36,726 nt of DNA. It comes from Octopus bimaculoides. Its lineage: Eukaryota. The notes under the pieces are model-generated. The model made no database searches. It had not been told where the DNA came from and worked only from the letters and a program-made list of their open reading frames with translations. Below are positions 1-36,726 of this stretch, one piece after another. Both the position numbers and the translations under genes were made by a program. Where the stretch lies: NCBI RefSeq assembly GCF_001194135.2, contig NC_068998.1, positions 31,150,429-31,187,154 of the forward strand, in the 5' to 3' direction. The first letter of the stretch is position 1, and each line of letters opens with the position of its first letter.

Positions 1-100
1 TACCAAAAAGTGGAAAATGTGGATTTCTATAAACTTTTAAAAAGGCTTCACACAGACACACAACTTCAGCTTTATATATTAAGATATATAAAATATAATA

Positions 101-1130
101 TTGGGTTGTCCGGAAAGTTCGTGCCGATTTTTAAAGGAAAGAAAAAGGTCAATAAATACTTGCCATTACATTTTTAATCAACCAAATATGAACCATTTTG
201 TTGCACAATGCGTCTCCATCTTTCCTTTAACTTGAAAATACCCTCTTCCCAGAATTGAGGTGGTTTCATGGCAAAGAATTCATCAAGGTATCTTTTTATG
301 TCATCCAAGGAATTGCAATTTTTACCATTAAGACTATTCTGCAGGGGCCTGAATAAGTGGAAATCCGAAGGAGCAATATCTAGTGAATATGGAGGGCGGG
401 GTAACACATCCCAGCCGAGCTGCCGCAATTTTTGTCTGGTTCCCAAAGAAATGTGTGGTCTGGCATTATCATGTTGGAAAACAACACCCTTTCTGTTGAC
501 CAATTCTGGATGTTTCTCTTAAATTGCTGCTTTTAACTCGTCAAGTTGCGCGCAGTATTTCTCAGAATTAATTGTCTGGTTACTTGGGAGAAGCTCATAG
601 TACAGAATTCCTTTCCAATCCCTCCAGACACAAAGCAAAACTTTTTTAGGGTGAAGACCCACTTCTGGGGTGGCTAAGGGTGGCTTATGTCGCTTACTCC
701 AGGATCGTTTTCTCTGAACATTTCGGTAGATCATCCATTTCTCATCACCTGTCACAATTTGCTTAAAAAAAGGCACATTTTCATTCCGTTTATAAAGCGA
801 ATCATAGATGGAAATGTGATCCAAAAGGTTCTTCTCACTCAACTCCTGTGGTACCCAAACATCGTAGTGATTTGTGTACCCAAGCTTTACTAAGTGCTCA
901 TGAACGACGGATTTTGATAGGTTGAGGCTTTCTGCCAATTCTCAGGTGGTGCAATGTGGGTTATTCTCAGTTAATGACTTGATTTGGTCATCATCTGCAG
1001 TGGATGGTCTGCCTGATCGCTCTTTATTAATAAGGCTACAATCTTCCAAAATTCACCGAGTTCAAATATCACGCCAAGTAATATCGAATACAATAACTCA
1101 ACTGTTTACAAAGTGAAATCATGTGTTTTC
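101..1130 (-). mobile_element. Mariner (DD34D) transposon relic, 5' end lost
   Basis: TA followed by terminal repeat TTGGGTTGTCCGGAAAGTTCGTGCCGATTTT at 101. The - strand ORFs 519-938 and 174-503 carry mariner motifs WVPQEL, VTGDEKW, HPKKVLLCVW, FQHDNARPH and YSLDIAPSDFHLF, and are split by a stop/frameshift. Confidence 0.92.
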
Positions 1131-1189
1131 ATGAATGTACGAATGACACTTGGGCTCAAATATACATTTAAATAACAATAGGTACTCTT

Positions 1190-1315
1190 GGCTGGCTATG
1201 GCCAGCTTAGTAACAAAAGGGTTAACATGGTTTCTACAGCTGGATGCCCTTCCTAATGCCAACCACTTTACCAAGTGTACTTGGTGCTTTTTATGTGACA
1301 CCGGTGAGACAAAAC
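1190..1315 (-). mobile_element. Fragment of RTE-type 3' tail / SINE-like tail
   Basis: Contains TTTCTACAGCTGGATGCCCTTCCTAATGCCAACCAC, the reverse complement of the tail motif found in many copies in this window. Confidence 0.7.
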
Positions 1316-1319
1316 CCTC

Positions 1320-1965
1320 AACAGAGGGAGTTGTAGGGCATGTCTTTTATAACTGTGACCCCTTGCACACTTAATTCTGTCCTCTATCAAACTTCCTCAC
1401 ATCTCAACTACCCACTGCAGGCCCCTTCCACTCTGCCTCATGTGCTTGTCTATGCACTCCATGTTGCATATTTACCATACCTCACTCCCAGTCACTCCAA
1501 TTCTTCTCACCATCACTTGCTATCTTATTCCCTCCTCACACTCTCATCTTCTCTTTACTACTTATACTACCCCACTACTGTTCCCTGTAGGTAGGCCCTC
1601 TCTCTCTAACAGTCTCCCATTTTCCTCTCCTTCCTTGTCTTATGTGGTAGCCAAGTATTTTCTTGTTAGTAAGAGGGCTACCTTTATCCCTCTATCATAC
1701 TATACTCTGATATCTTGGTACCACTCCCATTCTAAGCTGAGAGGTCTTTCTCTTGTGACTTCAGGATTGTTGATGCCACTTCAAAAACCACCCAGCACAC
1801 TCTGTAAAGTAGTTAGTGTTAGGAAGGGTATCTAGCTGTAGAAACCATGCTAAAACATAATTGGAAGTTGGTGCAGCTCTCCTGTCTTGACAGCTTCTGT
1901 CAAACTGTCCAACCCATAATACCATAGAAAATGGACATTAAATGATGATGTTGTTGATGGTGATA
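1320..1965 (+). mobile_element. RTE-type LINE 3' UTR remnant (pyrimidine-rich segment plus conserved tail ending in GAT repeats)
   Basis: A CT-rich tract is followed by GTTAGGAAGGGTATCTAGCTGTAGAAACC...GGACATTAAATGATGATG. The same layout occurs at 9100-10160 and 34780-35660. Confidence 0.65.
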
Positions 1966-2339
1966 ATTTTATGGAAAGAGGAGGGAGTTGGCAAGAGGAA
2001 GGGCATCCAGTCATAGAAAACCTATCACACAAGAAAGGCAGCATATATATATAGCTAATAATGAGGGATTATCAATCCAGGCAAAATATTACGTTGTCTG
2101 GAAAATTCTGAGTGTTTTTAAACTAAATCTTTCAATGCTTCATTGAACACACCTGAAATATAACACAGTTTAAAGTTTGCTGTTGCTTGAAGTGGCAGTG
2201 CATTTCTTCTTTGTTCCTGACTGAAAATAGATTTATCTTTCATTCCGGTTACTCTTTATTGACATTTGAAATGGATAACCAAAAATTTCATATTCACCTT
2301 TTAATGTTTTTTCTTTTTAAACAAAGAAAAAATGCTGCA

Positions 2340-4250
2340 AATTTTTGAAGGTGGCCGTGAGAATCAAAGACTTGAGGTATTTTGTGTTGCAAGACAGTGT
2401 GTGCGAGAGAATCATGATGTCGTAGGAGAAAAATGTGTCTGCTTAGATAATGGTTCACTTGCACCAAACGAGGCTGCAAAGAGAAAGGTTTGGAGACGCC
2501 ACTATGACAGATTGCTCAATAAAGAGAATGAATGGGAGAAAGAGAGTCTGCCGAATGTCGACCCAACAGAGGGACTAGCTATCCAAGTTGACAGTACCAT
2601 GGTAGATAAAGCAATTAAGAGTATGAAGACAGTGAAAGCATTTGGCCCATCAGGAATCACTGCAGAGATGCTCAAAATTTCTGGCAATGTCGGCTATAGC
2701 CTAGTCACCCATACAGTTAAGCAGGTGATACGCGAAAGAGTTATACCCAATGAATGGTGTAGCAGCACCATAGTCAACTGCTACAAAAGTAAGGGTGACG
2801 CTTTAGATACAAATAATTACAGGGGTATCAAGTTGTTGGATCAGGTAACGAAAGTCACGGAGAGGGTCATAGCCCAACTAATTAGGGAGAGAGTCAGTTT
2901 AGATGAGATACAGTTTGGGTTCGTGTCAGGTAAAAGCACCACTGATGCTATATTTCTGGTAAGACAGCTGTAAGCTATGGACACATAAGAGGTGCAGCAA
3001 GGCTAACTAGGAAGATAGTGTTTGTATGTGGCAGATGCTCAGGAGCAATAAACACTGAAAATGTGCAGAGAACAACTTCTGCCACATTCCAGGGAGAAAA
3101 ATTAGAAGTAGTTGATAGCTTTCATTACCTAGGTGACCAAGTCAGTAGTGGGGGAGAGTGCGCTGAAAGTGTAGCTGCTAGAATAAGAATAGCCTGGGCA
3201 AAGTTCAGAGAGCTCTTACCTCTGCTGGTGACAAAGGGCCTCTCCCTCAGAGTAAAAGGCAGACTGTATTATGCATGTGTACGAACAGCCATGCTACATG
3301 GCAGTGAAACATGTGCCGTGACTGCTGAAGACATGTGTAAGCTTGCAAGGAATGGAAGCCAGTATGCTCCGATGGATGTGTAATGTCAGTGTGCATACTC
3401 AACAGAGTGTAAGTACCTTGAGAGAAAAGTTGGACCTAAGAAGCATCAGTTGTGGTGTGCAAGCAAGACGATTGTGCTGGTATGGTCATGTGGCGAGAAT
3501 GGATGAGGATAACTGTGTGAAAAAGTGCCACACCCTGGTAGTTGAGGGAACCTGTGGAAGAGGTAGACCCAGGAAGACCTGGGACGAGGTGGTGAAGCAC
3601 GACCTTCGAACATAAGACCTCACTGAGGCAATGACTAGTGACCGAGACCTTTGGAAATATGCTGTGCGTGAGAAGACCCGGCAAGCCAAGTGAGACCATA
3701 ATCCGTGACCTTTGTCAGGGGTGTAGCCAGCCCATTTATGCATATCTTTCTTTCATTGGACACTAAACTCTGCTTGCAAAGACCTGTTGGGGCAAGTGAA
3801 ATCGAAATCGTAAACGAACCAAATTCAATGACTGGCACCGTCCGAGCGTGATCATTGCCAGAGCAGCTGTCTGGCTTCTGTGCTGGTGGCATGTAAATAG
3901 CACCATTTGAGTGTGATCGTTACTAGTGTCGCCCTATTGGCACATGAAAAAAACATTCAAGCGAGGTCATTGCCAGTGCCGCTTGACTGGCTCCTGTGCA
4001 GGTGGCACGTAAAAAACTTCCATTTTGAGCGTGGCCGTTGCCAGTACCGCCTGACTGGCCCTTATGCCAGTGGCACGTAAAAGCACCCACTACACTCTTG
4101 GAGTGGTTGGCGTTAGGAAGGGCATCCAGCTTTAGAAACTCTGCCAGATCAGATTGGAGCCTAGTGCAGCCATCTCGTTCGCCAGTCCTCAGTTAAATTG
4201 TCCAACCCATGCCAGCATAGAAAGCGGACATTAAACAATAATGATGATGA
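2340..4250 (+). mobile_element. RTE-clade LINE, 5'-truncated, with an internal RT deletion and complete 3' tail
   Basis: ORF 2332-2973 has RT motifs KAFGPSG, NYRGIKLLD and QFGFVSGKSTTDAIF. It is followed by FHYLGDQV, RLYYACVRTAMLHGSET and GRGRPRKTW. The tail ends CATAGAAAGCGGACATTAAACAATAATGATGATGATG. Confidence 0.92.
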
Positions 4251-6035
4251 TGTTTGCAAAATTCAAAGTTGGAGAGTTTAGCGTGGAAGATGACAGTTGC
4301 AGTGGTAGACCTTCAAAATTGGATGAAGATGTTTTGAAGGCAAAAGAAAACTCAAATATCATGACTAGAGAACTTGCAGAGGAGTGGGAAGTTTCTAAAA
4401 GTACGGCTGGTGAATCTAGGATACATTTCTCACTATAATGTATGGGTCTTTTATGTGTTGTTATCACAGGTCGTTGAAGTGTGAGATATACTATATCTTT
4501 ATTTACAATGTTTTCATTCGTAAGTTATAACAAATATTATTATTTCTTAATTAAAAGCTATAATGATAATCTCGTTACTTATAACTTAATTATAAGTATT
4601 TATCACTAAGCATAACTATTAGTTTAGGCTGCGTAAATGTTATGATGTATACATACCAAGACGCTGAACGTGCGTTCATACGTACATGTATGTTGAAGAT
4701 ATAGATTATATTTTTTTGACTGTTACACATAAAAAAATACAGTTTCATTAATATACAGAAATAAATTCAACAAGTTGAAAGAAACAAGAAGTAAAAGGAA
4801 TTAAGTTTCTACATTAATTTATTATATACATTTTTTTAAACATTTATAGAACATTTAGAAACAAGTCATTTCGGCGTAGAGAATTACAACTTAAATTTTA
4901 TATTAACTAATTTCTCATTCTAGCTATAAGGTTTCACGACAATTCAATATTGTCGGATTTGAGTATTGAACATGGCATATATATTAGCCGATACTCAAAA
5001 GGGTGAGTGTTGTGGATTCGAGTGGCCGTCCAACGATCACTGGAGTGAGTGTTGTGGATTTTAGTAGCAACCCAACGATCACTGGAGTGTTTGCCGAAAA
5101 TCAGGGTTTTTATAACTACTCATACATGAATCAAAGAACCATAACCCCATGAAAGATTTCTTCAACGAAGTTCATAATTTGTATATGGGCAGTAATTTTT
5201 AACCAATGAGAAATCAATAATTTCTCATGTTCGGGCAAACGAACTTACGTTCTCTCTCCGCTTCTTATGAGTTTGCTACAGGTTTCTCACAAACTCTCAG
5301 AAAAGAATTGCTTGGACTGGTATTCTGTTTGCAATATGCTTTTGAAATGGAATGAAAGCATGCCTTTTTTGAAACAACTTGTGACTGAAGATTAAAAATG
5401 AATTGTGTATGAAAACATAGTATGAAGAAGATTCTGGAATTTGCATAAGGATCCCCCAAAACAGTAACCAAAGATGAATATTCATGCCAAAAAAAGCTAT
5501 GCTTTGTGTTTGGTGGGATCATAAAGGCCTTATTTATAATGAGCTTCTCCCACAAAACCAGACATTAATTCTGATGTGTACTGCCATCAGCTGGCTAATT
5601 TGAACCAAAAAGATTAAAGAACTAAGGCCGGAGATTGCCAACAAGGTAACGGGTAGTGTTCCAACAAGATAATGCCTAAACACATGTGTTTGGCTACCTG
5701 AACAAAGTTACATGAACTTCATTGGGGTCTCTTACCCCCATTCACCATATTCTCCTGATATTGTGCCATCCGACTACTGCTTGCTTTTGTCTCTACAGAA
5801 CTCATTGCAAGGAAAACATTTGATGGTTTAGATGGAGTCAAAATGCATCTAGATAACTTTTTTTCTTCAAAACCAGTAAAATTTTATGCTGATGGAATAT
5901 TTAAATAGCCTGATAGGTGGGCAAAGATCATTAATAACAATAGAAATTATTTCATTGAATAAAATTTATTGAAAGGTTAATTATTTATATCCTTTTTGCA
6001 TGCTAAAAATGCTCAGAACTTTCTGGACAACCCAA
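4250..6035 (+). mobile_element. Second mariner relic in two pieces (about 4250-4448 and 5280-6035) interrupted by an unclassified insertion
   Basis: The 5' piece encodes FAKFKVGEFSVEDDSCSGRPS...TRELAEE and GYISHYNVWV. The 3' piece resumes VSHKLSEKNCLDW...LKQLVTED, KKAMLCVWWD, VFQQDNA. The right TIR GAACTTTCTGGACAACCCAA plus TA (to 6037) matches the TIR at 101. Confidence 0.85.
5003..5086. repeat. 42-bp tandem repeat, 2 copies
   Basis: GTGAGTGTTGTGGATT...CCAACGATCACTGGA starts at 5003 and at 5045. Confidence 0.9.
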
Positions 6036-6439
6036 TACTTCATAAGCTCTCTGTTGACACATCAGGCTAACAATATTTACATTAGTGAAGAACTCCAAGT
6101 ATTTGTTATGGCTGGGTCCAAGGCTATGGTTCATCACATTGCTTTATTCTAAACCCATGTTTGGGCTCCAGACAAACTAGTTTTTACACAGAGTGTAAAA
6201 AACAAGTTATAAATAATGGGCATTACATACTTTTCCTTTATTAGAGCAAATTTGGCTTGCAGCTGTTTCCAGTAGTCATTATAGGTGTGTTTACTCAATT
6301 GGTCTACTGATCAGTTGAGGAAAATTGAACAACCTAAAAAAACCAATGCAACTTTTGTCAGAGCCATTTCTGGTTATAACGAAGCAGAAAACAAACACAC
6401 GCACACGCACACACACATTCAATTACATCAAATATATAT

Positions 6440-7030
6440 CATCATCATCATCATCATTGTTTAACGTCCGCTTTCCATGCTAGCATGGGTTGGACGATTT
6501 GACTGAGGACTGGTGAAACCGGATGGCAACACCAGGCTCCAATCTAAATTTGGCAGAGTTTCTACAGCTGGATGCCCTTCCTAACGCCAACCACTCAGAG
6601 AGTGTAGTAGGTGCTTTTACGTGTCACCTGCACGAAGGCCAGTCAGGCGATACTGGCAACGGCCACGCTCGAAATGGTGTCTTTTATGTGCCACCCGCAC
6701 AAGCCAGTCCAGGGGCACTGGCAACGATNNNNNNNNNNTGTCTTTTATGTGCCACCCGCACAAGCCAGTCCAGGGGCACTGGCAACGATCTCGCTCGAAA
6801 ATCCTACGGGAGCCAGTCAGGTGGTACTGGCAACGGCCACGCTCAAAATGGTGCATCTTATGTGCCACCCGCACAAGAGCCAGTCCAGGGGCACTGGCAA
6901 CGATCTTACTTGGCTTGCCGGGTCTTCTCACGCACAGCACATTTCCAAAGGTCTCGGTCAGTAGTCATTGCCTCGGTGAGGCCCAATGTACGAAGGTCTT
7001 GCCTCACCACCTCAGCCCAGGTCTTCCTGG
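6440..7030 (-). mobile_element. RTE LINE 3' end with internal tandem modules, spanning a 10-N gap
   Basis: Starts with a (CAT)n tail and is the reverse complement of 3590-4250. It includes the end of the RT ORF (CCTCACCACCTCAGCCCAGGTCTTCCTGGG). Confidence 0.9.
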
Positions 7031-7209
7031 GCCTACGATATATAAATGTAACATTATATCATCATTATCATCAGCTTTTCATGTTGGATGGTATGACAGT
7101 AGCTAGCTAGGCAGAAGACTGCACCATGCTTCACTGTCTGTTTTAATATGTTTTTTAAGGCTGGATGCCCTTCCTGACACCAAACACTACACGTTATATA
7201 TATATATAA

Positions 7210-7408
7210 TTATCCTCCTCCTCTTAGTGTACTCCATATACAGTAATTACGATATTTGTAAAGAGTGAAGTCATTCAAATTGTCATTCTATTGTCTGTAA
7301 CTATGTAACTATATACTGAAACTATAGTAATATTATAGCAGAGTATGATGATTTCACTTGCTATAAATATTCTGATGTTCGTTAAGTTACAGCACAATTA
7401 TATAACAT

Positions 7409-7441
<33 letters not shown>

Positions 7442-7721
7442 GCATAATATATGGTGAGTTACATAAGTAACACTACATCATCCACTTATATATATAAATA
7501 TACATAAAAACATATATACAACCTTAAATATAATTGGGATGTAACTTAACAAACAAACTACACATCAGAATATTTCATGGCAATTGAAATAACCATACTC
7601 TGCTATAAAATTGCAATGGTTTCATAATATAACCACAAACAATAGACTAACTTCACTCTACAAATACCCTAATTACTGTATATGGAGTATATACAGTAAT
7701 TTACTAAGGGGAGGTGGATAA
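7210..7721. mobile_element. MITE/foldback-like element with long degenerate inverted arms
   Basis: TTATCCTCCTCCTCTTAGT...TACTCCATATACAGTAATTA...TTATAGCAGAGTATG...ATATTCTGATG...GTTAAGTTACA on the left has reverse-complement counterparts at about 7530-7721. The centre contains (TA)n. Confidence 0.7.
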
Positions 7722-8629
7722 GCAGATAAATAAAAATTCAGAAAATACATACAATAAAATCAGAAAAATACAGAAGAATCAAAAAATAAGAATAAAATAA
7801 TAAAAAAATAAGTTTATCATAAAAATTTGCTTTCCACAAATTTAGCTAACTATCTCCCACAGTATGTAAATGAATAAACCATGTGTTAAAAATAGCAAAA
7901 AAGGCTCATAGATAGAACAAAATGTTTGGAGGAAATAAAGAGGTATGTGATAAAGATAGCAGGCTTGGCTTAAGAACAATGATATTTCTTTTAGAGGCCT
8001 AAACTATTGGAATGTCACACATAACTGATTATGAAGAACAGATATATCATTCTGAAAACCATTTATAAATGCAGTAACATATAAACTCATACAATTCCTG
8101 TGAAATTTTTTCAGATACATTCATGCATGTTTGCATGCGCGCATGCACACACACACTCACACACACATGTTTCATATTGCATGTCCTTAGTTTGATATTG
8201 CATAATAGTTATTAAAAAAATGAGTGTCACTAGTCATCTCCGTGTAAGCGCTTTTTGTTTCCGAATCTTTCATGTGTATGTGTGCATGTGTACATAAATA
8301 TGTGTTTGTGTGTGTATGTGTATCTCTATATAACATGTTAGCAAAGATGGATGCTGTTCCAACATTGCGTTAATATTTAAACTTTTATTGTTATTAATAC
8401 ACTCAAAGCCACATAATATAAAAAAACATATAAGAAATCGTACTATTCTAAGCTACATATTATATACTGATTCATCTACATACTAACATAAAAACATTGA
8501 AGAACTTGTACTATTTTAAGCTACATATTACCATACAAAACATATAAGAAATGGGGTAGGGGTGGAGATGCTAAATGTGAGTGACATTAAATAGGTTACA
8601 TTAGAATAAAATAAGATAAAGATTGAAAA

Positions 8630-10160
8630 AACTTGGCTTCTGTTTTTGCTTTCAAAAAGGACCCTCTTTCAGAGTGAAAGGTAGATTGCATGATGCTTGT
8701 GTACAAATGGCTATACTCCATGGTAGTGAAACATAGGATCTGAATGCAGAGGACATGTGTAGATTGGAGAGGAATGAAGATAGTATGCTCCGTTGGATTA
8801 GCAACATCAGTGTGCATGATCAACAAAGCGCAACTGTTGAGAGAAAAGTTAGGCATAAGAGGAATCAAATGTGGCACGAGGGAGAGGAGAATGCATTGGT
8901 AACGACGTGATGCCTATGAGTAAAGACAGCTGTATACAGAAGTGTCTGTCACTAATAGTGGATGGTACCTGTGGAAGAGGGAGACCTAGGAAGACATGGG
9001 ATGAAGTGGTTAGGATTTCAGAGCTCATAGAGGAAATGACAATGGACCGGCATGTCTGGCGATATGAGGTTCTGGAGAAGACCCACTTGCGTCAGTGAAA
9101 CTGAGTGCTAGAAGTGTTGTGTCCCACCCACATGTAACAATAAAGTTTTCACACACCCTACTCCAAGAAACCGAACTACATCGACCCTTCTAAACTGCAT
9201 CTTTCTCTTCTTCACATTTCCTCTGCATACACTATGATTGTCTCTCACTCCCCTTCACTGCCCTCTTCACTGTATTCTTCTTTTCCCCACCCCATCTTTA
9301 TACCCAGGTTTTCACCAGTCACTACAATTCCCACTCCCTACTCATGCTTTCTTAGCAGTCCCTGGCCATGTATATTATGACTTCTGTACCTTGAAGGCAT
9401 GTCCTGGCAATTGCCAACATTTATCTTTCTCTTCCTTACTCTACCGTCCCTTCTATGATCTGATCCTTGTTACATGTGAATATACCCTGGCACTTTGTCA
9501 CCACCTCTTACCTGTGTTCTCTTGCTGTTTTGCTGTTTCCCACTCTCTATCTCTTGCCCTTCCCTCTGGCTATGTAGCTATATATGTCCTTTACAGTAGC
9601 ACACCTGTTTCTGCCCTCATTCTTCATCACACTCTCTCTCTTTTTCTTGCGTTTCCCTCTGGTTAGGTAACCAAGTATCTCTTTTACATCAGCAAACCTG
9701 TTTCTATCCTCTTTCTTGTACCTCTCTTTTTTCCTCTCTCTCTTTCTCTTCTCTGTCACTCTCTTTCTCTTCTCTGTCTCACTCTTTCTCTTCTCTGTCT
9801 CTCTCTTTCTCTTCTCTGTCTCTCTCTCTCTATAGCACGACATCTGTTTTTGTCTCTCCGTCACACCCTACCCCAACCTTTCATCATCTGACACAAGTTC
9901 CCCTGCTCAAATGCCACTGCCCCTCTTCAAAATTCCTTGTCTTGCAAGTTACTTGGTGACCCTGCCAGTGCTGGTGCCACGTAAAAAGCATCAATTCCAC
10001 ACTGTAAAATAGTTGGCATTTGGAAGGGCATCCAGCTGTAAAAATCCTGTCAAAGCAGACTTAGTAACCTGAGATAGTCTTCTACGTGGCCAGCTCCTGT
10101 CAACTGTCATATCCATGCATGCATAGAAGATGGACATTAAACAATGATGTTGATGATGTA
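8630..10160 (+). mobile_element. RTE LINE 3' part (RT C-terminus plus long pyrimidine-rich 3' UTR plus tail)
   Basis: Degenerate LSLRVKGR..., GTCGRGRPRKTWDEVV. The tail is GGAAGGGCATCCAGCTGTAAAA...GGACATTAAACAATGATGTTGATGATG. Confidence 0.85.
9715..9832. repeat. CT-rich low-complexity / imperfect ~20-bp tandem repeat
   Basis: Repeated CTCTTTCTCTTCTCTGT(C/CA) units. Confidence 0.85.
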
Positions 10161-10939
10161 TATATATGTCATTTAATATGCGCAATATTTAAATTTTAGC
10201 TGGTGTGAAAACATTAAACTAATAATAGGTATCCCTATAGAACGCTGTACAATGGAGACAAGCACAATTTTAACATGCAAAGACACGCTTTTTGCTTCAT
10301 CATTTTCATTCCAAAATAAATATTTTCTAAGGAAAATTATATATCATTTGTAAGTTCTGGATGTGAATTTTCTTTCCATGTAGTTTTAATTAAAATCAGT
10401 TACATATGTCAAGATCCCTCAAACACCCAGCTATTTCCATGCATTTACAAAGTTTGTATGTTTTTTTTTTGTTTTTGTTTTTGATTGCTTAACCATAGCC
10501 CTCATTCTAGTTCAATATGCTCGAGTGCTATAACTCGAGTTGTTAAAAATCACACTGTCATGAAGAGGAATGTTTTCACTTTATTTTGATATGAAAAACC
10601 GATGGGATAGGTCAGATAATCATTAGAAAATATAAAAGTTAAATTTCATTGCTCATTTTCACTTAGAAAAGGACATATTTTCTTCAAGATTTTTATATCA
10701 TAAAAAGAAAAACTTCTCTCAAATTCAATGTGATCATTTATAATTCTGGTCATGATATAGTGAAAATATGCAATGTGAGTAAAGTGGGTGGTATACTGAC
10801 TCTACTTGCCAAATTGATGTATTTGTGTGCAACAAGTTGTTGAGCAGGACACAAATCCAAGGCTTCAAATGTCATGTTTGAGCCAGAATTTCAAGAAATG
10901 GATGAGCTAATTACTAAGTAAACATATTTCTACAAAAAA

Positions 10940-11385
10940 NNNNNNNNNNNNNNNNNNNNNNNNNNNNNNNNNNNNNNNNNNNNNNNNNNNNNNNNNNNNN
11001 NNNNNNNNNNNNNNNNNNNNNNNNNNNNNNNNNNNNNNNNNNNNNNNNNNNNNNNNNNNNNNNNNNNNNNNNNNNNNNNNNNNNNNNNNNNNNNNNNNNN
11101 NNNNNNNNNNNNNNNNNNNNNNNNNNNNNNNNNNNNNNNNNNNNNNNNNNNNNNNNNNNNNNNNNNNNNNNNNNNNNNNNNNNNNNNNNNNNNNNNNNNN
11201 NNNNNNNNNNNNNNNNNNNNNNNNNNNNNNNNNNNNNNNNNNNNNNNNNNNNNNNNNNNNNNNNNNNNNNNNNNNNNNNNNNNNNNNNNNNNNNNNNNNN
11301 NNNNNNNNNNNNNNNNNNNNNNNNNNNNNNNNNNNNNNNNNNNNNNNNNNNNNNNNNNNNNNNNNNNNNNNNNNNNNNNNNNNNN
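10940..11385. other. Assembly gap (N run); other gaps at 6729-6738, 18576-19201 and 25459-26317
   Basis: Read directly. Confidence 0.99.
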
Positions 11386-12049
11386 TGTATTTTTGGATTT
11401 AACTAGGTTTGAAATCACCGGAAGTTGACTGTTTGTAACATGTAATAAAATAGGCTTTACATGAATATTTAAGAAATTGCCAAAAGAAGTTTTCTTTTCA
11501 AGAAGCTGAAAAAAAGTAAGTAACTGGTATATCATGAAAGAAATGACAAGAGAACAGGAATTATGTAATCAACTTCATTTGCTTACAGCTGTTTTTGCTA
11601 TATGATGAAATGCTTGAGCATCACCTTATAGCTTCTTTAAAAGTTCTGAAATGAAGTGCATATTTAAATATATGGAAAAGATCACCACAGAAAAAAAAAA
11701 AAAAGAATAAAACTACATTAGAAATGGAGTATAGATTTTGAGGGATAGATACCATTCTCAGAAATATGTAGATATAGATAATTATATGTATATACACAGG
11801 CACATAATGAATCCATATATTAATACCTATTTGTACACATATAGAAATAAACAGAGAATGTATATGTTAATACACATTTCAACAGGTACATATCTGTCAA
11901 AAACCTATACAGATACAAAAAAAAAAAAAAAAAAAACCAATGGAGACAGTAAATGAAAGAATCCAAAGTTTAGAGAAAAATATATTGTGATAACCTTAGA
12001 GAGATAAAACTATGTTGTGAGTCATAGTTCTATCAAGTTAGTGGCTCTA

Positions 12050-12750
12050 TGGTCTCTTGCCAGAGTGGGTTCTGTTGATGATCATGTTGTAAGTATTGAA
12101 GTCCTTCAGGAGACGTATGACACTGGTGATCAGGACCAGTGTTATTTAGTGATTGGTTATTATGTATCAGATTACCTACATGTTTAAATAGTTTAGTATT
12201 GTTTAGTTTAAACTTATTACTCCCAGCATTGACATCTACCAGGTTTGGGATTGTAGAGTAAGAAAGCTTAACTATATACTTATCAAATATTTGGTAATAT
12301 TTGAGATCTGATGAGATGATATTTTCTAAAAGGGAAAAGACTATTTTAGATGAGTTTTTACCTGGATACTATGTGAAGGATTATTCCAGATAGCTTTCCC
12401 ATTTCTATTTTTCTACTAGCTTGATTCCTGCTGGTGGTGTATGTAAGATTATTATGAATAGAATTTCTAGTATTCAGGAGTTTATTAGTTTCTATTTTAG
12501 AATTTGAAAATTTAGAGATTTTTGTGTGTCTAGGTGCAGAATGCTTTTTGTATTGATTATCTGTGCTTCTACGGTGTGAATAATGAGATTTTGGAACCTT
12601 TGGTTGGGTATATAAGTAATCTTTTGTTTGTTTTATAGCCACTTCTGTTAAGAGCCTCATTGTAATAGCAAGCTAGTTGTTAAATATTTCTTTGTTTGTT
12701 GATAACTTCGATACTTGGATAGAGAGACTTTTCAGTATACCTTTCTTCAC
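12050..12750 (-). mobile_element. Penelope-like element fragment (RT-EN linker region), heavily decayed
   Basis: The - strand translation includes NGKAIWNNPSHS (compare PLE IIWFNPPYS) and QIFDKYIVKLSYSTIPN (compare PLE IFNRNTVKLSYSCMPN). Confidence 0.55.
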
Positions 12751-13039
12751 TGATTTAGGATGAATTGGTTTGGAGTTGATGTATAAATTTTCATTTGGTT
12801 AATAAGAAAGGTAATACAAACTAGAAGAAATGTCTGCGATATTTCTAGGAAGTTTACAATTTTGGTGTTTGGTTCAAAAGTGAGAAATTGTGGTGAACTG
12901 TAACCTTCTAGTATACATATATGTATGCAATATAAATACGTGCATGCGCGCACTCACACACACATGCACACACTCTTATTCATTCATTCAAGAAACACTC
13001 ACAAGCTAATTGATCACCCTCCAACATGTTCTATGAGCA

Positions 13040-14040
13040 GTAAGTGAAAAACTTTGTTACTGTAAAAAATTACATGAACAAAAAATGATAAACTGCAAAT
13101 TTGCCCAAAATCCACAAGCTGTATATTGCAGTATGATAGATGATACCATTAAGGTAGTTAATGCTCCTCCCCAAGAAGACCTATAGTCATTCTGGCAGGG
13201 AATCTGGGACGTAAATGAAGAACACAATTGCAATGTTGCATGGTTAAATGAACTATGAAGTGAGTGTTGTGTAAACACCTCTCCCAAAATATATAACATC
13301 ACTAGTGAAACACACCTGACAGTTATGAAACTGCCGAATGGAAAATCACCTGATAGTAGATTATCTGTACAAAAAGCTCACATTCAATAGAGATATTCTC
13401 ACAACCCTGTTTAAAAGCACAATGGATGCTGAGCTAGATATACCAGACTGGCTGATGGTTGCACAGATGCTTCTTAACCCTAAGAACAAAGAGATCCATG
13501 TGGCCAAAAACTACAGGTCCTTTGCACGCTTGAATGTTATGTACAGAGGTTGTCTGAATATATAATGGTGTGATGACTGATGAATAGGCAAGAAGAAAGA
13601 AAGGAGTCTAGAGCATTTGAGTCTGTTCTTCACTCATGTATGATAGAATCACTACATCTTGCCAAAGTACCAACTGCTATAGTGAGTGCCATTGATAGAC
13701 TGACCACAACATGATCCACACAGTTATCAAAGCCATACCTTTTATTACAAATAGAATTAAGCAATCAACAGGCATATTCCCGAGTGATAGTTATCTGTAA
13801 TATTTCTATTGGCAGTGAACCCCTTGTTAATGAAATGCCAAAGCTACATGCTGGAATACAGCATAAAATTAATGTCATCTACATTTTTTGTAGATGACCT
13901 AAAGTTATATTCTGGTAACATGAACAACATCAAGAGACAATTAGAACAAGTCACAACATTCTCATGAGACATAGAGATACAGTTTGAGTAAAATAAATGT
14001 TCATACATGATAGTCAACTGAGGAAAGATTGTTGACCAGA
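13040..14040 (+). mobile_element. R4/Dong-like non-LTR retrotransposon RT fragment
   Basis: Encodes SFWQGIWDVNEEHN, IPDWLMVAQMLLNPKNKEIHVAKNYRSFARLNVMY and FVDDLKLYS, with several stops and frameshifts. Confidence 0.7.
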
Positions 14041-14590
14041 CATGCATATATGCATGTATACATTGTGTACTTGTGTCTCCTTGTCTTGACATTACAATAA
14101 TGTTTAACTTTACTTTTTCATGCTTGCATTAGTCAGATGGAGTTTGTTGAGGCAGATAATGGATAAATATAGGAATGTAGCCCAACATGGAATTTGTGAA
14201 GTACAGGAAAGAGGAAGAAGAAAAAGAGGAGGGGAGGTGTGTGCATGTATATATAGATATATATATATCAGCAGCAAAATATTCAGAATCAAATATTTAT
14301 ATAGATACTAATATTATTATTATTATCGAAGTCAATACAAATAGTCCATAATAACTACAATATTAATATAGGTGATTGCAGGCCTAAATCAACATTATAT
14401 AGCTATAGAATTAAAATTATATTAATCAAAGGACACATTGAAGTGTCTACCTGCTAGAAATAATAGTTAAAACTCTCATTTGGACCACTAAAAATTACAC
14501 TGGCAATAACAAATGTGTCATTTGATTAATATATCTATAATTCTCATATATTTCACCTTCCGTCTTTCATTTGCCATATATATACATATA

Positions 14591-14663
<73 letters not shown>
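14591..14663. repeat. Compound (TG)n(TA)n microsatellite
   Basis: Read directly, about 70 nt upstream of the exon A acceptor. Confidence 0.97.
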
Positions 14664-14666
<3 letters not shown>

Positions 14667-14733
14667 GTCTCTGATATATGTTTGATACCTTTTATTTTCA
14701 ATTTCAAATTTTGTATTTATTCTTTTTCTCTAG

Positions 14734-14839
14734 ATGTGTATACAGCAACTGGTGCCAGCCAGAAGCGAGTGACAGCAGATGGTACATATGCTACACAGAG
14801 TGCCTTCAGTGCTGTAACCCATACAAAAAAAGAAGAAAG
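14734..14839 (+). CDS. COPB1: Coatomer subunit beta, internal coding exon A (xDVYTATGASQKRVTADGTYATQSAFSAVTHTKKEE-R)
   Basis: Polypyrimidine acceptor TCTTTTTCTCTAG at 14721-14733 and donor AG|GTTTGT at 14840. The peptide matches the recalled beta-COP motif (K/R)xVTxxGTYATQSA. It ends in phase 2 (AG), completed by the first base of exon B to give Arg. Confidence 0.92.
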
Positions 14840-15604
14840 GTTTGTGTCATTTGCTTCATTTTCCTTGCGTTGTTGCTCTTTAACGCTTTTCTTTCCTTTT
14901 AGCAGTGTCATATATTTTCCTAGTTGCTATCCATTGGTTGAATATGCCAATTTAAAATGTATTCAGCTAAGTTATTTGAGTTCATTGTACTCCATTGTTT
15001 TCAAATGTATACTAAGTATATCTTTGAACTGAGAGCATCAGAAATTCATTTTATTTGAAATTTATTAAATTTATTCTCTGATGCAGATTTTTACTTTAGT
15101 CTCTATTTCATGATACACCAGTTCACTATCACTGTCCTACAAAATGTTGTTTGTCCTTGAGTATTTCATTCCAAATCAGTTTGAATTCCTGTTGACATAA
15201 CACACTAAGCTGTGACGTAGAACTCAATCTGCCGTCTACTTCTGGATACTTCAGATGAAAGCATTTAATGGATAGTGGGAGTGCCTGATGAATTTGCATT
15301 TCAGATTTGATGTATATTTGTTGCTTCATGATTCTCATTCCAAATGGCTGTCAGATTCACTTTCAATGTTCTTAACAAAGTTGATAAAATACTAGTAGTA
15401 TAGGAAACTTGAATTACTGTTATCTTAAAGAAACTTGTAGCTAGTCAAATTGTATAATATCTGTGATAGGTCATTGGTATTCCTCAGCAATCTGAGGGCA
15501 GGAAATTTGGCATGACTTTGAAGTGTGTTGTATTACTGTCAATAAACTAGCATGTCCCTTATTACTTGTTATATCATCATCGTTTAATGTCCACCTTCCA
15601 TGCT

Positions 15605-15608
<4 letters not shown>

Positions 15609-15655
<47 letters not shown>
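15609..15655. repeat. (TA)n microsatellite
   Basis: Read directly. Confidence 0.97.
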
Positions 15656-15658
<3 letters not shown>

Positions 15659-16084
15659 TGTGTGTGTATATAAACAAATACAAGTATGTCAAAGAACATA
15701 AAAAATTAATTTTTGATTTATAAAAATCATCTCTGCTTCTAGATGATGTTTCATAATTACCAAATCTCAATTATGATCAGCTGCTCTTGAGAAGAGGAGA
15801 TAATCTTATGAGTCAAGAATTTTCTAAAATTGACATGACATTAAGGAGAAATACAAGCTTATTGCCTGGAGATAAGAGGACAGTCATGAACACATGTTTC
15901 TGGCTGAGTAACTATAATCAACATGACAACAGTCTGATTTTACCTTCAGCAGCCAAAGAAATTAGACTTAGGCAAAAAATTGTTTTTTAAAAAACAATGG
16001 GTGTATATGTGCATGTCTATGTGTGCTTATGTGTATATATGCAAATTTGTATATGTATACATGAATATATTATTCTTTATATAT

Positions 16085-16086
16085 AC

Positions 16087-16117
<31 letters not shown>

Positions 16118-16190
16118 TGTATGTATGTATGTATGTGTGTGTATGTATGTATGTATGTATGTATGTATATATGTTTATGTGTATATGTAT
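16085..16190. repeat. (TATG)n microsatellite
   Basis: Read directly. Confidence 0.97.
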
Positions 16191-16329
16191 AGCAGATGCA
16201 GAAGTACCTATACTGAAGTATGTTATATTACAAGTGGATAGAAGAGAAAGGAACCATGATGAAGTTGTAGGATACATTTATGAGGTCCTGACACTCCAGG
16301 TCCTGCTGTCATTCAAATCCAGTGTATAA

Positions 16330-17960
16330 CATTCAAACTGTACACATAAAATAACTCAATGTTGTTATATGTATTACATATTGTCCACCAGCGGCTCCAA
16401 ATTACTCAGGCAAGTTTGAAGACTGCCTCGCCAAAAATAGAAGTTCTAGTCAAACTGGAACAACACAGTGTATTCCTTGTGATTGACTTCAACTTCGCCA
16501 ATATGGAATGGCCTAAGGGCTTCATGCTCTCAGGAATGACACACTACCACCACCAAGTACAGTGGAGTTGCTGCTTGACCATGCTAATGCTTTATGGAGT
16601 AAACTGTGCTCCAACCAATCAGGACAAATAATATAGTGGATTTCTGCTTCTCAGTTAATATGGTTATCATTCCTAATGTGAAAGTGACACTGACACTTGC
16701 ATCACAATATAATAGAGCTAGCTATGTATGGAAAAAAAGAAGACACAGACATACAGACTATGAGAAGAACTCAAGATTGCAAACCGCTTAAACAAATATC
16801 TCAAATGCAGTTAAAACAACACTGATGGAGATTGAAAAAAGTCTGCAACAATTCCATAACAATGAGAGGGCAGATTGGGAGTGGTGTCTTAACTTTTTCC
16901 CAGTAGCTGACCTGTTACATTGAGACAATCTTCTTTGTGTAGCTTTGCTGGATTGCTTTTAGTTCTGCTATTAAATTTACATTGTGTGGTAACCACAGTT
17001 TGGGATCAGTAGTCTAAATGGCTCTTGACAAATGTCCTCCAGAGGATTATCATGGTTTCTTGTTATCATGTTTTGAAAGTTCTAAGGATCCATCCAAGCA
17101 ACTGCCTGCATTTTAAGGATCCATCCAGGCAACTGCTTGCATTTTATTGCCAACTTAGTAAGATACACCTGGAAATATGCATCACTACTCATAATAGCCA
17201 GGACATGTAGTAATTTTCATCTGAGGATTGCAGTCCCTCTTCTACCAGTGTATCCTATTTGCATTTCATTGAGCTTCATGTGTTGGTAATGCAGGGCTTT
17301 GAATTTTCTAGTATTAAGCTGTGTGTTATCCTCTGCATACCTGTATATTGTGACCATCTTCTGTTGCAGGTTTACGGTATTTTCAGGGTTTTGTATCATC
17401 TGCATAGCTGCAAGGGTTGCTCTCTGAGCAGCTGAAGGCTTGTCTGAGAGGGACATTATGAATAACAGTGACCCTAAGACACTGCTCTGTGGAACACAAC
17501 TCACTATTTGTATTTCTTTGGAGGTAGCTCCATTGGTCACCACTGCCTGAATTCTATCTTTTAGAAAGTCATGTAACCACTTTCCAAGTTTTCCATCGAT
17601 ACCAAGATCATACAGCTTGTGACATATCATACTATGGTTGACTTTATCAAAGTCTTTGCAAAGGTGAGACATATCATCTGTATTTGAGCTGTTGAGCAGC
17701 TGCTTTAGTACCTAGTTGTGGTACTGTGAAGGCTGTATCAAGTAACTTCTGCTTGGTTGAAAACCATGATGGGTATCAGTCTGCAAATCATTCTCTTCAA
17801 GGAATGCAATTAGTTTCTTTTTGACTATTTGTTCCATGGCTTCATTGATGTGTGAGGTCAGAGAGATAGGCCTATAGTTTTTAGCATCATCTCTGCTTCC
17901 TCCTGTATGGATAGGGCATATTATTCCCTCCTTCAGTTAGCCCAGGAGCTTACCACTTGC
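16330..17960 (-). mobile_element. CR1/L2-group LINE RT fragment
   Basis: The - strand encodes GSRDDAKNYRPISLTS, HHGFQPSRS, KDFDKVNH, KWLHDFLKDRIQAVV and VPQSSVLGSLLF. It is degenerate. Confidence 0.8.
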
Positions 17961-18019
17961 AAAGATATGTGATTTACTGTGCTTGAGAAGACTCATCAAG
18001 CCAAAAGAAATTATAGTTG

Positions 18020-18230
18020 TGGCTGGTGCTGGTACACATAAAAGGTATGCACTACACTCTTGGAGTGGTTGGCGTTAGGAAGGGCATCCAGCAGTAGAAA
18101 CCAAACCAAAATCAGACTGGAACCTTGTACAGCTCTCTGGCTTACCACTGCCAGTCAAACCGTCTAATCCATGCCTATATGGAAAGTGAATGTTAAATGA
18201 TGGTGATAACAATAATGATGATGATAATAC
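18020..18230 (+). mobile_element. RTE-type tail / SINE-like short copy
   Basis: ACTACACTCTTGGAGTGGTTGGCGTTAGGAAGGGCATCCAGC...TGTTAAATGATGGTGATAAC. Confidence 0.8.
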
Positions 18231-18244
18231 ACATACACATACAC

Positions 18245-18575
18245 ATCATCATCATTGTCGTTTAACGTCTGCTTTCCATGCTAGCATGGGTTGGACGATT
18301 TGACTGAGGACTGGTGGACTAGGAGGCGACACCAGGCTCCAATCTGATTTGGCAGAGTTTCTACAGCTGGATGCCCTTCCTAACGCCAACCACTCTGAGA
18401 GTGTAGTGGGTGCTTTTACGTGCCACTGGCACGAGGGCCAGTCAGGCGGGTACTGGCAACGGCCACGCTCGAAATGGTGTATTTTACGTGCCACCTGCAC
18501 AAGGGCCAGTCCAGGGGCACTGGCAACGGTCTCGCTCGGATGTCTTACTGGCAAAGGCCACGCTCGAAATGATGT
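18245..18575 (-). mobile_element. RTE LINE 3' end running into an N gap
   Basis: Has a (CAT)n tail and is near-identical to 6440-6720 and 25100-25458. Confidence 0.9.
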
Positions 18576-19201
18576 NNNNNNNNNNNNNNNNNNNNNNNNN
18601 NNNNNNNNNNNNNNNNNNNNNNNNNNNNNNNNNNNNNNNNNNNNNNNNNNNNNNNNNNNNNNNNNNNNNNNNNNNNNNNNNNNNNNNNNNNNNNNNNNNN
18701 NNNNNNNNNNNNNNNNNNNNNNNNNNNNNNNNNNNNNNNNNNNNNNNNNNNNNNNNNNNNNNNNNNNNNNNNNNNNNNNNNNNNNNNNNNNNNNNNNNNN
18801 NNNNNNNNNNNNNNNNNNNNNNNNNNNNNNNNNNNNNNNNNNNNNNNNNNNNNNNNNNNNNNNNNNNNNNNNNNNNNNNNNNNNNNNNNNNNNNNNNNNN
18901 NNNNNNNNNNNNNNNNNNNNNNNNNNNNNNNNNNNNNNNNNNNNNNNNNNNNNNNNNNNNNNNNNNNNNNNNNNNNNNNNNNNNNNNNNNNNNNNNNNNN
19001 NNNNNNNNNNNNNNNNNNNNNNNNNNNNNNNNNNNNNNNNNNNNNNNNNNNNNNNNNNNNNNNNNNNNNNNNNNNNNNNNNNNNNNNNNNNNNNNNNNNN
19101 NNNNNNNNNNNNNNNNNNNNNNNNNNNNNNNNNNNNNNNNNNNNNNNNNNNNNNNNNNNNNNNNNNNNNNNNNNNNNNNNNNNNNNNNNNNNNNNNNNNN
19201 N

Positions 19202-20345
19202 CCGCTATCTAGGTGACCAAGTTAGTAGTGGGGGAGGGTGTGCTGAAAGTGTAGCTGCTAGAATAAGAATAGCCTGGGCAAAGTTCAGAGAGCTCTTACC
19301 TCTGCTGGTGACAAAGTGTCTCACTCTCAGAGTAAAAGGCAGACTGTATGACGCATGTGTACGAACAGCCATGCTTCATGGTAGTGAAACATGGGCCGTA
19401 ACTGTTGAAGACATGCATAGGCTCGCAACGAATGAAGCCAGTATGCTCCAATGGATGTGTAATGTCAGTGTGCATACTAGACAGAGTGTAAGTACCTTGA
19501 GAGAAAAGTTGAACCTCAGAAGCATCAGTTGCGGTGTGCAAGCAAGACGATTGCGCTGGTATGGTCATGTGGCGAGAATGGACGAAGATAGGTGTGTGAA
19601 AAAGTGCCATACCCTGGCAGTAGAGGGAGCCTGTGGAAGAGGTAAGCCCAGGAAGACCTGGGATGAGGTGGTGAGGCAAGATCTTCGAACATTGGGCCTC
19701 ACCGAGGCAATGACCTCTGACCGAGACCTTGGAAATATGCTGTGCGTGAGAAGACCCGGCAAGCCAAGTGAGTCCTAAATCCAAGGCCTCTGCCAGGGGT
19801 GTAGCCAGCCCACTTATGCGTACCTTTCCTTCATTGGACACTAAGCTCCGCTTGTGAAGACCTGTTAAAGCAAGTGAAATCGAAATCAAACTAAATTCAA
19901 CGACTGGCACCCATGCCAACGTCGTCTCCTTCATTGGACACGAAACTCGGCTTGCGAAGACCTATTGGGGCAAGAGAAAGCGAAATCGTGATGGCACCTG
20001 TGCCCAGCGTCGCCTCTCTGGCACTTGTGCCCGTGGCATGTGTAAAGACTTTCGAGCGAGATCGTTGCCAGTGCTGCTGGACTGGCTCTTGTGCAGGTGG
20101 TACGTAAAATACACCATTTTGAGCGTGGCCGTTGCCAGTACCGCCTGACTGGCCTTCGTGCCGGTGGCACGTAAAAGCACCCACTACACTCTCGGAGTGG
20201 TTGGTGTTAGGAAGGGCATCCAGTTGTAGAAACTGCCAAATCAGATTGGAGCCTGGTGTAGCCATCTGGTTTCACCAGTCCTCTGTCAAATCGTCCAACC
20301 CATGCTAGCATGGAAAGCAGATGTTAAACGATGATGATGATGATG
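19202..20345 (+). mobile_element. RTE LINE 3' part (RT C-terminus, 3' UTR, GAT tail)
   Basis: ORF 19308-19778 reads RVKGRLYDACVRTAMLHGSETW...GRGKPRKTWDEVV. The tail is GATGTTAAACGATGATGATGATGATGA. Confidence 0.92.
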
Positions 20346-20779
20346 AAATTAAAGCAGGCATAGAAGATTATTTCTTTTTGCTTGTCACCCACTTAAATAA
20401 TGTGGGTGACAAGTAACAAAATGATATGATCTGATTGATTTAGTTTAATGGTTTCCATACTAACTACAAGCATTTTCAACAAACAGAAAGTCCTAGTAAT
20501 ATGATGTAAAGGTGGTTATAAGAGTAAAAATACGAAATATATAGTATGAAAGTAATTTTAAAATAAAATTTGCAACTCGTAAGTCTAAAATTATTAGGTA
20601 GTAGGGGAAAAACACATATGTAATATATGTGGCAACAAAAAAAAATCCTGTATAACAAACTTTGATACCCTTAAAAAGAAGTTGTGTGGAAAACACACTA
20701 TACGCCATAAAGTACTGAGAAAAAAAATTAATTATATAAAAGGAACTAGACTGTTTTAATGGAATGATGATTTTTGGCA

Positions 20780-21575
20780 GCGCTTATATCAATTGACAGC
20801 AGGAAAGGTACCTAGATGTGTGCCTGCAGAAACTGATGAGTTCCATTTTGCAGTTTAGTGCAGATTTATCTTGGAATAGTATAAAGTACTTTTCACTCAA
20901 AAAACAATGAACATCTCAGAGTTTTGGTACAATGCATGCATGTAAGTATTAGCTTTTTCCAAAATAGACCAGTGTATCTTAAATGGGTCAAAACCAGCTT
21001 TTAATTGCCAAATGTGCTTAGCCAGGTTCATTGCCACCCTGTTCTTTGGTTTTTTAAGGAATTTCTATGTGAGTAAAGCCTCACTTTGAAGCTGTTTTCA
21101 ATGGCACCAGTATAAATTTTGTATGTAGAGGTGTTGTTAGTCTACACCTTAGCTCTGTATACAACACTTTTAATTAGGCAATTACCATTTAAAGGACAGA
21201 TTCCAGGGTCTTTGAATTACATTTAGGTTCATCAGCAATTCTGTTAGGTTTATTGAGAATGGTCATATTGTGCTGGTTGATGTAAGAGGTAAAGTTTTTG
21301 CAATGAGAATAGCTAAACTTTAGCCTTTTTGTATTGAAGATTCTGTGATATTTATGATCAGATGGAAAGTGTCTTTATACTAAATTATAAATTTTTGTAC
21401 TTACATTAGCTCTAACACTTAAGTTAAATGTTGAATTATACCACAACACCTTTCTAGTTGTAGATCTACAAGATATTCTTGGGTTAAACCATAATACCAG
21501 TTTTTGTTGAAACTCCAAATGTAGACTAATTAACCCAGCTAAAACAGAAATAGAAATAATTAACAAGAACATTTT
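20780..21575 (-). mobile_element. Penelope-like element 3' part with GIY-YIG endonuclease remnant
   Basis: The - strand encodes RKVLWYNSTFN, HFPSDHKYHRIFN...KFSYS, CLIKSVVYRAKV...KIYTGAIENSFKVRLYSH, WSILEKA and LNCKMELISFCRH. Confidence 0.8.
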
Positions 21576-21583
21576 AGATTCAG

Positions 21584-21729
21584 GTGCTTATCTCCCCTAT
21601 GTAAACATACGGACATAGAAAATGTGTCAAGGCCAACAGGAAACAGTGTTTCCTAGGGTAAAGTAGCAGTAGCATTCTTCCCTTTCATTGGACTGTCAGA
21701 TTAAGTTGACAACATACCATGACTTTATT
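21584..21729 (+). repeat. 146-bp direct repeat, copy 1 (candidate PLE terminal repeat, truncated)
   Basis: GTGCTTATCTCCCCT...GGCCAACAGGAAAC...AACATACCAT(G/C)ACTTTATT is repeated at 22944-23089. Confidence 0.85.
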
Positions 21730-21829
21730 GTGCTGCTACTGTATAAATCTCTCTGAGATATTTAGAAATGTATTATTTCTATTTTCAAAATCAGTGAATG
21801 TATTTCACTTGAATTATTATGTTTACAAA

Positions 21830-22720
21830 GGCGTTACCTGAAAGGTGATAAGGTGTGGAATCTGCTAGCAGAGAAATTCTTTCCGCAACCAGCTTCTTTG
21901 GAGCAATTTAAACCCGGTTTCATTAAAAGGTGTAATCTGATTGAATGGCAAAAGGCGTGTCGACAGGCACTTGTGCTTATCCACAAGACAGGCAAGGGTG
22001 GCAGTGGGAACACCACCTTGGTTTTGTATAGAGGGATGGTAGAGCACAAAAATGATGACACTCTAGGAGGAGCTCTGGGGTTCAATGAGAACCAACTCAC
22101 CAACCTGTTCAAAAATACTTTTGGGCCAGGGTATTTGGATAATTACCAAAAATCCCTGACCTAGCAGTGTTACAGGAATGCTTTACCTGTTCGAGATAAG
22201 TTATCCAGGCACAGAATGTCAGTACCAATGACATGTCCAAGATGTGGGCTGGACGATAAAACTGTCCAGCACGCCTTTGTACATTGTCAGGAGCTGTCAG
22301 GCTTGATGATTTACGTCGAACGCGTGTTGTCACATTTAGGAAGAGTACAGCTATTGGCAGAATCTATAATAAAGATTGTACTACCCACTGGACTCTCAAA
22401 GGAAGGTGAGGCGTGTTTTTTCTGTACAGTTGCTGTGCTGAAAGAATGTGTATGGAAGACTAGAATGCAAGGACTTGTGACGGGATCCTTCATCTCTGAC
22501 CCTGGTTTGCTACAATTCTTCCGATATCATCTGAAGAGCAAGATAGGGCTGGAGAAGAGGATCCTTTCGTGAAGTGTGTTTGAGGAAAGATGGAAGGCTG
22601 TGTTAAGAAAGGTGGGTGCAAGTAACCCTATTTAATCTGCATTGGAAATAAAAAGGAAAGGGGTAGTTGCTGGGCCTTTGAGGCAACCGGGCATAATCCC
22701 CTCCCCAAAAAGAAAAAAAA
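21830..22720 (+). mobile_element. Tx1/L1-clade LINE 3' fragment with C-terminal zinc-knuckle region and A-rich tail
   Basis: One reading frame (21853-22635) with two in-frame stops. It reads YQKSLT*QCYRNALPVRDKL...TCPRCGLDDKTVQHAFVHC, a zf-RVT-like motif, and ends AAAAAGAAAAAAAA. Confidence 0.8.
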
Positions 22721-22879
22721 CTATAGATTAAATCTAATTACTTCATAAAATTTAAAGAAGAAACAAAGCATCATTCGAACTCATTACAACATTTTTTTTG
22801 CTTGTATTGTTCTGTATTGTACCATCTGTGTATGACGTTTATTGTCCTAATCAAAAATTCAGCTAGCAAGCCCTGTTAC

Positions 22880-22922
22880 TCCAGACTGATGATAAGCAAT
22901 GACTCTGAAACTAGTCTCTGGA
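22880..22922 (+). ncRNA. Minimal type I hammerhead ribozyme-like motif (PLE type), helix II degenerate
   Basis: TCCAGA-CTGATGA-TAAGCAATGACTCT-GAAA-CTAG-TC-TCTGGA. It has a 6-bp helix I, exact core boxes, a palindromic CUAG helix III loop and a GUC cleavage triplet. Confidence 0.65.
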
Positions 22923-22943
22923 TGCTGGCTTTGCTGGGTGGAT

Positions 22944-23089
22944 GTGCTTATCTCCCCTTTGTAAACATAAGGGCACAGGAAATGTGTCAAGGCCAACAGG
23001 AAACGGTGTTTCCTAGGGCTAAATAGCAGTGACATTCTTCCCTTTCATGGGACTGTCACATTAAGGTGACAACATACCATCACTTTATT
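22944..23089 (+). repeat. 146-bp direct repeat, copy 2 (directly 3' of the hammerhead motif)
   Basis: Aligns by eye with 21584-21729 with scattered substitutions. Confidence 0.85.
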
Positions 23090-23129
23090 TTAAATTCAGT
23101 TCTCCATAAACTTAGTAGTCAGAATTCCC

Positions 23130-23435
23130 TTTATGAGATAACATAGGAGACTGATTTAAGGACATAATGATAAGAATAACAGTAACTTCATTCGGTTCAG
23201 TATTGTGCACCCATCTATAACAAGGCTTCTACTGCTCAAAGCCAAAGAGTGTGTACCCATCAGCAACTCTGGTGTCAACATCATCTTGTACACCAGGAAA
23301 TCCTTGCTGTTTTTCAGCAACTCTATCTGGGTCAAGAAGAATGGAGATGTTTTGTTTGATGTGTCACTGGGCAAATACAACAGAGCAGAATTCTGTATGC
23401 TTATAGGTGTGTATATTTTGTGCCATTTGCATGTA
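23130..23435 (+). mobile_element. Penelope-like RT fragment
   Basis: Encodes HPSITRLLLLKAK...RKSLLFFSNSIWVKKNGDVLFDVSLGKYNRAEFCMLIGVYIL (compare PLE SLLF...WVKK...FDVTMGSYDGAE.CELVGLYIL). Confidence 0.8.
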
Positions 23436-23787
23436 GAATTTCCTAATTTTACTGCAGGTTTATAAAGAGATAACTACAATCATAGTCTCAAACTGATAGA
23501 TTATTCAATTAAAAATAAATAAATGTTGATATAATGGTTCATCAGTGAATATATGTATTCTTGATACTCAAATTTAAAGTTTATATTGATCTCTTTGATA
23601 TATTGATATAAAAGCCCTTTTAAAAATCTTCCCCAAATGGGTTTCAGATAGTAATAAGAATAATTAGTTACTTCATACTAAATATGTGGTGTATTTCTTG
23701 AAAGTTTTTGAAAGGTTTTCCAAAATCATGGTAGCATCTTGAACTAATTATGAGATTCCACTAGTTTGGGAAAACTTTTAAGATAGT

Positions 23788-23950
23788 TGTAGATGTGGTC
23801 ATGTGGTATGAAGTTTGTTTCCTAACCACGTAGTTCCAGGTTCAGTCCCTGTGCACGGCAACTTAGGCAAGTGTCTTCTCCTCTGGCCTTGGGCCAACCA
23901 AAGCCTTGTAAGTGAATTTGGTAGATGGAAACTGAAAGAAGTTGTCATAT
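23788..23950 (+). mobile_element. tRNA-derived SINE, 5' part
   Basis: Degenerate A/B boxes (TGTGGTCATGTGGT; GTTCCAGGTTCAGTCCC), then GGCAAGTGTCTTCT...CCAAAGCCTTGT...GGTAGATGGAAACTGAAAGAAG. Confidence 0.7.
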
Positions 23951-23954
23951 ATTC

Positions 23955-24310
23955 TTTATTTTCTTTTATTCTTTTATTTATTTTAGTCATTTTTACTGTG
24001 GCTATGCTGGAGCACTGCCTTGAAGGGTTTTAATTGAACAAACTGACCCCAGGACTTTTTAAAGCCTGGTACTTATTCTATCAGCCTCTTTTATGGAATT
24101 GCTAAGTTATGGAGATGTAAACACAAGCATCAGTTGTTAAGTTGTGTTGGCGGGCGGTGGGGGGGGGGACAATATAATCACATACACACACACACACACA
24201 CACATGTATATACATATATATGATGGGCTTCTTTCAGTTTCCATCTACCAAATTCATTCACAAGGCTTTGGTTTGCTCAAGGTGCTACACAGTGGGACTA
24301 AACCTGGTGT
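23955..24310 (-). mobile_element. Same SINE family, opposite orientation, with (CA)n spacer and 3' body
   Basis: CTTCTTTCAGTTTCCATCTACCAAATTCA at 24228-24256 is the reverse complement of the 23788-23950 core. The body matches 26400-26635 in reverse complement. Confidence 0.75.
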
Positions 24311-24559
24311 TGTAATAGTTATTGATAGTATTAGTATGACTATACTTGTTATGTTTACTACAGCCAGTTGAAAGTGAGGCTTTGGAATAAAAGCAAGGCT
24401 TCAAAATGGTATTTAAAATACAGCTGTCTGCTGACTGGTGAGGTTCATGACTAAAACTACTACTGACAGATACTGTACTTGCATTTTTAGAAGAGTAAAG
24501 CCTATTTACAGCCAATCTTTTCACCCTCCTGTATTAACAAAATTGAGAATTGCTACCCT

Positions 24560-24622
24560 ACTACACCCAGAACCATGTGGTTGAAAAGTAAGCTTCTTAC
24601 CACACAGCCATGCCTGTGCCTA
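24560..24622 (-). mobile_element. tRNA-derived SINE head fragment
   Basis: The reverse complement reads GGCACAGGCATGGCTGTGTGGTAAGAAGCTT...CAACCACATGGTTCTGGGT. Confidence 0.6.
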
Positions 24623-25099
24623 TGTGTCCAGTAACTACTTCCTTTCTTACCTTGGCTATCGCCAAGCACGCACACGAACATTCTTTGTCCCGTTTCCTTC
24701 CAGTGCGTTGCTTCACACCGTTCAGTATACACATATTTTTTCACGTCTGGCCATATAACCTTTTTTGTTTGTTTTCACTGTTTCGTTTTCCTGTCTTGTT
24801 TTCTGTCCGCCTCTACATTCCTCCATGGTAAAATTTAATTTGTGGTCTGTGGGAAGAGCCATTCTAACGATGCGTCCTGCCCTAACTCTTCGAAACGCTT
24901 AGTTTTAGAATGGTGGCAGCTGATGAAGAAAATGCTCTCTATGTGGCCTGTGTGTTTTCTGTACTCTGTTTATCATTTTGTCTACGTTTTGTTTGCAACG
25001 TCCTGTACCCAGATATGCATCTATATATATATATATATATGTAGATGTAAGTTTGTACATACATGTACGTATATATGCATATACTCATTTGTATATATA

Positions 25100-25458
25100 T
25101 CATCATCATCATCATCATCATCGTTTAACGTCCGCTTTCCATGCTAGCATGGGTTGGACGATTTGACTGAGGACTGGTGAAACCGGATGGCAACACCAGC
25201 CTCCAATCTGATTTGGCAGAGTTTCTACAGCTGGATGCCCTTCCTAACGCCAACCACTCAGAGAGTGAAGTGGGTGCTTTTACGTGTCACCCGCACGAAG
25301 GCCAGTCAGGCGGTACTGGCAACGGCCACGCTCAAAATGGTGTATTTTATGTGCCACCCGCACAAGAGCCAGTCCAGGGGCACTGGCAACGATCTCGCTC
25401 GAAAATCGTACGAAGGCCAGTCAGGCGGTACTGGCAACGACCACGCTCAAAGTGGTGT
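25100..25458 (-). mobile_element. RTE LINE 3' end running into an N gap
   Basis: Has a (CAT)n tail and is near-identical to 6440-6720. Confidence 0.9.
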
Positions 25459-26316
25459 ANNNNNNNNNNNNNNNNNNNNNNNNNNNNNNNNNNNNNNNNN
25501 NNNNNNNNNNNNNNNNNNNNNNNNNNNNNNNNNNNNNNNNNNNNNNNNNNNNNNNNNNNNNNNNNNNNNNNNNNNNNNNNNNNNNNNNNNNNNNNNNNNN
25601 NNNNNNNNNNNNNNNNNNNNNNNNNNNNNNNNNNNNNNNNNNNNNNNNNNNNNNNNNNNNNNNNNNNNNNNNNNNNNNNNNNNNNNNNNNNNNNNNNNNN
25701 NNNNNNNNNNNNNNNNNNNNNNNNNNNNNNNNNNNNNNNNNNNNNNNNNNNNNNNNNNNNNNNNNNNNNNNNNNNNNNNNNNNNNNNNNNNNNNNNNNNN
25801 NNNNNNNNNNNNNNNNNNNNNNNNNNNNNNNNNNNNNNNNNNNNNNNNNNNNNNNNNNNNNNNNNNNNNNNNNNNNNNNNNNNNNNNNNNNNNNNNNNNN
25901 NNNNNNNNNNNNNNNNNNNNNNNNNNNNNNNNNNNNNNNNNNNNNNNNNNNNNNNNNNNNNNNNNNNNNNNNNNNNNNNNNNNNNNNNNNNNNNNNNNNN
26001 NNNNNNNNNNNNNNNNNNNNNNNNNNNNNNNNNNNNNNNNNNNNNNNNNNNNNNNNNNNNNNNNNNNNNNNNNNNNNNNNNNNNNNNNNNNNNNNNNNNN
26101 NNNNNNNNNNNNNNNNNNNNNNNNNNNNNNNNNNNNNNNNNNNNNNNNNNNNNNNNNNNNNNNNNNNNNNNNNNNNNNNNNNNNNNNNNNNNNNNNNNNN
26201 NNNNNNNNNNNNNNNNNNNNNNNNNNNNNNNNNNNNNNNNNNNNNNNNNNNNNNNNNNNNNNNNNNNNNNNNNNNNNNNNNNNNNNNNNNNNNNNNNNNN
26301 NNNNNNNNNNNNNNNN

Positions 26317-26317
<1 letters not shown>

Positions 26318-26362
<45 letters not shown>

Positions 26363-26395
26363 CATACACACACACACACACATGTATGTATGTGT
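26318..26395. repeat. (TA)n(CA)n microsatellite at gap edge
   Basis: Read directly. Confidence 0.95.
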
Positions 26396-26635
26396 GTATA
26401 TATATCTGTGTTTATGTCTGTGCTTGTCCCCTACCACTGCTTGACATCTGGTGTTGGTGTATTTACGTCCCCATAACTTAGCGGTTTTAGAATAGTGACT
26501 GATAGAATAAATACTAAACTTTTAAAAAATAATAATAAGTCCTGGATTTGATTTGTTCAACTTAAAACCCTTCAAGGTGGTGCCCCAGCATGGCTGCAGT
26601 TAAATGACTGAAGCAAGTAAAAGATGAAAGATAGA
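26396..26635 (+). mobile_element. SINE 3' body
   Basis: TTACGTCCCCATAACTTAGCGG...CCCTTCAAGGTGGTGCCCCAGCATGGCTGCAG...GTAAAAGATGAAAG is the reverse complement of 23960-24170. Confidence 0.75.
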
Positions 26636-26639
26636 AGAA

Positions 26640-28120
26640 ATACAATATACTCAAACCTTACAGAATGGATATATGACTGCATAACTGTTGAATAGATCAA
26701 GAAAATTAAAGACAAGCCCAAATGCAAATTCATCCAGTTCGACATTGTTTTACCCCTTGATTTTCAAAACTCTCTTCTGAAAGGTATTCAGTTTAGTAAA
26801 GCTTATACAACCATCCCTAACATTGATATAGCCTTTATAATGAATGCAAGGAAATTATTGCTTTTTCATATCCATTGAGTGAAAAAGAATGGAAACGAAC
26901 TATTTGATGTAGCTCTGGGGAGCCATGATGGAGCAGAAGTAGCAGATTTAGTTGGTTTCTACATCCTACATATCCTGAAAAAGAAGATGCCAGCATAAGA
27001 TTATATAAGGACAATGGTCTAGGAATAGTTCATAATAAAAATGGCCTATGATATGGATAAGATAAGAAAGAGATTATGCAAAATATATAGTCAACTCAAC
27101 CTAAAAACTACAATCAGCATGAATCTTAAATAATTTAATTTCCTGGGCATTAATATGAATCTTTGTACAGGCAAATTTAAAAGTTTGCATTGACTAAATG
27201 AGGACATCTCCTATATAGACAGTGGCTCTAACCATCTTTTGTCAATAATTGAACAATTAGTTAATAGCATTGGAAATCATGTTGAAGTAACTTTCAAAAA
27301 AGCAGCCCCATATGATAACACTGCATTAGAAGGATTCAATCTTAAGAACATTATAACCTATATTACACCAAGTGTAGATAGGTCAAAAGAACATAGACAT
27401 AGGAAAATATTTATTTTTTACGTTATTTACATTTGATGGATATTTGTCCTCATCTTATTTCTTGTTAATGTTTTGGCTGATATACCCTCCAGCCTTCATC
27501 AAGTGTCTTGGGGAAATTTCAAACCTGGGTTCCCATTCCTAAGGTATTTTTTGATGTTATTATTATTCAGGGTTAGGGTTAGGGTTAGGTAATAATAACA
27601 TCAAAAAATACCTAAGGAATGGGAACCCAGGTTTGAAATTTCCCCAAGACACTTGATGAAGGCTGGAGGGTATATCAGCCAAAACTTTGCGTTAACAACA
27701 AACAAGATGAGGACAAATATCCGTCAAATGTAAATAATGTACATAATTCCTCATCTCTTAAATATAGAACTGTAGGAAAATATTATAGTATAATTCTCCA
27801 TACAGCATGAATGTGACTACAAATATAGCTAGACAATTTCTGAAACTTACACACACCCACTTACTGCACTCACATAAATATCATAATCTTTAAAAGAAAT
27901 ACACTTAAAGTTAGCTATAGTTGCCTTCTCCAACATAAGATTGCAATAAGAATAATAATATTAGAAACACCCCCTCAGATCTTGTAATTGTAGATACCTC
28001 AATAACTCCCCTGAATAGTATGTTCCTAGCAAAAGAACTGGTGTGCAAGACCAACATCACTAACATGGATGGAACAATAAAAACTTATATTAGAATGACT
28101 GGAAATACCTTCAAGGAGAG
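26640..28120 (+). mobile_element. Penelope-like element (RT, linker and GIY-YIG remnant) interrupted at 27412-27772
   Basis: Encodes AKFIQFDIV, VKKNGNELFDVALGSHDGAEVADLVGFYIL and YKDNGL. After removing the insert it reads HRHRKIL*YNSPYSMNVTTNIARQFLKL, then RNTLKVSYSC, then TYIRMTGNTFKERY. Confidence 0.85.
27412..27772. mobile_element. Non-autonomous hairpin insertion: inverted arms 27423-27565 and 27590-27737, TTAGGG loop, 12-bp TSD
   Basis: TAGGAAAATATT occurs at 27400-27411 and 27773-27784. The arms are reverse complements of each other. The loop is TTCAGGGTTAGGGTTAGGGTTAGG. Confidence 0.9.
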
Positions 28121-28299
28121 ATACATGCAACACCTTTATCCGATATGGTATGGACCTTTGAAGAGTGAGGTGTGTATGTGTGTGTATGGATAACCCCTGT
28201 ATAAATTAGAGCAACATAGATAAAGCCAACAAATATCTTAGATACTCTGTTTGATAGAGTGGTAAAGGCTAAGAGAGGCTTAGAAAAGCTGGAATGAAG

Positions 28300-29620
28300 G
28301 TTGTAGTAGGGAGCATTATCAAACGGTTGGAAGGGCAGATAGGTGGAGCAGAAAAAAGAAGATTTGCACATGTTCTGCAAAGTGAGAATCAGAGGTGTGA
28401 AATGTTTTGGATTGATAATACCCTGGAAGGGTACCAAAGAGGCAATCTTCTTTGTGTGGTAATTGCAATACATGGCTAAAAGTAAACCACTAATCTTTAT
28501 ATTTATTGACTTGAAGACATTTGGTAGGTTACTCTAGTCAGTAATATGGTAATCACTATGAAAACTAGGCATAAACAAATGGTTTGTATGAGTAGTATAC
28601 AACGCTGTATACAAAGATACAGGAAATAAAATGTGAGTTAACAATGATTTCAGTAATGAATTTAGCATGATGGTAGGAATTTATCAAAGTTTAGCCCTCA
28701 GCCTCCTGTTCATCATACTCCTGCAAGTCATTGCAGAGGAGTTTAAGACTGGCTGCCTATGGAAACTCCTTTTTGCTAATGATCTAGTTCTCATAGCTGA
28801 ATTTATAAGGGAATTAGAGAGGAAATTCCAGGCAAGGAAGCTAAACCTAAAATCAAGAGGTCTCAAGGTAAATTTAGCAGAGATTAAAATTTTAGTAGAG
28901 CTGGAAAGTTGACAGGGCCCTGATATCTACAAGGAAATGACCTTGCTCAATATGCAAGAAAGGAGTATGTGTAAACTCCATACTCTGTACCTAATCTAAG
29001 CTATGGTGTAGAGGAATCACAGGCAGACTAACAGAGAAATTAACCTTTGTATGATGAAGATGCATTGGAGTAATATATACTATGAGCACTCCTGAAACAG
29101 ATTCTCTTAAATGTCCAAACAACTCATTAATCAATAGCTTTTGTTATCTAGGAAACATAATTAACAGGGGAGGTGGTTGCTCTGAATGTATAGTAGCCAG
29201 GGTAAGAATAGGTTTGTTCAAGAAGCTGATATGCTTGCTGGCAATAACAAAGGTCTTTTTCCCTCAGATTGTATGTCATTTGTGTTAGAATGATAATGCT
29301 GCATAATTGTAAGACATGACCCTTGAATGTAGTAGACTTGGGAAAACTGGAAAGAAATGAAGCTAACACACTCCATTGGTGTGCAATATAAACCTTCATG
29401 ATCAACAAAGTACAAATGATGTTGAAACTCTGCTGGTGTAGGTATGTGATGCATATGGATGAAGACAGCTATATTAAAAAAAGTGCCAGTCAATGTCATA
29501 GAGCATATGAAAGAAGGAGATCCAGAAGACATGGAATGAAGTGAAGACTGATCTCAGGATTTGGATCATCATGGAAGAGATGAGAAAGGACTAGGATAAC
29601 GGCCAAGGGGATAGGCTTTC
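28300..29620 (+). mobile_element. Old RTE LINE fragment (RT region with internal deletions)
   Basis: Encodes EEFKTGCLWKLLFANDLVLIAE...RGLKVNLAEIKIL, SFCYLGNII and IVARVRIG, with many disruptions. Confidence 0.8.
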
Positions 29621-29937
29621 TCAAGCACAGCAAATCAGATATATATTGTATTGAGTCAAAAGTCTTGCAATATTTTGATGACTTGCTTTATTTGTCAAGT
29701 TACAACAAAAACAGCCTAGCATTCAAAGTAGAGGCCATTGTGTTGCACTGCTAGAAGCCACCTTTTATGCCAATTTTTTTTTCCCGTGCTCACACATGTG
29801 CACACACAGACACACACACACTCTCTCTCTCTCTCTCACTCACTCACTCAGTTGTGGTTTAATTACTGTGAGTAATATGTATATAATATTTTCTTGTTCT
29901 TAATCTCTTTTTTCCCTCTGTTTTCCCTCTTTTACAG

Positions 29938-30058
29938 ACCTCCATTTCGCAGGTACTTGTTAAATGGAGATTTCTTTGCTGGGGCTGCCCTGGCGACCAA
30001 TCTCACTAAGTTAGCCCTTCGCTATATCAAACTGACTGACTCTAAGAAGAAGCAGAAT
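29938..30058 (+). CDS. COPB1: Coatomer subunit beta, internal coding exon B ([41 protein letters not shown])
   Basis: Acceptor TTTTCCCTCTTTTACAG and donor AAT|GTGAGT. Length 121 nt (1+40 codons). Closely resembles recalled vertebrate COPB1 [30 protein letters not shown]...KKKQN. Confidence 0.95.
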
Positions 30059-30964
30059 GTGAGTATTATTTGCATTTGTATAAAAGTTAAGCTGCATAAC
30101 TTATATAACTGTTAGAATAGAGGGATAATACATATAGATTGTGAATATATGTATATAAAAGTTATATTACTACTGAAAAAGTTGACTTTATCAGCATGTA
30201 CATTGTCTCACTTAAGCCTAGAGTCATTACACTAGATTATGTCTTGGTTTCCATGACATTTAAGTAATTGAGAGTATAAGACTCCCACTTACTCCATCAC
30301 AGGGTTAATAACCAGCTGCCCTCTAGCACTCATCCAACTAAGTGTACTGTAGCAATGTGAAATGGCACATGCTTCCCACGTACTGTCACAGCTCATTTAT
30401 AGATCTTGAAATTCTCTGTGCTTTAATAATATTGTCTGTGCTTTTAAGTGGTAGTTTCTAAACAAAAGTGCCTACATATACACAGTGAAATTATTTTTTT
30501 GTAGCTTTTGCACATCAGAAAAGCTATCACTCTTCATAAATCATACAAATTTACTTGCCACACTAAAATTTCTTCATACCTTCAGGTGTAAGGTATGTAC
30601 CAAGAGCACAAGAGACAAATCAGTATTGGTAACTTAAGATGCTATTAAATTAATGATACATAAATTAGTAACCTCTTTTTTTTTATAAATATATTTAACA
30701 AATAAAAGTTTGTAGCTACATATTGATGCTTACATTTCAGTTAGAACTCATTGATGCAATTTTCACCATGCTTGCTTGAATACACACACTAAATAGTTGA
30801 AATAAATGTAATGTAGACACAGGCATACATACATTAGACAATTCACATTAACAAACAAGAATACAAACATAAACATATATGTTGAGATGCTGGAATACAA
30901 GTTGAAATATAACTTATATGTGTGTAGTTAATAGCTTCAGATACAAAAGGGGGACCTAACAAAT

Positions 30965-31710
30965 CATCCTCATCATCACCATCATTTAGGATCCGTTTTC
31001 CATGCTGCCATGGGTTAGACAGTTTAACCGGAACTGGTAAGCCAAGTCTGATTTTGGCTTGGTTTCTACAACTGGATGCCCTTCCTAACACCAACCATTC
31101 CAAGAATGTAGTGGGTGCCTTTAATGTGTCACTGGCATGGGTACTTTTACATGTCACCTGCATGGGTGCTTTATGTGTCATTGGCACCGGCCATGACTAC
31201 AATTTTGCTTAGCTTGACAAGTCTTCTGAAGCACAACAAATTGCCAAAGGTCACCAATACTTGTCATCACCTCCATGAGACCCAACATTCGAAGATCATG
31301 CTTCACCACCTCGTCCCATGTCTTCCTGGGTTTACCTCTACAGTTCCTCCCACAGTTAGACATTGGCACTTTATACAGCTGTCCTTGTCCATACACATCG
31401 CATGACCATACTTACACAAATGCCTCTCTTGCACACCACATTTGATGCCTCTTGTGCCCAGTTTTTCTCTCAAAATTCTTACACACTGTTGTACATGCAC
31501 ACTGACATTGCACATCCAGTGAGGTACACTAGCTACATTTCTTTCGAGCCTTTGCATGTCCTCTGCAGTCACAGCCCATGTTTCACTGTGTAACATGGCT
31601 ACTTGCACACAGGCATCATACAGTCTGCCTTTCACTCTGACGGAGAGGCCTTTTGTTACCTACAAATGTAGAAGCTCTCTTGATTTGCCCAGAGGAAGAC
31701 AATCCAGCAT
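30965..31710 (-). mobile_element. RTE LINE 3' part
   Basis: The - strand encodes MKGRLYDACVQVAMLHSETWAVTAEDMQRLERN and RGKPRKTWDEVVKHDL. A (CAT)-type tail lies at about 30965-30985. Confidence 0.85.
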
Positions 31711-32764
31711 ACAAGTATAAACACAAGTACATAAATATTGGAACACACACATGTATGTATATGTAGGTATGTACATATATGTTCATGCACGCACACACAC
31801 ACACACGGGCATATTTTGCAGCAGCCAGATGGCTTATATGGGATGCATGGGGGCTATGGATTTGGTTCCCATACTGGGGAGGGAAGTAGGCTACTGGAGT
31901 TCTGTGATGCAAATGAGCTTATAATCCATAACACTAACTTCAGAAAACCAGTCAGTCAATTGTTCACCTATCAATCTGGTGGCCACACAAGTCAGATTGA
32001 CTACATTCTCATTAGAAAGCAGGAAAAGTGGTTGCTTTCAAATGCAAAGACCAGGTGAAGAGTGCACTCTTTAACATAGGTTAGTCATTAGTGGCTTCAG
32101 ACTTTGGGATTCTGAGAGGCAAACCAGTTTGATATCTTAAGGATCCTCTGAATTGACAGAGATTTAGAGACATACTGATTGAAGTATTTGAGGAGGAGGA
32201 GAAGGAGATAGTGACATATGATATTGAAGACAACTGGAAGTTCCTATGGGACAATTTAATGAGGGCCACTGACCAAATTTGTGATGTGGTGGTGGAACTG
32301 TGTAGTAGACAGTGCCATTAGAGCAAAGACACAGGACTGGAAGGGTGGTAGTAGCAGAGAACTGTATCAGGTAGCTAGAAGGGAATCTAGGCAACAGGTA
32401 TATTTAGCTAGTAAAGAAACAGAATTGTAGAAGTTTGCCAATGTATGAAGACCAGAGGCTTGAGGTGTTTTGAATTGCAAGACAGTGTGTCAGAGAAAAT
32501 TATGATGTTATAGGAGAGAAGTGCATTTGCATTGTTGATGATTCACTTGCAGTTAGTGATTCTACAAACAAAGAGGCTTGGAAGTACCACAATGAAAGGC
32601 TGCCAAACATAGAGAATACATGGGAGAAGGAGAGCCTGCCTAATGTGGAGCCAACAGAGGGCTGACTATCTGAATTAACAATATTTTTATTAGATAAAAG
32701 CAATTAAAGATTTGAAGAAAGAGAAAGTTCCTGGCCCATCAGGAATCACCATTGATATGCTTAA

Positions 32765-32986
32765 CCCTTTCATTACCGTATTTATTTTGAGATGTTCTGT
32801 GTTTCTTTCAGTTAATTTTAAATATAACAAAGAATTTAGTAAAATAACTTAGTTATCATTAAGCTAATGTTAGGAACATAAATTGTGACTAAGGTTTGGT
32901 GGAAGATTTTAATTTAAAACTTATGAAAACAAGACTTTTGTACTACAGAGCCAAAGGTAGTTTCAGTCAGGTTGGTATCGAAAGGG
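32765..32986. mobile_element. piggyBac-type MITE (222 bp)
   Basis: TTAA duplicated at 32761-32764 and 32987-32990. 13-bp TIRs CCCTTTCATTACC / GGTATCGAAAGGG (2 mismatches). Excision restores the RTE peptide MLKISG seen at about 2668. Confidence 0.88.
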
Positions 32987-33104
32987 TTAAAATATCTGGT
33001 AGAGTGTATAGTTAATCAGGTTATCCATGAAGGAGTCACACCCAATAACTGATGTAGCAGCAGTATAGTCAGCTACTACAAAGGTAAAGATGATGCATTG
33101 CACC

Positions 33105-33516
33105 TGAATAGTGGAGTTTCCACTTTCAATTCAAATCTACAGCCCCAGATCCACAGAATCATGTAGAGGAGACAATGACTATATCTAGCTGGATGTGTTT
33201 CACCTGCTCCTCTAGTACTTGCTCTTCACCTGTAAGGGTCATGGCATTCTAATTCCTAATCATTAATAGATGTTCCCTCCTAGCCCTACTTCCTGGTCCC
33301 AGGATATGCATCCTTTGTGCTCCCACCCAATGCCTCTCTAAGCAAGTTGCAGGCTTATTGCTTGTTATATTGGTATTGGGTAGAGACTGCAATATATTTT
33401 TTGAATGAGCCCCTCTACCTAAGATCTGAACTCATCCCTTGTTAACCCTGCACAACAGATGATGTAGTATGGTTGTTCTTTTGAACCCCTTTCATATTAG
33501 TTTTTACTGGTCTTAT
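33105..33516 (-). mobile_element. Inverted LINE fragment with the N-terminus of an apurinic endonuclease, nested in the RTE
   Basis: The - strand reads RN*NAMTLTGEEQVLEEQVKHIQLDIV...GSGAVDLN*KWKLHYS (compare GTWNVxSLTGKE.EL.EE...LDIV...W.LFYSG). Flanked by TTGCACC at 33098-33104 and 33517-33523. Confidence 0.55.
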
Positions 33517-35736
33517 TTGCACCAGGCACTAAGCTGGTATTTGTTATGAAGGTCACAGAGGGTGTCATTGCACAATTGATACATAATTAGATCATCTTAA
33601 TGAGATGTAGTTTGGTTTTGTGCCTAGAAGAGATACCACAGATGCAATCTTCCTAGTAAAGCAACTTCAGGAGAAATAATTGGCTAAGAGTAAACCATTA
33701 TTCCTAGTCTTTGTTAACCTGAAGAAGGCATCTGATAGGGTACCACATACAATAACCTGGTGGCACTAAGCAAATAGGCTTTGATGAATGGCTTGTGAAT
33801 ACTGTACAAGCCATGTACAAAGATGCAGTAAGTAAAGTTAGTCAACAATGATTTCGATGAAGAGTTTAACCTAAGGGTTAGAACCCATCAAGGCCCTGTC
33901 TTCAGTTCCCCATCCTAGTCCTGCAGGCCATCACAGAGAAGTTTAAGACTGGCTGTCCATGGGAACTTCTATATGCTGATGATCTAGTTGTTATAGCTGA
34001 ATTTATAGGGGTATTATAGAGGAAATTCCAGGTATGGAAGCTCAATCTAGAATCAAGAGGCCTAAAAGCAAACGTAGCAAGGACTGAAGTTTTAGTAAGT
34101 AGGAAAGATAACGGGACCCTGGTATCTTCAAGGAAAATGCCTTTTTCAAAATGTGGAAAAGGAGTAGGTATAAACTCCATACACTGTACCTAATATAAGA
34201 TATGGACACACAAGAAATGTAAGCAGACTTATAGAGAACATATGTGATAGTTGCACTGGAGCAGTACATTCTTGAAATACACTGAAAATAGACTCCATCG
34301 AATGTGTGGATAGCTTACTAGAAGTAATTGATGAAAGGCAGATTATGTGATGCTTGTGGTTTGTATTAGAGCTGCAATACTGCATGATATTGAGACATGA
34401 GCCTTCAGCACAGAAGAATTGAGAAGATTGGAAATATATGAGGCGAGCATACTCTGTTGGATGTGCAATGTAAGTGTGCATATGACAGTATAAATGTGCC
34501 AAGAGAAAAACGGCATAAGAGGAATCAGATGTAGTGTATGCTGATATGGTCATATGATGTGTATGGATGAGGACTATTGTATAAAGTGCCTATCAGTAAA
34601 TATGGCTGGAGCTTGTGGACGAGAGAAATCCAAGAAGACATGGAAGGAAGTGGTGAAACCTGACTGCAGGACCCTGAGCCTGATGGAGGAGATGCCTAAG
34701 GACTGGGATGTCTGACAGTACATGGTCCTCAAAAAGACTTGGCTGATCATGGCAAAACTGACTCTGAAAGAACTGTTGCTGTACGTATTACTTAGGTGCA
34801 CAAATAGACACTCATCCAATCTCCTCCTCCTTGCCCCCACCCGTATCTTTCTTATTACAGCTTCCCAATTCACCCCTCTTGATACTACACTCTCTTATCC
34901 ATTAATATTGTCCTCTGCACGTATATATCACACTGATCTTTTCCATCCCCACATTGGACCACTGAATTCTATCCTCATGTACTCCACCTAACTCTCTCTG
35001 TCACCCCCTCTGCTCTCGTCTCCCCAGACACATCATCATTTACTTGCTCCCCACTGCCATGTCAACTGTATCATCATTACTATCCTGTACCTACTCTCTT
35101 CTTGCCTCCATTTACCTCCTCAATTTAGACATCTTTGACAATCCCCACCCTTCATCTGCTTTTTGACCCTTACCTAGTCATTACTGTGTTGCTTGTCTTC
35201 CCTCTCTCATTTTCCCCCCTCATACACTCTTACAGACCTCCACCCACTCCTAATTTCACTGTTCCCGCTCACTTCTACTCAATTTGTACCTTGAGGTGCC
35301 ACCTTGACACCCCATCACCACTATTAATCACTGCAACAACTACTGATTCATTTCTAACTCTCTCCTAAATGTCCTCATCCATACACATCATATTTAATTT
35401 AACTCCCTTACAACTAGAACTTACTCTGACTCATCCCTTCTTTCTTACCTTAACCTTCATCTGCCTGCATAATCCCCTCTTCTCAGGTTTTGAAGGCTTG
35501 CAAGCTGCATAGTAACCTCACTCATGTCAGTAGCAAAAGAAAAATAGCTAGTGCACAGTATAAAGTGATTGGCATTAAGGAAGGGCATCCAGCCATAGAA
35601 ATCATACTGTCAGATCTGATCAAACTGTGCAATCCATGCCAGTATGGAACATGGACATTAATGATATTAATGATATATCTACATATATATATATGCGTAC
35701 AGATTATGACATATATTTACTGTTTTCTGGCTACAG

Positions 35737-35808
35737 GCTTTTATCGCTGACTGCATGTTGCTCATGGCAACTGTTATACATCTTGGAAAGTCAGGACTTC
35801 CTACAAAG
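35737..35808 (+). CDS. COPB1: Coatomer subunit beta, internal coding exon C (AFIADCMLLMATVIHLGKSGLPTK)
   Basis: Acceptor TTTTCTGGCTACAG and donor AAG|GTAAGC. Length 72 nt, phase 0/0. Continues exon B in frame and resembles recalled COPB1 [24 protein letters not shown]. Confidence 0.95.
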
Positions 35809-36271
35809 GTAAGCAACATTTTCTCTCATTCTTTTTTTCTTTTTTCTTTCTATTTTTCTTTCATCATTGATTTCTGCTTTGATTTACCATTAGAACATGA
35901 TGTGTACTACTAATTATTAATGAAAGTTTCATAGATGTTTTGCAAAGTCATCTGGATTACATTGTATAGACCATGTAAACTTATCCCAGAAAATGATCTC
36001 TTCTATCTTGGATAACATATTTGAAAACATTATAATAATATTTGTTAAAAGATGCTAAATTACTCATTATGTAAAACATACTAATTATAATTATGTAACA
36101 TGCATAAAAATTGGTTTTAGTGTTAGATTAGAACCTTACACTAAAACAGATTTTATTTATATCTCCCTAAGTAAAAATGCAAGCCTGGCAACTAGTTTAT
36201 TGCAATTCAGAATTTTCTTTAATCATTAATTGTTGATTCTACATCACCAGAATTCTGGGATTTATTTATAT

Positions 36272-36726
36272 ACTAGCAGAGATACCTGGCATTGCCCGTG
36301 TTACATGCAATTGAAGAATGAGACTTTTCTGTTATATTTTCTGTAAGGAACTGGAATACAAATGATTCGAATTTCATGAAAATTGCACATGAGGGTTCTT
36401 TCCTTCTTTACACACCATAAAAAAATTCTAATCATGAGACATGTATCCCATACTATTGATCTTTATGTGCATATTCCAAAATTTCAGTCTTCTGGAACCT
36501 GTAAAAAGGATTTTGCTCCTGAGAAATGGAGCTCATGGAGCTCTAAAATGTAGGAATGAAGGCCCCTATTGGGGGTGGGTGTGTTAATGTCAACCAGAGA
36601 AGTTGAATTGTTGGGAATGTTTTTAACTTGGGTCTTATAGTATGCTTGTATATATGTGAGAGTAGAGGGCTTTCCTATAAGGTGTTATCCACCCCTGATT
36701 GGAACTCTCCCGTATGACATGTACGC
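36272..36726 (+). mobile_element. Possible Helitron/Helentron-type non-autonomous element, 5' part running out of the window
   Basis: Begins ACTAGCAGAGATACCTGGCATTGCCCGTG after a T-rich/TA site, which resembles the recalled 5' subterminal palindrome of HINE/DINE-like elements. No coding support. Confidence 0.4.

What the first reader, a model, noticed from the sequence alone, without database searches (positions are those of the whole stretch)
27412..27772. Mobile hairpin with a telomeric (TTAGGG)n loop inserted into a Penelope element with a 12-bp target-site duplication
Seen: a 361-bp insert flanked by exact TAGGAAAATATT duplications, whose removal restores the host Penelope peptide (HRHRKIL*YNSPYSMN). 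It consists of two ~145-bp inverted arms (27423-27565, 27590-27737) around the 24-nt loop TTCAGGGTTAGGGTTAGGGTTAGG. Known: TTAGGG is the usual metazoan and molluscan telomere repeat, PLE reverse transcriptases are related to telomerase, and endonuclease-deficient PLEs (Athena, Coprina) attach to telomeric repeats. Inference: this could be a non-autonomous PLE-derived retroelement whose two terminal-repeat halves were joined through telomeric repeats. That could occur by telomerase-like addition to a cDNA end, or by a template switch onto telomeric RNA or DNA. The TSD argues for a real insertion rather than an assembly fold-back artefact.
Basis: partly seen in the sequence, partly recalled or inferred. 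Interest (0 to 1): 0.8.

Follow-up and report, generated by a model that had tools for sequence, protein, structure and literature searches.

The report
Penelope retroelement hairpin with telomeric spacer
The hairpin is a dead-on-arrival insertion of an octopus Penelope retrotransposon, two inverted copies of the element's last ~150-175 bases; this layout is typical for the family, and only the short telomere-repeat tract joining the copies is unusual.

Summary
A 361-bp insert (27412-27772) lies between exact 12-bp repeats (TAGGAAAATATT). It has about 155-bp inverted arms around TTCAGGGTTAGGGTTAGGGTTAGG.

The arms are the 3' end of a canonical endonuclease-bearing Penelope element. An Octopus sinensis locus fetched by chance (L001) has a 91%-identical single copy. 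That copy directly continues a Penelope ORF, carries a Penelope-type minimal hammerhead core, and ends at the same ...TATAGAACTG.

The right arm is sense and has the full 3' end. The left arm is antisense and lacks the last 25 nt, which is the published Penelope "tail" signature. L001 shows the same layout with no telomeric tract: a 12-bp target duplication, an antisense copy starting at the same internal site, and a head-to-head sense copy.

So the hairpin is a by-product of Penelope integration, not a demonstrated mobile hairpin family. The telomeric tract is filler at the head-to-head junction. It was most likely added to a free cDNA 3' end by telomerase or by a template switch.

Only about 55 kb of octopus DNA was available, so I could not test whether the filler recurs. 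The host ORF is colinear across the empty site, but no tool confirmed it as Penelope-like.

Interest is moderate: a new member of a known kind with one curious feature.

The parts
27400..27411 (.). Left copy of the 12-bp target-site duplication, TAGGAAAATATT. The top-strand primer ends in ...ATT.
   Evidence: Exact direct repeat (D6). The joined flanks are colinear with a paralogous host copy. AT-rich/ATT cleavage preference of a Penelope enzyme: PMC11167929.
27412..27565 (-). Left arm: antisense copy of the Penelope 3' end (pLTR). It starts at the internal site 25 nt before the element's 3' terminus and ends at the same 5' point as the right arm.
   Evidence: blastn to L001:9534-9677, 87.5%. 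It encodes the last 18 ORF codons on the minus strand at 27555-27502.
27464..27507 (-). Decayed Penelope-type minimal hammerhead core in the left arm. A 5-nt deletion sits at the predicted helix III/cleavage region.
   Evidence: Manual motif parse and alignment. Not called by Rfam.
27566..27589 (+). Spacer/loop TTCAGGG(TTAGGG)2TTAGG: G-strand telomeric filler at the head-to-head junction. The perfect array is 27569-27589.
   Evidence: 0 expected by chance. Absent from the homologous junction in L001.
27590..27747 (+). Right arm: sense copy of the Penelope 3' end. It holds the last 18 codons of the ORF (27600-27653), a TGATGA double stop and the 3' untranslated/pLTR sequence.
   Evidence: blastn to L001:9534-9709, 90.9% over 176 nt including the tail. 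tblastn 83% to the L001 ORF C-terminus. Alignment.
27648..27696 (+). Decayed Penelope-type minimal hammerhead: GACAC|UUGAUGA|A|GGCUGG-8nt-UCAGCC|AAAA|...GUU. C3 and G12 are mutated here. Both are intact in L001, which instead has G10.1 mutated.
   Evidence: [quoted passage not shown] Rfam gives no hit.
27748..27772 (+). 25-nt 'tail': the terminal segment of the element, present on the sense arm only. It ends ...TATAGAACTG, the same terminus as in L001.
   Evidence: The 'tail' is defined in PMC3846280 and PMC8557442 and explained by two RT start sites in PMC11167929. ATG plus 11 codons stay open to the end (MYIIPHLLNIEL; MFIISHLLNIEL in L001).
27773..27784 (.). Right copy of the 12-bp target-site duplication.
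   Evidence: D6.
26879..27411 (+). Host, upstream part: decayed retroelement ORF with RT-like and thumb-like motifs and several stops. The insert interrupts it.
   Evidence: No Pfam, PDB or HMMER confirmation.
27785..28190 (+). Host, downstream part: ...L*YNSPYSMNVTTNIARQFLKL... up to a GIY-YIG-like KTYIRMTGNTFKERYMQH.
   Evidence: The paralogue at 21339-21455(-) is colinear across the junction.

Best explanation
The insert is a single, dead-on-arrival integration product of an endonuclease-bearing Penelope (Penelope/Poseidon-type) retrotransposon of Octopus.

What is shown:
- Each arm is the element's 3' terminal unit (pLTR). It holds the last 18 codons of the RT-endonuclease ORF, a minimal hammerhead motif and the 3' end.
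- The right arm is sense and complete.
- The left arm is antisense and starts 25 nt short of the terminus.
- A 12-bp target duplication flanks the pair.

Inferred mechanism, following published in-vitro work on a lizard Penelope:
1. The enzyme cut both target strands 12 bp apart.
2. Both 3'-OH ends primed reverse transcription of Penelope RNA. The bottom strand started at the terminal site, which gives the tail. The top strand started at the adjacent internal site, which gives no tail.
3. Both cDNAs stopped after about 150 nt at the same template position. This was probably the 5' end of a short or broken template.
4. One free cDNA 3' end received about 3.5 telomeric repeats.
5. The ends were then bridged by a template switch and fill-in.

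My split for the source of the repeats:
- about 45%: telomerase acting on the free cDNA 3' end, as in short interstitial telomeric insertions at breaks and as in 5' capping of endonuclease-less Penelope relatives;
- about 25%: the reverse transcriptase switching onto a telomeric RNA or the telomerase RNA template;
- about 20%: a later break at the centre of an originally spacer-less palindrome, healed with telomeric filler;
- about 10%: other.

The element has no function at this site. If transcribed it would form about 150 bp of double-stranded RNA.
For: Anatomy.

The arm is a Penelope 3' end:
- Window 27597-27772 matches L001:9534-9709 at 90.9% over 176 nt, as a monomer, ending at the same GAACTG.
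- Upstream in L001 the translation reads FLDVLI...YRKPTFTG.YLNFNSHH, then ...CMYSILCSCGRLYKGETCNPLKIRVDEHHKAV...GIADHVW, then ...RLKEAAHMLG...SIWEPILNIEKYLRNENPGSKFPQDT**. The stop codons lie inside the arm homologue.
- Both window arms encode these last 18 residues.
- Hammerhead core with Penelope-specific traits: against PMC4209133.

Second example of the architecture, in L001:
- 12-bp TSD AACTAAAAGCCT/AACTAGAAGCCT.
- The antisense copy begins at the same internal site (TATTTACA...).
- A head-to-head sense copy carries the tail.
- The reconstructed empty site is colinear with a LINE copy in the window.

Literature:
- Inverted 5'-truncated copy plus one-sided 30-40 bp tail plus short TSD: PMC3846280, PMC8557442.
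- Both strands cleaved and extended, two adjacent internal RT start sites that define the tail, AT-rich/ATT target: PMC11167929.
- Telomeric repeats added to truncated 5' ends of endonuclease-less relatives: PMC3846280.
- Telomerase-mediated short telomeric insertions at breaks: PMC2246262.
Against: - Only two head-to-head junctions of this family could be examined, and only one has the telomeric tract. The filler's origin is inferred, not shown.
- Pfam does not call GIY-YIG or RT on the L001 fragment, and Rfam does not call the hammerhead. Both identifications rest on motif reading and published descriptions.
- The first repeat is TTCAGGG. The in-register microhomology expected for telomerase priming is imperfect: TT, an extra C, then AGGG.
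- The identical 5' end point of the two arms and the very uneven arm divergence are not predicted by simple two-strand priming. They need an added assumption, such as a short template, copying of one arm from the other, or later gene conversion near the hairpin tip.
- Reads were not available, so a partial assembly error in the palindrome cannot be formally excluded.
Confidence: 0.8

Rival explanations
1. The whole hairpin, telomeric loop included, is the unit of a non-autonomous mobile family that Penelope enzymes copy in trans.
For: - It has a clean TSD.
- Penelope enzymes can mobilise sequences bounded by pLTRs in trans (PMC3846280).
- Both arms share the same differences from the O. sinensis copy.
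Against: - No second hairpin was found in the window or in L001-L009.
- The only other copies seen are a monomer and a head-to-head pair, with different truncation points and no telomeric spacer.
- The one-sided tail and the internal start of the antisense arm are signatures of de novo two-strand priming, not of copying a pre-formed hairpin.
- Searches with translated arm frames found nothing.
- The sample is tiny, about 55 kb, so this is weakly tested.
Confidence: 0.07
2. The insertion first formed as a spacer-less or near-perfect palindrome by snap-back self-priming. Later the unstable centre broke and was healed with a short telomeric insertion.
For: - The two arms end at exactly the same nucleotide, as expected if one arm was copied from the other.
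- Palindromes at Penelope inverted junctions and self-priming are discussed in PMC3846280.
- Short telomeric insertions at double-strand breaks are documented in mammals (PMC2246262, PMC7215372, PMC8537989).
- Near-identity of the inner arm parts fits hairpin-tip correction.
Against: - Snap-back copying of the sense arm would not by itself stop 25 nt short at the very site where the L001 antisense copy also starts.
- No orthologous pre-break allele is available.
- Telomerase-mediated break healing is not documented in cephalopods in the papers read.
Confidence: 0.15
3. It is a fold-back assembly artefact of a short-read scaffold.
For: The window is a gapped scaffold with four N runs. Penelope inverted and tandem structures are known to disturb short-read assemblies (PMC8557442).
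Against: - Exact 12-bp TSD.
- Host frame colinear across the empty site.
- The arms are not identical: 9 mismatches and a 5-nt indel.
- A non-palindromic 24-nt spacer.
- The asymmetric tail reproduces a biological signature seen independently in O. sinensis.
Confidence: 0.03
4. It is a DNA transposon of the MITE or foldback type with long terminal inverted repeats.
For: Long inverted arms and a flanking direct repeat.
Against: - The arms are homologous to the coding C-terminus and 3' end of a retroelement, and also occur as a monomer.
- The inverted repeat does not reach the right end; there is a 25-nt unpaired tail.
- To my knowledge a 12-bp TSD is not characteristic of any cut-and-paste superfamily.
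- No tRNA or SINE head.
Confidence: 0.01

Closest known systems
Endonuclease-bearing Penelope-like elements (Penelope/Poseidon clade): insertions with an adjacent inverted 5'-truncated copy (inverted pLTR), a one-sided 30-40 bp 'tail' and a short TSD (PMC3846280, PMC8557442, PMC11167929)
   Same: - Head-to-head inverted copies of the element's terminal unit.
- A tail on one arm only (25 nt here).
- The antisense copy starts at a fixed internal site.
- A 12-bp TSD at an AT-rich target ending in ATT.
- A minimal hammerhead in the repeated unit.
- Continuity with an RT-GIY-YIG ORF in a relative.
   Different: - Truncation is extreme: no RT or endonuclease coding sequence remains, so the product is a pure hairpin.
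- Both arms stop at the same nucleotide.
- A (TTAGGG)3.5 tract fills the junction. None of the four Penelope papers read describes this for endonuclease-bearing elements.
Endonuclease-deficient, telomere-attached Penelope relatives (Athena, Coprina)
   Same: G-strand telomeric repeats directly follow the truncated-5'-end side of an antisense cDNA copy. This is the arrangement produced when telomerase extends the cDNA.
   Different: - The relative here encodes a GIY-YIG endonuclease.
- The element's 3' end has no reverse-complement telomeric repeats.
- The site is internal, with a TSD, not a chromosome end.
Short interstitial telomeric sequences inserted at double-strand breaks by telomerase (Nergadze et al., PMC2246262; PMC7215372; PMC8537989)
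   Same: A few perfect TTAGGG units inserted in one step at a site where free DNA 3' ends existed.
   Different: - Those cases are mammalian break-repair events without a retroelement intermediate.
- Here the tract sits at a cDNA-cDNA junction, and in-register microhomology is imperfect.
   Same: Both target strands prime reverse transcription, which gives an inverted 5' segment inside one TSD.
   Different: Twin priming inverts a different, more 5' segment of the same RNA, so no hairpin results. Here the same 150 nt are present in both orientations.

Membership tests
Endonuclease-bearing Penelope-like element (insertion product) | The sequence is part of an element with a single ORF encoding an RT followed by a C-terminal GIY-YIG endonuclease. 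| tested here: met
   The arm is 91% identical to L001:9534-9709. That stretch continues an ORF remnant with FLDV.../YRKPTFTG.YLNFNSHH (RT7/thumb) and CMYSILCSCGRLYKGETCNPLKIRVDEHHKAV (GIY-YIG pattern). Caveats: the domains were recognised by motif, Pfam gave no hit, and the L001 copy is itself 5'-truncated.
Endonuclease-bearing Penelope-like element (insertion product) | An inverted 5'-truncated copy lies immediately adjacent, head-to-head. | tested here: met
   Arms 27413-27565 and 27590-27747. The same arrangement is in L001: 8083-8711 antisense, 8712-9709 sense.
Endonuclease-bearing Penelope-like element (insertion product) | An optional short 'tail' extension is present at one end only. 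It corresponds to the interval between two RT start sites. | tested here: met
   The 25-nt tail at 27748-27772 is on the sense arm only. The antisense copies in the window and in L001 both start at the same internal site, about 25-26 nt from the terminus. Published tails are 30-40 bp, so this one is slightly shorter.
Endonuclease-bearing Penelope-like element (insertion product) | Short target-site duplication at an AT-rich target. | tested here: met
   12-bp exact TSD TAGGAAAATATT. 12-bp TSD with one mismatch in L001.
Endonuclease-bearing Penelope-like element (insertion product) | Hammerhead ribozyme motif in the pLTR. | tested here: inconclusive
   A manual parse gives a minimal hammerhead with the Penelope-specific extra base between positions 9 and 10.1, G10.1-C11.1, and helix I GACAC/GUGUU in the three-copy consensus. 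Every copy has at least one core or stem mutation, and Rfam reports no hammerhead at E <= 10.
Endonuclease-deficient telomeric Penelope relatives (Athena/Coprina) | No endonuclease domain, and reverse-complement telomeric repeats at the element's 3' end. | tested here: not met
   The relative in L001 has a GIY-YIG pattern. The element ends ...TATAGAACTG in both species.
Endonuclease-deficient telomeric Penelope relatives (Athena/Coprina) | Location at chromosome ends without a TSD. | tested here: not met
   The insert lies inside another retroelement and has a 12-bp TSD.
Propagating non-autonomous hairpin family | Several independent copies with both arms, the telomeric loop and their own TSDs. 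| tested here: inconclusive
   None was found in the window, L001 or L002-L009. Exact-word scans of viral and metagenome collections and a translated-frame protein search were also empty. No cephalopod genome could be searched.
Telomerase-mediated interstitial telomeric insertion | [quoted passage not shown] | tested here: inconclusive
   The perfect 21-nt array is present. The preceding bases are TT-C-AGGG, so they are in register only if the C is ignored. The ancestral site is not available.
MITE / foldback DNA transposon | Terminal inverted repeats that reach both ends, and a superfamily-specific TSD. | tested here: not met
   25 nt at the right end are unpaired. The arms are retroelement sequence.
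Host ORF as a Penelope-like element | Detectable homology to Penelope RT/GIY-YIG proteins. | tested here: inconclusive
   No Pfam, PDB, word-indexed or exhaustive HMMER hit. No significant BLASTP match to the L001 Penelope. Only the motif order is consistent: FLG..., SNH..., YNSPYS..., a Cys-rich linker in the paralogue (CPLNGNCL), then VVYRAKV...YTG..E..FK.R..H.

The most novel reading that the evidence does not exclude
Telomeric-repeat filler at head-to-head junctions, or at truncated 5' ends, is a recurrent feature of endonuclease-bearing Penelope insertions in cephalopods. That would mean free Penelope cDNA 3' ends inside chromosomes are regular substrates for telomerase. Alternatively, the telomerase-related Penelope reverse transcriptase can itself copy a telomeric template. 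Either case would give a mechanistic bridge between intrachromosomal Penelope elements, their telomere-attached relatives and telomerase.
Probability: 0.12. Interest if true: 0.75.

Novelty: new member of a known kind. Interest (0 to 1): 0.4.

Why it matters
This minimal locus shows, in 361 bp, the whole integration signature of Penelope-like elements. That includes two-strand priming, two start sites 25 nt apart, and a 12-bp staggered cut. A second species supports the same signature.

The telomeric filler is the only part that could matter more widely. Penelope reverse transcriptases are the closest relatives of telomerase, and only the endonuclease-less lineages are known to be associated with telomeric repeats. 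If such filler proved frequent at internal Penelope junctions, it would show telomerase or a telomerase-like activity acting on retrotransposition intermediates. It would also help explain where short interstitial telomeric tracts in octopus genomes come from.

As a single case it is an anecdote. The hairpin itself is also a potential source of double-stranded RNA.

Tried and rejected
- **Rfam, window:** only sub-threshold generic long-hairpin microRNA models matched. They reflect the perfect stem, not a family.
- **Rfam, L001:** chance-level hits only, all far below gathering scores.
- **tRNA scan:** none, so this is not a tRNA-derived SINE.
- **Exact-word scans:** arm 23-mers in viral contigs and JGI metagenomes gave 0 hits.
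- **Six-frame 'spurious ORF' trick:** searching the 5.8-billion-protein set with the arm translations gave 0 hits.
- **Host ORF:** no result from Pfam, PDB, the word-indexed search or exhaustive HMMER with the longest stop-free 72 aa.
- **Full-text search of papers for arm strings:** none.
- **O. vulgaris repeat paper:** the supplement holds no library.
- **Pfam on the L001 Penelope fragment:** no RT or GIY-YIG hit.
- **Other loci:** L002-L004, reached through LINE homologues, contain no arm copy or telomeric tract.
- **Distant Penelope relatives in metagenomes (L005-L009):** too divergent and decayed, with no telomeric tracts.
- **Possible mini-copy in L001:** a 45-nt Penelope 3' fragment next to the (CCCTAA)3 at L001:6504-6521 was rejected, because the alignment score was within the shuffle range.
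- **Loop as diverged coding sequence:** rejected. The idea was that the loop is diverged Penelope coding sequence (SADMGSIWEP region). By-eye identity is only about 50%, and a perfect 21-nt telomeric array is not expected by drift.
- **Hammerhead cleavage sets the arms' shared 5' end:** rejected. The predicted cleavage site is at about 27680-27690, in the outer half of the arm.
Full report
**1. The observation**

The sequence is as described.
- TAGGAAAATATT occurs at 27400-27411 and again at 27773-27784. The 361 bp between them (27412-27772) fold into one long hairpin: -152.5 kcal/mol as DNA, against -31.6 +/- 4.3 for shuffles, z = -28.
- The arms are 27413-27565 and 27590-27747.
- The loop, 27566-27589, is TTCAGGGTTAGGGTTAGGGTTAGG. 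It holds a perfect 3.5-unit AGGGTT array. No dinucleotide shuffle of the window reproduces that array, even with three mismatches.

- The last 25 nt of the insert (27748-27772) have no partner in the left arm.
- The arms are almost identical near the loop (1 mismatch in 95 nt). Near the ends they differ by 8 mismatches and a 5-nt indel in 59 nt (Fisher p = 0.002).
- The arm sequence occurs nowhere else in the 36.7-kb window.

The window is a gapped eukaryotic scaffold full of SINE, LINE and mariner debris.

**2. It is a real insertion**

Removing the insert and one repeat copy joins the two flanks in one reading frame...SKEHRHRKIL*YNSPYSMNVTTNIARQFLKL.... A second, independent copy of the same host family lies in the window at 21339-21455 on the minus strand. 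It reads ...TTRKVLWYNSTFNLSVRANVSTKIYNLV... and aligns across the junction without a gap (tblastn E = 0.002). The 12-bp repeat is therefore a target-site duplication.

**3. What the arms are**

No cephalopod genome can be searched with these tools. A homologue of a LINE ORF from elsewhere in the window gave access to 20.7 kb of Octopus sinensis chromosome CM016869.1 (L001). By luck this piece contains the arm.
- Window 27597-27772 (right arm plus the unpaired 25 nt) matches L001:9534-9709 at 90.9% over 176 nt. The match is in the same orientation, occurs as a single copy, and stops exactly at the insert's last base...TATAGAACTG.
- Upstream of the match, L001 translates as a canonical Penelope element:
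  - FLDVLI...IYRKPTFTG.YLNFNSHH;
  - then ...DCMYSILCSCGRLYKGETCNPLKIRVDEHHKAV...GIADHVW, which is the GIY-YIG pattern;
  - then ...RLKEAAHMLGHNNLLSKLSADMGSIWEPILNIEKYLRNENPGSKFPQDT**.
- The stop codons lie about 55 nt inside the arm homologue. Both window arms encode these last 18 residues, one on each strand.

So each arm is the 3' terminal unit of an endonuclease-bearing Penelope element. The right arm is sense and the left arm is antisense.

The unit also carries a decayed minimal hammerhead: GACAC | (C/U)UGAUGA | A | (G/A)GCUGG-8 nt-UCAGCC | (G/A)AAA | ... GUU.
- It has the traits that Cervera and de la Pena list for Penelope hammerheads: an extra base between positions 9 and 10.1, a G10.1-C11.1 pair, a long helix II, a 4-5 bp helix I and no helix III (PMC4209133).
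- Each copy has a different disabling change, and Rfam calls none of them. I treat this as supportive, not proven.
- The ORF's TGATGA double stop is the hammerhead core itself.
- The last 36 nt of the unit are an ATG plus 11 open codons (MYIIPHLLNIEL; MFIISHLLNIEL in L001). This resembles the published finding that pLTRs include the first codons of the next tandem unit's ORF (PMC3846280).

**4. The hairpin is the family's normal insertion architecture**

Published descriptions:
- Arkhipova et al. describe the typical Penelope insert as carrying an adjacent inverted pLTR, a short TSD and a "tail" of about 31 bp on one of the inverted repeats. The inverted copy is shorter (PMC3846280).
- Craig et al. 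describe an inverted 5'-truncated copy next to the 5' end and a one-sided 30-40 bp tail (PMC8557442).
- Frangieh et al. showed in vitro that a lizard Penelope protein cleaves and extends both target strands. It starts reverse transcription at two adjacent internal sites whose interval is the tail, and it prefers AT-rich targets, especially 5'-ATT-3' (PMC11167929).

The window insert fits point by point. It has a 12-bp TSD in AT-rich DNA whose top-strand primer ends in ATT. Its sense arm reaches the terminus. Its antisense arm starts 25 nt short.

L001 supplies an independent replicate.
- A 12-bp TSD (AACTAAAAGCCT / AACTAGAAGCCT) flanks the pair.
- An antisense Penelope copy (8083-8711) begins at the same internal site (TATTTACA...).
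- A head-to-head sense copy (8712-9709) carries the tail.
- Its reconstructed empty site is colinear with a LINE copy in the window.

In L001 the two copies are truncated at different points. The junction carries no telomeric tract and no evident filler. The inverted structure is therefore generated anew at each integration. It is not a unit that is copied.

**5. The telomeric tract**

On the plus strand the G-rich repeats follow the 3' end of the antisense (cDNA-sense) arm and precede the 5'-truncated sense arm.
- This is the arrangement expected if a nascent cDNA 3' end was extended with telomeric repeats before the two halves were joined.
- It is also the arrangement known from endonuclease-less Penelope relatives, whose truncated 5' ends receive telomeric repeats (PMC3846280).
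- Short perfect telomeric tracts are known to be inserted at free DNA ends by telomerase in mammals, usually with in-register microhomology (PMC2246262; also PMC7215372 and PMC8537989).
- Here the register is imperfect (TT-C-AGGG).

Three alternatives cannot be separated with the data: a template switch of the reverse transcriptase onto a telomeric RNA or the telomerase RNA, capture of filler DNA, and later healing of a break at the palindrome centre. Both arms end at exactly the same nucleotide, and the arms are nearly identical near the tip. Both facts fit a short template with a defined 5' end, copying of one arm from the other, or later correction at the hairpin tip. I cannot tell which applies.

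**6. The host**

The interrupted ORF has a plausible Penelope-like motif order. It reads MGS-type RT motif, FLG..., SNH..., YNSPYS.... The paralogue adds a Cys-rich CPLNGNCL linker and VVYRAKV...YTG..E..FK.R..H. No tool confirmed it. It shows no significant similarity to the L001 Penelope. "Inserted into a Penelope element" remains unverified. If the host is a Penelope-like element, it belongs to a different clade from the element that formed the hairpin.

**7. Verdict**

However, the "mobile hairpin" is an extremely 5'-truncated, dead-on-arrival Penelope integration product with the family's standard inverted-copy, tail and TSD signature. It is a new member of a known kind.

The (TTAGGG)3.5 filler at the head-to-head junction is unusual and worth a genome-wide census.

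Noticed in passing
L001:6504-6521: A second short interstitial telomeric tract, (CCCTAA)3, lies in the 20.7-kb O. sinensis locus, about 1.5 kb from the Penelope pair. With the window's tract that makes two tracts of three or more units in about 55 kb. This hints that short telomeric tracts may be unusually dense in octopus genomes. A nearby 13-nt match to the arm is within chance.
   Followed up: partly
window 21000-21560 (-) and 23331-23444 (+): Two further decayed fragments of the host retroelement family lie on opposite strands about 2 kb apart. One has a Cys-rich linker and a GIY-YIG-like motif (CPLNGNCL...VVYRAKV...YTG). The family gave no hit in Pfam or in two very large protein searches.
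   Followed up: partly
window 27654-27659 and L001:9591-9596: The Penelope ORF ends in a TGATGA double stop, which is also the conserved (C)UGAUGA core of the hammerhead motif. The ribozyme core and the translation stop therefore overlap.
   Followed up: partly
window 27412-27470 versus 27690-27747: Almost all arm-to-arm differences lie in the outer third (8 mismatches plus a 5-nt indel in 59 nt, against 1 in 95 nt; p = 0.002). Most derived states are in the antisense arm, near its priming site and at the predicted hammerhead cleavage region. The cause is unknown: error-prone initiation, two templates, or tip-proximal gene conversion.
   Followed up: partly
L001:8136-8268: In the antisense Penelope copy in O. 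sinensis, about 130 nt of unrelated sequence replace about 70 nt between the ORF end and the hammerhead region. The replacement includes a tRNA/SINE-like stretch (GGAATTGAACTCGGAATCTTGGGGTTAG...). This may be template switching during reverse transcription, or a subfamily difference.
   Followed up: no
window 6523-7110, 18349-18575, 19897-20265, 25177-25459 and others: There are many copies of an octopus SINE, several with internal tandem duplications of about 60-67 bp (for example 25278-25406, period 67). Three of the four scaffold gaps (6729-6738, 18576-19201, 25460-26316) fall inside or next to such copies, which suggests assembly breaks at repeats.
   Followed up: no
window 519-938 (-), 2332-3383 (+), 17217-17672 (-), 31303-31635 (-): Other transposon remnants are present: a mariner-type transposase fragment and several LINE reverse-transcriptase fragments. 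The best database relative of the 2332-2973 ORF is an uncharacterised Octopus sinensis protein (59% identity).
   Followed up: partly
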